A stretch of 64,000 bases of DNA. Origin: Oscillospiraceae bacterium. GTDB lineage: Bacteria; Bacillota; Clostridia; Oscillospirales; Oscillospiraceae. The notes beneath the pieces were generated by a model that was not told the DNA's origin, searched no databases, and saw nothing but the letters and a program-made list of their open reading frames with translations. Made by a program: the position numbers and the translations under genes. The stretch spans positions 1,968-65,967 of the forward strand of contig JAFVVI010000024.1 of NCBI GenBank assembly GCA_017502265.1, given 5' to 3'. How positions within the stretch are numbered: the stretch's first letter is position 1; each line of letters begins with the position of its first letter. Positions 1-64,000 of the stretch are shown here, piece after piece.

Positions 1-492
1 GGCAGCAGAAGCATAGCATTTTACATCGCCGGTGCTGAGGTCAATATCCATACTATCAAACTGAAATGGGTTGGGTATTTCCACATCCCCGGTATCGGAT
101 TTGATGTTCAGCGCGGCATACTGGGTTTGAGGCAGATATACGGTGATCTTGGGTGAACTAAAGGAGAAAAAGGTGATATAGTCGTACCACTTACGGGTGT
201 CTTCCAGGGCAATTTCCAATGTTCCGTTCTTGGCAGATACCCGGTGGGACATCTTTTTCTGCTCGTAACATTCCACTTTGCAGACTCCGTCACCCGACAG
301 AACAAACCGCACATCCGCCGTATCGGTGTTTACAGATATGCCTTGAAAATCTTCAAGAATGGAATATGCGTTACTTTGGAACTTTTCGGAGTTCAGTTTG
401 GCAAAATCCCAATTGTTGGATGCCAGTGCAGCTACGAACAGGATGATTCCCAGAATGACAAGAATACTGGCAGTGATAAATAATATTTTCAT
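1..492 (-). CDS. DUF4097-family (beta-strand repeat) membrane-anchored protein, 3' end outside window
   Basis: Not in ORF track; read manually from ATG 492, overlapping the DUF1700 stop (TAATG, SD AAGGAGG): MKILFITASILVILGIILFVAALASNNWDFAKL...NTDTADVRF...SDTGDV...STGDV. N-terminal TM plus repeated (S/T)GDV motifs; usual PadR-DUF1700-DUF4097 synteny. Confidence 0.8.
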   Translation of the reverse strand, partial: MKILFITASILVILGIILFVAALASNNWDFAKLNSEKFQSNAYSILEDFQGISVNTDTADVRFVLSGDGVCKVECYEQKKMSHRVSAKNGTLEIALEDTRKWYDYITFFSFSSPKITVYLPQTQYAALNIKSDTGDVEIPNPFQFDSMDIDLSTGDVKCYASAA

Positions 493-1061
493 TATGCATC
501 CTCCTTCTTGGAAAAACACTTTCGGATTCCTTGTGCAATCTTTTTAGTCAGCAGGGCAGTGCCTTTGGTTGCGGCCTTGCAGCCATAGAGCAGGAATAAG
601 GAAAGTCCTGCGCAAATGAAACCTGCGCCCATAAGGGCAACACCTGCCGGGGTGTTGCCGGTGCAAACCAATGCGATTCCGCCCACCGCGCCACCCAGGG
701 CAGCGCCCCAAAGGGCAATTTCTGTGGCCCACAAGCTGATAATCACAGACCACAGGGATGCGTACAAGGAGATGACCATGGAGATACTGGTAAGCAGCAG
801 GGAAACCCAAAGGGGAGCGCATAGCACCAGGAGCAAAATGGCCCAAGGGGATAATTTCTGTTTTGCTTTTTCCGGCTTGCAGTCCGGAATCTCTGTGTCC
901 TCGATCACACCGATCCGCGCAACGGCTTCTTCCTCAGAAAGACCCTCGTCCATTCCGTCATCGATCATCTCGTTGTAAAATGTCAGCCGCTCTTCAATTT
1001 CGTTTTCGGGAAGACCCGACAGTTTGTTGTGCAGTGCAGCAAGAAATTCATGCTTTGTCAT
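492..1061 (-). CDS. DUF1700 (HAAS) domain membrane protein
   Basis: MTKHEFLAALHNKLSGLPENEIEERLTFYNEMIDDG..GLSEEEAVARIG followed by TM helices. Confidence 0.88.
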   Translation of the reverse strand: MTKHEFLAALHNKLSGLPENEIEERLTFYNEMIDDGMDEGLSEEEAVARIGVIEDTEIPDCKPEKAKQKLSPWAILLLVLCAPLWVSLLLTSISMVISLYASLWSVIISLWATEIALWGAALGGAVGGIALVCTGNTPAGVALMGAGFICAGLSLFLLYGCKAATKGTALLTKKIAQGIRKCFSKKEDA

Positions 1062-1374
1062 TGTTGCCGCCCCCCTTTGTCACAAATTGGTAAATGGATA
1101 AAATTTCTTTCCATTCTTCCTTGAATTCGGCAATGCGCTGCTGTCCGGCGGTCGTAATACGGTAATATTTCCGCAGCCTGCCTTGGTGCTCGACAGTCCG
1201 GACGGTGAGCATAGAGGCAGATTCCAGCCGCTTGAGAATGGTATATAAAGTGGATTCGGAAAGGTCAATGTAGGGCTTCATATCTTTTATGATCTTGTAG
1301 CCGTAGGATTCTGAATGCTCAATGGCTGCAAGGACGCATACATCCAGAAGTCCTCGCTTTAACTGGATATCCAT
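1048..1374 (-). CDS. PadR-family transcriptional regulator
   Basis: MDIQLKRGLLDVCVL...SYGYKII...ESTLYTILKRLE...RKYYRIT. Start moved to 1374 (SD GGAGG 1381-1385). Confidence 0.92.
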   Translation of the reverse strand: MDIQLKRGLLDVCVLAAIEHSESYGYKIIKDMKPYIDLSESTLYTILKRLESASMLTVRTVEHQGRLRKYYRITTAGQQRIAEFKEEWKEILSIYQFVTKGGGNNDKA

Positions 1375-1395
1375 AGCATACCTCCTTCTGTGATA

Positions 1396-1427
1396 TACAT
1401 CGTAACACGAAGTATTAGGAATGTCAA
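1396..1427 (-). promoter_or_regulatory. sigmaA promoter with overlapping palindrome (probable PadR autoregulatory operator)
   Basis: TTGACA (1427-1422)-17 nt-TACGAT with extended TG; inverted repeat TACATCGT-AAC-ACGAAGTA at 1396-1414. Confidence 0.65.
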
Positions 1428-1432
1428 GGAAA

Positions 1433-1456
1433 CCCGGCAGAAAATTTTCTGCCGGG
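1433..1456 (-). terminator. Hairpin after htrA
   Basis: Perfect palindrome CCCGGCAGAAAA-TTTTCTGCCGGG. Confidence 0.55.
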
Positions 1457-1469
1457 CCCACAAGTTGCT

Positions 1470-2819
1470 TTAATACCCCCAAGGGTGTTGAGGCGTTTGG
1501 GTTTGGTTGGCTTGCTGGTTTTGGGCGGATTGGATCTGTTCGCCCACAGTGACGGTAATGTCCAGCGTGTTACCCTTTCTGTAAACCCTAAAGGTCAGCG
1601 TATCGCCAACTGCGGCCTTGTTTACAATGCTCACAAGCTCAGAGCTACCGGAAATCTCCTTGCCGCCGATATGGGTGATAATATCGTTGCTCTTAATGCC
1701 TGCCTTGGCAGCAGGGGAGTCAGCAGCTACAGTCTTGACTGCTGCGCCCTTGGGCAGGCCGTAGCTTTGAGTCTCGGTGCTGACGGTGGTGACGGACAGA
1801 CCCACATAGGGTTTGGACACATAACCCTTTTCGATAATGCTTTCAGCAATCTGCCGGGCCTTGTTAATGGGAATGGCAAAACCAATGTTGTCGATGGAAG
1901 CGCTGGAGTTGGCACTGGTGGAATACTTGGCGTTGGTGATGCCGATAACCTCACCGTACAGATTAAACAGAGCGCCGCCGGAGTTGCCGGAATTGATGGC
2001 GCAGTCGGTCTGCATCAGTTGCATAGTAGCGCCATTGGACATGGTAATCTCCCGGTCCTTGGCGCTAATTGCCCCGGAGGTAAGAGAGAAGGTCAGCTCA
2101 CCCAAGGGATTACCAATGGCCACCACATTGTCGCCCACATTGATATTGTCGGAGTTGCCCAGCACCACAGGCACCAGATTTGTTGCCTCCACTTTCAGTA
2201 CCGCCACATCGTTACCCTCGTCATAACCGATGAGCTTGGCATCGTATCCGGTGCCGTCGTACATGGTTACGGTGATGGCGTTGGAATCCTCCACCACATG
2301 GTAATTGGTGAGGATATAGCCGTCGTTACTGAAGACGAAGCCGGAGCCGGATGCGGCAGAGGTGGTTTGATAGCCCCAGTAATTGGTGGTGATGGAGGTG
2401 GTGATGCCCACGGTGGAATTGACATTGGCAGCGTAAACCTCCGCTTGCGTCAGCAACTTGCCAGTCTCAACTTTGGCAATATCAATGACCGCGTTTTCCC
2501 GGTTGCTTTCAATTATGGTAGAGATGTTGTTTTGTCCGGCAGGCTGCGGGTTCGGGGAATCCGGCTTTTCCAGCAGCCGGCTGCCCAGCAGCATTGCGCC
2601 TGCACCCAGTGCGCCGCCCAACAAGCTGCATACCAGGGCAACTGCAACCACTGTGCCCCCGGACCACCCGGCTTTTTGTTTTTTGGTAGGCGTGTGTTCT
2701 ATAGCGGGATCTTCCGTTACAGGCAGCGCGTCCACAATGGGGTCTTCCTGTGGCGGTGTGTAACGGTAATCGGATTTTTCCCGGGGCTCAGTATCTTGGT
2801 TTTCATAAGGCTCGAACAT
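1470..2819 (-). CDS. htrA: HtrA/DegP-family serine protease (TM anchor, trypsin domain, one PDZ)
   Basis: Catalytic TNYHVV, DVAVLK, GNSGGAL; C-terminal PDZ; SD AAAGGAG before ATG 2819. Confidence 0.93.
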   Translation of the reverse strand: MFEPYENQDTEPREKSDYRYTPPQEDPIVDALPVTEDPAIEHTPTKKQKAGWSGGTVVAVALVCSLLGGALGAGAMLLGSRLLEKPDSPNPQPAGQNNISTIIESNRENAVIDIAKVETGKLLTQAEVYAANVNSTVGITTSITTNYWGYQTTSAASGSGFVFSNDGYILTNYHVVEDSNAITVTMYDGTGYDAKLIGYDEGNDVAVLKVEATNLVPVVLGNSDNINVGDNVVAIGNPLGELTFSLTSGAISAKDREITMSNGATMQLMQTDCAINSGNSGGALFNLYGEVIGITNAKYSTSANSSASIDNIGFAIPINKARQIAESIIEKGYVSKPYVGLSVTTVSTETQSYGLPKGAAVKTVAADSPAAKAGIKSNDIITHIGGKEISGSSELVSIVNKAAVGDTLTFRVYRKGNTLDITVTVGEQIQSAQNQQANQTQTPQHPWGY

Positions 2820-2920
2820 TGTCAGCGCTCCTTTCTGTATAGGCATATTTTACCTCGGAAAATAAAAACAATGCTGAACAAAGCAAAAAGAAACGGTGAA
2901 TATTTTGTAAAGGTGGCCGC

Positions 2921-2949
2921 TTGACAAAGTTTGCCCGCTGTGCTACAAT
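2921..2949 (+). promoter_or_regulatory. sigmaA promoter of T-box/trpB2 transcript
   Basis: TTGACA-17 nt-TACAAT with extended TG. Confidence 0.8.
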
Positions 2950-2954
2950 ATCCC

Positions 2955-3219
2955 AAACCGATGAGGAAGAGTAAGTAGGCAATGCCTCCTTTCTTTCAGA
3001 GAGCCGCAGGCGGTGGGATTGCGGCAGAAAGCGCAGGGCTGAATGGACTTCCGAGGGCAAACGGAACGAAGAAATCTTCAAGTATGTGCGCCGGAGAGGA
3101 CCCTCCGTAAGCAAAGGTCAGCATATGTTGGTATGCGTAAAGTGGGCGTGTAATGCGTCAAGCCGGGTGGCACCGCAGGAATCTTCCTGTCCCAGCGAAT
3201 GTCTGGGGCAGTTTTTTTG
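2955..3219 (+). ncRNA. Tryptophan T-box riboswitch
   Basis: AGTA, CAGAGAGC and GGTG stem I motifs; specifier GAA-TGG (Trp codon 3044-3046); T-box AAGCCGGGTGGCACCGCAG; terminator CTGTCCCAG..CTGGGGCAG plus U-tract; upstream of trpB2. Confidence 0.92.
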
Positions 3220-3251
3220 TTTTCTGCCCCGAAATTCAGAAAAAGGAGCAA

Positions 3252-4631
3252 ATGAAAATGGCAAACAAGGAAATCCCCTACAAGATCTATTTGGAAGAGA
3301 GCGAGATGCCCAAAGCTTGGTACAATCTCCGGGCAGATATGATTAATAAGCCTGCGCCTCTATTGAATGCCCAGACCCGTAAGCCTATGACGGCCGAGGA
3401 TCTGGCACCCGTGTTCTGTGACGAGCTGATCACCCAGGAGCTGGACGATACCACACCCTATTTCCCCATCCCCGAGGAGATTCTGAATTTCTATAAGATG
3501 TACCGGCCGGCACCTTTGGTCAGGGCCTACTGCCTGGAGGAAAAGCTCCAGACCCCCGCAAAGATCTATTATAAATTTGAAGGCAACAACACCTCCGGCA
3601 GCCATAAGCTGAACTCTGCCATCGCCCAGGCCTACTATGCCAAGAAGCAGGGCCTTACCGGCGTTACCACCGAGACCGGCGCCGGCCAGTGGGGTACGGC
3701 CCTTTCTATGGCCTGCGCCTATCTGGGTTTGGACTGTAAGGTCTATATGGTCAAGGTGTCTTATGAGCAGAAGCCCTTCCGCCGGGAAGTGATGCGTACA
3801 TACGGCGCGTCTGTCACCCCCAGTCCCTCTATGGACACCGAGGTGGGCAGAAAAATTCTGGCCGAGCATCCCGGCACCACCGGCAGCTTGGGTTGCGCTA
3901 TTTCTGAGGCTGTTGAGATGGCCACCAAACTGCCCGGCTACCGCTATGTTCTGGGCAGCGTGCTGAACCAGGTTATGCTGCACCAGACCGTCATCGGTCT
4001 GGAAGCGAAAGCAGCTATGGATAAGTACGGCGTCAAGCCGGATATCATCATCGGCTGCGCCGGCGGCGGCTCCAACCTGGGCGGTTTGATCGCGCCCTTT
4101 ATGGGCGAGAAGATCAAGGGCGAGGCCGACTATCGGATCATCGCTGTTGAGCCGGAGACCTGCCCCAGCTTCACAAGAGGCAAGTATGCCTATGACTATT
4201 GCGACACCGGTATGGTCTGCCCCCTGGCAAAGATGTACACCCTGGGCAGCGGCTTTATCCCTGCCGGCACCCATGCCGGCGGCCTGCGGTATCACGGCAT
4301 GAACCCCACACTGTCCCAGCTGTACGATGATAAGCTGATGGAGGCTGTCAGTGTACCCCAGACGGAGGTATTCAAGGCGGCAGAGGAATTTGCCCGGGTA
4401 GAGGGTATCCTGCCTGCTCCCGAGAGCAGCCACGCCATTAAGGTCGCCATTGACGAGGCCCTCAAGTGCAAGGAAACCGGCGAGGAAAAGACTATTCTGT
4501 TCGGCCTCACCGGCACCGGCTATTTCGATATGTATGCCTACGAAAAATTCCACGACGGCAAGATGACCGACTACATTCCCACCGACGAGGAACTGCAGAA
4601 GGGCTTCAGCTACCTGCCCAAGATGGACTGA
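3252..4631 (+). CDS. trpB: Tryptophan synthase beta chain type 2 (TrpB2, PLP enzyme)
   Basis: PKAWYNL, SGSHK (PLP Lys), TETGAGQWG, GCAGGGSN, HAGGLRYHG, PAPESSHA. Start 3252 or 3258 (SD AAGGAG). Confidence 0.93.
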   Translation: MKMANKEIPYKIYLEESEMPKAWYNLRADMINKPAPLLNAQTRKPMTAEDLAPVFCDELITQELDDTTPYFPIPEEILNFYKMYRPAPLVRAYCLEEKLQTPAKIYYKFEGNNTSGSHKLNSAIAQAYYAKKQGLTGVTTETGAGQWGTALSMACAYLGLDCKVYMVKVSYEQKPFRREVMRTYGASVTPSPSMDTEVGRKILAEHPGTTGSLGCAISEAVEMATKLPGYRYVLGSVLNQVMLHQTVIGLEAKAAMDKYGVKPDIIIGCAGGGSNLGGLIAPFMGEKIKGEADYRIIAVEPETCPSFTRGKYAYDYCDTGMVCPLAKMYTLGSGFIPAGTHAGGLRYHGMNPTLSQLYDDKLMEAVSVPQTEVFKAAEEFARVEGILPAPESSHAIKVAIDEALKCKETGEEKTILFGLTGTGYFDMYAYEKFHDGKMTDYIPTDEELQKGFSYLPKMD

Positions 4632-4637
4632 TTGTAA

Positions 4638-4674
4638 ATGGAGCGATACTTTTGGGGTATCGCTCCATTTTTTT
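4638..4674 (+). terminator. Intrinsic terminator
   Basis: ATGGAGCGATAC..GTATCGCTCCAT plus T-run. Confidence 0.85.
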
Positions 4675-4735
4675 GTTGAATTTTGCGGTGAATATGATAC
4701 AATAAATAAAATACAAATTTGCGGAGGGAAAACCT

Positions 4736-5566
4736 ATGAGCAGAGCAGATGAACTGTATCGCCAGACTTGCCTGGACATTCTCAATAACGGTTTTTATGA
4801 TACCGATCTGGAGGTCCGTCCCCGTTGGGCGGACGGCACACCGGCCCACACCGTTAAGAAATTCGGCGTGGTAAACCGCTACAATCTGAAAGAGGAATTT
4901 CCCATTATGACCCTGCGCCGTACCTATTGGAAGTCTGCGCTGGATGAGCTGCTGTGGATCTGGCAGAAGAAGTCCAACCGTATCGAAGACCTGGGCAGCC
5001 ATGTCTGGGACGAATGGGCAGGGGAGGACGGCACCATTGGCAAGGCCTACGGCTACCAGCTGGGCGTAAAGCACCAGTATAAAGAGGGTATGTTCGACCA
5101 GGTAGACCGGGTGATCTATGATCTGAAGAACAATCCCGCATCCCGCCGGATCCTCACCAATATCTACACTTTCCAGGATCTCCACGAGATGAACCTGTAC
5201 CCCTGCGCCTACTCTATGACCTTCAATGTCTCCGGCAATACCCTCAACGGTATCTTGAATCAGCGCTCCCAGGATATGCTCACCGCTAACAACTGGAATG
5301 TGGTGCAGTACTCTATGCTTCTGATGATGATGGCCCAGGTGGCCGGCCTGGAAGCCGGCGAGCTGGTCCATGTGATCGCTGACTGCCATATCTACGACCG
5401 GCATATCCCCGCTGTCAAGGCGATGCTGGAAAATGAGGGCTTTGCCGCTCCCAAGGTGACCCTGGATCCCAGTATCACCGATTTCTACCAGTTCACCAAG
5501 GACAGCTTCAAGGTGGAGGACTATCAGTTCCACCCCTTCGATTTTGAGATCCCCATGGCGATCTGA
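4736..5566 (+). CDS. thyA: Thymidylate synthase
   Basis: GKAYGYQ, SRRIL, LYPCAY (catalytic Cys), QRSQD, HIYDRH. Confidence 0.96.
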   Translation: MSRADELYRQTCLDILNNGFYDTDLEVRPRWADGTPAHTVKKFGVVNRYNLKEEFPIMTLRRTYWKSALDELLWIWQKKSNRIEDLGSHVWDEWAGEDGTIGKAYGYQLGVKHQYKEGMFDQVDRVIYDLKNNPASRRILTNIYTFQDLHEMNLYPCAYSMTFNVSGNTLNGILNQRSQDMLTANNWNVVQYSMLLMMMAQVAGLEAGELVHVIADCHIYDRHIPAVKAMLENEGFAAPKVTLDPSITDFYQFTKDSFKVEDYQFHPFDFEIPMAI

Positions 5567-5574
5567 GGTAGCAT

Positions 5575-6054
5575 ATGGAACTGATCGTTGCAGTATATGA
5601 TGATTGGGGTATCGGTGCCGACGGCACCCAGCCCATTGCTCTGTCAGCAGACCGAAAATTCTTCCGGGAAACGACCCGGGGCGCAATGGTGATCGTGGGC
5701 CGCAAGACCCTTGCGGACTTTCCTGGCGGCAGACCGCTCCCCAACCGGGTAAATGTGGTACTGACCCGGCAGGATATCACCATCGACGATGTGGTGATCT
5801 GTCATAGTCCCGAAGAAGCAGTGGAGCTGGCCAAAACCGCCCAGCGCGCTATGGTCATCGGTGGCGGCAGTATCTATGAGCAGATGCTCCCGTACTGCGA
5901 TACCGCTTATGTGACCAAGGTCCACGCCCGGCCGGAATCGGACACCTTCTTCCCAAATCTGGACGCAGACCCCCGCTGGGAGATGTCTCAGGTACTTCAG
6001 TCCGGCGAGGAAAACGGTGTTGTCTACGAGATGTGCCTGTACAAACGCATATAA
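5575..6054 (+). CDS. folA: Dihydrofolate reductase
   Basis: GIG, GRKT, RPLPNRVN, IGGGSIY, DTFFP; follows thyA. Confidence 0.95.
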   Translation: MELIVAVYDDWGIGADGTQPIALSADRKFFRETTRGAMVIVGRKTLADFPGGRPLPNRVNVVLTRQDITIDDVVICHSPEEAVELAKTAQRAMVIGGGSIYEQMLPYCDTAYVTKVHARPESDTFFPNLDADPRWEMSQVLQSGEENGVVYEMCLYKRI

Positions 6055-6056
6055 CC

Positions 6057-6088
6057 AAAAAGCGGACAAAATTTGTCCGCTTTTTTTG
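6057..6088 (+). terminator. Intrinsic terminator
   Basis: AAAAAGCGGACAAAATTTGTCCGCTTTTTTT. Confidence 0.85.
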
Positions 6089-6160
6089 ATTTTTTAGTTG
6101 CAGTCTTATGTAAACATGAGTATAATATAACAAGCAACATAAGAAACGGAAGTACAGAGA

Positions 6161-7669
6161 ATGAAAAGAGCAATTCTGATTATATTGATCTGCGTGCTGG
6201 TGCTGACGGCTGTGACCGTGGGTGCAGCCGCTTTTCGTTTGTGGGATGGCGGCCGGCTGACCCTCATACTGAACGGAGCAGAAACAATCCGTGTAGAATA
6301 TGGCGATGTGTATCAGGAGCCGGGTGCGGAAGCGACGCTGAAAACCGGCGTTCCTGTCTCTGTGGATATCTCCGGCCGGGTCGATACCGACAAGGTAGGC
6401 AAATACTTGATCAAGTATACAGCCGGTACAGGAGGGGCGGTGCGTACCGCATACCGCAATGTCTATGTGGTGGATTCCCAGTCACCTGTTATCAAGCTGA
6501 CGGAAAATCCCAATGGCTACACCCTCCCGGGTCAGCCCTATCAAGAGGAAGGTTTTTTTGCTACGGATAATTACGACGGCGATCTGACCGATCGGGTCAT
6601 CCGCCGGGAGGCTGACGGCAAGGTGATCTACACTGTGTCCGATGCCTACGGCAATACCACCACCGTGGAACGGACCATTCGGTATATGGATCCGGCCTAT
6701 CCCCAGATCTTGCTTGAGGGCGGCCAGATGGCCTTTATTATGGCCGGCGACAATTACCAGGAGCCGGGCTATACCTCTACCGATATGGAAGACGGCGATC
6801 TGACATCCAAGGTAGTGGTCACCGGCGCGGTGGACAATATGACCTCCGGTATTTATACCCTGCAGTATTCTGTCACCAATCAAAAGGGTATGACCACCAA
6901 GCTGGACAGAACGGTTTATGTAATCCCCAAGCCGGAGGGTGAACAAACGCCGCCTGAAGGTGAACAGAATCCCGAAAATGGAGAAAACCCAGACGGTGAA
7001 GGCGCGCCCAATGTTGACCTGCCCACCGGCGGCACCACCATTGAGCCCAACGGTAAGACCATCTACCTGACCTTCGATGATGGCCCCGGCGAGCATACCG
7101 GGCGACTTCTGGATATTTTGGCGAAGTACAATGTCAAGGCCACTTTCTTCGTGGTGGGCGGCAAAGATATGAGCCTGGTCGCCCGGGCCGCCCAGGAGGG
7201 CCATGCCATTGCCATCCACACCTACACCCACCGTTACAGTGAGATCTATTCCAGCGACGATGCGTTTTTCAATGACCTGTACGCTATGCAGGATCTGATC
7301 TACCAGCACACCGGTGTCAAGACTATGCTGACCCGATTCCCGGGCGGCAGTTCCAATTCCGTCAGCAGCGCCTACAACAAGGGTATTATGTCCCGGCTGA
7401 CCAAAGAGCTTCCCGCAAGAGGCTTCCAGTATTTCGACTGGAATGTGGACAGCAACGATGCTGGCGGCGCCAAGACTGCCGACGAGGTCTTTGATAATGT
7501 GACCAAGGGGGTTGCCAAGCGGACCAATTCCGTAGTCCTGCAGCACGATACCAGAGATTTCAGCGTGGACGCCATAGAGCGGATCGTTGCGTGGGGCTTG
7601 TGCAACGGCTATACCTTCAAAGCTCTGGATATGGACAGCCCTGCCTGCCACCACGGTGTAAATAATTAA
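6161..7669 (+). CDS. Membrane-anchored CE4 polysaccharide/peptidoglycan deacetylase with Ig-like (DUF5011-type) repeats
   Basis: N-terminal TM; three Y(Q)EPG..DGDLT-like repeats; NodB motifs TFDDGP, HTYTH, RFPGG, WNVDSND, LQHD; promoter TTGCAG-17-TATAAT at 6098-6126. Confidence 0.9.
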   Translation: MKRAILIILICVLVLTAVTVGAAAFRLWDGGRLTLILNGAETIRVEYGDVYQEPGAEATLKTGVPVSVDISGRVDTDKVGKYLIKYTAGTGGAVRTAYRNVYVVDSQSPVIKLTENPNGYTLPGQPYQEEGFFATDNYDGDLTDRVIRREADGKVIYTVSDAYGNTTTVERTIRYMDPAYPQILLEGGQMAFIMAGDNYQEPGYTSTDMEDGDLTSKVVVTGAVDNMTSGIYTLQYSVTNQKGMTTKLDRTVYVIPKPEGEQTPPEGEQNPENGENPDGEGAPNVDLPTGGTTIEPNGKTIYLTFDDGPGEHTGRLLDILAKYNVKATFFVVGGKDMSLVARAAQEGHAIAIHTYTHRYSEIYSSDDAFFNDLYAMQDLIYQHTGVKTMLTRFPGGSSNSVSSAYNKGIMSRLTKELPARGFQYFDWNVDSNDAGGAKTADEVFDNVTKGVAKRTNSVVLQHDTRDFSVDAIERIVAWGLCNGYTFKALDMDSPACHHGVNN

Positions 7670-7673
7670 AAGA

Positions 7674-7712
7674 ACGCGCCGGAAAGGAATGTTCCTTTCC
7701 GGCGCGCTTTGT
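7674..7712. terminator. Bidirectional terminator
   Basis: CGCGCCGGAAAGGAA-TG-TTCCTTTCCGGCGCG between convergent genes. Confidence 0.85.
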
Positions 7713-9464
7713 TTATTCTTCCGGGTGCTTTTCAATCATTTGCTGCAGATAAGCGGTGGTGTTGGTGGAATTGTTCCAAACCCGCAGGTGTCTGCGACTT
7801 CTTCCCCAGGCATCCTGGAGAGCCTTGTCCCCAATCAAGAAATCCAAATAGTAGTTTTCGTCGTACTTATCGTGGAATACCCAGTTCTGTGCCATCCGAC
7901 CGGCATCGCAGTCTTTTTGGATGGCATCGATCAGACCGCCTATTTCGTCTTTGTCTGTCAGCTTGATGCTGTAACTCTTTTCCATTGTGTAGCCTTCAAT
8001 GGTTACACTCTCAAATGCTTCATACAGTATTTTGGGGTCGTTTACCTCAAAAACGTAGCGGATATCGTTATAATACTTTCCGGCCTGTTGGAACAGCTCG
8101 CTGTCCGTCTCCACCTTGTAATGTCGGCTGACGACCCGCCCGGTATCCAGTGTATAGCTGATGGTCACCTTAGCCGAAGGCTGATCCTCTACGCGGGGAC
8201 CGGGCCGATATTGGATCAACTGCCGGTGGAAATCCTGTAACTCTGCCAGTTCATTCTTGTCTGTGATTTTAAAGTTGGCAGTATCGTTCAGCTCGCCGGT
8301 ATAAGAGATCATAGAACTATGCGTGGGATAGAAATAATATCCCTTGTCTGCGCCGATCACTGCCGCGCTTTCAATCTTATTAAGCGGGGGCACATAACGG
8401 GTCACGCCCAGAGGATCCAGCCAGGTCAGTAGGAATGTACCGCCCATAACCACCAGGATCATACCCAAGCCCAACAGCGCCCGTTTGGTAAATACCTTCA
8501 CGGTGCGACCAAGCAGCATACGGCCTGCAAAGTAGCCTACCACCGCGCCCACGGCTAAGAACACATAGCTCCCGGCGCTAAAAGCACTGGAGAGCAGATA
8601 CAGTACCGCGCCTGCGCCCACGGTGCAGATCAGCAGAAACAGGGGAGAGAGCTTTTTCAGCGACAGCAGATCCCCGGCGGCTTCCAGCTGACGCTTTCTG
8701 TATACCGCCCACGCCAGTCCGATGCATACGATACCTGCGGCGGCGCACAGTCCTAAATACAGCCAGTCTTTACCCATAAGATCGCGGAATATGCCGAAGG
8801 GGTCGATTGTATCGTGAATAACCTCGAACTCGGCATAGCGAAAACCGTTCAGCTGATACAGGGGAATAAACCGGGAGAAAGCGTCAATGGTCAGCTCTAC
8901 ACCGTGCAAAAGGGGCTGGTAGAATAGCTCCGCAAGGCCGGCGATCAGCACGGTGATCAGATGGAAAATTCCATACAGACCGGCCATGCCGATAAGGTTA
9001 CCGGCGCATACGGCGCAAAGCACCGCCGAACCGAAGAAGAACAGGTATTGCAGTGTAACGCCTGCCAGCCATATGGGGGCAATATAGGCGTATTCCCACA
9101 GGATGGGGAGCGCTACCAGGGTTGCCAGCAGATTCGGCACAAAGCTGAACAAAAATCCCGACAGGATGTGGGTGCACAGCCAGCCTTCCCGTCGCAGAGG
9201 AAATGCGTGGAGGGCGTTGCACAGCCGTCCGTTAAACAGATCCATAAACAAAAATGCGGCGCAGACACCGGCATATATGGCATTGATCCATGTCATAGCC
9301 CGCACAGATTCCAGCGTGTTGTCTGCGGTGATCGCTGGGTCATAGCTGCCAAATTCAAACAGTCCCAACAGCAAAAATATGGTGTAAACAGCCCAGATCG
9401 GCGCATACCGGGTGATGTCCTTTTTCAGAACGGTCTTATTAAAGAAGGATGTCTTTGACTGCAT
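7713..9464 (-). CDS. ABC transporter permease (YtrC-like) with C-terminal extracellular domain
   Basis: Many TM helices, HAFPLRRE motif; in GntR-ATPase-permease operon. Confidence 0.8.
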   Translation of the reverse strand: MQSKTSFFNKTVLKKDITRYAPIWAVYTIFLLLGLFEFGSYDPAITADNTLESVRAMTWINAIYAGVCAAFLFMDLFNGRLCNALHAFPLRREGWLCTHILSGFLFSFVPNLLATLVALPILWEYAYIAPIWLAGVTLQYLFFFGSAVLCAVCAGNLIGMAGLYGIFHLITVLIAGLAELFYQPLLHGVELTIDAFSRFIPLYQLNGFRYAEFEVIHDTIDPFGIFRDLMGKDWLYLGLCAAAGIVCIGLAWAVYRKRQLEAAGDLLSLKKLSPLFLLICTVGAGAVLYLLSSAFSAGSYVFLAVGAVVGYFAGRMLLGRTVKVFTKRALLGLGMILVVMGGTFLLTWLDPLGVTRYVPPLNKIESAAVIGADKGYYFYPTHSSMISYTGELNDTANFKITDKNELAELQDFHRQLIQYRPGPRVEDQPSAKVTISYTLDTGRVVSRHYKVETDSELFQQAGKYYNDIRYVFEVNDPKILYEAFESVTIEGYTMEKSYSIKLTDKDEIGGLIDAIQKDCDAGRMAQNWVFHDKYDENYYLDFLIGDKALQDAWGRSRRHLRVWNNSTNTTAYLQQMIEKHPEE

Positions 9465-10320
9465 AGTTCACACCTCCCAGTTCATAAATGAAGATCTCTT
9501 CCAGAGACAGGGGCAAAATGTCAAAATAAGCGGGCTTGCAGGCGGCGACCTTGGCCTGCACCTCCTCCGGTGTACCCCGGACCACCAGGGTGTTCAACCG
9601 TCCGGAGGCAGCGGTATGGAGGATCTCCAATCCCTCTGGGGTATCGCCCACCATTTGCAGTTTCACCGTGTTGCCCTGCATGGAAGCAAGACTCTTTTCC
9701 AGCAGCATATTGCCCTTATCCATAATACCCACATGGTCGCAGATGTCCTCCAGCTCCCGCAGATTGTGGGAGGAGATCAGCACTGTGGACTCCCGCTGGG
9801 CCACATCTGACAGGATCAGACTCCATACCTGCCGCCGCATCACCGGGTCAAGACCGTCCACCGGCTCATCCAATATCAGTACATCCGGCCGGGTGCAGAT
9901 GCTCAGGTGAAATGCTGCCTGCTTCTGCATACCTTTGGAAAACCGGCGGATGGGGGACTTTTTCGGCAGTTCAAATACATCGTAAAGCCGGTTGAACAGC
10001 TCGTCATCGAACTTGGGATAGAAACCCTTGTAGTACTTCCGCATCTCCTCCAGCGAGGCAGAAGGGAAGTAGAAGATCTCGTCAGGGATGTAGCTGATCC
10101 GGGCCTTAGCGGCAGGATTTTCATAAATGGCATCGCCCTGCAGAGTGATGTTGCCGGCATCCGGGCGATATACGCCGGTCAGCAGCCGGATGGCGGTGGA
10201 CTTGCCCGCGCCGTTAGGGCCGACCAAGCCATACACCGCGCCCTTGGGCACGGTCATAGAAAGACTGTTCAGCGCAGTAAAGTCGCCGAAGGTCTTGGTC
10301 ACATTCTCCATTTTAAGCAT
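9439..10320 (-). CDS. ABC transporter ATP-binding protein (YtrB-like)
   Basis: GPNGAGKS, FSKGM signature, ILDEP, SSH. Confidence 0.93.
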   Translation of the reverse strand: MLKMENVTKTFGDFTALNSLSMTVPKGAVYGLVGPNGAGKSTAIRLLTGVYRPDAGNITLQGDAIYENPAAKARISYIPDEIFYFPSASLEEMRKYYKGFYPKFDDELFNRLYDVFELPKKSPIRRFSKGMQKQAAFHLSICTRPDVLILDEPVDGLDPVMRRQVWSLILSDVAQRESTVLISSHNLRELEDICDHVGIMDKGNMLLEKSLASMQGNTVKLQMVGDTPEGLEILHTAASGRLNTLVVRGTPEEVQAKVAACKPAYFDILPLSLEEIFIYELGGVNYAVKDILL

Positions 10321-10681
10321 TGGTATCTCCTCCTTGCTTCAGATGCTGCAGCAGCGTTTGCCGGGATACCCCGGCGGCCAAAAGCTTTTCTGCAGCCTGG
10401 TCCAAATCCTTCCACAGCGGCGCCAATTCCAAAGAATCGTCCTTTCCGGGGGCGCAAACAAAACTGCCCTTGCCGGATACAGAAGCGATCCATCCCTCGG
10501 CCTCCAATTCCCGGTATGCCCGCTGAATGGTGTTGGGATTAATAGCAAGGGTGCTTGCCAGCTCCCGGACACTGGGGAGCTTTTCTCCCTCCAGCAGAAC
10601 GCCACCGCGGATCTGATTGCGAAAATTATCAGCGATCTGGGTGTAAATGGGCCGCGCGTCCCGATAATCCAGATGCACCAC
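10313..10681 (-). CDS. GntR-family regulator, YtrA subfamily
   Basis: RPIYTQI..LPSVRELA..INPNTIQRAYRELE..GKGSFV; GTG start after GGAGGG. Confidence 0.92.
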   Translation of the reverse strand: MVHLDYRDARPIYTQIADNFRNQIRGGVLLEGEKLPSVRELASTLAINPNTIQRAYRELEAEGWIASVSGKGSFVCAPGKDDSLELAPLWKDLDQAAEKLLAAGVSRQTLLQHLKQGGDTNA

Positions 10682-10702
10682 GCAGATCCCCTCCTTTTTA
10701 TG

Positions 10703-10764
10703 TGTATTAACTGTACTAACCGTATTAGTACAGTTATCATACAAAAAGATTTTCCGGTTGTCAA
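10703..10764 (-). promoter_or_regulatory. sigmaA promoter with YtrA-type operator
   Basis: TTGACA (10764-10759) and TATGAT (10742-10737); inverted repeat TAACTGTACTAA-CCGTA-TTAGTACAGTTA adjoining the -10 and covering +1. Confidence 0.85.
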
Positions 10765-10780
10765 TACCCTGTTGTAAAAA

Positions 10781-10812
10781 AATTAAGAGGTGTTTTGCAA
10801 CACCTCTTAATT
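10781..10812 (-). terminator. Intrinsic terminator
   Basis: AATTAAGAGGTG..CACCTCTTAATT followed by T-run on minus strand. Confidence 0.8.
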
Positions 10813-10814
10813 CC

Positions 10815-11669
10815 TTATTCAATGTGTTCGTGGTTGTTGATATGCTCTTGGCAGTAGCAGTAGTACCCCTTGCACCGGGAGCAGTACCGGAATTCCAGCT
10901 CCGGGTTGCTTACATCCGTCCGGCCGCATACGGTACACCGATGGGTGTACGCATCCACGGTTTTGGGTGCTTGCGTGTTGCCGGGGAAGGGGATTGTGCC
11001 GGTTTTCTTTTCTGGTTTTTTGGGGCCGGCCTTTGCCCGCCAAGATAGGGGCAGAATATTTAACGCATCTTTTCCGAAGAACAGGAAAAAGTTAAAGATT
11101 GCGACCAATGGGAACAGGTTGTGGGGGAAGTATCCCCGTAAAGCAAATATGTTGTACGCAGTGATAGCAAAGTTAATCAATACCCACACCCAAGTTTTGA
11201 TTGGAATGATAAAGTAAAGGCGTATCGTTGAATCAGGATGCAGTGTTGCAAAAATCAACAACATACTTAATTTTAGATAGATAATTGTTGCAGGTGTTCC
11301 TGTTATCATACAGAAAATGTCCTGCAAAATAATTCCCGAGAAAAAGAAAATATTAAATTTTAGCGTACCCATGTTAGCTTCTGCAATGCGCCCAAAACTG
11401 TAAAAACAATATAAGGTAAGAGCAGTGAAGAAGATACCGTCGGAATAATAGGTAAATGCGTAGGTGAACAGTCGCCAGACTTGTCCGTGCAAAATGGCCT
11501 CACGGTCAAAACTCAACAAATTATAAAGCATAGCGTTGTTGCTGATCATAGTGATCAAATATACCACTGCGCTGCCAAGGGTTGTATATAACATCAAATT
11601 CGGGATACCCTTGCCCCGGTTTCGGAAACAGAACCGCTCAAACCCGCGACGCAAATTACTCAAGGCCAT
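10815..11669 (-). CDS. Rhomboid/Derlin-like membrane protein with C-terminal AN1-like Zn finger
   Basis: GQVWRLFTY (WR loop motif), about 6 TMs, tail HRCTVCG...YCSRC..YCYCQEH..NHEH. Confidence 0.75.
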   Translation of the reverse strand: MALSNLRRGFERFCFRNRGKGIPNLMLYTTLGSAVVYLITMISNNAMLYNLLSFDREAILHGQVWRLFTYAFTYYSDGIFFTALTLYCFYSFGRIAEANMGTLKFNIFFFSGIILQDIFCMITGTPATIIYLKLSMLLIFATLHPDSTIRLYFIIPIKTWVWVLINFAITAYNIFALRGYFPHNLFPLVAIFNFFLFFGKDALNILPLSWRAKAGPKKPEKKTGTIPFPGNTQAPKTVDAYTHRCTVCGRTDVSNPELEFRYCSRCKGYYCYCQEHINNHEHIE

Positions 11670-11817
11670 CAACTCCTTTTTGTAGTGCTAACATCATAGC
11701 ACCTTTTCCAGAAAAAGTCTATAAAGGAATTATAAACATTTCTGTGGCAAAAAATTCTCCGTACCCCCTTGACAAAACCGTAATTTTGTGTAGAATAATG
11801 TAGCAACTGCATACAAG

Positions 11818-11952
11818 CCTTATCAAGAGTGGTGGAGGGAACGGCCCAATGAAACCCGGCAACCTGTTAATTCAAGGTGCCAAATCCGGCGGCAACGACA
11901 GATGAGGATTCGATTGAACGCACATCGGATCGTCGGTGTGCGGTTAATTTTT
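11818..11952 (+). ncRNA. SAM-I (S-box) riboswitch with terminator
   Basis: CTTATCAAGAGTGGTGGAGGGAACGGCCCAATGAAACCCGGCAACC...GGTGCCAAATCC...GATGAG; terminator CGCACATCGG..TCGGTGTGCG; promoter TTGACA..TAGAAT at 11769-11796; precedes metK. Confidence 0.95.
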
Positions 11953-11971
11953 GTATAAGGAGTTTTGAACT

Positions 11972-13111
11972 ATGGAAAAGAGATTGTTTACATCCGAATG
12001 CGTTACCTGCGGTCATCCCGACAAGGTAGCCGACGCCATTTCTGACGCTATCCTGGACGCCTGCCTTGCCCAGGACCCCAATTCCCGCGTGGCTTGTGAA
12101 ACCACCGTGACCACCAATTTCTGCCTGATCTGTGGCGAGATCACCACCAAAGCCGTGGTGGATTACGAAGCCGTGGCCCGGGAAGTGATCGCCTCCATCG
12201 GCTATACCATTCCCGAGGATCAGTTTGCCGCCGATACCGTGGAGATCCTCTGCAAGATCCATACCCAGTCTGCGGATATCGCCCTCGGCACCAACGATGC
12301 AGTTGGCGGCGCCGGTGACCAGGGTATGATGTTTGGCGGCGCCTGCACCCAGACCCCGGAACTGATGCCTCTGCCTGCCGCTCTGTCCAGAGCCCTGGCC
12401 AACCGCTTGACCCAGTGCGTAGAAAGCAATGACCTGCTTCGTCCCGACGGCAAGACCCAGGTGTCCGTGGAGTTTGACGAAAACGGCAAGGTCATCGGCA
12501 TTGATACCGTGGTGGTGTCCGTGATGCACAGCGCTGATTTTGAAATGAGCGAGCTGCGCCGTTACATTCGGGAGGGCGTTATCGCCCCTGTGCTTGCCAA
12601 GTACGGCTTTGACATTGAAAAGGTCGCCCATATCCATATCAATCCCACCGGCAACTTTGTTATCGGTGGCCCCAACGGCGATACCGGCCTCACCGGCAGA
12701 AAGATCATTGTAGATACCTACGGCGGATACTTCTCCCACGGCGGCGGCGCTTTCTCCGGTAAGGACCCCACCAAGGTGGACCGCTCCGGCGCGTATATGG
12801 CCCGGTATATGGCCAAGAATTTGGTGGCAGCGGGCCTTGCTGAGGAAGTCGAGGTACAGCTTGCCTATGCCATCGGTGTGGCTGAGCCTGTTTCCGTCCG
12901 TGTCAATAGCTACGGTACCGGCAAGATCGCAGACGAGGAAATGACTGCCCTGCTGCGCAAGCACTGCGACCTGACCCCCGGCGGTATTATCCGCAAGCTG
13001 CAGCTGCGCCGTCCCATCTACAGCCAGACCGCCCGAAACGGCCATTTTGGCGCAGAAAACCTCCCCTGGGAACAGACAGACCTGGCAGAAACCTTAAAAA
13101 AGGCATTATAA
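11972..13111 (+). CDS. metK: S-adenosylmethionine synthetase
   Basis: [49 protein letters not shown]. Confidence 0.97.
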
Positions 13112-13117
13112 GAATGA

Positions 13118-13150
13118 AAGCAGATACCCAACCCGGGTATCTGCTTTTCT
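13118..13150 (+). terminator. Intrinsic terminator of metK
   Basis: AAGCAGATACCC..GGGTATCTGCTT plus T-rich tail. Confidence 0.85.
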
Positions 13151-13155
13151 GTTTT

Positions 13156-13194
13156 GTCATTGCGAACCAGTGCGCACACTGGTGTGGCAATCTC
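13156..13194. repeat. REP-like palindromic element
   Basis: GTCATTGCGAACCAGTGCGCACACTGGTGTGGCAATCTC; imperfect hairpin with GTCATTGCGA..GCAATCTC ends resembling dispersed bacterial extragenic palindromes. Confidence 0.6.
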
Positions 13195-13214
13195 CTGTAT
13201 TGTCACCTTTTAGG

Positions 13215-13383
13215 TGGTATACGCCGGGAGGGACTCGTGCATTTGCTTTGCAAATGTAAGGTAGCCACCAGTGTTTGCACTGGTGTCAGCAATATGCCAC
13301 CGGCATATTGCACTGCTATGGGTTCGAGTCCCTTTCTTACATAAAAATTAAACAGGATATCCCGACTGGGATATCCTGTTTAA
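13215..13383. repeat. tRNA-linked repeat unit (duplicated tRNA-Arg 3' end, inverted T-arm copy, nested hairpins, terminator)
   Basis: 13215-13237 TGGTATACGCCGGGAGGGACTCG vs tRNA 13384-13404 TGGTACGCCGGAAGGGACTCG; inverted T-arm copy GGGTTCGAGTCCCTT at 13320-13334. Confidence 0.7.
13348..13383 (-). terminator. Terminator of tRNA-Arg
   Basis: TTAAACAGGATATCCC-loop-GGGATATCCTGTTTAA plus T-run on minus strand, immediately after the CCA. Confidence 0.8.
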
Positions 13384-13460
13384 TGGTACGCCGGAAGGGA
13401 CTCGAACCCCTGACCTACTGGTTCGTAGCCAATCACTCTATCCAACTGAGCTACCGGCGC
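13384..13460 (-). tRNA. tRNA-Arg (anticodon ACG)
   Basis: GCGCCGGTAGCTCAGTTGGATAGAGTGATTGGCTACGAACCAGTAGGTCAGGGGTTCGAGTCCCTTCCGGCGTACCA; upstream TTGCAT..TATTAT promoter. Confidence 0.97.
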
Positions 13461-13615
13461 ATACCACGCTCTCACAAGCGCTTGCATATAATAACACATC
13501 AAAAACGAAAATGCAAGACCTTTTTTGAAAAAATGTATTTATTTTCCCAAATTTCCGTCCTTGACACTGATTTGCCCCCTGGTGTACAATGAACAAAAAA
13601 GGGGAGGGGTGTCCT

Positions 13616-14668
13616 GTGGGCCAACAATCGCACATTAGCTATCTGCCGGAGGCGCTGCTTCCCTGGTATGCCGCCAACCGCCGGGAGCTCCCCTGGCGGC
13701 AGGATAAAGACCCCTATCACATCTGGGTGTCGGAGATTATGCTGCAGCAGACCCGCGTGGAAGCGGTGAAGGGCTACTATGCCCGTTTTCTGGACGCGCT
13801 GCCCACGGTTTCCGCTTTGGCAGAGTGTGATGATGAGCTGCTTCACAAGCTCTGGGAGGGCCTTGGTTATTACAGTCGGGTGCGGAATCTGAAAAAAGCC
13901 GCCCGGCAGGTGATGGAGAGGTATAACGGCCGATTCCCTACAGAATATGCCCACATCCTTGCCTTGCCCGGTATTGGCGAATATACCGCCGGCGCCATTT
14001 GCTCTATCGCCTTCGATCAGTCCACCCCGGCAGTGGACGGCAATGTCCTGCGGGTGATCTCCCGCGTTACCGACGATCCCACTCCCATTGACCTGCCGGC
14101 TTATAAAAAATCTGTGCAGCGGAAATTAGCGGCGATCTATCCCAAGCAGGCCGGGGATTTCACCCAGGCGCTGATGGAACTGGGCGCTACGGTCTGTGGA
14201 CCAAACCGCCAGCCGGACTGCGAAAACTGTCCCTGCAAGGATTTCTGCTTGGGGTATCAAAACAAAACTGCAAATCATTTGCCGGTCAAATCCTCGAAAA
14301 AGCAGCGAAAGACCGACCAATACACGGTGTTCATCCTTTCTTGTGACGGTCGATTCGCCCTGCAAAAACGCCCGGATAAGGGGTTGCTGGCGGGCCTGTG
14401 GCAGTTCCCCAATACCCCCGGGAAGCTGGACACACATGCGGCTTTAAAACAAGTGGAGAAATTCGGTCTAAAACCGAGAGAAATAATACTGCAAGTGGAG
14501 CGAAAACATATATTTACCCACATAGAATGGGATATGTGTGGAGTGTATGTAAATGTTTCTGCTTGTGAAGGGGATTTTGTGTGGCTGACAGAAGAGGAAC
14601 TCCGATCCCAAGCTGCCTTGCCTACGGCTTTTCGTTTATTTCTCCCGGAAGACAAACTGAATTTTTAA
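13616..14668 (+). CDS. mutY: A/G-specific adenine glycosylase
   Basis: WVSEIMLQQT, WEGLGYYSR, HhH LPGIGEYTA, VDGNV, Fe-S motif C..PDCENCPCKDFC, NUDIX-like tail; GTG start after GGGAGG. Confidence 0.95.
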   Translation: MGQQSHISYLPEALLPWYAANRRELPWRQDKDPYHIWVSEIMLQQTRVEAVKGYYARFLDALPTVSALAECDDELLHKLWEGLGYYSRVRNLKKAARQVMERYNGRFPTEYAHILALPGIGEYTAGAICSIAFDQSTPAVDGNVLRVISRVTDDPTPIDLPAYKKSVQRKLAAIYPKQAGDFTQALMELGATVCGPNRQPDCENCPCKDFCLGYQNKTANHLPVKSSKKQRKTDQYTVFILSCDGRFALQKRPDKGLLAGLWQFPNTPGKLDTHAALKQVEKFGLKPREIILQVERKHIFTHIEWDMCGVYVNVSACEGDFVWLTEEELRSQAALPTAFRLFLPEDKLNF

Positions 14669-14689
14669 ATAAAAAAGTAAAAATAATGT

Positions 14690-14718
14690 TTGACAAATCG
14701 GACAAATACCTATATAAT
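14690..14718 (+). promoter_or_regulatory. sigmaA promoter of yceD-rpmF
   Basis: Consensus TTGACA-17-TATAAT. Confidence 0.85.
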
Positions 14719-14749
14719 AGCTAAGCACGACTGTTAGGAGGGGGATACT

Positions 14750-15253
14750 ATGCGACTGGAACTGTCATCGATTATTGACCGTCCCGGTGAGAGCGTAACC
14801 TTTTCTGCCAGCGTGGATCTGAGTGACCTTGTGTATGGCACAAGCCAGCCGGTGTCAGAGCCGGTGCTGGCCAGCGGCACAGTGCGGAACACCGCCGGTG
14901 TTCTGGTGATGAAGGGGTTGATTACCACCTGCATTCACGGCACCTGCGACCGCTGCGCGACGGACTTTGACCGGGATGTGGAAATTCCCATCGACGCGGT
15001 TTTGGTGACGGAGCTTGCCAACGAGGAAAACGAAGATGAATGGGTATTCCCGATGGAGGCAGATACCGCAGATCTGGAGGATATCGTCAGAACGATCTTT
15101 GTTCTGAATATGGACTCCAAGCTGCTGTGCAAGGACGATTGCGCAGGCCTGTGCTGCAGATGCGGCAAGAACCTGAACGATGGCCCCTGTACCTGCCAAA
15201 AGGAGTTAGACCCCCGTTTTGCTGCTTTAAAGCAGCTTCTCAATAAGGAATAA
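14750..15253 (+). CDS. yceD: YceD/DUF177 family protein
   Basis: CDRC, LCKDDCAGLCCRCG.NLN, DPRFAALK; upstream of rpmF. Confidence 0.92.
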   Translation: MRLELSSIIDRPGESVTFSASVDLSDLVYGTSQPVSEPVLASGTVRNTAGVLVMKGLITTCIHGTCDRCATDFDRDVEIPIDAVLVTELANEENEDEWVFPMEADTADLEDIVRTIFVLNMDSKLLCKDDCAGLCCRCGKNLNDGPCTCQKELDPRFAALKQLLNKE

Positions 15254-15298
15254 AAAAAGAATGCTGTAAAAAGCAGTTTGACCAAGGAGGTGTCATCC

Positions 15299-15484
15299 AT
15301 GGCTGTCCCTAAGTGTAAAGTGTCCAGCGCCCGTCGCGATAAGCGCCGTGGTTCCAACTGGAAGCTGTCCGCCCCCAGTGTGGCTGTTTGCCCCAAGTGC
15401 GGTGAGCCCGTTATGCCTCATAGAGCTTGCAAGGCTTGCGGTACCTACAATGGCCGTCAGGTCCTGGCCGCCAAGGCTGACTAA
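15299..15484 (+). CDS. rpmF: 50S ribosomal protein L32 (Zn-ribbon form)
   Basis: MAVPKCKVSSARRDKRR..CPKCG..PHRACKACGTY; SD AAGGAGG. Confidence 0.96.
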   Translation: MAVPKCKVSSARRDKRRGSNWKLSAPSVAVCPKCGEPVMPHRACKACGTYNGRQVLAAKAD

Positions 15485-15641
15485 GGCTGGAAAAGAAGCG
15501 TAAGCTAAGCGGAAGGTATATGCCTTCCGCTTTTTCCATATTTTGTGAAATAATTGTAAATGTTGTTTTGCGCGGGGGATTTCCCGTTGAATTGTTCATA
15601 ATTTCGTGTAAAATAAAGGTAGTAGAAAGGAGTGAGCCCCT

Positions 15642-16973
15642 ATGGCAAAGCCTTTGGTAGCGATTGTGGGACGGCCCAATGTGGGCAAGTCTATGTTGTT
15701 TAATAAGCTCACCGGCCGCAGGACCTCCATCGTGGAGGATACCCCCGGTGTCACCCGTGACCGGATCTACGGTGACTGCGAATGGTGCGGCAGAACATTT
15801 TCTTTGGTGGATACCGGCGGTATCGAGCCGGGTACGGAAAATGATATGCTGAAATTTATGCGCCGGCAGGCGGAGATCGGCATTGAGCTGGCTGACTGTA
15901 TCGTAATGGTGGTGGATGTCCATTCCGGCGTCACCGCTGCGGATCAGGATGTGGCCACCATGCTGCGCAAATCCCGCAAGCCGGTGGCCCTGGCGGTGAA
16001 CAAATGTGACTCCATCGGCCCGGTAAACCCCGATGTTTATGAGTTTTACGGCCTTGGTATCGGCGATTTGTTTGAGGTGTCCGCTGTCCACGGCCACGGC
16101 ACCGGCGACTTGCTTGACTGGTGCTTAGAGCAGTTCCCCGAGGAAGAGGAACAGGAAGAGGACTCTGACATTATCAATGTTGCCATCGTGGGCAAGCCCA
16201 ATGTGGGCAAGAGCAGCCTCTTAAACCGCATTTTGGGCGAGGAGCGGGTGATCGTGTCCAATGTTGCCGGCATCACCCGGGATGCAATCGACTCGGAATT
16301 CGAGAACGAGACCGGCAAGTACTGCTTTATCGATACCGCCGGTATGCGCCGCAGGAGCAAGGTGGACGATATCATTGAAAAATACTCCAATATGCGTACC
16401 GTTGCCGCCATTGAGCGGGCGGATGTGTGTCTGATCCTGATCGATGCCAATGACGGCGTCACCGAACAGGATACCAAGATTGCCGGCCTGGTCCACGAGG
16501 CGGGCAAGGCTGCAATTATTGTAGTCAATAAGTGGGATGCGGTTGCCGACAAGGAAACCAACACTATGCGGGATAAGGAGCTGGCAGTCCGTGACGGTCT
16601 GAGCTATATGACCTATGCCCCTGTGGTGTTCCTGTCCGCCCTTACCGGTTCCCGTGTGGATAAGCTGTTCCAGGTGATCCAGGATGTTTATAAGCAGAAC
16701 ACCAGCCGTATCACCACCGGCGCGCTGAACTCCATTCTGGCGGAGGCCACCTCCCGGGTGCAGCCCCCCTCGGATAAGGGCCGCCGACTGAAGATCTACT
16801 ATATGACCCAGGCAGGCACCAAGCCGCCCCATTTTGTGATCTTCTGCAACGATGCCCGGCTGTTCCATTTCTCATATCAGCGGTATCTGGAAAACCAGAT
16901 CCGTGAGGTCTTTGGTCTGCAAGGCACGCCTGTGCGGATCACCATTCGCCAAAAGGGCGATAAGGAGGAGTAA
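15642..16973 (+). CDS. der: Ribosome biogenesis GTPase Der/EngA
   Basis: Tandem G domains GRPNVGKS and GKPNVGKS, KH-like C-terminus. Confidence 0.97.
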   Translation: MAKPLVAIVGRPNVGKSMLFNKLTGRRTSIVEDTPGVTRDRIYGDCEWCGRTFSLVDTGGIEPGTENDMLKFMRRQAEIGIELADCIVMVVDVHSGVTAADQDVATMLRKSRKPVALAVNKCDSIGPVNPDVYEFYGLGIGDLFEVSAVHGHGTGDLLDWCLEQFPEEEEQEEDSDIINVAIVGKPNVGKSSLLNRILGEERVIVSNVAGITRDAIDSEFENETGKYCFIDTAGMRRRSKVDDIIEKYSNMRTVAAIERADVCLILIDANDGVTEQDTKIAGLVHEAGKAAIIVVNKWDAVADKETNTMRDKELAVRDGLSYMTYAPVVFLSALTGSRVDKLFQVIQDVYKQNTSRITTGALNSILAEATSRVQPPSDKGRRLKIYYMTQAGTKPPHFVIFCNDARLFHFSYQRYLENQIREVFGLQGTPVRITIRQKGDKEE

Positions 16974-16975
16974 GT

Positions 16976-17602
16976 ATGTGGCTTTCTGTGCTGCTGACAG
17001 TTCTGACAGGCTACCTGTTGGGTAATCTCAACGGCGCGGTCAGTATGTCCCGGCTGCTGAGCAATCAGGATGTGCGGGAGCAGGGCAGCGGAAATGCGGG
17101 TCTTACCAATTTCCTGCGTATGTACGGCCCGGTTAGCGCCCTGTCGGTGGTGGCCATTGATATGGGCAAAGCCTTTTTGGCCTGCCTGCTGGGCAGACAA
17201 CTGCTTGCCCCCTTCGGTTATGCCCAGGAGGGCGTGCTGCTGGGCGGTCTTGCGGTGAATTTGGGCCACGATTTCCCGGCTCTGCTGGGTTTCCGTGGCG
17301 GCAAAGGCGTTCTGTGCGGTATCACTGCTGCACTGGCTGCTGATTGGCGCTGCGCTCTGGTGGTGATTGCTGTGTTTGCCCTTTGCCTGTGGCTGACCCG
17401 GTATGTGTCCTTGAGCTCGATTTTAGGTAGTCTGACCTTTGTGGTTATGTACCCGCTATTGCACAGAGAAAGCGCCGCGTCTATGATAATGGGCGTCTTG
17501 CTGGGCCTGTTCATCGTTTTTATGCACAGAAGCAATATCTCCCGTCTGCTGAAAGGCAATGAGCGAAAAGCCACTTTCAGCAAATTCCGCAAGAAAAAGT
17601 AA
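16976..17602 (+). CDS. plsY: Glycerol-3-phosphate acyltransferase PlsY
   Basis: GSGNAGLTN, GHDFP..FRGGKGV, HRSNISRL. Confidence 0.93.
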   Translation: MWLSVLLTVLTGYLLGNLNGAVSMSRLLSNQDVREQGSGNAGLTNFLRMYGPVSALSVVAIDMGKAFLACLLGRQLLAPFGYAQEGVLLGGLAVNLGHDFPALLGFRGGKGVLCGITAALAADWRCALVVIAVFALCLWLTRYVSLSSILGSLTFVVMYPLLHRESAASMIMGVLLGLFIVFMHRSNISRLLKGNERKATFSKFRKKK

Positions 17603-17626
17603 GCCGCTGCCCGGAAAGGAAAATTT

Positions 17627-20600
17627 ATGCTGCAACTGAAAAATATCGTAAAAAACTATGCCGCCGGCGATAATGTGGTCCGCGCGCTGCGGGGAATCGA
17701 TCTGCAGTTCCGTCACCACGAGTTCGTGTCCATTTTGGGACCCTCCGGCTGCGGCAAAACCACTATGCTGAACATCATCGGCGGATTGGATAAGTACACC
17801 TCCGGCGATCTGGTGATCGACGGCCGTTCCACCCGGAATTTCAAGGATCGGGATTGGGACGCCTACCGTAACCATTCCATCGGCTTTGTGTTCCAGAGCT
17901 ATAATCTGATCCCCCACCAGAGTGTGCTGCAGAATGTGGAGCTGGCGCTGACCCTGTCCGGCGTATCCAAGCGGGAGCGCCGCCAGCGGGCCAAGCAGGC
18001 GCTGGAGCAGGTTGGTCTGGGTGACCAGCTTCGCAAACGGCCCAATCAGCTCTCCGGCGGACAGATGCAGCGTGTGGCCATCGCCCGGGCGCTGGTGAAT
18101 AACCCGGAGATCATCCTGGCTGACGAGCCTACCGGCGCACTGGATACGGAAACCAGCGTGCAGGTTATGGAGATTCTGAAGGAAGTGGCCAAGGACCGTC
18201 TGGTGATCATGGTCACCCATAACCCGGAACTGGCCGATACCTATTCCACTCGTATTATCCGTATGCTGGACGGCAATATCATCAATGACTCCCAGCCTCT
18301 GACCGAGGAAGAGCGCAGAGAATGCCGGGAAGAGGAGCAGCGGGCCATTTTCGGCAAAAAGCAGTCTGTCCGCAAGCCCTCTATGTCTTGGTCTACCTCT
18401 TTCGGCCTGTCGCTGAAAAACCTGTTCTCTAAAAAAGGCCGTACGATTCTGACCTCTTTTGCCGGCTCTATCGGTATTATCGGCATCGCGCTGATCTTTG
18501 CGGTGTCCAATGGTATGACCACCTACATCAACGCAGTGCAGGAGGATACGCTGTCTTCCTATCCGCTGACTCTTGAGGCCACCACGGTGGATATCACCAC
18601 TCTGATGCAGACCTTTATGGGCATTGATTCCGGCGATGAGGATGCCCACGACCGGGATGCCGTGTATTCCCAGTCGGTCATGGCAGATATGATCAATGCG
18701 CTGAACAATCTGGATTCAACCGAGAACGACCTGAAGGCCTTTAAGGAATATCTGCAGAAGGAAATGAAGAAACCCGAAAGCGGTCTTTCCGATGCCCTTA
18801 CCGGCATTCAGTATACCTATAATATGGATCTGCTGGTCTATACCAAAGATCCCGACGGTAATATCATTTACTCGGATACCGAAGAAATGCTCGCCAAGGC
18901 CCTGCGGGAAAATATGGGTATGGATATGTCCGCAATGATCGCTATGAGCGAAAATATGGGCGGCGGTATGTCAAGCTCTATGACCATGCCCGGTATGCAG
19001 ACAAACCTGTGGTGTGAAATGCTGCCCGGCAAGGACGGCAAGCCCATCAACCCGATCCTGGAGGATCAGTACGATGTGATCTACGGCAGCTGGCCCAACA
19101 GCTACGATGAGATCGTGCTGGTTGTGGATAAGAATAACGAGCTGGACGATATGACCCTGTTTGCCATGGGCCTGGAATCCCACGATAAGATCGAGGAATC
19201 CTTTGATATCATTCTTAACGGTGGCCAGATCGATACCACACAGAAGAAGTGGTCCTATGAGGAGATCTGCGGCAAGGAGTACCGGGTGATCCTCAACGGC
19301 GATTGCTATAGACTGGACGAAAATACCGGTCTGTATGTGGATCTGCGGGAAGAGGAGACCGGCCTGCGTTACCTGTACGATAATGCCTTGAAGCTGAAAA
19401 TCACAGGCATTATCCGCCCCAGCGAGAAAGCCAGCTCTACGATGCTCTCCGGCTCTATTGCCTACACGAAGGCACTGACCGAGCACATTGCCCAGAAGAA
19501 TGCGGATTCTGCTGCCCTTGCAGCCCAGAAGGCCCAGACTGGTATAGATATCTTTACGGGCTTGCCCTTCCGTGACAACGAAAACCTAACCGATGGGGAA
19601 AAGGAAACCGCATTCCGTAATTACATTGCCGAGCTGACCGTAGAGGAGCAGGCCAAGGCCTATGTGACGATCATGGGCATTCCTTCTGCCGAGCAGCTGA
19701 ATGCTATGGTGGAAGGACAGATGGCCCAGTTTGGCCGGGAGAAAATGGAGCAGACCATGATCTCCGCCCTTAGCCAGCAGGCCGGTATGAATGTAAAAGA
19801 CATGGAGGCGTATATCCTCTCTATGTCCGACGAGGAGCTGGATACCCTGTTCCGGCAGATGCTCACCGAGCAGGTGAAGAAGCAGTATGCCGCCCAGGTC
19901 CAGCAGCAGACAGCCGGTATGCCTGCTGAGCAGCTGGCAGGCGCTTTGCAGATGGCGCTGCCCACCTATACTACCGAGCAGTGCGCCGTCTATTACGGCG
20001 AAATTCTGGAATTCTCCGAAACCACCTATGAGCAGAATCTGCGCGCCTTAAGCGATGTGGATCTGGATGATCCTGCAACCATCAATCTTTATGCTTCCAG
20101 CTTTGAAAACAAGGACATTCTGGAAGAAGTGATTGCAGATTATAACGAATCTGTGGAAGAACTCAAGCAGATCCGCTACACCGACTATGTGGGCATTATG
20201 ATGTCCTCTATCACTACCATCATCAACGCCATTACCTATGTGCTGATCGCCTTTGTGGCCATCTCTTTGGTGGTTTCCTCTATTATGATCGGCGTTATCA
20301 CCCTGATCTCTGTCCAGGAGCGGACCAAGGAGATCGGTATCCTCCGGGCAATCGGCGCGTCCAAGCGAAATGTGTCCGGTATGTTCAATGCCGAAACCAT
20401 GATTATCGGCTTTACATCCGGCGTGTTGGGTGTGGGTGTGACCTATGGCCTTTGTGTGGTCGTGAATATTATTCTGTTTGCGTTGACAGATATTGCCAAC
20501 CTGAAGGCAATTCTGCCGCCGGAAATTGCGGTGGCGCTGGTGATCATCAGCGTTCTGCTGACCTTGCTCTCCGGCATCATTCCCTCCAGAAGCGCAGCCA

Positions 20601-20635
20601 AGAAAGACCCGGTTGTGGCCCTGCGAACCGAATAA
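17627..20635 (+). CDS. MacB-like fused ABC ATPase/FtsX-type permease with large extracellular domain
   Basis: [22 protein letters not shown]; [17 protein letters not shown]; DPVVALRTE. Confidence 0.9.
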
Positions 20636-20638
20636 AGC

Positions 20639-20674
20639 AAAACTCCGAAAGGCCTGTGCCTTTCGGAGTTTTTT
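20639..20674. terminator. Bidirectional terminator
   Basis: AAAACTCCGAAAGGC..GCCTTTCGGAGTTTT. Confidence 0.85.
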
Positions 20675-21737
20675 AATAGGCTTCTGTAATTGTGCCGCTA
20701 CCGACCACCATATCCCCTTGGTACAGCACAACGGTCTGGCCCGGGGTAACGGCCCGTTGGGGCGTATCAAATACCACCCGGAAACCGTCTTCAGCCGGAT
20801 ATACAGTGGCGGGCTGGGGAATGTGCCGGGACCGGGCCTTGGCTTCCACGTGCATTGGTTCTGCAAGAACGGGGAAGGGGAACCAATTGGCATCTTTGGC
20901 CAAAAGGGTAGTGGTGTACAACGCCTCTTCCGGGCCGACAGTGACGGTGTTGGCGGCCATATCCTTGCCGCACACATAGACCGGCGCGCCCATAGCAAGG
21001 CCCAACCCTTTCCGCTGCCCCAATGTGTAGCCCATAGCGCCGGCGTGCTTACCGATCACATTGCCCTGCAGGTCTAAAAAGTTACCGCCGTCAAAATCCT
21101 TGCCGGTGTACCGGCGGATAAAGGCCATATAATCCCCGTCAGGGATAAAGCAGATATCCTGGCTATCTTTCTTTTTTGCGGTGAGAAAGCCCTGTTCCTC
21201 TGCAATTTTGCGGATTTGATCTTTGGTAAATTCCCCAAGGGGGAAACGGGCGTGGCCGAGCTGGTGCTGATTCAGACAGGCCAGGAAATAGGATTGATCC
21301 TTAGCATCATCTGCGGCTTTGCATAACAGATACCGGCCGGTGGCAGCATCTTGTCGGATTTTGGCATAGTGGCCGGTGACGATGGTGTCGTACCCCAGCG
21401 CCAACGCCTTGTCCAGCAGAAAGGAAAATTTGATATGCCGGTTGCATTGGACGCAGGGATTGGGGGTCAGACCTTGTTCGTAAGCCCGGATGAAATGCTC
21501 CACCACCACCTGTTTAAAAGCATCTACGGCTTCAATAACATGAAAATCCATTTCCAGCCGCCGTGCAACGGCCCGGGCGTCCTGAATGCTTTTTTGAAAA
21601 TCGGCATCCGTCAGTGATTCATCACACATGCGGGCGATGGCGCCGGCGCAGGGAAAACCTGCCTGCCGGATGAGGTATGCGGCCACAGAGCTGTCCACAC
21701 CGCCGCTCATGGCAACCAGCATTTTTGTTGTTTCCAT
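20673..21737 (-). CDS. mnmA: tRNA 2-thiouridine(34) synthase
   Basis: SGGVDS, TPNPCVQCN, KDQSYFL, DSQDICF, GQRKGL, TPGQ. Confidence 0.96.
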   Translation of the reverse strand: METTKMLVAMSGGVDSSVAAYLIRQAGFPCAGAIARMCDESLTDADFQKSIQDARAVARRLEMDFHVIEAVDAFKQVVVEHFIRAYEQGLTPNPCVQCNRHIKFSFLLDKALALGYDTIVTGHYAKIRQDAATGRYLLCKAADDAKDQSYFLACLNQHQLGHARFPLGEFTKDQIRKIAEEQGFLTAKKKDSQDICFIPDGDYMAFIRRYTGKDFDGGNFLDLQGNVIGKHAGAMGYTLGQRKGLGLAMGAPVYVCGKDMAANTVTVGPEEALYTTTLLAKDANWFPFPVLAEPMHVEAKARSRHIPQPATVYPAEDGFRVVFDTPQRAVTPGQTVVLYQGDMVVGSGTITEAY

Positions 21738-21952
21738 AGTCCATACCTCCTTTCAAATGGTGGGTCTATCATACCATAAGCTTGCCCAAATTGCAACGAA
21801 ATTGCCCTGTCGCCAGCATAATAGTTGTTATGTAAACTTTGCGGTTAAATAATTTTTGGCAAAATTTGTCAAATTAAGCATAAAACTGCGTGAAATGGAA
21901 ACATTTTAGTTGTCAAAACGGTTACAAATGTGTAATAAAAGCGAAAAAAGGG

Positions 21953-21981
21953 TTGCAATAACGCAACCTGTCTGCTATAAT
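21953..21981 (+). promoter_or_regulatory. sigmaA promoter
   Basis: TTGCAA-17-TATAAT with extended TG. Confidence 0.75.
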
Positions 21982-22015
21982 ATATCGGTAACCAAACGGA
22001 AAGGAGAATAAACCA

Positions 22016-24172
22016 GTGAAAAAACGTTTGATTAGTTTTTTGATTGCAATGGTTATGTTGCTGGGTTTGCTGCCGATGACCGTCTTCGGTGTTGACGGCG
22101 AGACCACCGTAACAACAGAAACCGCGGCAGCTACAGACGGAACAGAAGCAACGGTAGCAACCGAGGCGACGGAAGCTACGGAAGAGACCGAAGCGCCGGA
22201 GCAGACCGCAGCTACTGAATCCACCGAGTCTACAGCGCCTGTGATTCCTGTGGTCCAGGTACGGACCAGCGACGCATGTATAAATATTCTGAAAAAGGAA
22301 GAGGGCTTCAGCAGAACCCCTTATTGGGATTTCACCCAGTATACGGTGGGCTACGGCACAAAATGTCCTGATGATATGGTTTCCTACTACACTCAGAACG
22401 GTATCACAGAGGCAGAGGCAGAATCCCTGCTGCGCAACCACCTGATCTCCGTTGAGCGGGATATTGAGACTAAGATTATCGAAAAATACGGCCTGTCGCT
22501 GACAACCAATCAGTTTGACGCTTTGGTGCTGTTTTCTTATAACTGCGGTACTGCCTGGGCCTATGAAACAAACGGCACTTTCCATACGGCTATTGCCAAG
22601 GGCGCAACCGGCAACGATCTGATCCGGGCCTTTGCCCTGTGGTGCAGCGCCGGCGGCGAGATCCGCACTTTCCTGCTGCGCCGCCGTCTGAGCGAGGCGA
22701 ATATGTACTTAAACAACCAGTACAGCCAGACCCCGCCGGACAATTACTGCTATGTGCTCTACGATGCCAACGGCGGTACAACCAGTCCCCGCAGTCAGGG
22801 CTATGATGCCAATCTGACCGCAGCGCCCTTCCCGACACCTACCAGAGCCGGCTATACCTTTAACGGTTGGTATACCCCCAAGACCGGCGGCAGTAAGGTA
22901 ACAGTGCTGGACGCATCCGTTAAGAATACGACCCTGTATGCTCAGTGGTCTGATGCCCAGGGTAATACCCCTCCCAGCAATGATACGACCCTGACCAATC
23001 CCGTAACCGTCACGGTTACCGCTACCGATGTGAATCTGCGGCAAGGTCCCGGCACAAATTATACTCGTGTCGGCACAGCCAACAAGGGCCAGAAGCTGGT
23101 CATCACCGAAACTGCTTCCGGCACCGGCTATACCTGGGGCAAGTTTGATGGCGGCTGGATCGCCCTGCAATACACCGACTATGATGCTGTGGTAAACGGC
23201 AATACCCAACAGCCTGCGCCGTCGCCCAATCCGGAACCTGCGCCCGAGCCCACCCCGGAACCCGCGCCGACACCCAATCCGGAACAGACCAAGGTCACCG
23301 GCACAGTCAATGTGCAGGATTGGCTCCGTGTCCGCAGCGGCCCCGGCACATCCTATTCCATTGTTGCTTACCTGCAGCCCAAGCAGAAGGTAGAAATTTT
23401 GGAACAGTCTACCGTTGGCTCTACCAAATGGGGCAAGATCGCAAACGGCTGGATCTCTATGGACTATGTGATTCTGGATAAGACAGAATCCTCCGGCGGC
23501 AATACTGACAATTCCGGTAATACCGGCAGCACGGCTCTGACCGGCACAGTGATTGCCGATGAGCTGCTGATCCGCAGCGGCCCCGGCACCAACAATTCCA
23601 TTCTCGGCTATCTGACCTATGGCACAAAGGTGACTGTCACCGAAAAAGCCTCCGGCGGCGGCCTGGAGTGGGGCAAGATTGACAGAGGTTGGATCTGCCT
23701 GAACTATGTGCAGCTGGATTCCACCGGCAGCACCGGCGGCGCTTCCAATGGTGGATCTTCCGATGTAGGTTCTTCCGGCGCTGTCACCGGACGGGTCAAT
23801 GTACAGGATTGGCTTCGTGTCCGCAGCGGCCCCGGTACTTCCAACTCTGTAGTTGACTACCTTGGACCCAACGAAAAGGTGACCATCACCGAGCGGAAGG
23901 TGGTTGGTAGCGTAGAGTGGGGCAAGATTGCCAACGGTTGGATCTCCATGGAATATGTGGTTTTGGACAGTACTTCCTCCGGAAATACTTCCCAGGCGGT
24001 CACCAAGACCATTACCGCAGATTGCCTTCGTGTCCGCAGCGGCCCCGGAACAAACAATACCATTGTGGGATATTTGTACTACGGCGCCAAGGTACAGGTT
24101 TTGGAAACCACCTCTGACGGCACCTGGGGTAAGATCTCCACCGGCTGGATCTCCATGAGCTATGTAAAATAA
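22016..24172 (+). CDS. Secreted peptidoglycan hydrolase: GH24 lysozyme + InlB B-repeat + five SH3b domains
   Basis: Signal peptide; EEGFSRTPYWD..YTVGYG, NQFDALV.FSYNCG, RRRLSEA; PTRAGYTFNGWY..TLYAQW; five LR(V)RSGPGT..WGK..GWI repeats. Confidence 0.88.
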   Translation: MKKRLISFLIAMVMLLGLLPMTVFGVDGETTVTTETAAATDGTEATVATEATEATEETEAPEQTAATESTESTAPVIPVVQVRTSDACINILKKEEGFSRTPYWDFTQYTVGYGTKCPDDMVSYYTQNGITEAEAESLLRNHLISVERDIETKIIEKYGLSLTTNQFDALVLFSYNCGTAWAYETNGTFHTAIAKGATGNDLIRAFALWCSAGGEIRTFLLRRRLSEANMYLNNQYSQTPPDNYCYVLYDANGGTTSPRSQGYDANLTAAPFPTPTRAGYTFNGWYTPKTGGSKVTVLDASVKNTTLYAQWSDAQGNTPPSNDTTLTNPVTVTVTATDVNLRQGPGTNYTRVGTANKGQKLVITETASGTGYTWGKFDGGWIALQYTDYDAVVNGNTQQPAPSPNPEPAPEPTPEPAPTPNPEQTKVTGTVNVQDWLRVRSGPGTSYSIVAYLQPKQKVEILEQSTVGSTKWGKIANGWISMDYVILDKTESSGGNTDNSGNTGSTALTGTVIADELLIRSGPGTNNSILGYLTYGTKVTVTEKASGGGLEWGKIDRGWICLNYVQLDSTGSTGGASNGGSSDVGSSGAVTGRVNVQDWLRVRSGPGTSNSVVDYLGPNEKVTITERKVVGSVEWGKIANGWISMEYVVLDSTSSGNTSQAVTKTITADCLRVRSGPGTNNTIVGYLYYGAKVQVLETTSDGTWGKISTGWISMSYVK
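23300..24170 (+). repeat. Intragenic SH3b-coding repeats
   Basis: Near-identical GTCAATGT(G/A)CAGGATTGGCT(C/T)CGTGTCCGCAGCGGCCCCGG at about 23306 and 23795; CCGCAGCGGCCCCGG in four units. Confidence 0.8.
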
Positions 24173-24177
24173 ACCAA

Positions 24178-24250
24178 AAGGCGCCTGCTGAAAAGCAGGC
24201 GCCTTGCTTTTTGGGAAAATCAAAACGGCACTGCAAATGCAGTGCCGTTA
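24178..24250. terminator. Two hairpins terminating convergent genes
   Basis: AGGCGCCTGCT..AGCAGGCGCCT and AACGGCACTGCA..TGCAGTGCCGTT. Confidence 0.75.
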
Positions 24251-24266
24251 ATCGATGCAGGGGAAA

Positions 24267-24455
24267 TCAGATAGCTCGCTCCACCTTGTTGGAACGGAGG
24301 CATCTGGTACAAGCGTACACATGGCACGGAGTACCGTTGACAACGGCCTTGACCCGCTTAACATTGGGCTTCCAGGTCCGGTTGGAACGTCTGTGGGAGT
24401 GGGAAACCTTAATACCGAAGGTAACGCCCTTGCCACAATAATCACACTTCGCCAT
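24267..24455 (-). CDS. rpmB: 50S ribosomal protein L28
   Basis: MAKCDYCGK..VSHSHRRSNRTWKPN..CTRCLRS. Confidence 0.97.
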   Translation of the reverse strand: MAKCDYCGKGVTFGIKVSHSHRRSNRTWKPNVKRVKAVVNGTPCHVYACTRCLRSNKVERAI

Positions 24456-24655
24456 ACTACTGCACCTCCTATCTGCATAATAAAATCAAAATCATAGTTG
24501 CGCCCAAAACAGTCGCTTAGATATGATAGCAGAGATTGTCACAAAATGCAAGTGTTTTTTATAAAAATTTTCGTTTTTTAAAATAATGTTGCTATTCTGC
24601 GCGTTGGTCGCTATAATATCAGTAAATAAAATCCGAGAAAAGGGGGTACAGCGCC

Positions 24656-25594
24656 ATGTTTCAAGTATATAGTGTGCCGCTTACCACACTGGTAAAGGAA
24701 TTTGAACTGGAAGTTGCCTATAAAGCCAGCGACTATGACGCGATTCAGCTGACGGTTGCGGATGTGGCAAGACCAGGTCTGCAGCTGGCAGGCTACTTTG
24801 ATCATTTTGAGCCTATGCGTCTGCAGGTGATGGGTAATGTGGAGATCAGCTATCTGCAAAAGCTCTCGCCTACGGAGCGGCTTATGACCTTGGACCGTTA
24901 CTATGCCTATAAATTCCCGGCTTTGCTTGTGACCCGCTACAATCCCCTGGAGCCTGTTTGTATGGAACTGGCTGAGAAACATGATATCACCATTCTCCGC
25001 TGCGGCGAGGCCACCAGCACCGTTGTGTCGGCCATTATCGCCTACCTTTCTGCGGCGCTTGCTCCCCGTATCACCCGTCACGGCGTGCTGATGGAGGTCT
25101 ACGGTGAGGGAATCCTCCTTACCGGTGAAAGCGGTATGGGTAAGAGTGAGGCTGCGGTGGAGCTGTTAAAGCGCGGTCACCGTATGATCGCCGACGATGC
25201 GGTGGAGATCCGTAAGGTCTCCGGAAGTAAGCTGGTGGGCACTGCCCCGGAGCTGATCCGGGATTATGTGGAGCTGCGGGGTATCGGCATCGTCAATGTG
25301 GCCAAGCTCTTTGGTATGGGCGCGGTCAAAGCGGAAAATGAGATCGACCTGGTGGTCAATATTGTTCCGTGGAAAGAACACGAAGCCTATGACCGCCTGG
25401 GTGTCGAGGAACAGTATCTGGAGATTTTGGGTGTCCAGGTGCCTATGAACACCATTCCCATCACCCCCGGCCGGAACTTGGCGGTGATCCTGGAAGTGGC
25501 GGCGATGAATAACCGCCAGCGGAAGATGGGCTATAATCACGCCAAGGAGTTTACCGACCAGATCGACAGTCATTTCAAGCAAAACAACCTGTAA
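24656..25594 (+). CDS. hprK: HPr kinase/phosphorylase
   Basis: RPGLQLAG, GESGMGKSE, ADDAVEI, ELRGIGI, PGRNLA. Confidence 0.97.
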   Translation: MFQVYSVPLTTLVKEFELEVAYKASDYDAIQLTVADVARPGLQLAGYFDHFEPMRLQVMGNVEISYLQKLSPTERLMTLDRYYAYKFPALLVTRYNPLEPVCMELAEKHDITILRCGEATSTVVSAIIAYLSAALAPRITRHGVLMEVYGEGILLTGESGMGKSEAAVELLKRGHRMIADDAVEIRKVSGSKLVGTAPELIRDYVELRGIGIVNVAKLFGMGAVKAENEIDLVVNIVPWKEHEAYDRLGVEEQYLEILGVQVPMNTIPITPGRNLAVILEVAAMNNRQRKMGYNHAKEFTDQIDSHFKQNNL

Positions 25595-25609
25595 ATGTGA
25601 GTGTAAAAC

Positions 25610-26578
25610 ATGAAGGAATTTACCATTGGACCCAATGACAGCGGCCAGCGGCTGGACCGTTTTCTAAGCAAAACAGTGCCTCTGCTGCCGGCGTCCTTGG
25701 CCCAGAAATATATCCGCATCAAGCGCATCAAGCTTAACGGGGGCAGAGCCGAGCGGGATACCCGCCTGTCCGTGGGCGATGTGCTGCAGATGTATATCAA
25801 CGATGAGTTTTTTGAAAAACCCAGAGAGGATAACGCCTATCTGACGGTTGCTACGCCCAAGCTGAACATCGTCTATGAGGATGAGAATATCCTCCTTGCC
25901 GATAAGCGGCCCGGCCTTGCGGTCCACCCCCACGACGGCGCCGAATACGGCAGAACCCTCATTGACCATATTCAGGCCTATCTATACCAAAAGCGCGAGT
26001 GGAGCCCCCGGGGGGAAAATTCCTTTGCCCCGGCTCTGTGTAACCGCATTGACCGGAATACCGGCGGTATTGTGATCGCAGCCAAGAACGCGGAAACCTT
26101 GCGGATATTAAACCAAAAAATCAAGGATCGGGAATTGGACAAGCGGTATCTTGCCATCGTGGAGGGAACGCCCAAGCCTGCCAAGGGCAGCCTGAAGGGT
26201 TACCTGTTCAAAGATGCCAAGAAGAACCGGGTATTCGTCACCGATACCCCCCAGGCCGGTTCCAAAACCTGCCAGACCAACTATGTCACATTGGCAAGCG
26301 GCAGCGGGCTATCCTTGGTGGAATGTGAGCTGATCACCGGCCGCACCCATCAGATCCGCGCCCAGTTTGCCCATGCAGGCCACCCCTTGCTTGGGGACGG
26401 CAAATACGGCAAGCTGAATAAAAAATTTGACCGCACCTATCAGGCCCTGTATTCCTACAAGCTGACCTTCCGTTTTACCACCGATGCCGGCTGCCTTGCC
26501 TATCTCAACGGCAAAAGCTTCCGGGTGGAGCAGGTGGACTTCGTCCGGGAGTATTTCCCGCAAGTCTCTATAAAATAA
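25610..26578 (+). CDS. RluA/RluC-family pseudouridine synthase with S4 domain
   Basis: GQRLDRFL, NRIDRNTGG (catalytic Asp), TGRTHQIR, GDGKYG. Confidence 0.93.
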   Translation: MKEFTIGPNDSGQRLDRFLSKTVPLLPASLAQKYIRIKRIKLNGGRAERDTRLSVGDVLQMYINDEFFEKPREDNAYLTVATPKLNIVYEDENILLADKRPGLAVHPHDGAEYGRTLIDHIQAYLYQKREWSPRGENSFAPALCNRIDRNTGGIVIAAKNAETLRILNQKIKDRELDKRYLAIVEGTPKPAKGSLKGYLFKDAKKNRVFVTDTPQAGSKTCQTNYVTLASGSGLSLVECELITGRTHQIRAQFAHAGHPLLGDGKYGKLNKKFDRTYQALYSYKLTFRFTTDAGCLAYLNGKSFRVEQVDFVREYFPQVSIK

Positions 26579-26609
26579 AAAGTTCCGGGTTACTCCCGGA
26601 ACTTTTTTT
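26577..26609. terminator. Bidirectional terminator
   Basis: AAAAAGTTCCGGG..CCCGGAACTTTTTT. Confidence 0.85.
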
Positions 26610-26623
26610 GCATTTATTGTAGC

Positions 26624-26830
26624 TTAGGCCTCGAAATCAGCGTCGCCCGCCTGCACGGTATCGTTGTAGAAGTCCTCATCGAAGCAGCAGAAATTGTCGC
26701 CGCGGAACTTTGCCAGCAGATCTCTTGCCCAGGCAACGATCTTCTCACCATAGGTAGCAGCCACATAGATAACACCCACGATGGCAGCCAGGATAGCCAA
26801 AACCTTCAGAATTGTATTTACAGTTTTCAT
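26624..26830 (-). CDS. Small single-TM hypothetical protein (68 aa)
   Basis: SD GGAGG, own promoter TTGCTT-17-TATAAT (26894-26866), terminator, host-like codon usage. Confidence 0.75.
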   Translation of the reverse strand: MKTVNTILKVLAILAAIVGVIYVAATYGEKIVAWARDLLAKFRGDNFCCFDEDFYNDTVQAGDADFEA

Positions 26831-26901
26831 AATGATAACCTCCGTTCAAGTTTTTTTCTAAGCTTATTATAACCAATCCACAGAGAAAAAGCAATATAAA
26901 A

Positions 26902-27696
26902 TTACAGATATCCGCATAATCCACGGACGCTGACTTCGCCAAAGTTTATGACCTTTTCAAAGCCGTCAGCAAAACGCACCATAAGACCACCGTCTTTATC
27001 TATATCGAAAGCAGTGGCAGCGTATTTTTGGTCGTTTTGAATGACAACAATTTCTTTTCCCAATGTGATGCAGTGCCGGCGATAAGTTTCCATCAACTGT
27101 TCTTTTTCGGAAAAGAGGGTCCAATCCATATGAAAAAGTTGCTCTGTAAGGGCGGCAGCCAATATGGCAGGGGAGATTTTTTTGCCGGTGTGCATCAAAA
27201 GTGATGTGGCGATATCCTGTAATTCTTCCGGAAAATCTTCTGCCCTTTGGCAGCAGTTAATGCCGATGCCAACGATGGCATAATCCACCCTGTTCCCAGC
27301 AAAACCCAATTCTGTCAAAATGCCACCCAGTTTTTTGCTGCCAAGTACTAAATCATTGGCCCATTTGATATCCGGGCAAACACCGCTGATTGCTTCCACT
27401 GCGGCCATAGCGGCTACACCGGCTGCGCAGGTCAGATGCATCAGCTTGTCCGGTGTGCAGCCGGGCCTCAGAATCACAGACAAATACACACCCATACCAT
27501 CCGGCGAGGAGAAACTGCGGCCTAACCGCCCCCGACCTTCGGTCTGGTTGCCGGCGATGATCACCGTACCGTGGGGCGCGCCGGCCTTGGCCAGTTCCTT
27601 GGCCCGGGTGTTGGTGGAGTCAATGGTGTCATACCAATACACCGTGTCCCGCCAGGGACACGGTGTGGGAATGTTTGCTAAAACACTTTGTATCAT
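26902..27696 (-). CDS. birA: Biotin-[acetyl-CoA carboxylase] ligase, monofunctional (no HTH)
   Basis: IDSTN, QTEGRGRLGR, IKWAND, KKLGGIL, GIGIN. Confidence 0.92.
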   Translation of the reverse strand: MIQSVLANIPTPCPWRDTVYWYDTIDSTNTRAKELAKAGAPHGTVIIAGNQTEGRGRLGRSFSSPDGMGVYLSVILRPGCTPDKLMHLTCAAGVAAMAAVEAISGVCPDIKWANDLVLGSKKLGGILTELGFAGNRVDYAIVGIGINCCQRAEDFPEELQDIATSLLMHTGKKISPAILAAALTEQLFHMDWTLFSEKEQLMETYRRHCITLGKEIVVIQNDQKYAATAFDIDKDGGLMVRFADGFEKVINFGEVSVRGLCGYL

Positions 27697-29108
27697 CAGT
27701 CAATATCCTTGTGGACTTCCTCAGGAGGCAGGTCCAACTGTTCGGGATGGTGCATGATCCGCTTGAAATGCTTGAAGAAAGCGGCATAGTAAAAGCCGTC
27801 GGCGATCCGCTCATCCATGGAGAACTTAAAATCTACATACTTTTTCTGAATGACCGAGCCGTCCTCTTGAATTTCCAGCGCCCGGCGCTTGCAGCCAAAG
27901 GAGCAGAACACAGGCAGATTGCCGAAGTCATACAGATGGTGGAAAATGGGGGGGATGCCCAGACTACCCATGGAGGTAAAGAATACGCTGCCGTGGAAAG
28001 GACTCAGTTCCAGCAGGAACTTGGGGAGCAAACCGAAATAATCCAACACACGTAGAAGCCACACGGTGAACTTTAAGAAAATACCGGGAATCAGCATCAG
28101 CGTGTGGGCCAAATTGTCAAAGCTGGAATCCAACGGGGTGTTCTTGACATTTTCAATCTCTTTGTTCAGCTTGTTGTAAACATCCTCGGCAGTGTCGGTG
28201 GGGGCCAAATGGACCTTGATGACAGTCTCCGGGGAGGTGGAGCTCATTTCTTTTTTGACGGTGAGGCAGAACTGAATATCATCGCCGTGGGTATAGATTT
28301 TCTGACCGGCAATAAATCGATTCAGCGCCGGATACCGGCACAGGGCACGGCAGTAGCAGGCCAGCAGCACGTGCATGATGCCGAAGGAGGTCATACCCTC
28401 CCGGCGCTTCTGCCGGATATACCGCTCCACATTGGTGATCTCAAAGGATTCCTCAAACAGATTCATAGAACTGCACCGGGTCCACATCACATAAGGGGAG
28501 ACCTGGTTCATCGGCGGTTCGGTGCGGATCCGGCGGCCGTCGGTGCGGTCGCCCCAGGTGGGATGATATTCGTTGGCCGGGTGAATACTGATGGCAAATA
28601 CCACCAGCAGAAGTCCAAGGGTCATCAGCCCATCGGGCAGCAGGAAATCCAGCGCCTGCCAATTACCGGCTCTGACCAAATCCCGGTTTAAGTATAGCAG
28701 CGCGCCCATAGGGAATGCGGCAATGGGCAGAATCAGGGAGGTAGCCGCCACCTTACCGCAGGTGATCTGGGTGTACAGTACGGCGACAAAAAGCATCGCC
28801 ACGGCAAACAGACCGCCGATGAGGGTGTCGAATTTGCCGAAATCATAGCCCACCAGATTGAGTACATAGTAGGCGCACATCAGCCAAACGGGAATGGCAG
28901 TTTTGTAAAACTGCTCCTTGCCCATGAGCAGACAGATGAGAGCATACAGTACAGCAGCTACAACCGGCAGAAGGATTTGGCTCCACGGATCGGTGCCTTT
29001 CCCACCGAACACAACAATGCGGGCCACTGCCGAGCTGACCATACAAAGGGCGACCAGCCAGGTCATAACGTTTTTTAAACTGACATAAAAATGTGTTTTC
29101 TTTTCCAT
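27696..29108 (-). CDS. Membrane protein fused to 2-oxoacid dehydrogenase E2-like (CAT-fold) acyltransferase domain
   Basis: About 6 N-terminal TMs; C-terminal YPALNRF, GSVFFTSMGSLG, SMDERIADG. Start 29108 chosen because the upstream in-frame sequence contains the promoter. Confidence 0.78.
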   Translation of the reverse strand: MEKKTHFYVSLKNVMTWLVALCMVSSAVARIVVFGGKGTDPWSQILLPVVAAVLYALICLLMGKEQFYKTAIPVWLMCAYYVLNLVGYDFGKFDTLIGGLFAVAMLFVAVLYTQITCGKVAATSLILPIAAFPMGALLYLNRDLVRAGNWQALDFLLPDGLMTLGLLLVVFAISIHPANEYHPTWGDRTDGRRIRTEPPMNQVSPYVMWTRCSSMNLFEESFEITNVERYIRQKRREGMTSFGIMHVLLACYCRALCRYPALNRFIAGQKIYTHGDDIQFCLTVKKEMSSTSPETVIKVHLAPTDTAEDVYNKLNKEIENVKNTPLDSSFDNLAHTLMLIPGIFLKFTVWLLRVLDYFGLLPKFLLELSPFHGSVFFTSMGSLGIPPIFHHLYDFGNLPVFCSFGCKRRALEIQEDGSVIQKKYVDFKFSMDERIADGFYYAAFFKHFKRIMHHPEQLDLPPEEVHKDID

Positions 29109-29117
29109 AACGACTTT

Positions 29118-29228
29118 ATTATAACAAAACAGGTCTTGCTTGGCAATAAAAAGTTTTCCCCGCCGCCGAAAAGTTATGGGATAAAATGCAAAGAAATCCT
29201 TGCAATTTTGGGTTTTTTTAGGTATAAT
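29118..29228. promoter_or_regulatory. Divergent sigmaA promoters (E2-like gene / smc operon)
   Basis: Minus: TTGCCA-17-TATAAT (29146-29118); plus: TTGCAA-17-TATAAT (29200-29228). Confidence 0.75.
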
Positions 29229-29269
29229 AAGCTGATTCATTTTTACTTTTTCGACAAGGGGTTTTTGCT

Positions 29270-32200
29270 GTGTATTTAAAATCTCTGGAGGTGCAGGGCT
29301 TTAAGTCCTTCCCTGACAAGACCCTCATTCGCTTTGGCGATGATATTACGGCCATCGTTGGCCCCAACGGCTCCGGTAAATCCAATATTTCCGACGCTAT
29401 TTTGTGGGTTATGGGCGAGCAGAGCACCAAGACGCTTCGTGGCGCCAAAATGGAAGATGTGATCTTCGGCGGCACCCAGAAGCGGTCACCGGTGGGCTTT
29501 GCCGAAGCAACGCTGACCTTGGACAATGCTGACCGTGCGTTGCCCTACGATTCCGACGAGGTGATGATCACCCGCCGGTATTACCGCAGCGGTGATAGTG
29601 AATACTATATCAACAGGCAATCCGCCAGACTCCGCGACATCAACGAGATGTTTATGGACACCGGCCTGGGCCGGGAGGGCTATTCCAATATCGGCCAGGG
29701 CAGAATCGATGAAATTCTGTCCCTGAAGAGTGCAGACCGCCGGGAGATCTTTGAGGAGGCAGCCGGTATCTCCAAGTACCGCCACCGCAAGGAGGAGACC
29801 GAGCGGAAGCTTGCCCATACGGAAGATAACCTGATGCGTATCGGCGATAAGGTCTCCGAACTGGAGCTGCAGCTGGAGCCTTTGCGCGTCCAGTCCGAAA
29901 AGGCCACCAAGTATCTGGCGCTGCGGGAGGAACTGCAGGGCGTGGAAGTGGCGGTATGGCTGGATAAGCTGGAAAAACTGTCTGCCGATGCCAAGAAGGC
30001 GGAGGAGGACCATACCTCCGCGGCCTTTGTGCTGCAGCAGGCCCACGAGGAGCTGGACAAGCTCTATATTTCCACCGAGCAGATGGCAGCCCAGCTGCGC
30101 CATCAGAACGGCGCGGTGGATACCCTGCGGGATCAGATTTCTATGCTGGAGGGTACCCATCAGCAGATCGAAGGCCAGATCGCCATCCTGCGCAGCAGTA
30201 TCGCCCATAACGAAGAGAATATCCGCCGCAGCCGGGAGGACCTGCAGGGACAGGAGGACCGCAGCAGTGGCATTACCGTCCAGTTGGAGCAGGCCAATGC
30301 CCGCGTTGCAGAAATCGAAGACATCATCACCCAAAAGGCCGAGCAGCTGGATAAGCTGCAAGCCAAGCTTTTGGCAATGTCCGCCGATGCACAGGGCCTA
30401 ACCCGGCAGTTTATGGAATTGCGTACCCGGGAAGTGAGCCTCACCGGCGAAGTTGCGGCCAAAGAGGCAGACGCTAAGGCGCTGGAAGCCGGTATGGCCG
30501 AAAGTGTCCAGCGGATCGAGCAGCTACACAAGGATATGCAGTCCGGCGCGGAGCGTCAGCAGCAGGCCGAATCCGAGCTGCAGGAAGTCCGTAAGGCGCT
30601 GAAAGCAGCCCAGGAGGAAGTCACCGCCAATCAAAATGCCATTGCCGGCTATACCCTGCGGCAGCAATCCCGGGCCAAGCGCCGGGACGAGCTTGGCCAG
30701 CAGGTACAAAATCTCCACAGCCAGATGGAGAGTATCTCCGCCAAGGTGGGCGTGTTCCGGGCAATGGAGAAGGACTTTGAAGGCTACCAGAAATCCGTTC
30801 GCGCCGTTATGCAAGAGGCAAAGCGGGGCGGCCTGCGGAATATTCACGGCCCTGTTTCTCAGCTGATCCGCACAGAGGATGACTATACCGTGGCCGTCGA
30901 GATCGCCTTGGGCGGCGCCCTGCAGCAGATCGTTGTGGATAACGAGCAGGACGGCAAGGCCGTACTGAACTACCTAAAACGCACCGGCGGCGGCCGTACC
31001 ACGGTCCTGCCTATGTCTGCTGTGCGGGGCAGAAAACTGCAGGAAAAGGGCGTGGAAAACTGCCGTGGCTATGTGGGTATCGCCTCTGAACTGGTAACAT
31101 TTGAGCCGCGCTATTCCGGTGTGATCGAGGATCTGCTGGGCAGAATCGTGGTGACGGAGAATATTGATTCTGCCATCGCAATGGCCAAGCAGTACGGCAA
31201 CCGCTTCAAGATCGTCACCCTGGACGGACAGGTTATGAACGCCGGCGGCTCTATGACCGGCGGCTCTGTAAACAAGGAAGCCGGTATCCTCAGCCGGGCT
31301 AATGAGCTGGATAAGCTCACCGCCCGGGAGAAAGAATTAAAAGAAAAGCTGGACGGCATTGAAACCGAATTCCAGGAGGCCCGCCGGGCGGCGGACCAGG
31401 TGGAATTCCAGCTGAATACTGCCAAAGAGCAGCTGCAGGAGGCAGAAAAGCAGGCGCTGACCCAGGAGGGTCTGGTGCGCCAGCGGGAGATCTGGCTGCA
31501 GGCCATCTGCGAAGCGGCAGAGGGCGCAAACCGGGAGCTGGAAAGCCTGCAAAAGCGGAATACCGCCGACCGGGAACAGCGCGCTGCGGTACAGGCGCAA
31601 ATCACCCTTTTGACCAATCAACTGTCCGAGACCCGTCAGCAGATCCTTTCTTTGGAGGGTGTGCAGTCTGAGGCGGATCAGGCCGTGGCAACGGTGACAG
31701 ATCAGATCAATGCCCTGCGTACGGACTCTGCGGCGCTGGAAGCCGAGCGCACCACCGCCAATGCCCATATCGCCGACCTGCGGGTGCTGCAGGCAGCCAC
31801 CGAGGGCGACAAAACCAAAAAATTGGCAGATATTGATGCCATCGGCGAGGAAAACCGCCGTCTGGAGACGGAAATTACTCGCCAGCAGCAGCGGCAGGAA
31901 GAGAATGCTGCCGAGATCGCCCGGGTGCGCCAGTCTATGAACGATGCTTTGGGCGAGTATGCCCGGGTAGAGGCCGCCAAATCCAAGGCCGAGGGCGACA
32001 TTCAGGATAAGAATAAGTCTATCCTCACCATGGAGCGTACCTGCGCCCTGCTGGAGAATAAAAAGGAAACCACCCAGATCGAAGAACGCAACACCATCGA
32101 TAAGCTGTGGGAGACTTACGGCCTGACACCGGGCACTGCCGTTGAAAAGCGGGCGCAGATCGAATCCGTCGCTGCCGGCACCCGGCTGATCGCCGAGCTG

Positions 32201-32842
32201 AAGCGGAAGATCTCCGCATTGGGCACACCCAACCTTGGTGCCATCGACGAATATGCCCGTATCAATGAACGCTACGCCTATCTGACGGAGCAGCGGGACG
32301 ATGTGCTGGGCGCTAAGAAGGACTTGGAGGGTATCATCAAGGAGATCACCCAGCAGATGACGGAGATCTTCGTTACGGAATTTGCCAAGATCAACGATTA
32401 TTTCGGCAAGGTCTTTGAGGAAATGTTTGGCGGCGGCAAGGGCCAGCTGCTTTTGGAGGACCCGGAGAATCCGCTGACCTGCGGCATTGAGATCCGTGTC
32501 CAGCCTCCCGGAAAGCAGGTCAAGACGATTACCTTGCTCTCCGGCGGCGAAAAGGCCTTTGTGGCCATCGCTCTGTACTTTGCAATTTTGAAGGTCCGGC
32601 CCACGCCGTTCTGTATGCTCGACGAGATCGATGCGGCGCTGGACGACCGGAATGTGGAGCGATTCTCTTCCTACTTACGGAACTTGAGTACCAAGACCCA
32701 GTTCATTGTTATCACCCACCGCCGCGGCACGATGGAGGCCTCCGATGTACTGTACGGTGTGACCATGCAGGAGCAGGGTATCAGTAAGCTGATCCGTCTG
32801 GACCTGAACCAGATGGAAACCTATCTGGGCATTATGGAATAA
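29270..32842 (+). CDS. smc: Chromosome segregation protein SMC
   Basis: GFKSF, GPNGSGKSN, hinge GGSMTGG, LSGGEK, LDEIDAALD; coiled coils. Confidence 0.97.
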   Translation: MYLKSLEVQGFKSFPDKTLIRFGDDITAIVGPNGSGKSNISDAILWVMGEQSTKTLRGAKMEDVIFGGTQKRSPVGFAEATLTLDNADRALPYDSDEVMITRRYYRSGDSEYYINRQSARLRDINEMFMDTGLGREGYSNIGQGRIDEILSLKSADRREIFEEAAGISKYRHRKEETERKLAHTEDNLMRIGDKVSELELQLEPLRVQSEKATKYLALREELQGVEVAVWLDKLEKLSADAKKAEEDHTSAAFVLQQAHEELDKLYISTEQMAAQLRHQNGAVDTLRDQISMLEGTHQQIEGQIAILRSSIAHNEENIRRSREDLQGQEDRSSGITVQLEQANARVAEIEDIITQKAEQLDKLQAKLLAMSADAQGLTRQFMELRTREVSLTGEVAAKEADAKALEAGMAESVQRIEQLHKDMQSGAERQQQAESELQEVRKALKAAQEEVTANQNAIAGYTLRQQSRAKRRDELGQQVQNLHSQMESISAKVGVFRAMEKDFEGYQKSVRAVMQEAKRGGLRNIHGPVSQLIRTEDDYTVAVEIALGGALQQIVVDNEQDGKAVLNYLKRTGGGRTTVLPMSAVRGRKLQEKGVENCRGYVGIASELVTFEPRYSGVIEDLLGRIVVTENIDSAIAMAKQYGNRFKIVTLDGQVMNAGGSMTGGSVNKEAGILSRANELDKLTAREKELKEKLDGIETEFQEARRAADQVEFQLNTAKEQLQEAEKQALTQEGLVRQREIWLQAICEAAEGANRELESLQKRNTADREQRAAVQAQITLLTNQLSETRQQILSLEGVQSEADQAVATVTDQINALRTDSAALEAERTTANAHIADLRVLQAATEGDKTKKLADIDAIGEENRRLETEITRQQQRQEENAAEIARVRQSMNDALGEYARVEAAKSKAEGDIQDKNKSILTMERTCALLENKKETTQIEERNTIDKLWETYGLTPGTAVEKRAQIESVAAGTRLIAELKRKISALGTPNLGAIDEYARINERYAYLTEQRDDVLGAKKDLEGIIKEITQQMTEIFVTEFAKINDYFGKVFEEMFGGGKGQLLLEDPENPLTCGIEIRVQPPGKQVKTITLLSGGEKAFVAIALYFAILKVRPTPFCMLDEIDAALDDRNVERFSSYLRNLSTKTQFIVITHRRGTMEASDVLYGVTMQEQGISKLIRLDLNQMETYLGIME

Positions 32843-32854
32843 AGGAGCAAACCT

Positions 32855-33760
32855 ATGGGCTTTTTTGACAAAATCAAAGCAGGTCTTACCAAGACCAGAA
32901 CCGCCCTGTCCGATACATTGGGCAGCGTGTTTTCCGGTTTCTCGGAGATTGATGACGATTTCTATGACGAGCTGGAGGAATGCCTGATCCTTGCGGATCT
33001 GGGCGTTGACACGGCGGTGAAGGCCACCGATTGCTTGCGGAAAACCGTCAAGGAGCGGCATATTAAGACCACCGAGGAAGCCAAAGAGGCCCTAAAGGAA
33101 ATTCTGACGGAAATGGTCAGCGTGGGCGAGTCTGCCTTAAATCTGTCCACGACACCCTCTGTGGTGCTGGTGATCGGTGTCAATGGCGTGGGTAAGACCA
33201 CTACCATCGGCAAGATCGCCACCCGGCTGAAAAACGAGGGCAAAAATGTGCTGATGGTGGCCGGTGATACCTTTCGGGCGGCAGCGGCAGATCAGTTGGA
33301 GATCTGGGCCCAGCGGGCCGGCTGCGGCATTGTCCGGCAGCACGAGGGCGCAGACCCTGCAGCTGTGGTCTATGACGGCATCCAGTCCGCCAAAGCCAAG
33401 GGCGTGGATGTGATCCTTATCGATACCGCCGGCCGTCTGCACAATAAGCAGAATTTAATGAATGAGCTGAACAAGATCAGCCGTATTGTGGAACGGGAGC
33501 TGCCCAACGCCGCAAAGGAAGTCCTGCTGGTGCTGGACGGCACCACCGGCCAGAACGGCCTGATCCAGGCCAAGCAGTTTAAGGAGATCGCCGGCGTCAC
33601 CGCTGTGGCGCTGACCAAGCTGGATGGCACCGCCAAAGGCGGTATTGTCATCGCCGTGGCGGACAGTCTGCAGATCCCTGTGAAATTTGTGGGCGTGGGT
33701 GAGCAGGCAGATGATCTGATGCCCTTTGAACCCCGGGACTTTGTGGAGGCGTTGCTGTAA
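32855..33760 (+). CDS. ftsY: SRP receptor FtsY
   Basis: GVNGVGKTT, DTFRAAA, DTAGR, TKLDGTAKGG. Confidence 0.97.
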   Translation: MGFFDKIKAGLTKTRTALSDTLGSVFSGFSEIDDDFYDELEECLILADLGVDTAVKATDCLRKTVKERHIKTTEEAKEALKEILTEMVSVGESALNLSTTPSVVLVIGVNGVGKTTTIGKIATRLKNEGKNVLMVAGDTFRAAAADQLEIWAQRAGCGIVRQHEGADPAAVVYDGIQSAKAKGVDVILIDTAGRLHNKQNLMNELNKISRIVERELPNAAKEVLLVLDGTTGQNGLIQAKQFKEIAGVTAVALTKLDGTAKGGIVIAVADSLQIPVKFVGVGEQADDLMPFEPRDFVEALL

Positions 33761-34366
33761 ATGAAAGTCGTATTAGCAAGTAAAAATAAGCATAAGCTGA
33801 TTGAAATCAGCAAAATTACGGAAAAATTTGATATGGAGCTGGTGCTGCAGTCCGAGTTGGGCGTAGATATCGATGTGGAGGAAAACGGCACCACCTTTGA
33901 AGAGAATTCTCTCATCAAGGCCAAAGCGGTGATGGAGGCCACCGGCCTGCCCGCCCTGGCGGACGATTCCGGCATCGCGGTGGATGCGCTGAACGGTGAG
34001 CCGGGTATCTACTCTGCCCGCTACGGCTTTGACGATTCTTTGGACGATTGGGGCAGATTGGAACTTTTGCTAAAAAACACCGAGCATGTCCCCGACGGCC
34101 AGCGCCAGGCCCAGTTCGTGTGCGTCATCACCATGGTGACCCCGGAGGGTCAGGTCATTCAGGCCCGGGGCGAGATCCACGGCGAGCTGCTCCGCGCGCC
34201 GGTGGGGGAGAATGGCTTTGGCTATGACCCCATTTTCTACTATCCCCCTGCGGGAAAATCCACCGCGGAAATGTCTCCGGAGGATAAGAATCAAGTGTCC
34301 CACCGGGCAAATGCCTTGAAAGTATTTTACGAGAAACTGAAGGAGGCAGGCTATGCTGACAAGTAA
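33761..34366 (+). CDS. rdgB: Non-canonical purine NTP pyrophosphatase (Ham1/RdgB)
   Basis: LADDSG, PGIYSARY, GFGYDP, SHRA. Confidence 0.95.
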   Translation: MKVVLASKNKHKLIEISKITEKFDMELVLQSELGVDIDVEENGTTFEENSLIKAKAVMEATGLPALADDSGIAVDALNGEPGIYSARYGFDDSLDDWGRLELLLKNTEHVPDGQRQAQFVCVITMVTPEGQVIQARGEIHGELLRAPVGENGFGYDPIFYYPPAGKSTAEMSPEDKNQVSHRANALKVFYEKLKEAGYADK

Positions 34367-34823
34367 GGAACGGGCTGACCTGAGAGGTCAGGCTACCACC
34401 ATAGATACCACCTTGATGGTGGGCAAGGGCGGCGTTACCGATGCGGTGATCGCAGAAGCGGAAAATCAACTGACCACCCGGGAACTGGTAAAGGGCAAGG
34501 TGCTTGAGGGCGCAATGCTCACCCCCAGAGAGGTGTGCGATGCCATTTGTGAAGCCACCGGCGCCGAGGGCATCGGTGTGATCGGCACAAAATTCATCAT
34601 TTACCGCTTCAGCGAGAAGCTGCAGGCAGAGCGGAACCAAACCGGCAGAGCCAAGCGCAAGGAAACCCCGCTTGGTAAGAAAAACCCTGTCCGCAAAGGC
34701 GCGCAGGCCCGTAGGCAGGCTGCCAAAAAAGTGCGGGAGCAGCGCAACGAGTATTTCAGACAAATGGCTATCGACAAGGCCATCGAGCGGGATCGGGAGC
34801 GGCAGCTTAAGAATTCTGACTGA
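34353..34823 (+). CDS. yhbY: YhbY/CRM RNA-binding protein with basic C-terminal extension
   Basis: LTSKERA.LR, VGKGG, RELVK, IG..IIYR. Confidence 0.88.
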   Translation: MLTSKERADLRGQATTIDTTLMVGKGGVTDAVIAEAENQLTTRELVKGKVLEGAMLTPREVCDAICEATGAEGIGVIGTKFIIYRFSEKLQAERNQTGRAKRKETPLGKKNPVRKGAQARRQAAKKVREQRNEYFRQMAIDKAIERDRERQLKNSD

Positions 34824-34840
34824 CAGAAAGGGGCGATCGT

Positions 34841-36019
34841 ATGGATCGGATCGGTATTTACGGCGGAACTTTTAACCCACCCCATATTGGGCATATCCGC
34901 GGGGCAAAGTATGCCGCTGATGCGCTTAAGTTGGAAAAAATACTGTTGATCCCATCCTGTGTTGCCCCTCATAAGACGCTGCCTGCCAATTCGCCCACAC
35001 CGGACCAGCGAGCCGAAATGCTGCGCCTGGCGGCAGGGGAGAATATGGAGGTTTGCGATATAGAGCTGCGCCGGGGCGGCGCCAGCTATACCTACGAAAC
35101 TGTGGAAACCCTATCGGCCCAATACCCGGACAAAGAACTGGTCCTGATTATGGGAACGGATATGTTCCTGTCCTTCCTTAGTTGGCGAGAGCCTCAAAGG
35201 ATCCTGCAAAAAGCATCCATCGGCGTCCTATACCGGGGGGATAAAGGCGAACTGGAACAGATCGCCGCCCAGAAAAAAGTATTGGAAGAAACGGGCGCCA
35301 AGGTCTATTTGGCGGAAAACCCCGTGACTGCCATTTCCTCTACCCAACTGCGGCGTATGATGACCTTCCGTTGCGCAGACCCATTTCTGCCGGCGGGCAT
35401 CGGCAGCTATATCCGGGAAAACGGGCTTTACGATACTGCCTGCAGTTACCGCAATCTACCAATAGACCAGCTGGAGCAGGCGGTGGTGAGCCTTCTCAAA
35501 CCCAGCCGGGTGGCCCATGTGCTGGGCTGCCGGGATACGGCGGCGGAGCTTGCGTTGCGTTGGGGCGCTGACCCTACCGATGCGGCCCGGGCAGGCCTCT
35601 TGCACGATGTGACCAAAGCGCTGGACGATTGCCTGCAATTGACATTGTGCCGGGAATATGGTATTGTACTGGGTGAATTTTCCCAGAAAAATCCCAAAAC
35701 CCTCCATGCTCTGACGGGCAGTTTGGTTGCTGACCGTATATTTGGGGAGAACGCAGCGGTGGTGGATGCCATCGCCAGTCACACCACCGGCAAGGCCAAT
35801 ATGAATACCTTGCAAAAAATACTGTATGTTGCCGATTATATGGAGCCAAACCGGGACTTCCCCGGGGTGGAAGAATTGCGTCGGCTTGCCTATACAGACC
35901 TGGATAAAGCGCTGAAACTGGGGTTAGAAATGACCCTGAAGCTGCTTCAGGAGAATCAACAGGACATATCCCCGGAATCTGCAGAGGCCCTTGCCTTTTT
36001 GCAGCAAGCCGGTGTATAA
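34841..36019 (+). CDS. nadD: Fused nicotinate-nucleotide adenylyltransferase NadD and HD-domain YqeK (Ap4A hydrolase)
   Basis: GGTFNPPHIGH, ISSTQLR; then RVAHVLG, LLHDVTK, HTTG, ADYMEP.R. Confidence 0.92.
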   Translation: MDRIGIYGGTFNPPHIGHIRGAKYAADALKLEKILLIPSCVAPHKTLPANSPTPDQRAEMLRLAAGENMEVCDIELRRGGASYTYETVETLSAQYPDKELVLIMGTDMFLSFLSWREPQRILQKASIGVLYRGDKGELEQIAAQKKVLEETGAKVYLAENPVTAISSTQLRRMMTFRCADPFLPAGIGSYIRENGLYDTACSYRNLPIDQLEQAVVSLLKPSRVAHVLGCRDTAAELALRWGADPTDAARAGLLHDVTKALDDCLQLTLCREYGIVLGEFSQKNPKTLHALTGSLVADRIFGENAAVVDAIASHTTGKANMNTLQKILYVADYMEPNRDFPGVEELRRLAYTDLDKALKLGLEMTLKLLQENQQDISPESAEALAFLQQAGV

Positions 36020-36041
36020 GCTATTTGAGAGGAAGAGACGT

Positions 36042-36404
36042 ATGTTAAGTGCAAAAGAAGTTGCTTATGAAGTAACCAAAGCTTTGGATGAGAAGAAGGG
36101 GCAGGATATCAAACTGCTGAAGATCGACAAGGTCAGCTCTCTGGCAGATTATTTTCTGATCTGCACCGGCACCTCCAATACCCATGTCAAGACCCTCTGC
36201 GATTATGCGGAGTTCACCCTTGACCGGTTGGGCGAGCCTATGCTGGGCCGTGAGGGCCACCGTGGTAATGCCTGGGAACTGCTGGACTACGGCAGTGTGG
36301 TAGTCCATGTGTTCACCGAGGAAGCAAGAGAGTTCTATTCTCTGGAGCGCCTGTGGGCCGATGCCGAGCAGGTGGATCTCCGGGAAATTGTGACAGAAGA
36401 GTGA
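36042..36404 (+). CDS. rsfS: Ribosome silencing factor
   Basis: KKGQDI, ADYFLIC, WELLDYG.VVVHVF..R.FY.LERLW. Confidence 0.95.
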   Translation: MLSAKEVAYEVTKALDEKKGQDIKLLKIDKVSSLADYFLICTGTSNTHVKTLCDYAEFTLDRLGEPMLGREGHRGNAWELLDYGSVVVHVFTEEAREFYSLERLWADAEQVDLREIVTEE

Positions 36405-36420
36405 AAGAAGGAAAACGGCT

Positions 36421-38844
36421 ATGATTTATGAGCATCAGAATGTAGAAGCCAAATGGCAAAAATACTGGGAGGAGAACGATACCTTCCATACCGATGTGTG
36501 GGATTTCTCCAAGCCGAAGTACTATGTGCTGGATATGTTCCCGTACCCCTCCGGTGTGGGCCTGCATGCCGGTCACCCCGAGGGCTACACCGCTACGGAC
36601 ATTATGTCCCGCATGAAGCGTATGCAGGGCTACAATGTACTGCACCCCATGGGCTATGACTCTTTCGGTCTGCCTGCGGAGCAGTACGCCGTGGACACCG
36701 GCAACCACCCCAACGGCTTTACCCAGACCAATATCGAGACCTTCTCCAAGCAGCTGAAGGAACTGGGCTTTGACTATGACTGGTCCAAGGTGATTGCCAC
36801 CTCTGACCCGGATTTCTACAAGTGGACCCAGTGGATCTTCAAGAAGCTGTATGAGAAAGGCTACGCCAAGCGGATCGAAATGCCTGTCAACTGGTGTGAA
36901 GCGCTGGGTACTGTGCTTGCCAACGATGAGGTTATTGACGGCAAGAGTGAGCGCGGCGGCTATCCTGTTGTGAAGAAAATGATGATGCAGTGGGTCATTG
37001 ACCAGCCTGCCTTTGCCGAAAAGCTGCTGGAGGGTCTCAACGAGATCGACTGGCCCGAATCCACCAAGGAGATCCAGCGCAACTGGATCGGCAAGTCCAC
37101 CGGTGTTGAGGTAGACTTCAAGCTGGTAGATGGCGGCGAGTTCTCCATCTATACCACCTGTATTGAAACCATCTACGGCATCACCTTTATGGTATTGGCT
37201 CCCGACGGCAAGATCACCGCAAGCCTTTTGGACCGGGTTGAAAACCGGGCAGAGGTGGAAGCCTATATTGCCGAGGCTGCCAAGAAGAGTGAAATCGACC
37301 GTACCGATGCCAGTAAGACCAAGACTGGCTGCTGCCTAAAGGGCATCTATGCCATCAACCCTGTTAACGGCAAGGAAGTCCCCGTATTTATCGGCGACTT
37401 TGTTTTGGGCAACTATGGCACCGGCGCAGTTATGGCAGTTCCCAGCCACGACCAGCGTGACTTTGAGTATGCCGTTGCCCATAATGTTCCTATGATCCAG
37501 GTTATTGAAGGCCGGGATGTATCCGAACGGGCCTTTGAAAAGCAGGACTACTTAGGCAAGGGCTGCAAGCTCGTTAACTCCGAGGAGTTCACTGGTCTGA
37601 CCGTGGAAGAGGCCAAGGAGGCCATCACCTGCAAGTTGGAGAAGATGGGTGTTGCCAGAAGAAAGGTCAACTACCACTTCCGTGAGTGGATCTTCGCCCG
37701 TCAGCGTTACTGGGGCGAGCCTGTTCCCTGTGTCTACACCGAAGACGGCGAGACTGTCTTCCTGCCCGACGAAGAACTGCCTCTGGTTCTGCCGGAGTTG
37801 GAGGATTACAAGGGCAAGGGCGGCAAAGCACCTTTGGAGAACGCCACCGAATGGAAGCAGTACGACCAGAACGGTATCAAGGGCCTGCGCGAGACCTCTA
37901 CCATGCCCGGTTCTGCCGGTTCTTCCTGGTACTTTATGCGCTATATCGATCCAAAGAACGAGAACGCGTTCTGTGATCCCAAGCTGCTGGAGCACTGGCT
38001 GCCTGTTGACCTGTACATTGGCGGACCTGAACATGCTGTCGGCCACTTGATCTACTCCCGTATCTGGACTCGTTTCCTGTACGATAACGGTCTGTCTCCT
38101 GTTGCAGAGCCTTTTAAGAAGCTGGTCCACCAGGGTATGATCCTGGGCGAAAACGGCATCAAGATGGGCAAGCGCTTCCCGGAATTTGTGGTCAACCCCA
38201 GCGATGTGGTCCGGGAGTACGGCGCTGACACCCTGCGTCTTTACGAGATGTTTATGGGCCCGCTGGAGGTCTCCAAGCCCTGGTCCACCTCCGCTGTGGC
38301 CGGCGCAAGAAAGTTCATCAACCGGGTATTTACCTTCTTTACTGAACCCGATAACCTAACCGACACCGATGACGGCAAGCTGACCAAGGTCTACCACCAA
38401 ACCGTCAAGAAGGTGACCGGCGACTATGAGGCCCTGGGCTTCAACACCGCCATTGCCCAGATGATGGTCTTCGTCAACGAGGTCTACAAGAACGGCACCT
38501 GCCCCAGAGCCTACGCTGATGGCTTCATCAAGATGCTCTCCTGTATCACCCCCCATGTTGGCGAGGAGATCTGGCAGGCTATGGGTCATAATGACACTAT
38601 TGCATATGAATCCTGGCCCACCTACGATGAGGAAAAGTGCAAGGATACCGAGGTGACATTCGCTGTGCAGGTCAACGGTAAGATGCGCGGCACTGTGGTG
38701 ATGGACGCGGATCTGGACAACGATACCGTCCTTGCCAATGTGCTGGCCGATCAGAAGATCGCAAACTTCCTGGAGAAGAATGGCGGCAGCATTGTCAAGA
38801 CCATTGTGGTCAAGAATAAGCTGGTCAACCTGATCGTAAAATAA
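36421..38844 (+). CDS. leuS: Leucine-tRNA ligase
   Basis: LDMFPYPSG.GLHAGH, QRNWIG, GTGAVMAVP.HDQRD, RQRYWG, GAD.LR, VQVNGK. Confidence 0.96.
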   Translation: MIYEHQNVEAKWQKYWEENDTFHTDVWDFSKPKYYVLDMFPYPSGVGLHAGHPEGYTATDIMSRMKRMQGYNVLHPMGYDSFGLPAEQYAVDTGNHPNGFTQTNIETFSKQLKELGFDYDWSKVIATSDPDFYKWTQWIFKKLYEKGYAKRIEMPVNWCEALGTVLANDEVIDGKSERGGYPVVKKMMMQWVIDQPAFAEKLLEGLNEIDWPESTKEIQRNWIGKSTGVEVDFKLVDGGEFSIYTTCIETIYGITFMVLAPDGKITASLLDRVENRAEVEAYIAEAAKKSEIDRTDASKTKTGCCLKGIYAINPVNGKEVPVFIGDFVLGNYGTGAVMAVPSHDQRDFEYAVAHNVPMIQVIEGRDVSERAFEKQDYLGKGCKLVNSEEFTGLTVEEAKEAITCKLEKMGVARRKVNYHFREWIFARQRYWGEPVPCVYTEDGETVFLPDEELPLVLPELEDYKGKGGKAPLENATEWKQYDQNGIKGLRETSTMPGSAGSSWYFMRYIDPKNENAFCDPKLLEHWLPVDLYIGGPEHAVGHLIYSRIWTRFLYDNGLSPVAEPFKKLVHQGMILGENGIKMGKRFPEFVVNPSDVVREYGADTLRLYEMFMGPLEVSKPWSTSAVAGARKFINRVFTFFTEPDNLTDTDDGKLTKVYHQTVKKVTGDYEALGFNTAIAQMMVFVNEVYKNGTCPRAYADGFIKMLSCITPHVGEEIWQAMGHNDTIAYESWPTYDEEKCKDTEVTFAVQVNGKMRGTVVMDADLDNDTVLANVLADQKIANFLEKNGGSIVKTIVVKNKLVNLIVK

Positions 38845-38884
38845 GCAGACCTATTAAAAATGTGTCAAAAAGCTGAAAACCTTC

Positions 38885-38980
38885 TTGACAAAAGTAAAAA
38901 TTCAGCATATAATAGTCGAGCCGATATGGCCCTGAAAGTGTCCAGGATAGAGCCGGACACCATCGGAGGGAGGGAAAACA
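38885..38980 (+). promoter_or_regulatory. sigmaA promoter and structured 5' leader of rpsU
   Basis: TTGACA-17-TATAAT at 38885-38913; GC-rich self-complementary leader 38921-38966. Confidence 0.7.
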
Positions 38981-39163
38981 ATGTCTGAAATTCGCGTTAA
39001 GGAGAACGAATCTCTGGAGAGCGCTCTGCGTCGTTTCAAGCGCAGCTGTGCCAAGGAGGGCGTTATCGCCGAAGTGAAGAAGCGTGAGCATTACGTCAGC
39101 CCCAGCCTGAAGCGTAAGCAGAAGTCCGAAGCTGCCCGTAAGAATAAGAGAAAGTTCTATTAA
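38981..39163 (+). CDS. rpsU: 30S ribosomal protein S21
   Basis: [33 protein letters not shown]. Confidence 0.97.
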
Positions 39164-39189
39164 TTTCTCCCTCTTGCTATTTGCAACAT

Positions 39190-39223
39190 AACCCCGCAGA
39201 CATCCGTCTGCGGGGTTTTATTT
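39190..39223. terminator. Bidirectional terminator
   Basis: AACCCCGCAGA..TCTGCGGGGTT. Confidence 0.8.
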
Positions 39224-39915
39224 TATAATTGTGACAGCTCTTGATACAGTCCCACCGCACCCAAAATACCTAATTGCCTTGCATCCTGCGCCAATGCTGC
39301 CAGATCCTCCCCGGTGCGGCACAGGGTAAAAACCGCCCGGTCGGGGAATACTTCCACCTTGTAATGACTGCGCAGCCTCTCGTCATATAATGGTAATTCT
39401 CCCTCAAAGGGAATCGGCAGGGAAGCGCAGCCTTGTTCCGTGACGGTAAAGCAGGTGGTCATGGGCGCGATTTCCAAGTATACCCCCTGCTGCAGCCAGG
39501 GTTCTATGTAATCATTTAATATCGCATTGACAGGCGTTGGGGATAAAAACACGGGACACCGCAACACTTTTGCATATGCCTCTGTAACGGCCACAGAGCT
39601 GGGGAGCGCGTTTACCAAATGCCGGGCCATATCCATAGTTTCTTGCTGCATTTGACCTTGAAAATCCAGCAGCACAGCGGCAATATCCAACCGATCTATG
39701 GTCTGCCTTAATTCGGTTTCCACCACCTGTGGATCATGTCCGTTGGGGGACATGCTGTCATCCAGCAGTAAAATACTGCCGGCGGGCAGCGCTTGCGGCA
39801 AATTGGAAAGACCCTTTCCATAGGGTGAAAAACGACAGGCCATATATGCAGTTTTTGCAGCAGGGGATCGCGTTGTTTCCTCGCGGGTCTGGGCAAGAAA
39901 CACATCGGAAAACAT
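39223..39915 (-). CDS. Hypothetical protein, possibly degenerate GH18 (YaaH/YdhD-like) spore protein
   Basis: SD AGGAGG; AVLLDFQ and LYDERLRSHY..ARQLGILGAVGLY resemble GH18 strand 4 and C-terminal segments; sigmaE-type promoter. Confidence 0.55.
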   Translation of the reverse strand: MFSDVFLAQTREETTRSPAAKTAYMACRFSPYGKGLSNLPQALPAGSILLLDDSMSPNGHDPQVVETELRQTIDRLDIAAVLLDFQGQMQQETMDMARHLVNALPSSVAVTEAYAKVLRCPVFLSPTPVNAILNDYIEPWLQQGVYLEIAPMTTCFTVTEQGCASLPIPFEGELPLYDERLRSHYKVEVFPDRAVFTLCRTGEDLAALAQDARQLGILGAVGLYQELSQL

Positions 39916-39951
39916 AGACAAATCCCTCCTAATGTGGTATAATACTTTTGT

Positions 39952-39980
39952 ATTTTATGAAAGTGGGTTTTTGAATATGC
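39952..39980 (-). promoter_or_regulatory. Putative sigmaE promoter
   Basis: GCATATT-14 nt-CATAAAAT. Confidence 0.7.
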
Positions 39981-40477
39981 ATTTTCCGCTGTTTCCCACC
40001 TATAAAACCCCGGCGGTTACTGACCTGACACCCCAAATGCTCCAGGAAAAGGGGATCGCCCTTCTGATGCTGGATTTTGATAATACCATCGTCCCTTACA
40101 CAACCAACGATCCCACCGAGGAAATGGCCCGGTGGCTCCGGGAACTGACCGTATCGGATATTGCTGTGTGCGTGGTGTCCAACAGTAAACGGAATCGGGT
40201 CAAGGTGTTCTGCAAGGCCTATGGCCTGGATTGTATTACCCACGCAAAAAAGCCCTTCTCCAAGGGTATCGGGGAATGTTTGGCCAAATACGACCTGCCT
40301 GCGGACCAATGCGCCCTGGCCGGCGACCAGATATATACAGATGTGCTGGGCGCCAATTGCTGCGGCGTGAGATCAATTTTGGTGAAAGCAATACATAATC
40401 ATAATTTTTGGCTGAAGGCCCGGCATGTTCTGGAGCTGCCATGGATCTTCTTTGCCGGAAAAAGGAGTTTTGAATGA
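39977..40477 (+). CDS. yqeG: YqeG-family HAD IIIA phosphatase
   Basis: LDFDNT, VVSN, AKKP, GDQIYTDVLGAN; promoter TAGACA-17-TATAAT at 39915-39943 argues against the ATG at 39932. Confidence 0.92.
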   Translation: MHFPLFPTYKTPAVTDLTPQMLQEKGIALLMLDFDNTIVPYTTNDPTEEMARWLRELTVSDIAVCVVSNSKRNRVKVFCKAYGLDCITHAKKPFSKGIGECLAKYDLPADQCALAGDQIYTDVLGANCCGVRSILVKAIHNHNFWLKARHVLELPWIFFAGKRSFE

Positions 40478-41544
40478 TGAAAAATCTGGATAAGTATTTG
40501 TCCCTGCTGGATGACCAGGTCAATGGCCTGTTGCTGACCAGCCGCTACAGCCGCCATTACGGCGCAGAGTTTGATATTGCCGAGGGCGTTGCCGTCGTCA
40601 GCAAAAAAGGCTGCCGCTACTTTACCGACAGCCGGTATATCGAAGCCGCTCAGAACGGCATTAAAGGCTTTGATGTGATCATGGTGGACAGAGAGCACCC
40701 CTATACCAAGCTGATCAATGAAGCCATCGCAGATTTTGGCATCACCGCTCTTGGCTACGAGGAGCACTATCTCACTGTTGAAGAAATGGAGACCTATGAA
40801 TCCAAGCTGAATGTAAAGGGGTTCGTTGCTATGCATGCCCAAATCAGCGGTTTCCGGGCGGTGAAAGAGGATTGGGAACTGGCCCTTATGGAAAAGGCCC
40901 AGGCCATTACCGACAAGGCTTTCAGCGAGGTCTGCACCCGCATCAAAGCCGGTATGACCGAAAAGGAATTGCAGGCGGAGCTGATCTACTGCCTGTATAA
41001 AAACGGCGGCGAGGGCCTGTCCTTTGACCCTATCGTGGTGTCCGGCCCCAATACCAGCCTGCCCCACGGCGTGGCTACCGACCGGGTGATCCGGGAGGGC
41101 GATTTTGTCACCATGGACTTCGGCGTCCTGTATAAGGGCTATTGCTCCGATATGACCCGCACTGTGGCGGTGGGGTATGTGACCGAGGAGATGGAAAAGG
41201 TCTACAATACCGTTTTGCAGGCTCAGCTTGCCGGCATCGCTGTTACTCGCGCCGGTGTTAAGGGCAAGGATGTGGATGCAGCGGCCCGTAAGGTGATTAC
41301 CGATGCCGGTTATGGCCAGTATTTCGGCCACGGCTACGGCCATAGCCTTGGCCTGGAGGTCCACGAAGCCCCCAACTGCAATCCCAGTGGCGAGACAGAG
41401 ATGCCTGTAGGTGTGGTATCTTCCGCTGAACCGGGCATCTATCTTCCCGGCAAATTCGGCGTGCGGATCGAAGATGTGGTGGTTTTTACCGCCGATGGTT
41501 GCCGAAATATTACCGCAAGTCCGAAAAAACTGATAATTGTGTAG
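40474..41544 (+). CDS. Xaa-Pro aminopeptidase (M24)
   Basis: TDSRY, DFG..Y.SD.TRT, GHGYGH.LGLEVHE, EPGIY, GVRIED. Confidence 0.93.
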   Translation: MMKNLDKYLSLLDDQVNGLLLTSRYSRHYGAEFDIAEGVAVVSKKGCRYFTDSRYIEAAQNGIKGFDVIMVDREHPYTKLINEAIADFGITALGYEEHYLTVEEMETYESKLNVKGFVAMHAQISGFRAVKEDWELALMEKAQAITDKAFSEVCTRIKAGMTEKELQAELIYCLYKNGGEGLSFDPIVVSGPNTSLPHGVATDRVIREGDFVTMDFGVLYKGYCSDMTRTVAVGYVTEEMEKVYNTVLQAQLAGIAVTRAGVKGKDVDAAARKVITDAGYGQYFGHGYGHSLGLEVHEAPNCNPSGETEMPVGVVSSAEPGIYLPGKFGVRIEDVVVFTADGCRNITASPKKLIIV

Positions 41545-41652
41545 AAAAAATTCCCTTTTCCCCTTGCAAAATAGGGAATTTTCGGTTAGAATATATCAGC
41601 TAACATATTTATAAAATCGCCCAATAGGGCATACACTTAGGAGGATATAAAA

Positions 41653-42216
41653 ATGATTTCTGCAGGTGACATTAGAAACGGCGTAACCTTCGAACTGGAC
41701 GGTAAGGTTATGCAGGTTATCGAATTCCAGCACGTCAAGCCCGGTAAGGGTGCAGCTTTTGTTCGCGTCAAGATGAGAAACGTCATCACCGGCGGCGTGA
41801 CCGAAACCAGCTTGAACCCCTCTGCCAAGTTCCCCACCGCTTTCATTGAGAGAAAGAAGATGGAGTACTCCTACAACGACGGCGATCTGTACTACTTCAT
41901 GGACAATGAGACCTACGAACTGGTTCCCATCAACAAGGACGCTCTGGATGATTCCTTTGCTTTTGTCAAGGAGCAGGATGTCTGCACCATTATGAGCTAC
42001 AAGGGCAATGTTTTCGGTGTGGAAGTTCCCAACTTTGCTGACTTGGTAGTTACTTCTACCGAGCCTGGTTTTGCCGGCAACACCGCTACCAACACTCTGA
42101 AGCCCGCAACTCTGGAGACCGGCGCTGAGGTGAAGGTGCCCCTGTTCATCAACGAGGGCGACAAGATCCAGATTGACACCCGTACCGGCGAGTACCTGGG
42201 CCGCTCCAAGGCTTAA
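41653..42216 (+). CDS. efp: Elongation factor P
   Basis: [27 protein letters not shown]; promoter TTGCAA-17-TAGAAT at 41564-41592. Confidence 0.97.
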
Positions 42217-42247
42217 TTTTTCACAATCCTATTAAAGGAGAATCGTT

Positions 42248-42712
42248 ATGAATATTACTGAGAAGTCCGCTTACCTGAAGGGTTTGATGGACGGTCTGAA
42301 TCTGGATACAGAGAAGGCCGAGGGCAAGCTGATTGCCTCCATCGTGGACCTGCTGGGCGATGTGACCCGGAAGCTGACCGATGTGGAATCCACCACCATC
42401 GCCATCTCCGACGAGCTGGATGAGATCGAAGAAGATCTGGACGCCATCGAGGATTACATTCTCGACGACGAGGACGAGGACTACGACGATTACGACGAAG
42501 ACGACTTCGACGATTATGACGACGAAGACGACTTTGAGGACGAAGGCTTCGACTACGGCGACGAGGATACCACCATCTACGAGGTGAAGTGTGTCTGCGG
42601 CAATGTGATCGCTTTCGATGAGGACACCCTGGAAGAGGGCAGCATCATCTGTGATAACTGCGGCGAGACTCTGGAATTCACCTTCGATGATGAGGACGAA
42701 GACGAGGAATAA
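42248..42712 (+). CDS. CD1247 N-terminal-domain protein with acidic tract and Zn ribbon
   Basis: AYLKGLMDGL, long D/E run, CVC..CDNCG; follows efp. Confidence 0.8.
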   Translation: MNITEKSAYLKGLMDGLNLDTEKAEGKLIASIVDLLGDVTRKLTDVESTTIAISDELDEIEEDLDAIEDYILDDEDEDYDDYDEDDFDDYDDEDDFEDEGFDYGDEDTTIYEVKCVCGNVIAFDEDTLEEGSIICDNCGETLEFTFDDEDEDEE

Positions 42713-42724
42713 TTCCTAACAATT

Positions 42725-42754
42725 AAAGCCCACTGCTTCGGCAGTGGGCTTTTT
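42725..42754. terminator. Bidirectional terminator
   Basis: AAAGCCCACTGC-TTCG-GCAGTGGGCTTT. Confidence 0.88.
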
Positions 42755-43262
42755 ACATTAGTAAGCGCACCGTCATAGATGCCATAAAGAACCCTACAAA
42801 ATCGGCAAACAATGCCGCCGGCAGGGTGTACCGGGTCTTTTTGATACCGGCCCCGCCAAAATAAACACTGATTGTATAAAAGGTGGTCTCCGTTGACCCC
42901 AGCATCACCGCAGCGGTCCGCCCCACCAGAGAATCTACCCCGTGTTCTGCCATCAGCTCCGCGCCCACCGCCAATGCAGCGCTGCCGCTGATAGGGCGGA
43001 TCAGTACCAGCATCGCCGTTTCCGGGGGGATTCCCACAAACCGGAATGCCGGCGCTAAAAATGCGCTGATGGCCTCCATTGCCCCGGAGGCCCGCAGCAT
43101 GGTCACCGCTGTCAATAAAAGCACCAATGTGGGCACAAGGGTAATGAGCAGTTTTAAGCCATCCGCCGCCCCGTCCAGAAGCAGATCGTAACTGTTTTCC
43201 TGTTTGCGAAGGGCAAAAAGGGATGCTGCCAAAAGCAAAACAGGCACAATGTAATCGGTCAT
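42753..43262 (-). CDS. spmB: Spore maturation protein B
   Basis: LRASGA, RPISGS, GSTETTFY..YFG..IKKTRY. Confidence 0.93.
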   Translation of the reverse strand: MTDYIVPVLLLAASLFALRKQENSYDLLLDGAADGLKLLITLVPTLVLLLTAVTMLRASGAMEAISAFLAPAFRFVGIPPETAMLVLIRPISGSAALAVGAELMAEHGVDSLVGRTAAVMLGSTETTFYTISVYFGGAGIKKTRYTLPAALFADFVGFFMASMTVRLLM

Positions 43263-43837
43263 TTTCGCCACACCTTTCCCAGTAACCACGCGGCGGTGAC
43301 ACCCAAACCTGCCGAGCAAAGGCTGGTGATCCATACCGCTGGCAGAATGTCAAAAGGGGAGGCGCAGCCCAATCCGGCCCGTACGGCGGCCACATTGGCT
43401 GGGATCAGCTGAATGGATGCGGTGTTTAACACGATAAGTTTGCATAATTCGTCGCTTGCCCTGCCGTTTTGCCCCTGCGCCAGCCGTTGCGCGGCCTGAA
43501 TTCCCATTGGCGTGGCGGCATTCCCCAAACCTAAAAAGTTGGCGCACACATTGGCGCTGAGATAGTTTTCCAGCTTCTTATCTGTCTTGACGGAGGGGAA
43601 GATCCGACCCAATACAGGCCGCAGCAGCTTGGATAACTTGCCTGTGATACCGGCGTGCTCCAAAAGCTTGCCCACCCCTGTCCACAGGCAAATGGACCCG
43701 GCAATGGACAGAGCCAGGGTGATTCCTGCCTGGGCCCCTTTTGGCACGGCGGCAGACAGGGCAGAACCGTTACCCAGCGCTGCTGCCGCGATCAAAGATA
43801 TGGCCACCATACCCGTCCAAAGAATGCTCATAACCAT
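43259..43837 (-). CDS. spmA: Spore maturation protein A
   Basis: ANFLGLGNAATPMG, LNTASIQLIP. Confidence 0.94.
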   Translation of the reverse strand: MVMSILWTGMVAISLIAAAALGNGSALSAAVPKGAQAGITLALSIAGSICLWTGVGKLLEHAGITGKLSKLLRPVLGRIFPSVKTDKKLENYLSANVCANFLGLGNAATPMGIQAAQRLAQGQNGRASDELCKLIVLNTASIQLIPANVAAVRAGLGCASPFDILPAVWITSLCSAGLGVTAAWLLGKVWRK

Positions 43838-43843
43838 AAAAAT

Positions 43844-43885
43844 CCCTCCCGGATCAAGCCTATGCGGCATCCGGGAGGGTTATTT
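43844..43885 (-). promoter_or_regulatory. Putative sigmaE promoter of spmAB embedded in a hairpin
   Basis: AAATAAC-14-CATAGGCT; inverted repeat CCCTCCCGGAT/ATCCGGGAGGG containing the spmA SD. Confidence 0.6.
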
Positions 43886-44715
43886 CAGATTTCCAATGCG
43901 GCATCGTAAACCACATTTTTGGGAAGATTCAGCTCCTGGGCGGCCTGCTTAATCGCATCTTTACGGCTCATACCGCCCTCCATCAAGGCGGCAACCCGTT
44001 TTGCGGCATCTTCCGGGGTGGCAGCTTCCTGCACCTTGGGCTCTGCGCCGGCCAATACCAACACAAATTCTCCCTTAGGCGGCTGTTGGGTGTACAAATC
44101 CACCGCGCCGCCCAGCGTGGTGCGAATGACCTCTTCGTGGAGCTTGGTCAGCTCCCGGCACAGACTAATGGGCCGGTCCGGGCCGAAGGCGGCAGCCATA
44201 TCCTCTAAAGTGGTCAGCAGCTTGTGAGGCGCTTCGTAGAAGATCATGGTCCGCTGCTCATTCAGAAGAGATTCCAAATGCTCCCGGCGGCTCTTTTTTG
44301 CCGTGGACAGAAAACCCTCAAAGGTAAATCTGCCGGTGGCTTGACCGGAGATGCTCAATGCAGTAATAGCGGCGCAGGGACCGGGAATGGCGCAGACGGT
44401 GATACCCGCTTCCGCGCATTGCTTCACCAGATCCTCGCCGGGATCGGAGATGGCAGGGCTGCCGGCGTCGGATACCAGCGCGCAGGTCTCACCGGCCAGA
44501 ATCCTGTCCACAATCACATTGCCTTTAAATGCCTTGTTGTGCTCATAGTAGCTCACGAGGCTTTTTTTAATACCCAAATGGTTCAACAGCTTCAGACTCA
44601 CCCGGGTATCTTCTGCAGCAATAAAATCTGCTTGCTCCAAGGTTTCCCGGCAGCGGACGGAGATGTCCGACAGATTGCCGATAGGGGTGGGGACCAGATA
44701 TAACATTCCGGGCAT
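43885..44715 (-). CDS. rsmI: 16S rRNA C1402 2'-O-methyltransferase
   Basis: LYLVPTPIGNL, AEDTR, SDAG.P.ISDPG, YEAPH, RELTKLHEE, KGE. Confidence 0.96.
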   Translation of the reverse strand: MPGMLYLVPTPIGNLSDISVRCRETLEQADFIAAEDTRVSLKLLNHLGIKKSLVSYYEHNKAFKGNVIVDRILAGETCALVSDAGSPAISDPGEDLVKQCAEAGITVCAIPGPCAAITALSISGQATGRFTFEGFLSTAKKSRREHLESLLNEQRTMIFYEAPHKLLTTLEDMAAAFGPDRPISLCRELTKLHEEVIRTTLGGAVDLYTQQPPKGEFVLVLAGAEPKVQEAATPEDAAKRVAALMEGGMSRKDAIKQAAQELNLPKNVVYDAALEI

Positions 44716-44726
44716 AATGCAACCTC

Positions 44727-45413
44727 CTAAATATGGTAAAGTCTGCGATAATATTCCGTGGGTGCGCCTTGCGCATCCTGCAGACATTCTTCCTCAATAA
44801 TAAGACCGGGCTTTGCGCCCTTGCGGCATTGCAGCAACACAAGGCTAATGGGGTCGCCGGGACGGTGACGCAATAGTAGTAACCGCTTAGGTTCTAATTT
44901 GTGCTTAGTGGCGCAGACGCAAAGCTCCGAAAGTCTGTCCGGTTTGTGGACCAAATAAAAGTCGCCGCCGTATCGCACCGCCCATGCCGCAGCGGCAAAC
45001 AGATCCTCCAAAGCGCATAATGTTTCGTGTCGCGCCGAGGAATTGGCGCTTTCCTGCCGGGCAGAAAAATAGGGGGGATTGGAAACGCAGCAATGAAAGC
45101 TGCCGGGGGATAAAAAAGAGGGGACAGCGCGGATGTCCGCGCATATACTGGTAAGACGGTCGGCAAGCTTGTTGGCGGCAATATTTTCCAGAGCCGTTTG
45201 ATGGGTCTTTTCGTCGATCTCTACACCGGTCACGGCGCAATTGGCATCACCGGCGCACAGCAAAAGGCCCAGAGTTCCGCAGCCTGCGCCCAAATCCAGA
45301 ACCTTAGCCTGCTTGGGTAGGCGCACAAAGCCACTGAGCGCTATGGAATCGGTGCTTAAAGGGAACGCGCCCTCACACAGCTGCAAGGTGAATCCATTGT
45401 GCAGTTGTTCCAT
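44727..45413 (-). CDS. tRNA1(Val) A37 N6-methyltransferase-like (YabB family)
   Basis: STDS..L, LDLGAGCG, NPPYF, ARHE; upstream of rsmI. Confidence 0.88.
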   Translation of the reverse strand: MEQLHNGFTLQLCEGAFPLSTDSIALSGFVRLPKQAKVLDLGAGCGTLGLLLCAGDANCAVTGVEIDEKTHQTALENIAANKLADRLTSICADIRAVPSFLSPGSFHCCVSNPPYFSARQESANSSARHETLCALEDLFAAAAWAVRYGGDFYLVHKPDRLSELCVCATKHKLEPKRLLLLRHRPGDPISLVLLQCRKGAKPGLIIEEECLQDAQGAPTEYYRRLYHI

Positions 45414-45434
45414 CTGTCCGTCACCTCCTATAAG

Positions 45435-45470
45435 AAAAAATCAGCCTGCGTGCACAGACACGCAGGCTGA
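45435..45470 (-). terminator. Terminator of ferredoxin gene
   Basis: TCAGCCTGCGTG..CACGCAGGCTGA plus T-run on minus strand. Confidence 0.8.
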
Positions 45471-45486
45471 CAGCAAAATCGGAGAA

Positions 45487-45657
45487 TCAGCCTTCTACGA
45501 TTGCTTCGGTGGGGCAATTGTCGGCGCAGGTGCCGCAATCAACACAAACGTCAGCGTCGATGACGTAAGCTTCGTCGCCCTCAGAGATAGCCTCTACGGG
45601 GCAGTTATCGGCGCAGGCGCCACACTTAACGCAAGCATCAGTGATTTTGTAAGCCAT
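45487..45657 (-). CDS. 2[4Fe-4S] clostridial-type ferredoxin (56 aa)
   Basis: Below ORF-track cutoff; MAYKITDACVKCGACADNCPVEAISEGDEAYVIDADVCVDCGTCADNCPTEAIVEG, two CxxCxxCxxxCP motifs; SD GGAGG. Confidence 0.96.
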   Translation of the reverse strand: MAYKITDACVKCGACADNCPVEAISEGDEAYVIDADVCVDCGTCADNCPTEAIVEG

Positions 45658-45763
45658 GATCTAACCTCCAATATGTAGTGTATGATATTCCATTCATCAA
45701 TGGAATGCAAATATATTTTAGCACGGATTTTTCAAAATGCAATCACTTTTTTGAAAATATGCC

Positions 45764-45792
45764 GTATATTTTTGGCTTTCTGCGGAAAGAAT
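45764..45792 (+). promoter_or_regulatory. Putative sigmaF promoter
   Basis: GTATA-15 nt-GGAAAGAAT, shortly before SD AGGAGG. Confidence 0.7.
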
Positions 45793-45814
45793 CTTTCAAA
45801 AGCAGGAGGTACTT

Positions 45815-48130
45815 ATGCGTTTCACTCCACAAACACAAAAAATTTTACTGTCTGCTGCCCATATTGCCAGGGATTTTGGCCATGGCTATGTAGGCAGCGC
45901 GCACCTGCTGATGGCTATGGCCAGGCAACCGGATTCCACAGGGGAACTGCTCCGTTGGGCGGGGGTGGAGTCGGATCGGGCAGCGCAGATCGCAGGAGTG
46001 CTGTACGGCGTCGGCACGCCCGGTTTGCCCTTACCCCAAGGGTATTCCGGGCAAATGCGGCGGATTCTGCGGGAGGCCGGCCGGGAAGCGGATTATCAAA
46101 AGAGCAGCCGGGTAGAGCCGGTACATGTGTTACTGTCGATGTTACGGCAGGACAGAACTGCCGCAAAGGAGCTATTGATCTTAAGCGGCGTGGATACGGA
46201 GAGCTTGTTTAACAGAACTGTGGAAACGATCCGTTATCAGCGGGAAATGGATAATAAGCAGAAGGAGGCGGTTACAACGAAGCTGCTGGAACAGTTCAGC
46301 GAAGATCTGATTATGAAAGCATCCACCATGGAGCCTGTGATCGGCCGGGAGCAGGAGATCAATACGGTGATCGGGATCCTGTGCCGGAAGAATAAGAACA
46401 ACCCGGCACTGGTAGGTGAGCCGGGTGTGGGCAAGACGGCCATAGCCGAGGGCCTTGCCCAGCGGATGGCGGCGGGGAATGTGCCGCCGCAGCTGAAAAA
46501 CAAACGGCTTTACAGCCTGAATATGGCCAATCTGGTGGCAGGCACCAAATACCGGGGCGAGTTTGAAGAACGGCTTCGGGATGTGCTGACGGAGATTCGC
46601 CGGGCCGGGGATGTGATTCTCTTTGTGGATGAGATGCATACCATTGTAGGCGCAGGTGCGGCAGAGGGCGCGATTGATGCTGCCAATATTTTCAAGCCTG
46701 CATTGGGCAGGGGAGAACTGCAAATGCTGGGTGCCACTACCCTGGACGAATATAAAAAATTTATCGAAAAGGACCCGGCCTTGGACAGACGGTTTCGGCC
46801 GGTGATGGTGGAAGAGCCGGATCGTGAGGCTACCCTGGCCATCCTCCACGGTTTGAAGCCAGGCCTTGAGCGCCACCACCATATCCGCATTACCGAGGAG
46901 GCTGTGCAGGAGGCACTGCGGCTTTCTGTGCGGTATTTGCCGGACCTGTATCTGCCGGATAAGGCTATTGACCTTTTGGATGAGGGCGCGGCGCACGCCC
47001 GTATGGAGGAGCTATATAACGGCAGTAGCCAGCGACAGGAGCTGGAAGAGGAACTGCAGGAGGCAATCCGGGAGAGTCGCTATGAAAAAGCCGCTCTTTT
47101 GCGGGATAAGATGCAAAGCCTTGCTGCCCGGAGTAGTGGCAGCCGCCATAGCAAAACCGTTACACCGGCCGACATTGCCTGGGCGGTGTCGGCCCGGACG
47201 GGAATCCCGGTAGGGCGATTGACAGCCAACCGGCGGGAACGGCTGCTGCAGCTGGAAACCATATTGGAAAAGCAGGTGATCGGTCAGCAAAAGGCGGTAA
47301 CGCAGGTGGCCGAGTGTGTCCGCCGGGGTCTTAGCAGTATCCGGGAAGAAGACCGGCCGGCAGCCTGTCTGTTACTGACAGGGCCAACCGGGGTGGGCAA
47401 AACAGAACTGTGCCGGGCTTTGGCCCGGGAGCTATACGGCAGCAAGGACGCCATGATCCGATTGGATATGACAGAGTTTATGGAAAAACACGCCGTGGCC
47501 CGGCTCATCGGCGCGCCTCCCGGCTATGTGGGCTACGAGGAGGGCGGTAAGCTGACCGAGGCGGTTCGCCGCAGGCCCTATTGCCTGGTGCTTCTGGATG
47601 AATTGGAAAAGGCTCACCCGGATGTGACGGGAATTCTGCTGCAGATTATGGAAGAGGGTGTGCTGACGGATTCCACCGGCCGTCGGGTCAGTTTCCGTAA
47701 TGCCATCGTGGTGATGACTTCTAATTTAGGTGGCAATGTACGGGGTGACGGTCTGGGATTCCAACCTGCCGGCCGGGAGGGACAGTGTATGGAAGCGGTG
47801 CGGCAACATTTTACACCGGAGTTTTTGGGGCGGCTGGATGCAATCGTGCCGTTTACTCCTTTGGAACAGCAGGCAATGACCGGTATCGTGCAGAAATATC
47901 TCAGCCGCTTGCAGAATCGGGCAGCCGCCGGGGGCGTGCAGCTGATTTTTCCGGAGGAATTGGCGGAGGAGTTGGGCAAAAAATGCCGGCAGCAGGGTGG
48001 CGCCCGGCAGGCCCGCCGTCTGGTGCAGGAACAGGTGGAAGGACCGTTGGCGGTGCATTTGTTGAAATGCGTCAAAAAGCCGGTGCGGATCAAGGCGAGA
48101 TTAGAAGAGGGAAATCTGATTTTTCAGTAA
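45815..48130 (+). CDS. ClpC-like AAA+ ATPase (paralog)
   Basis: Clp-N repeats, GEPGVGKT/FVDEMH, UVR motif YEKAALLRD, GPTGVGKT/LLDELEK, GYVGY, LGF ClpP-docking loop. Confidence 0.9.
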   Translation: MRFTPQTQKILLSAAHIARDFGHGYVGSAHLLMAMARQPDSTGELLRWAGVESDRAAQIAGVLYGVGTPGLPLPQGYSGQMRRILREAGREADYQKSSRVEPVHVLLSMLRQDRTAAKELLILSGVDTESLFNRTVETIRYQREMDNKQKEAVTTKLLEQFSEDLIMKASTMEPVIGREQEINTVIGILCRKNKNNPALVGEPGVGKTAIAEGLAQRMAAGNVPPQLKNKRLYSLNMANLVAGTKYRGEFEERLRDVLTEIRRAGDVILFVDEMHTIVGAGAAEGAIDAANIFKPALGRGELQMLGATTLDEYKKFIEKDPALDRRFRPVMVEEPDREATLAILHGLKPGLERHHHIRITEEAVQEALRLSVRYLPDLYLPDKAIDLLDEGAAHARMEELYNGSSQRQELEEELQEAIRESRYEKAALLRDKMQSLAARSSGSRHSKTVTPADIAWAVSARTGIPVGRLTANRRERLLQLETILEKQVIGQQKAVTQVAECVRRGLSSIREEDRPAACLLLTGPTGVGKTELCRALARELYGSKDAMIRLDMTEFMEKHAVARLIGAPPGYVGYEEGGKLTEAVRRRPYCLVLLDELEKAHPDVTGILLQIMEEGVLTDSTGRRVSFRNAIVVMTSNLGGNVRGDGLGFQPAGREGQCMEAVRQHFTPEFLGRLDAIVPFTPLEQQAMTGIVQKYLSRLQNRAAAGGVQLIFPEELAEELGKKCRQQGGARQARRLVQEQVEGPLAVHLLKCVKKPVRIKARLEEGNLIFQ

Positions 48131-48147
48131 CACAAAGCGCAAATATA

Positions 48148-48186
48148 GCAGATGAACAGACGGGATATCTGTTCATCTGCATTTTT
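48148..48186 (+). terminator. Intrinsic terminator
   Basis: GCAGATGAACAGA..TCTGTTCATCTGC-ATTTTT. Confidence 0.8.
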
Positions 48187-48260
48187 ATAGAACAAGCGTT
48201 CTAAAATTGCAAAATCAGGGTATTTTTGCAGAAAAAATTGAAAAAAATAAAAGAAAAGTG

Positions 48261-48336
48261 TTGATTTTTGAAAAACTCTCGTTTATACTATGAGTAAAAG
48301 GGAGCAAAAATGTAGTAAAGTGGAGTAAAAGGGAAG
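48261..48336 (+). promoter_or_regulatory. dcw promoter with MraZ-binding direct repeats
   Basis: TTGATT-17-TATACT then about 10-bp-phased AGGGAG/ATGTAG/GTGGAG/AGGGAA boxes. Confidence 0.72.
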
Positions 48337-48349
48337 GAGGTGACCGCAA

Positions 48350-48778
48350 ATGATCGGTAAATACCCTGCAAAGTTGGATGAGAAGAACCGACTCTTCGTT
48401 CCGGCCAAGCTCAGTGCAGAACTGGGTGAAGATTTCTATGTGACCTTGGGCGTCAACTGCGGTCACCGGTGTCTGACGGTCTATACCGCACAGGATTGGG
48501 ACACCTTGATTCAGAACTATAACAGCCTGCCCATTTCCCGTCGCTCTGCAGCTTCCAGCTTGATCTTTATGAATGCCACTCAGTGCACCCCCGATAAGCA
48601 GTTCCGCTTTGGCCTGACCCAGTTCCTCTTGGAATACGCCGGAATCGGCAGAGAGGTTATGATCGTTGGCCGGGCAGGACAGGCTGAGATCTGGGACGCA
48701 GCAGAATTTAAGGCCTTTGAAGAGCAGAATCTTTCTCCTGAAAAGCTGCTGGCATCTATGGAGGAAATCGGTCTATGA
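48350..48778 (+). CDS. mraZ: Transcriptional regulator MraZ
   Basis: LDEKNRLFVP, DKQFR, EIWD; precedes rsmH. Confidence 0.9.
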   Translation: MIGKYPAKLDEKNRLFVPAKLSAELGEDFYVTLGVNCGHRCLTVYTAQDWDTLIQNYNSLPISRRSAASSLIFMNATQCTPDKQFRFGLTQFLLEYAGIGREVMIVGRAGQAEIWDAAEFKAFEEQNLSPEKLLASMEEIGL

Positions 48779-49710
48779 GCGAATTCCATCATGTGTCTGT
48801 GCTGTTGGAGGAATGCTTAGAGGGACTTGCCGTCAAACCCGACGGTATCTACCTGGACGGCACATTGGGCGGCGCTGGCCATTCCAGCCAGATCGCAAAG
48901 CGCCTCACCACCGGCAGACTGATCGGCATTGACCGGGACCCGGTTGCGTTAAAGGCAGCAGGGGAGCGATTGGAGCCTTACAAAGACACAGTAACTTTGG
49001 TCCATTCCAATTTCTGCGAAATGGCCCAGGTGGTCAAGGATTTGGGACTTCCCGGTGTGGATGGAATACTGTTGGATCTTGGCGTGTCCTCTCCTCAGTT
49101 GGATGACGGCGCCCGCGGATTTTCCTATATGGCCGATGCGCCGCTGGATATGCGGATGAACAGTCAGGACAGCCTGACGGCCCATGCCGTTGTGAACACC
49201 TGGAGCCAGGAAGAATTAAAGCGAATTCTTTTCGATTACGGTGAGGAGCGCTACGCGCCCCGCATCGCAGGCGCGATCTGTAGATACAGAGAAGAAAAAA
49301 CAATTGATACCACCTTGGAGCTGGTGGACATCATCCGCTCGGCGATGCCACCCCAGGCGCTGCGGGAAAAGCAGCACCCGGCAAAGCGAAGCTTTCAGGC
49401 CATCCGCATCGCGGTCAACGATGAGCTTGGCTCTGTGGAGCGGGCCATGGAGGCAGCAATCCCGCTGCTGAATCCCGGCGGACGGCTGGCGGTAATCACC
49501 TTCCATTCTTTGGAAGACCGGATTGTAAAAAATGCAATGGCAGAGGCAGCCAAGGGCTGCACCTGTCCGCCCAATTTCCCTGTATGCGTCTGTGGAAAAA
49601 AACCGCAGGTAAAGCTGATAAGCCGCAAGCCCATTGTGGCGACCGAGGAAGAGCTGGAAGTCAATCCCCGTTCCCGTAGCGCGAAACTGCGGGTGTGTGA
49701 AAAAATATAA
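48775..49710 (+). CDS. rsmH: 16S rRNA C1402 N4-methyltransferase
   Basis: DGTLGGAGHS, DLGVSSPQLD, FQAIRIAVNDEL, FHSLEDR, NPRSRSAKLR. Confidence 0.97.
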   Translation: MSEFHHVSVLLEECLEGLAVKPDGIYLDGTLGGAGHSSQIAKRLTTGRLIGIDRDPVALKAAGERLEPYKDTVTLVHSNFCEMAQVVKDLGLPGVDGILLDLGVSSPQLDDGARGFSYMADAPLDMRMNSQDSLTAHAVVNTWSQEELKRILFDYGEERYAPRIAGAICRYREEKTIDTTLELVDIIRSAMPPQALREKQHPAKRSFQAIRIAVNDELGSVERAMEAAIPLLNPGGRLAVITFHSLEDRIVKNAMAEAAKGCTCPPNFPVCVCGKKPQVKLISRKPIVATEEELEVNPRSRSAKLRVCEKI

Positions 49711-49728
49711 AGGAAGGGAACAAAAAGT

Positions 49729-50193
49729 ATGGCACAGCGCGTAGATGTACAGTATGTCCAGTATTATACTCCGGATAGCACGGCTCGCCGCGTGATGCCT
49801 GCCGTTTCCACCTATTTCCGACCTCTGCCGGTGGCGAAGAAGCGCAAGGTGCAGCGGATCTGTGTAGATCCGGTGGCTCTCCTTGGAATCGTAGTGGCCA
49901 CCGCTATGATGCTGATGATGGCCGTTGGCGTCAGCCAGCTGCGTGTAGAGCAGGAAAAGAGCGCCGTTATGGAGGAATATGTCCAGCGGCTTGAGATCCG
50001 CAACAGTCAGCTGGAAGCGGAATACGCTGCTTCCTGCGATCTGGAGGCGGTGGAAAAAACCGCTCTGGCATTGGGAATGATTCCCGCAGAGAATGCCGCC
50101 CGCACCACCATTACGGTAGAGCCGGCGCAGACCCAAACAGAGATTACCCTCTGGAATCGGATCGGAACATTTCTAACAGGACTTTTTGCATAA
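49729..50193 (+). CDS. FtsL-like bitopic coiled-coil protein
   Basis: TM plus coiled coil, LEAVEKTALALGM; between rsmH and PBP. Confidence 0.75.
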   Translation: MAQRVDVQYVQYYTPDSTARRVMPAVSTYFRPLPVAKKRKVQRICVDPVALLGIVVATAMMLMMAVGVSQLRVEQEKSAVMEEYVQRLEIRNSQLEAEYAASCDLEAVEKTALALGMIPAENAARTTITVEPAQTQTEITLWNRIGTFLTGLFA

Positions 50194-50229
50194 AAGACCT
50201 CTTTGCCAATACACTTGAATAAGGCTGCG

Positions 50230-50264
50230 ATGGGCGGCGAGGGATTCCCTTGCTGCCCATTTTT
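50230..50264 (+). terminator. Terminator-like hairpin before PBP gene
   Basis: ATGGGCGGCGAGGG-ATT-CCCTTGCTGCCCAT-TTTT. Confidence 0.55.
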
Positions 50265-50282
50265 CAGAAAGGTCGGGGTGTT

Positions 50283-52613
50283 ATGGCAAAAAGGGAAAGA
50301 CCGCGGGAGTATAACCGCATCCGGATGGATTCCGGCCAGCACAGGCGGATCAAAATCGTATCATTGCTGCTGGGGATCCTTGCGTTTATACCCATTGCGG
50401 TGCAGCTGTTCGGCTTAATGGTCAGAGACTATGACTATTACGCCCGGCTCGCCCTGCGGAATCAGACCCGCACCACCCGGGTCACCGCGGACCGGGGTTT
50501 GATCTACGACCGGAATATGAACATTCTGGCCTGCTCACAAAGTGTGGAGAATGTCTATTTAGACCCCCACGAACTCAAGCAGTCCAAGGCGGACATTGCC
50601 GCCATTTCGGAAAAACTGGGGCAGATTCTGGAGTTGGACCCCGGCTGGATCGCCCAACAGGCGAAAGATACCAAAATGCGGTACAAGCAGATTGCGGCCC
50701 GCATAAATGAAGAAACGGCGGGTTTGATCCGCAGCTATATCAATGAGCAGGGGATCTCAGGTATCCACATAGAGCCCAATTCCCAGCGATACTATCCCTA
50801 CGGCAGCTTGGCGGCTCAGGTGATTGGTTTTACCAATGCCTCCAATACCGGCTCTGAGGGCGTGGAGGCGGCCTATAACAGCTATCTGGAGGGTACAGCC
50901 GGCAAGGTTATTACCACTAAGGGCAATAACGAAATGGATATGCCCTATTCCTATGAAAATTACACCGCCTCCCGGCCGGGAGACAGCGTGGTGCTCACCT
51001 TGGATATGACGGTGCAGGCGTGTCTGGAAAAGCAGATGGAGGCGGCCATTGCCCGGTACGATGTGCAAAACGGGGCCTTTGGCATGGTAATGAATGTCAA
51101 GACCGGTGAAATATTGGCAATGGCGACCTTGGGCAGCTACGACCCCAACAATTATCTGGAGGTGCAGGACTCTTGGACTGCCGATAAACTGGAAAAGCTC
51201 CGTAACGAATATCTCTTGCAGCCGGAAGGGTCGCAAGCATTCCTGGACGGACAGAAAACTTACAAAGAGGCATTGAATGAGGCCCTTTTGAAACAGTGGC
51301 GGAACCGGTGCATCTCCGACGGCTATGAGCCGGGCTCGACCTTTAAGGTGATGACCATGGCGGCGGCGCTGGATTGCGGCGCGATCACACTGGAAAATGA
51401 TTTTTATTGCCGTGGCGCGGAGCAGATCCCCGGCCGGTCCCAACTGTTGCATTGCTGGCGGTCCACCGGCCACGGCGCGCAAAAAACACCCCAGGCATTG
51501 CAGAATTCCTGCAATTTGGCGTTCGCCCATATTGCCCTGAAGTTGGGCGGCCAGCGGTTTTATGAATATGTAAAGAATTTTGGCATTCTGGAAAAAACCG
51601 GCTTGGATTTGACCGGTGAGAGTAAGGGTGTGTTCTTCTCTAAAGAACTGGTAACCAATACAGATAAATGGGGCACGGCCTCCCTGACATCCGGCTCTTT
51701 TGGCCAGACCTTCAAGCTGACCCCTTTGCAGCTGGTAAGAGGGATCGCGGCAGTGGTCAACGGCGGATACCTGTTAGAGCCATATATCGTGTCGGAAGTG
51801 ATGGATGCTGACGGCAACACAGTTTTAAAACAAGAGCCAACGGTGCTGCGGCAGGTCATCAAGGAAGAAACCTCCAAGACCATGCGCACACTGATGCAAT
51901 CGGTGGTGGAAGAGGGGACGGCCAAAAATGCCCAGGTTGCCGGCTTTGCCATCGGCGGAAAAACCGGCACCAGCGAGAAGATTGATATCTTTGATGAGAA
52001 CGGCCAGCGGGTGCAGGATAAAATTGTTTCCTTCGTAGGGGTTGCGCCAATGGACGATCCGGAGTATATTGTACTTGTGGCGTTGGACACCCCCTCCCGG
52101 ACCACGGGCATCTATATTTCCGGCGGTGTGATGGCTGCGCCTACCGTAGGCGCGGTGATGGCGGATATTCTGCCCTATCTGGAAGTGAAACGAAACTATA
52201 CGGAAGAAGATGCAGCAGGCCGCGCAGTGACTATTGAGGATTATTCCGGACTTACTCTGGAAGAGGCAAAAAAACAGCTTAAAGCATTGGGGATCACCGC
52301 CGAAACCGTTGGCGCAGGCGATACGGTAACCGCCCAGATCCCCGCGCCGGGGAATGTGGTACCCGGAAACAGTCAGGTGCTTTTGTACCTTGGCGAAGAA
52401 CCGGATACTCGACTTGTGACCGTCCCGGATTTTACCGGTATGACCCGCCAGCAGGCCAGCGACGCGGCAGGTCTTCTGGGGCTGTATATTTTGGTGACCG
52501 GTAACGATGCTATGGATGCTGTGGTCACTGCCCAAGCTTACGCAAAAGATACACAGGTTCCCGTGGGAACCACGATAAAACTGGAGTTTGCCGATATCAA
52601 GGCGGCGGATTAG
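50283..52613 (+). CDS. spoVD: Class B penicillin-binding protein (SpoVD/FtsI-like) with two PASTA domains
   Basis: RG.IYDRN, RYYPYG, EPGSTFK, SCN, KTGT, two PASTA-like repeats. Confidence 0.85.
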   Translation: MAKRERPREYNRIRMDSGQHRRIKIVSLLLGILAFIPIAVQLFGLMVRDYDYYARLALRNQTRTTRVTADRGLIYDRNMNILACSQSVENVYLDPHELKQSKADIAAISEKLGQILELDPGWIAQQAKDTKMRYKQIAARINEETAGLIRSYINEQGISGIHIEPNSQRYYPYGSLAAQVIGFTNASNTGSEGVEAAYNSYLEGTAGKVITTKGNNEMDMPYSYENYTASRPGDSVVLTLDMTVQACLEKQMEAAIARYDVQNGAFGMVMNVKTGEILAMATLGSYDPNNYLEVQDSWTADKLEKLRNEYLLQPEGSQAFLDGQKTYKEALNEALLKQWRNRCISDGYEPGSTFKVMTMAAALDCGAITLENDFYCRGAEQIPGRSQLLHCWRSTGHGAQKTPQALQNSCNLAFAHIALKLGGQRFYEYVKNFGILEKTGLDLTGESKGVFFSKELVTNTDKWGTASLTSGSFGQTFKLTPLQLVRGIAAVVNGGYLLEPYIVSEVMDADGNTVLKQEPTVLRQVIKEETSKTMRTLMQSVVEEGTAKNAQVAGFAIGGKTGTSEKIDIFDENGQRVQDKIVSFVGVAPMDDPEYIVLVALDTPSRTTGIYISGGVMAAPTVGAVMADILPYLEVKRNYTEEDAAGRAVTIEDYSGLTLEEAKKQLKALGITAETVGAGDTVTAQIPAPGNVVPGNSQVLLYLGEEPDTRLVTVPDFTGMTRQQASDAAGLLGLYILVTGNDAMDAVVTAQAYAKDTQVPVGTTIKLEFADIKAAD

Positions 52614-52622
52614 GAGTGCGTT

Positions 52623-54076
52623 ATGAAACTAAAGCAATTGCTGAATCATGTGGATGTGATCAAGACCAATGTGTCTATGGATATGGAGATCCCGGCGGTG
52701 GTCTATGACTCCCGAAAGGTGACCGCCGGCTGTCTGTTTGTGGCCATCAACGGCTTTGCAACCGATGGCAACAAGTATATCCCTATGGCGCTGGAAAAGG
52801 GCGCGGCGGTGGTGGTAACCGCCCAGCCGCAGCCGGAGTCTGTGCCCTATGTGCAGGTGGCCTCTGACCGTCTGGCCTTGGCCCAGATCGGTGGCAATTT
52901 CTTTGACCACCCTGTGGATTCTATGCCGCTGGTGGGTATTACCGGTACCAACGGCAAGACCTCTTCTACCTTGCTTTTGAAGCATATTTTGGAGCAAGTG
53001 CGCGGCGCTAAGGTGGGCCTTGTGGGCACGATGGGCAATATGATCGGCGATCTTCCCGTTCCCGGTGACCGCACCACCCCGGAAAGCTTTGATTTGCAGG
53101 AATTGCTGGCCCGGATGCGGGATGCAGGCTGCGGCTATGTGGTTATGGAGGTATCCTCCCACGCCATCGCGCTGGACAGAGTGGCTGGCCTGCGCTATGC
53201 CGTGGCGGCCTTTACCAACCTGACTGAGGATCATTTGGATTTCCACAAGACTATGGAGTCCTACTGCGATACCAAGGCAGAACTCTTCCGCCGCTGCCAA
53301 AAGGCAGTTTGCAACTGCGACGATGAATGGTTTGACAGGATTGCGGAAAACGCCGCTTGCGATATGCTGACCACATCTGTTAAAGGCGGCGGCCGGTTGC
53401 AGGCGGAGGATCTGGAGCTCCACGCCGATGGCGTGTCCTTTACGGCGGTGTACGGTGGCCAACGCATTCCTGTGGGCCTGCCTATCCCCGGCAAATTCTC
53501 TGTGTATAACGCGCTGACCGCCCTTGGCTGCGCAATTGAGCTGGGCATTTACTGCCTGATGCAGCCGCTGCGCTGCAAACGGCCAAAGGCGTCAAGGGCA
53601 GGGTAGAGGTGGTCCCAACCCCCGGCAAGGATTATACGATCCTCATTGACTATGCGCACACACCCGACGGATTGGAAAATGTTCTATCCTCTGTCAAGGG
53701 CTACTGCAAGGGTCGGCTCATTGCAGTGTTTGGCTGCGGTGGTGACCGGGATCCGGTCAAGCGGCCTATTATGGGCAGGATCGGTGTAGAGCTTGCCGAC
53801 TATGCCATCATCACCTCTGATAATCCCCGTACGGAAGATCCTGAAAAAATCATCCAGGATATCCTGAAAGGGGTAGATTCGGCAAAAAATAACTATGAAG
53901 TTTTGGTAAATCGCCCAAAAGCTATCCATCACGCTATGGACATTGCCAAAAAGAATGATATAATAGTACTGGCAGGAAAAGGCCATGAAACCTACCAGGA
54001 GATATGCGGTGTCAAACACCATCTGGACGAGCGCGAGGTGGTGGCTGCATATCTGGAGGAAATGAGGAACGGATAA
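52623..54076 (+). pseudogene. murE: UDP-MurNAc-tripeptide ligase MurE split by a 1-bp frameshift near 53550 (possible sequencing error)
   Basis: GTNGKT, TTPES, MEVSSH, DHLDFH in first frame; GVKGRVE, DYAHTPD, SDNPR, AGKGHE in second frame. Confidence 0.88.
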
Positions 54077-55425
54077 TGGGTAAAATAACCTTAGAGCAAG
54101 CCGCCCTTTGGTGCGGCGGCAAGATCGATTCCAAATATAAAGATATTACCTTCTTCGGCGCCAATAACGACAGCCGTAAGCTGGAGCAGGGGCAGCTGTT
54201 TGTTGCTCTGCAGGGCGTCCGGGACGGTCACGATTTCATCCCCGCGGCCCTGGAAAAGGGCGCAGCAGCGGTGCTTTGCACCCATTGCGACGGGGATTAC
54301 CCGGCCATCGTGGTGGAAGACACCCGTGTGGCGCTGGGTGAAATCGCCCGTGGCGAACGGCAGCGGTTGGGCATCAAAGTGGTGGGCATCACCGGCTCTG
54401 TGGGCAAAAGTACCACCAAGGAGATGGTAGCCTGCGTCCTGGGCACTACCTATCGTGTGGCCAAGACCCCAGAGAATCACAATAACGATATCGGTATGCC
54501 CATGGCCATTTTGAGCATTCCGGAGGATACGGAAATCGCCGTACTGGAAATGGGTATGAACCATTTCGGTGAAATTTCTTACCTGACTTCCATTGCCCGG
54601 CCCGACCTTGCGGTCATCACCAATATCGGTACTGTCCATGTGGAGCATTTAGGCTCTATTGAGGGCATTTTGCGGGCCAAGCTGGAGATCCTCGAGGGTA
54701 TGGTATCCGACAGTACCGTGATCTTTAACGGAGATAACGGCCTGTTGTGGAATCTGCGGGGGACCTTGGGCAAGCATACCGTATATTTCGGCGTGCAGAA
54801 TCCCGAGTGCGATGTGCTGGGTACAGAGGTGACCCCCAAAGATGGTCAGCTTAATTTCCGAGTCAAGGATTTTTCGGTAATGCTGCCTTTAGAGGGCGAG
54901 CATTATGTGCCTGATGCTCTGGCTGCTATTGCGGTGGGTCTGGAGCTGCAGGTAAAGCCTGAAAAAATCCGGGAAAGCCTTGCCGGCTTCCGAAATATGG
55001 CAGGTCGGCAGGAGATTTATGATAAGAACGGCTTTACCATTATTCAGGATTGCTATAATGCAGGTCCGGAGTCTATGGCCGCTGCGCTGGCAGTGCTGGG
55101 TAGTCGTACCGGCCGTCGTATGGCGGTGCTGGGAGACATGCTGGAGCTGGGTGTGTGCGCCGATGCGGAGCATTATAAGATCGGCCGGGTAGCGGCCAAG
55201 AATGCAGATCTGCTCCTTGCCTACGGTCCGACCAGCCAGCGCATGCTCTATGGCGCGATTACCGGCGGTATGTCACAAAATAGCGCAAGAGCCTTTACCG
55301 ATCGGGAAAAATTGGTGGAGGCGTTGAAGCTGCTGGCCAAACCCGGGGATACGATCCTTTTTAAGGGCAGCGCCGGTATGCGAATGAAGCAGGTGCTGGA
55401 TATGTTCCTGGAAGAAACCAAGTAA
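54076..55425 (+). CDS. murF: UDP-MurNAc-pentapeptide ligase MurF
   Basis: GITGSVGKSTTK, EMGMNH, D.YNAGPESM, LGDMLELG, KGS. Confidence 0.95.
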   Translation: MGKITLEQAALWCGGKIDSKYKDITFFGANNDSRKLEQGQLFVALQGVRDGHDFIPAALEKGAAAVLCTHCDGDYPAIVVEDTRVALGEIARGERQRLGIKVVGITGSVGKSTTKEMVACVLGTTYRVAKTPENHNNDIGMPMAILSIPEDTEIAVLEMGMNHFGEISYLTSIARPDLAVITNIGTVHVEHLGSIEGILRAKLEILEGMVSDSTVIFNGDNGLLWNLRGTLGKHTVYFGVQNPECDVLGTEVTPKDGQLNFRVKDFSVMLPLEGEHYVPDALAAIAVGLELQVKPEKIRESLAGFRNMAGRQEIYDKNGFTIIQDCYNAGPESMAAALAVLGSRTGRRMAVLGDMLELGVCADAEHYKIGRVAAKNADLLLAYGPTSQRMLYGAITGGMSQNSARAFTDREKLVEALKLLAKPGDTILFKGSAGMRMKQVLDMFLEETK

Positions 55426-55441
55426 CCACGGAGGACAAACT

Positions 55442-56419
55442 ATGACAAGAGTTTGCATAACAGTGCTGGTATCCGCAGCGCTGACGGGCGTTATCGGCTA
55501 TTTTCTGCTGCCGCTGCTCCGGGCGTTGAAGGCCGGCCAGTCCATTCGCCAGATCGGACCTACCTGGCATAACAGTAAGGCCGGCACGCCTATGATGGGC
55601 GGATTGATGTTTATTGCATCGCTGGTTATTTGCCTGCTGATTCAGATTCCTTCCATACAGAGCAAAACGGTTTTCTATGTACTGGGTCTGGGCCTGTGCT
55701 TTGGCCTGGTGGGATTTTTAGATGACTTTTTCAAACTGAAATTTAAGCGGAATCTGGGCCTGACGGCATTGCAGAAGGCGATGCTGCAGATGGCGGTGTC
55801 TGCGCTGTACCTTTACCTGCTGCTTTTGGAAGGCAGTCTGACAAAGAATATTTACATCCCCTTTGTGGAAACGCCAATTCCGGTCCACCCTATGTTGTAT
55901 ATTTTCTTTGCCATGTTCGTGATGGTGGGTTGCGTCAATGCGGTAAACCTGACCGATGGCGTAGACGGCCTGTGCGGCAGTGTAACTGTACCGGTGATGG
56001 CATTTTTTGCTGCGGTGGCGGTGGCCAGACAAAGATTCGACTTGGCCTTGTTGCCGGCAGCGCTGGCAGGCGGCTTGATTGCTTACCTGTTTTATAACTG
56101 GCATCCGGCAAAGGTGTTTATGGGAGATACCGGCTCGCTGTTTTTAGGCGGTATTGTCTGCGGAATGGCCTTTGCGCTGGATATGCCTGTGGTGCTGCTG
56201 CTGATTGGCCTTGTGTATATCGTGGAGACCCTTTCGGTGATCCTGCAGGTGGGTTATTTTAAACTGACCCACGGCAAGCGTTTGTTCAAAATGTCTCCCA
56301 TTCACCATCATTTTGAGATGTGCGGCTGGAAGGAAGAGAAGATCTGCCTGGTGTTCACCGGGATCACCGTTTTAATGTGCGTGATCGCTTGGATCGGCGT
56401 AAGGGGTCACATTATCTAA
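55442..56419 (+). CDS. mraY: Phospho-MurNAc-pentapeptide transferase
   Basis: KAGTPMMGG, GFLDD, NAVNLTDGVDGL, FMGDTGS, PIHHHFE. Confidence 0.97.
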   Translation: MTRVCITVLVSAALTGVIGYFLLPLLRALKAGQSIRQIGPTWHNSKAGTPMMGGLMFIASLVICLLIQIPSIQSKTVFYVLGLGLCFGLVGFLDDFFKLKFKRNLGLTALQKAMLQMAVSALYLYLLLLEGSLTKNIYIPFVETPIPVHPMLYIFFAMFVMVGCVNAVNLTDGVDGLCGSVTVPVMAFFAAVAVARQRFDLALLPAALAGGLIAYLFYNWHPAKVFMGDTGSLFLGGIVCGMAFALDMPVVLLLIGLVYIVETLSVILQVGYFKLTHGKRLFKMSPIHHHFEMCGWKEEKICLVFTGITVLMCVIAWIGVRGHII

Positions 56420-56428
56420 GAAGGAGTT

Positions 56429-57601
56429 ATGGCATTGCAGAATCCTCTGAATGCCAAAGAGAACCGCCGTCTGATAAAAAGACAGACGGGAGAAGGTGTT
56501 GACCTTGTATTTTTGCTGCTACTGCTGACCTTGTTGGTCATTGGCCTTGTTATGCTCTACTCAGCCAGTTCTGCGCAAAGTGAGTACGATACCGGTTATA
56601 CCCAATCCACACGCTACCTGCAAAAGCAGGGCCTGTGCGCCGTGATCGGACTGATCGCAATGGCGATTCTCAGCCGGATCCCCCCGGAATTCTGGCTGCG
56701 CTGGGCGTGGGTGCTGTACGGTATCAGTATTGCGCTGCTGCTGTCTGTGCTTCTGTTCGGTCAGTCGGTCAATGGCGCAAAGCGCTGGATCAATATCGGC
56801 GGCCTGCAGTTTCAGCCATCAGAAATCGCAAAATTTACCATGATCGTCCTGTTTGCTAAGTTGACCCGGGATTTCGGAAAGCGCGCCCGGCAATTTGGTC
56901 GGGGTGTCTTGGGTTTTGGCGGAGCGTTATTGGGCATTCTTGTGCCGCTGGCGCTGGAAAAGCATCTGTCTGCCATTATGCTGATGGGTATGGTGGCAGT
57001 GGTGATGATGTTTGTGGCCGGTACCCACCCCAAATGGCTGTTGGCCGGGGCAGGGGCTGCGGCGCTGTTTGTGGTGGTGTATATCAGCCTGATGGGTTAC
57101 GCCGGCGACCGGGTGACCGCGTGGCTGCACCCGGAGCAGGACCCTTCCGATACCGGTTATCAGATCCTGCAATCTCTGTATGCCATCGGCTCCGGCGGCC
57201 TGTTTGGCTTGGGCCTTGGCAAGAGCCGGCAGAAATATTTATATTTACCCTTCCAGTACAATGACTATATCTTCGCCATCATCTGCGAGGAGCTGGGTCT
57301 TGTGGGCGCGGTGCTGATCGTAGCGCTGTTTGCCGCGCTGATCCTGCGGGGATACTGGATTGCATTGCACGGCACCAGTCGGTTTCACACCGTCCTGGCC
57401 TCAGGTCTTACCACCTTGATCGCCGTGCAAACCATTTTGAATTTGGGCGTTGTGACCAATCTGCTGCCCTCTACCGGCATCGCGCTGCCGTTTTTCTCTT
57501 ACGGGGGAACGGCCCTGGCGGTGAATTTGGGGGAGATGGGGATACTGCTTAGTATATCCCGCTACCGGCACAGATCGGCCCAACAGGAGGAAACAGTATG
57601 A
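56429..57601 (+). CDS. ftsW: SEDS peptidoglycan polymerase FtsW/SpoVE
   Basis: NGAKRWI, QPSEIAK, GYQ..QS..AIGSGG, LPFFSYGG. Confidence 0.9.
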   Translation: MALQNPLNAKENRRLIKRQTGEGVDLVFLLLLLTLLVIGLVMLYSASSAQSEYDTGYTQSTRYLQKQGLCAVIGLIAMAILSRIPPEFWLRWAWVLYGISIALLLSVLLFGQSVNGAKRWINIGGLQFQPSEIAKFTMIVLFAKLTRDFGKRARQFGRGVLGFGGALLGILVPLALEKHLSAIMLMGMVAVVMMFVAGTHPKWLLAGAGAAALFVVVYISLMGYAGDRVTAWLHPEQDPSDTGYQILQSLYAIGSGGLFGLGLGKSRQKYLYLPFQYNDYIFAIICEELGLVGAVLIVALFAALILRGYWIALHGTSRFHTVLASGLTTLIAVQTILNLGVVTNLLPSTGIALPFFSYGGTALAVNLGEMGILLSISRYRHRSAQQEETV

Positions 57602-58728
57602 ATGTGATATTTACCTGCGGCGGCACGGGCGGCCATATCAACCCTGCCATTGCGGTGGCAAATAACTGGAAGGAACGGCATCCCGACAGTAACATTCTCT
57701 TCATTGGCGGCGAGGGCTATATGGAAGAAAAATTGGTGCCCAAAGCCGGCTATAAGCTGGAGCTGGTGAGCGCCTGCGGTCTGGAGCGAAAACTGTCATT
57801 CTCCGCTATCCGCAATAACTTTCTTGCGGTGAAAAGCGCCATAGATGCCGTTAAAAAGTGCAAGAAGATCATTCGGGAATTTGGCGCAGATGTGGTGGTA
57901 GGCACTGGCGGCTTTGCCAGCTTCGCCGCGTTGTATGCAGCCAAAAAGCTGAAAGTCCCCACCTGTGTTCACGAGGCCAATGCCATGCCGGGTCTGACCA
58001 CCCGAATGGTTTCCGGCTGGGTAGATAAGGTGCTGGTGTGTTTCCCGGAAAGCGCCAATTATTACAAAGACAAATCCAAGGTGGAAGTGGTGGGAATGCC
58101 CGTCCGCCGGGAGTTTGTCTATACGAAAAAAACTGATGCCCGCCGGGAACTGGGCTTAGGCGATCAGCCTCTGGTGGTGTCTGCTTTCGGCAGCCAGGGC
58201 GCCAAGGCGATGAACGAGGTGACTGCCAAGCTGTTCCGTCTGGAAATGGATTCCGGATATCCTTTCCGCCATATCCATGCAGTGGGCAGCTACGGCTGGA
58301 AATGGATGCCGGATTATATCCGCCGGCAGGGCGTTGACCTGCAGGGCAATCCGGCGATCACCATTCAGGAGTATATCTACAATATGCCTACACTGATGGC
58401 TGCGGCGGATGTGTTCATCAGCCGGGCGGGGGCGTCCAGCTGCAGCGAGATCGCTGCATCCGGTACACCCTGTATTCTGATCCCATCTCCCAATGTGACC
58501 GATAATCATCAGGAGAAAAATGCAAGAGCCCTGGAGCGACAGGGCGGCGCCATCGTGATTACGGAAAAGGAATGCACCCCTCAGCGACTGCACCGCGAGA
58601 TCACGGATCTGCTGGCAGATAAGGACCGCTACGATGCTATGAGCCGCGCTCTGTATGCTATGGCCGTGCCCGATAGCGCGGAGCGTCTTTGCACCGTGAT
58701 GGAGCAGCTGGCAAGAAATAAGGAGTAA
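57598..58728 (+). CDS. murG: Lipid II GlcNAc transferase MurG
   Basis: GGTGGHINP, HEANA.PG, GSQGA, SRAGA, HQEKNA. Confidence 0.96.
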   Translation: MNVIFTCGGTGGHINPAIAVANNWKERHPDSNILFIGGEGYMEEKLVPKAGYKLELVSACGLERKLSFSAIRNNFLAVKSAIDAVKKCKKIIREFGADVVVGTGGFASFAALYAAKKLKVPTCVHEANAMPGLTTRMVSGWVDKVLVCFPESANYYKDKSKVEVVGMPVRREFVYTKKTDARRELGLGDQPLVVSAFGSQGAKAMNEVTAKLFRLEMDSGYPFRHIHAVGSYGWKWMPDYIRRQGVDLQGNPAITIQEYIYNMPTLMAAADVFISRAGASSCSEIAASGTPCILIPSPNVTDNHQEKNARALERQGGAIVITEKECTPQRLHREITDLLADKDRYDAMSRALYAMAVPDSAERLCTVMEQLARNKE

Positions 58729-58732
58729 CGCA

Positions 58733-59656
58733 ATGAATACCAAAGAGAGAAATACAACACAGGCAAGCCCGACCCGGCGCACAAAAGCACCCAATGGGCA
58801 GCCTGCCAAAAGACCGGAGCCAAAGGTTCGGTATACCCCGGCAAAAACCTTCAGCCGCAATCGTTTTTTGCTGCATTTGGCGACGGTGGCAGCGGTGGTG
58901 CTGGCGCTGGTGCTGGGTATGTCCATCTTCTTTAAGGCAAACAGGATCAATGTATCCGGCGCTACGAAATATACCCCCTGGGAAATCCGGGAAGCCTCCG
59001 GTATTCAGGACGGCGATGCCCTGCTGAGCTTGAGCGAGGCGAAGATCAGCGCAAATGTCCGCGCAAAGCTTCCTTATGTTGGCGATGTCCGTGTGGGAAT
59101 AAAACTGCCGGATACGGTTAATATTGAAATTACAGAGCTGGAAGTGGTCTATGCCGTGGAGGCGGTGGATGCCACCTGGTGGCTGCTGGATGCTTCCGGC
59201 CGTGTGGTGGACAGTACCGATGCCGCTGCTGCGAAGGATCACACCCGGATTCTGGGTGTCCGGATTCATAATGCCCAGATCGGCGAGCCTGCAAAGGCCG
59301 CCGAGCCGGAGACTCCCACCGAGAGCCAGGCCGCAACGGGCGTGACAGTGCCCACCCAGCCGCCGGTACCTGCCAGCCAGCTTTTGAATACGGTGGTGCA
59401 GGTCCTGACCGCCCTGGAGAATAACGGCGTGATGGGCGTGATCGATTCTGTGGATGTCTCCGACACAGAGACAATCCTTCTGTGGTACGAAAACCGGTAT
59501 CAGGTTTCCTTGGGTGACGCCTCCCGTTTGGATTACAAAGTGGGCGCCATGAAGTCCTCTATCCAAAAAATGGGTCAGTACCAGACCGGCTATCTGGATG
59601 TCAGCTTCACAATTTGGCCAAATGAGGTGGGTTATAGACCCTTTGAGGGGAAATAA
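58733..59656 (+). CDS. FtsQ/DivIB-family protein
   Basis: Basic N-terminus, TM, POTRA (INVSG..Y, LPYV..V.IKLPDTV.I.ITE). Confidence 0.82.
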   Translation: MNTKERNTTQASPTRRTKAPNGQPAKRPEPKVRYTPAKTFSRNRFLLHLATVAAVVLALVLGMSIFFKANRINVSGATKYTPWEIREASGIQDGDALLSLSEAKISANVRAKLPYVGDVRVGIKLPDTVNIEITELEVVYAVEAVDATWWLLDASGRVVDSTDAAAAKDHTRILGVRIHNAQIGEPAKAAEPETPTESQAATGVTVPTQPPVPASQLLNTVVQVLTALENNGVMGVIDSVDVSDTETILLWYENRYQVSLGDASRLDYKVGAMKSSIQKMGQYQTGYLDVSFTIWPNEVGYRPFEGK

Positions 59657-59669
59657 GGTGTAAAAAATT

Positions 59670-59729
59670 GAAATTCTTTGACAAAAAATAAGAATTTCTA
59701 TTGACCAAATCCATTTTTCGCGATAGAAT
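59670..59729 (+). promoter_or_regulatory. ftsZ sigmaA promoter with upstream inverted repeat
   Basis: TTGACC-17-TAGAAT at 59701-59729; GAAATTCTT-N11-AAGAATTTC at 59670-59698. Confidence 0.65.
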
Positions 59730-59796
59730 ATACAAGTAATATTGTAGTTACCGCAGATGGTAGATCTGCAACACCATACATAGGAGGATTAGCAAT

Positions 59797-60837
59797 ATGG
59801 CAGAGACGTTTCAGGAGCGCGTAGTTAAGATCAAAGTAATCGGTGTCGGCGGTGCCGGCAACAATGTTATCAACCGTATGATCGATGCCGGTGTACAGGG
59901 CGTTGATTTTGTGGTTATCAATACGGATAAGCAGGATTTGAACAAGTCCAATTGCAAGAATAAGATTCAGATCGGTGAGAAGCTCACCGGCGGCATGGGC
60001 GCAGGTTCCAAGCCTGAGATCGGCCAGAAGTCCGCTGAAGAGTCTCGCGCCCAGATCGCAAAGATCCTGGAGAACACCGATATGGTATTCATCACCGCCG
60101 GTATGGGCGGCGGCACCGGTACCGGCGCAGCTCCCATCGTAGCTGACCTGGCCCGTGAGGCAGGCTGCCTGACCGTTGGTATCGTGACCAAGCCCTTCAA
60201 GTTTGAGGGCGCTAACCGTATGCGCCAGGCCGAGACCGGCATTGCAGCGCTGCACGAGAAGGTCGACTCCCTGGTTGTCATTCCCAATGACCGCCTGAAG
60301 TATGTGACCGATCAGAAGATCACCTTTGCCAATGCATTCGGCATCGCTGACGATGTGCTGAAGCAGGCCGTGACCTCTATCTCCGAGCTGGTTGGCTTCT
60401 CTGCAAATGTGATTATCAATCTGGACTTCGCTGACGTTTCCGCTGTTATGAAGGAAGCCGGCCGCGCCCATATGGGTGTTGGCGTTGCTTCCGGCCGCGA
60501 GAAGGCTGAGCAGGCTGCCCTGGCTGCTGTTGCAAGCCCCTTGCTGGAGACCTCTATCAACGGCGCTACCGGCGTTCTGATCAATGTAACCGGTTCTGTG
60601 GATATGACCCTGGATGAAGTTGAGACTGCCGCAGGCATTGTGCAGGAAGCTGCCAATCCCGAAGCCAACATCATCTTCGGCGCTACCTGCACCAACGAGC
60701 TGGAGGACGAGATCCGCGGTACTGTGATCGCTACCGGCTTTGAGCAGAAAGAGACCGTTGAGCAGACCGGCACTGTTGCCAAGAAGACCGGCCTTGCAGA
60801 CGATGATGACGATATCTTCAGCCTGTTCAACCGCTGA
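59797..60837 (+). CDS. ftsZ: Cell division protein FtsZ
   Basis: GVGGAGNN, GGGTGTG, INLDFADV, TVIATGF. Confidence 0.97.
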   Translation: MAETFQERVVKIKVIGVGGAGNNVINRMIDAGVQGVDFVVINTDKQDLNKSNCKNKIQIGEKLTGGMGAGSKPEIGQKSAEESRAQIAKILENTDMVFITAGMGGGTGTGAAPIVADLAREAGCLTVGIVTKPFKFEGANRMRQAETGIAALHEKVDSLVVIPNDRLKYVTDQKITFANAFGIADDVLKQAVTSISELVGFSANVIINLDFADVSAVMKEAGRAHMGVGVASGREKAEQAALAAVASPLLETSINGATGVLINVTGSVDMTLDEVETAAGIVQEAANPEANIIFGATCTNELEDEIRGTVIATGFEQKETVEQTGTVAKKTGLADDDDDIFSLFNR

Positions 60838-60850
60838 TTAAAATGTTTCA

Positions 60851-60883
60851 GACATCCCGGACAGCTGTCCGGGATGTTCTTTT
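60851..60883 (+). terminator. Intrinsic terminator
   Basis: ACATCCCGGACA-GC-TGTCCGGGATGT-TCTTTT. Confidence 0.8.
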
Positions 60884-60913
60884 GCTGCGCATTGTTTCAC
60901 AGGAGGAAGTCCA

Positions 60914-61468
60914 ATGGATTCGACAATTCACCTGCATATCGGTATGCGAAAGATCAAAACTCTGCTAACCATCATCTTGGGCTTTTTGCTTTGGCAGATT
61001 CCTCGCCTGTTTTTCCCTGGGCTGGAAATCCACCCATTGTTTACCTATGCGTATGGTATTTTAGAGATTCGCAATACATCAGAAAACACCAAGACTTTCA
61101 GCGTCTTGCGAATCAAAGCGAATATGGTTGCGTTTGCGACGGCTTTGCTGTTAACGCCTCTGCGGATTTTTATGTATAGCCGCCTGGAGGGAACATCCCT
61201 TTTAACTTGCCTGGATCTTGGGCTGATCATTATTGGTGTCCTGATCGCGCTGACACTTGTGGAACGCCTGCATTGCGGCTCTATGTCAGGCCTTGCTGCG
61301 GCGTACTTTATTATTTTGCTGATATTCTACAACGGTGATAATCCGTATCTGTATGCATTCCTGCGGGCCTCTCAGACCTTGATGGGTATTGCCGTTGCGT
61401 GGCTTGTGAATGTGGTGCTGCTCCCGTACCCCAGCAGAAAACAAAAGAAGGAATCACAAGAAATATGA
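60914..61468 (+). CDS. FUSC/aromatic acid exporter-like membrane protein
   Basis: IGMRKIKT N-terminus; R..T..GI.VA.LVN....PY C-terminus; multiple TMs. Confidence 0.72.
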   Translation: MDSTIHLHIGMRKIKTLLTIILGFLLWQIPRLFFPGLEIHPLFTYAYGILEIRNTSENTKTFSVLRIKANMVAFATALLLTPLRIFMYSRLEGTSLLTCLDLGLIIIGVLIALTLVERLHCGSMSGLAAAYFIILLIFYNGDNPYLYAFLRASQTLMGIAVAWLVNVVLLPYPSRKQKKESQEI

Positions 61469-62214
61469 ATGCTTACAACAACTTGGCTTTCAGCTATGAC
61501 CGGCTGACCAATGATGTGGATTACACCGCCATCGTGGATTTCTATTGGGAAATTCTGGACAGGGAAAGCTTGCGGCCCAGAACGGCAGCGGATCTTGCCT
61601 GCGGCACAGGCTCTGTGGCCTTACTGCTTGCGGAGCGGGGATTGCAAGTGACCGGGGTGGATATGTCAGAGGAAATGCTCTGTGTGGCCGCCCAAAAGGC
61701 GGAGAATACGAAGAACCGTCCCACCTTTGCCTGTCAGTTGCTGCAGAATCTGCACCTGCCCAGAGGGGTGGATCTGGCGGTAAGTGCATTGGACGGCCTG
61801 GATTATATTTTGGACCCCGCCGATTGCAAGCAGGCCATTGCACGGGTCTATAAGGCCTTAAACCCCGGTGGTTGCTTCATCTTCGATGTGAATACACCGG
61901 AAAAGCTTCGGGCCATGGATGGTCAGGTTTTTCTGGATGAGGATGACGATGTGTACTGTGTCTGGCGGGGCGAATTTGACGAGTCGGCCAACATCTGCAC
62001 CTACTGGATGGACCTGTTTCAGAGAACGGGTGACCGTTGGCATCGTAGCTGCGAGGAGCACAGGGAGTATGCCTACACGATTGCGCAACTGACATCCTAC
62101 CTGAAGGCAGCAGGTTTTACTGCTATTGAGGTCTTTGCAGACCGAAAACTCTGCGCTCCCCGGACAGGTGAGCAGCGGATTTACTTCAAAGCAAGAAAGG
62201 GTCGAATCAAATGA
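61465..62214 (+). CDS. Class I SAM-dependent methyltransferase (YqeM-like)
   Basis: DLACGTG, GVDMSEEML, LNPGG.FIFD, EEH.E.AY. Confidence 0.9.
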   Translation: MNAYNNLAFSYDRLTNDVDYTAIVDFYWEILDRESLRPRTAADLACGTGSVALLLAERGLQVTGVDMSEEMLCVAAQKAENTKNRPTFACQLLQNLHLPRGVDLAVSALDGLDYILDPADCKQAIARVYKALNPGGCFIFDVNTPEKLRAMDGQVFLDEDDDVYCVWRGEFDESANICTYWMDLFQRTGDRWHRSCEEHREYAYTIAQLTSYLKAAGFTAIEVFADRKLCAPRTGEQRIYFKARKGRIK

Positions 62215-63101
62215 ATGACTATTTGGTGCGGGGAATGAGTATGGACGGCTTTGTGAAAGTCGTAGCCATTCGCTCTACCCAGTTGGTAAGACGGGGCGCA
62301 CAGATTCAAAATACCACCCCCAACGCCACCGCAGCCTTTGGCCGTGCGCTGACGGCGGCGTCTATGATGGGCAATATGCAAAAGGTGGACAACGGCTCTA
62401 TGACTCTGCAGATCAAGGGCGACGGCCCTATCGGCAGTATCGTGTGCGTATCTGACCCTGTTGGCAATGTCCGGGGTTATGTGTATGAGCCCAATGTGCC
62501 ACTGGTGGAAAAATATCCCGGCAAGCTGGATATCGGCGCCACTGTGGGCACGGACGGTATGCTGACAGTGATCCGTGACCTGCAGATGAAAGAGCCTTAT
62601 GTTGGCTCTGTGCCCCTGGTCTCCGGCGAGATCGGCGACGATGTGACCGCATACTTTGCACAGTCCGAGCAGACCCCTACCGCCTGTGCGCTGGGCGTAC
62701 TGGTGGACCGGGATCAAAGCGTGAAGGTTGCCGGCGGCTATCTGATCCAGCTTTTGCCCGGCGCTCCCGACGAGACCATCGACAAGGTGGAAGCCGGTAT
62801 TAAGCGTGCCGGCGCGGTGACAGCTATGCTGGAGGCTGGCCTGACCCCGGAGGATATTTTGGGCCAGGTTTGCGGCGACCTGGGCGTGGTGTTTATGGAG
62901 ACCACCCCGGTGGCATATAAGTGCTATTGCGACCGTCAGCGGGTCACAGATGCCCTCATCAGTCTTGGTAAAAAAGAACTGACGGAGATCGCTCAGGAGG
63001 GAAAAGATTTCCCTGTGGAATGCCAGTTCTGCGACGAAAAATATTTGTTCACCCCGGCGGATATTCTGCAGATTCTGCAGGATCTTGAGGAGGATGCATA
63101 A
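62211..63101 (+). CDS. hslO: Hsp33 redox-regulated chaperone
   Basis: GDGPIG, GNVRGY, SEQTP, AGGYLIQLLPG, CYC...CQFC Zn centre. Confidence 0.96.
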   Translation: MNDYLVRGMSMDGFVKVVAIRSTQLVRRGAQIQNTTPNATAAFGRALTAASMMGNMQKVDNGSMTLQIKGDGPIGSIVCVSDPVGNVRGYVYEPNVPLVEKYPGKLDIGATVGTDGMLTVIRDLQMKEPYVGSVPLVSGEIGDDVTAYFAQSEQTPTACALGVLVDRDQSVKVAGGYLIQLLPGAPDETIDKVEAGIKRAGAVTAMLEAGLTPEDILGQVCGDLGVVFMETTPVAYKCYCDRQRVTDALISLGKKELTEIAQEGKDFPVECQFCDEKYLFTPADILQILQDLEEDA

Positions 63102-64000
63102 TGGGACTCATCAGCTTTGCCCTGCAGGGCAATTACAAGCGTTACTATGACGATCTGAAGGAACTGTCCAAGACGGTCCGCAAGCCTGCTTGGTATATGT
63201 TCGTGGATACATTTATCTGTACTCTGCGGTATGGCTCTGGCTTGCAGGACTATCTGAACTACCGTTTTTATGAGAAAAAGCATGCCCAGCGGAAGACCTA
63301 TGTGAGTATCGGCTATGTGGACAAGGTCATCACCAAGCTTTCCAATATCAAGTGGTCGCCATATATCTCCAATAAGGCAAATTTTCATAAGAACTACGGC
63401 AAGTATACCCGCCGGGATTTCTACGATCCTGCCAGCGGCTACGAGGCTTTTGAGGACTTTTTGAATCGGCACGAGGTGTTTATTTATAAGCCTCAAATTG
63501 GCCTGGGCGGCAAGGATGTGGCCAAATATGTAACAGCAGAAATTGCGGACAGAAAAGCCTTTTTTCAAGAGGTTGTTGACACCAAGGCCTGTTTGGAGGA
63601 ATTGGTGATCCAACACCCGGCTTGGGAGGCGCTGTGCCCCGGCTGCGTGAATACTCTGCGGGTCATGACCGGCGCGGCCAAGGGTCAGTCCTGGCTTCTG
63701 TATGCCGCGACCCGTATCGGCTCCGGTAAGGGTGTTGTGGATAATTTCCATATGGGCGGCAGCGCGGTGCTCATCGATATGGAAACCGGCAAGCTCACCG
63801 GCAACGGTGTGGATAAAAAGCTTAACTGGGTAGAATACAGTTCCACAGGCGTCCGTTATGACGGCTATCAAGTCCCATACTGGGAGGAGATCAAGGCTCT
63901 GTGCCTGGAGGCCGCATTGGTCAATGACCAGATCCACTTTGTGGGCTGGGATGTGGCCATTACTCCCGACGGCCCTCTGCTGATCGAAGGCAATCGCGGC
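63101..64000 (+). CDS. Sugar-transfer-associated ATP-grasp protein, truncated by window end
   Basis: Not in ORF track (no stop); read from ATG 63101: MGLISFALQGNY...KPQIGLGG...QHP...VNTLRV...VDNFHMGG...VGWDVAITPDGPLLIEGN. Confidence 0.85.
   Translation, partial: MGLISFALQGNYKRYYDDLKELSKTVRKPAWYMFVDTFICTLRYGSGLQDYLNYRFYEKKHAQRKTYVSIGYVDKVITKLSNIKWSPYISNKANFHKNYGKYTRRDFYDPASGYEAFEDFLNRHEVFIYKPQIGLGGKDVAKYVTAEIADRKAFFQEVVDTKACLEELVIQHPAWEALCPGCVNTLRVMTGAAKGQSWLLYAATRIGSGKGVVDNFHMGGSAVLIDMETGKLTGNGVDKKLNWVEYSSTGVRYDGYQVPYWEEIKALCLEAALVNDQIHFVGWDVAITPDGPLLIEGNRG

Follow-up and report, generated by a model that had tools for sequence, protein, structure and literature searches.

Positions 13215-13336 of the window, by which we mean the whole 64,000-nucleotide stretch of Oscillospiraceae DNA analysed here, hold one member of a genus-wide family of non-coding cassettes (~110 bases) that sit behind tRNA and tmRNA genes. 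The genus is probably Faecousia. The family has the layout of the E. coli tRNA-linked repeats (TLRs) in a new sequence form, and it is not an island scar. Our tentative reading of its nature, to which we assign a probability of about 0.45, is that of a non-autonomous DNA-level recombination cassette anchored at the T-loop. The genus is a rich data set: its cassettes number in the hundreds, sit behind 29 types of tRNA and behind tmRNA, have sharp boundaries, form mixed arrays and swap cores, which opens the question of the origin of tRNA-linked repeats to comparative genomics and to simple molecular assays. If they do move through recombination at the T-loop, they would reveal a recombination activity that is new and acts on the best-conserved short sequence of bacterial genomes, and if they are RNAs, they would form a new transcript class riding on tRNA operons. 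Recognizing them also guards against mistaking copies of tRNA tails for tRNA fragments or for the att scars that lost islands leave behind.

Architecture of the cassette behind tRNA-Arg(ACG)

ARAGORN finds only one tRNA within the window, tRNA-Arg(acg), which lies between a SAM synthetase gene (11972-13111) on one side and a MutY-like gene (13589-14668) on the other. Read on the tRNA strand, the CCA is followed by a terminator, an inverted copy of the T-arm, hairpins A, B and C, and a direct copy of the tRNA 3' end (Table 1). An earlier note, made from the letters of the DNA, had described all of these parts, and our repeat, fold and terminator analyses confirmed each of them, with the coordinates correct within 1-2 nt. 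The minus-strand terminator was also called at the same place by a separate terminator scan; it lies outside the conserved core and does not move along with the core across the family.

Table 1. Parts of the tRNA-Arg(ACG) locus and its cassette, with positions in the window
Feature	Position	Strand	Evidence or remarks
tRNA-Arg(ACG), host gene, CCA encoded	13384-13460	minus	ARAGORN; Rfam RF00005, 62.4 bits
Bidirectional intrinsic terminator directly after the CCA	13337-13384	minus	17-bp stem (13347-13384), then T-run on the tRNA strand
Inverted copy (X') of the tRNA T-loop and T-stem	13320-13335	minus	15 nt exact; left arm of the closing stem
Hairpin A	13289-13311	minus	10-bp perfect stem, 3-nt loop
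Hairpin B	13265-13286	minus	8-bp stem (13266-13285), 4-nt loop; most conserved part, family signature
Hairpin C	13240-13256	minus	7-bp stem, 3-nt loop
Direct copy (X) of the tRNA 3' end, T-loop to CCA	13215-13237	minus	one substitution and a 2-nt insertion; right arm of the closing stem

The inverted T-arm copy forms a 15-nt pair of 100% complementarity between 13320-13334 and 13395-13409, and the direct repeat joins 13220-13237 to 13387-13404 (18 nt, 94% identical, 167-nt spacing), with the CCA of the distal copy following the 2-nt insertion. In the chance control, none of 50 shuffled queries scored above 10 (maximum 10), while the scores were 16 (direct copy) and 13 (inverted copy). The earlier description of the direct copy is amended in one respect: with the inserted TA, it is also complementary to the tRNA 5' leader and acceptor strand (17 nt, 88%). 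The predicted closing of a four-way fold by the direct and inverted copies was borne out as well, through 9-nt arms (13229-13237 and 13325-13333) that bring the three hairpins together. Hairpins B and C are present in the minimum-free-energy fold, and the 141-nt stretch folds with -55.4 kcal/mol (z = -5.5) on the tRNA strand and -63.4 kcal/mol (z = -6.4) on the opposite strand, where in both cases 0/200 shuffles fold as well. The element (~170 bp) has no protein-coding capacity, and the ORF listing shows only ORFs running through the hairpins. We noticed separately that the stem of hairpin B resembles a distinct 41-nt repeat at 13155-13197.

A genus-wide family behind tRNA and tmRNA genes

A pattern scan for hairpin B found at least 120 stretches, and the retrieved loci together with the source genome provided 154 unique hairpin-B copies. 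The element is therefore not single-copy, and 56 of the 101 sampled genomes of the genus contain family matches, including 10 of the 21 high-quality ones. A search of 400 further genomes of the order did not find the core. The copies sit beside many tRNAs other than tRNA-Arg(acg): a same-strand tRNA lies at most 400 nt upstream of 100 of the 154 copies, the hosts comprise 29 anticodon types as well as tmRNA, and hairpin B begins 90-114 nt past the end of the same-strand tRNA in 85/154 copies. Seventeen copies are at contig edges and 37 have no called tRNA, many of the latter lying behind tmRNA, behind tRNA tails severed by islands, or second in arrays. None of the 154 copies is inverted relative to its tRNA. 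A terminator-like hairpin precedes 77/81 units and follows 36/81. The earlier note had held that this is not a simple island scar, and the family upholds that view as a gene-less, multi-copy element tied to tRNA genes.

The source genome (1.41 Mb, 82% complete) contains related units behind tRNA-Asn, tRNA-Val(cac), tRNA-Glu(ttc) and the tmRNA gene, and a further unit behind a tail of tRNA-Val(gac) that borders on a large serine recombinase island (contig C46). Copies behind the Gln, His, Ser(tga) and Lys tRNAs have a core of a second type, in which hairpins A and B are different but the layout is the same. A direct tail copy scoring at least 16 is found at 8 of the 34 source-genome tRNAs with enough downstream sequence, compared with shuffled maxima of 8-15. 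In searches of the window region and of 13 cassette loci, tRNA and tmRNA were the only Rfam families to match. Our literature search found only the E. coli TLR work and no description of such cassettes in Firmicutes, though supplements could hold more.

Boundaries of the direct and inverted copies

Of the 86 units with an adjacent tRNA, 83 have a direct copy that begins at T-loop position 55-57, and in 63 the copy extends to position 74 or beyond (encoded CCA). In an ungapped profile of 85 units by tRNA position, the identity of the direct copy to the tRNA is 0.07 at position 54, 0.44 at 55 and 0.84 at 56, reaches at least 0.93 at positions 57-64 and then declines slowly to ~0.5-0.7 at 70-76. 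The inverted copy reaches at least 0.93 only at positions 54-62, where it also follows the variable T-loop positions 59/60 (0.94-0.96), and drops to ~0.5 at 64-65 and ~0.4 at 66-69. When the units were compared by alignment with their own and other tRNAs, the direct copy was specific to its own tRNA in 73/85 units (positions 61-73), while for the inverted copy the own tRNA was strictly the best match in 40 of the 85, shared the best score in 13 and was outscored in 32. The idea that the flanking copies track the host tRNA therefore stands for the direct copy and, across the T-loop positions, for the inverted copy, which in most units is a copy of 9-10 nt of the T-loop and T-stem (positions 54-63) and not a full antisense of the T-arm and acceptor. 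The outer part of the inverted copy resembles neither the tail of its own tRNA nor that of another tRNA type (7/85 vs a 5% null), and we found no signal of a donor-tRNA origin for it.

The closing stem between the two copies has a median of 15 aligned pairs, of which 86% are Watson-Crick. In most copies, its pairing is confined to the T-loop/T-stem part and does not extend to the acceptor/CCA tail; its mismatches (44 G-T vs 27 A-C) show no clear strand bias. At the distal end of the 32 near-perfect direct copies, the repeat stops at the CCA in 26, followed by unrelated sequence, and continues into the terminator in 4. A stop at the CCA matches att-type duplications, which need only to restore the gene, while the continuation into the terminator in 4/32 young-looking copies fits a duplication model better.

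These boundaries bear on the proposal that a read-through transcript carries an antisense T-arm, which would pair with the real tRNA T-arm and control tRNA maturation or mark transcripts for RNase III. With only 9-10 complementary nt in most copies, and with the core and the direct copy left unexplained, we consider this very improbable, even though in a minority of loci (L065, L068, L145) the inverted copy does span the whole tRNA tail up to the CCA, so that it and the terminator make up a single long palindrome with the terminator loop at its centre, and RNA-library contigs (described below) bridge the tRNA and the inverted copy.

The core hairpins vary by paired changes

In an alignment of 63 cores with three helices, 98.6% of the helix cells are paired. 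Changes on both sides are found in 20 of the 27 pairs and amount to 258 cells, against ~10 cells with one-sided changes of the G-U type, and 0/500 shuffles and no slid control come near this. G-U and A-C cells are similarly rare (11 and 7 of 1701), with no strand asymmetry. In hairpin A, 8 of the 10 pairs are changed on both sides across the 63 copies, so that the stem is variable, while the loop and the closing pairs are conserved. In hairpin C, all 9 aligned pairs are changed on both sides; it varies in length and sequence and is missing in some copies. The near-absence of G-U intermediates makes the hairpins look DNA-like, or the product of templated double changes, and not like RNA that evolves through wobble pairs, which weakens the structured-RNA reading offered in the earlier note. 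Alternatively, the perfect hairpins could stem from templated quasi-palindrome correction or from the presence of a few subfamilies.

Expression data were available as assembled Logan contigs of RNA libraries, from which strand, ends, level and DNA carry-over cannot be read and which may derive from other copies of the family. Contigs from three runs in two studies span 13322-13410, covering the tRNA, the terminator and the inverted copy, and others cover hairpins A-B at 90-95% likeness; together they give a weak hint of an RNA product, and stretches that no contig covers carry no weight. A high contig depth at 13155-13197 belongs to the separate 41-nt repeat.

From these data, the cassette might be a small-RNA gene riding on the tRNA transcription unit, which would be compatible with an origin at the DNA level. 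The fixed orientation to the tRNA and the strongly conserved structure would be expected of such a gene, the end of the direct copy usually coincides with the mature CCA end, and the contigs over the tRNA, the inverted copy and hairpins A-B would be its transcripts, as far as contigs that may be DNA or other copies can tell. However, the scarcity of one-sided changes and the lack of strand asymmetry are unusual for selection at the RNA level, the mostly unpaired acceptor/CCA tail would be a poor mimic of an acceptor stem, and an RNA role would not need the tail of the particular neighbouring tRNA. The first terminator, with its 17-bp stem and T-run, is strong, and stands against read-through into the cassette. 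The second terminator-like hairpin, where it follows the unit, speaks for the small-RNA reading, as it recalls the dual-terminator layout of the E. coli rrn TLRs. According to PMC8144298, three E. coli TLRs lie between dual terminators behind 5S rRNA, with read-through transcription and with Hfq and CsrA binding in vitro. Taken together, we regard a small-RNA gene as rather unlikely, but still as a serious rival to the recombination cassette.

Turnover and exchange of cores

The loci of tRNA-Arg(acg) in the genus differ in content: some have a cassette, some have none, and some have an integrase island instead. Cores at different tRNA types are up to 94% identical where the terminators between tRNA and cassette are unrelated, and 0 of the 21 pairs with a core identity of at least 0.90 have a terminator identity of at least 0.8. 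Five pairs at the same tRNA show the reverse, with the terminator kept and the core different. The clearest case includes the window itself. The window, two other loci of the genus (L061 in genome G009 and L072 in G014) and a metagenome contig (L263) have the terminator and the inverted copy in common almost letter for letter; the core is of the B1 type in the window and L061 and of a second type in L072 and L263, and one substitution in the distal tail copy is found in both the window and L072. One terminator lineage with two core families implies that the core is replaceable between fixed T-loop-derived arms. In the JGI metagenome contigs, this terminator lineage had one match, L263 with its different core, and the distal flank of the window locus had 0 matches. 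Arrays hold mixed units in three loci (L060, L105, L113) and repeated units in four (L042, L065, L200, L210). We saw no circular form of the cassette, no empty-site allele with identical flanks on both sides, and, in 2.34 Mb, no inverted/direct pairs near tRNAs that lack a core.

The earlier note had suggested a non-autonomous, tRNA-targeting mini-element. A gene-less, tRNA-linked family is what we find, and its mobility is suggested by the pattern of presence and absence, the arrays and the core swaps. We propose that the T-loop decamer, present at both ends of the core, would be the entry point of cassettes and the exchange point of cores. Entry would duplicate the tRNA tail, as with T-loop-targeting islands, and would keep the tRNA intact; the perfect hairpins would act as folded single-stranded DNA or as cruciforms; and an enzyme, if any, would act in trans. 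We infer the T-loop recombination, the action at the DNA level and the trans-acting enzyme. Besides the missing circular forms, empty-site alleles and core-less pairs, two observations sit uneasily with a recombination cassette. Entry at the T-loop demands the correct tail for each of 29 tRNA types, which makes the spread of one core hard to explain, and the distal terminator-like hairpin is inconsistent, being found after fewer than half of the units (36/81).

Search for a partner enzyme or carrier

No recombinase was found near the cassettes among the 25 largest ORF clusters of 120 loci, judged by eye from the first 90 residues; one of these clusters is a false ORF that reads through the cassette. 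The Y1/HUH transposase (PF01797) was considered as a driver and rejected, being missing from six cassette-bearing genomes (G000, G002 at 99% completeness, G007 at 98%, G014, G017 and G035). Its association with cassettes is weak (40/56 genomes with cassettes vs 21/45 without, uncorrected p = 0.014). At seven Y1-domain loci that we inspected, six genes of ~150-200 residues are RAYT-like in appearance and one ORF is longer, and none of the seven is flanked by family hairpins. A reverse transcriptase showed no association across the 101 genomes (25/56 vs 18/45), and the source genome has one, of 364 residues. TnpB was not found in the source genome (82% complete). Carriage by phages or plasmids was also rejected, the three viral-contig matches being host tRNA flanks at the ends of prophage calls.

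That none of the recombinase, Y1, reverse transcriptase and TnpB searches brought up an enzyme would agree with an enzyme-free origin, in which replication switches template at the 3' ends of tRNA genes, which are rich in hairpins, with microhomology provided by the T-run of the terminator and by the near-universal T-loop decamer, and quasi-palindrome correction keeps the hairpins perfect. Double changes without wobble intermediates are what templated correction would leave, different cores behind one terminator lineage and an inverted copy that is well matched only across a 9-10-nt T-loop segment fit such switching, and the same layout occurs in E. coli, yet the core was not found in the 400 other genomes searched. 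The repeat does include the terminator in a minority of cases (the 4/32 above and E. coli proK, serX and lysQ), but template switching predicts identical terminators on both sides at birth, and most of the near-perfect copies end at the CCA with unrelated sequence after it. Moreover, ectopic template switches from one distant locus to another are expected to be rare events, which is hard to square with cassettes at 29 tRNA types, and the outer part of the inverted copy bears no sign of a donor tRNA of another type. We consider this origin distinctly unlikely.

Another possibility, and in our judgement a highly unlikely one, is that the cassettes are the decayed remains (att scars or mini-islands) of integrase-bearing islands that had integrated at the T-loop. 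The tRNA 3' ends here are island hot spots: the tyrosine-recombinase matches of the source genome lie beside three other tRNAs and at C16:20841-21386, with integrases directly behind its tRNA-Trp, tRNA-Ser(gct) and tRNA-Arg(cct), integrases also lie behind tRNA-Arg(acg) in two other genomes (G010, G016), and the serine recombinase island on contig C46 abuts a cassette. The direct repeat from the T-loop to the tRNA end is also what a T-loop crossover would give. A decayed island, however, would hardly leave a conserved three-hairpin core that recurs at 29 tRNA types without an integrase, and the mixed arrays and core swaps of the cassettes also argue against it. Real islands in the genus (L079, L086) show arm-type repeats and different ends, and have no core-like hairpins.

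Comparison with known systems

Among known systems, the E. coli TLRs are the closest in layout, so that the comparison with the tyrT repeats drawn in the earlier note proved to be the best match. PMC8144298 describes 22 E. coli TLRs at ten loci, in each of which the final 18-19 bp exactly repeat the 3' end of the preceding tRNA or rRNA, and states that they have been known since 1978, with no accepted origin or function. We inspected the K-12 genome directly and found 16 RtT matches, in which the direct copies begin at A58 and a short inverted copy of that tail precedes the hairpin-rich core of each unit; at proK, serX and lysQ the order is tRNA, terminator, inverted copy, core, direct copy and then the same terminator. 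The E. coli TLRs (RtT/rttR of tyrT-tyrV, RF00391, and rrA/rrB/rrF behind 5S rRNA) and the cassettes are alike in lying directly behind a stable-RNA gene in the same orientation, which holds for the window as for the family, with hairpin B at its regular distance from the tRNA. Both end in a copy of the last 18-22 nt of that gene (18 nt at 94% in the window, positions 55/56 to 76 in the family), although the copy starts in the T-loop at A58 in E. coli and at 55-57 here. Both carry the short inverted tail copy upstream of a hairpin-rich core, both form arrays, and in both some units have terminators on either side.

The two groups differ in sequence. RF00391 (threshold 45 bits; E up to 1-5) had no match in the window region or the 13 cassette loci, while the E. 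coli control scored 133-137 bits, and there is no similarity at the level of sequence or covariance model. In addition, the core of the cassettes consists of three perfect hairpins, a terminator lies between tRNA and cassette in 77/81 units, and the hosts comprise 29 anticodon types and tmRNA. It is conceivable, though we hold it to be somewhat doubtful, that hairpin cassettes flanked by tRNA tails, both here and in the E. coli TLRs, are a widespread, undescribed kind of mobile non-coding DNA, which would use the T-loop as a recombination site, build integron-like arrays and exchange cores through a novel recombination activity or a dedicated template-switch pathway.

For integrases that target tRNAs, a crossover in the T-loop yields a direct repeat from the T-loop to the tRNA end. 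The tRNA/tmRNA islands of tyrosine integrases share with the cassettes this repeat to the 3' end of the gene, which leaves the gene intact, as well as the same target genes, including tmRNA, and the accumulation in tandem. Unlike these islands, the cassettes measure ~110-170 bp without an integrase or other gene, have one core family at 29 tRNA types, and carry an inverted T-loop copy.

Integron cassettes and their attC sites resemble the cassettes in that arrays of different units stand behind one fixed site, each unit having a folded, imperfectly palindromic site with conserved short motifs at the base of the stem and a DNA-like structure. However, attC sites carry extrahelical bases, whereas the hairpins described here are perfect, their cargo is non-coding, their flanks are tRNA-derived, and no IntI or attI was identified in the general searches above.

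REP/BIME-RAYT elements and IS200/IS605 mini-elements are likewise short, extragenic, perfect hairpins that often follow terminators. In contrast to REPs, the cassettes are bounded by tRNA-derived repeats, the RAYT-like genes that we inspected lack flanking family hairpins, and a Y1 (HUH) transposase does not accompany the cassettes in every genome that holds them, as seen in the six without PF01797. Nor do the cassettes have the form of classical MITEs: their inverted repeats measure 9-15 nt, but they are not flanked by the direct repeat, whose other copy is part of the tRNA on the far side of the terminator. As a further likeness to REPs, hairpin B is preceded, on the strand opposite to the tRNA, by GTAG, the E. 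coli REP signature.

Repeats and foreign DNA adjoining tRNA tails

A third type of unit, closed by arms derived from the T-loop, was found at loci L057, L087 and L193 and on a metagenome contig (L263:~1545-1615); its right end is conserved (GTGGGAGAGTCC-like), and the three-hairpin cassettes frequently adjoin it. Short tandem arrays of ~30-41-nt units were observed at L231, where the array lies 3' of the cassette, and at L091 and L071, and each array unit terminates in roughly the last 14 nt of the host tRNA.

Tails of tRNA genes also meet foreign DNA. On contig C46 of the source genome, the end of a large serine recombinase gene abuts the 8 terminal nt of a tRNA-Val(gac) tail; beyond this tail come a terminator and then a cassette. 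L091 contains a junction resembling this one, and different foreign DNA adjoins the final 7-9 nt of tRNA tails at L061 and L069. Three tRNA genes of the source genome, all lacking a cassette, are followed directly by tyrosine integrase genes. The genome also encodes a stand-alone reverse transcriptase, in which RVT_1 was the sole domain found and the maturase domain is absent; a peptidase M13-like gene adjoins it.

Four copies of a GC-rich module of ~119 nt, which had no match in an Rfam search, are present in the source genome. After one copy, which lies 3' of tRNA-Pro(tgg), comes a 30-nt direct repeat of the entire T-arm and tail. Another copy of the module is nested in the cassette of tRNA-Val(cac), within its hairpin A.

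Features of the source genome and the window
Feature	Location	Remark
Large serine recombinase gene	C46:3113-4720	Resolvase + Recombinase + Zn ribbon; locus L262
Tyrosine integrase gene	C1:38421-38978	3' of tRNA-Trp
Tyrosine integrase gene	C41:6289-6855	3' of tRNA-Ser(gct)
Tyrosine integrase gene	C4:13437-14081	3' of tRNA-Arg(cct)
Reverse transcriptase	C35:41579-42673 (L232:1210-2304)	364 residues
GC-rich module	C16:46419-46537
GC-rich module	C53:47807-47923
GC-rich module	C44:3024-3139
GC-rich module	C31:15323-15436
41-nt hairpin repeat	window 13155-13197	separate from cassette

Pairing and repeats at the tRNA-Arg(ACG) cassette

Because of its 2-nt insertion, the distal copy of the tRNA tail is complementary to the 5' leader and acceptor strand of the tRNA (13214-13230 with 13451-13467, pair I3; 17 nt, 88%). 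We looked for such complementarity in the tRNA-Asn copy of the cassette and saw none; pair I3 may have arisen by chance. The 41-nt hairpin repeat beside the cassette has 26 matches within the source genome and dozens across the genus (95-100% identity), and accounts for most of the RNA-library contig depth over its interval. Its stem is similar to that of hairpin B (13265-13286).
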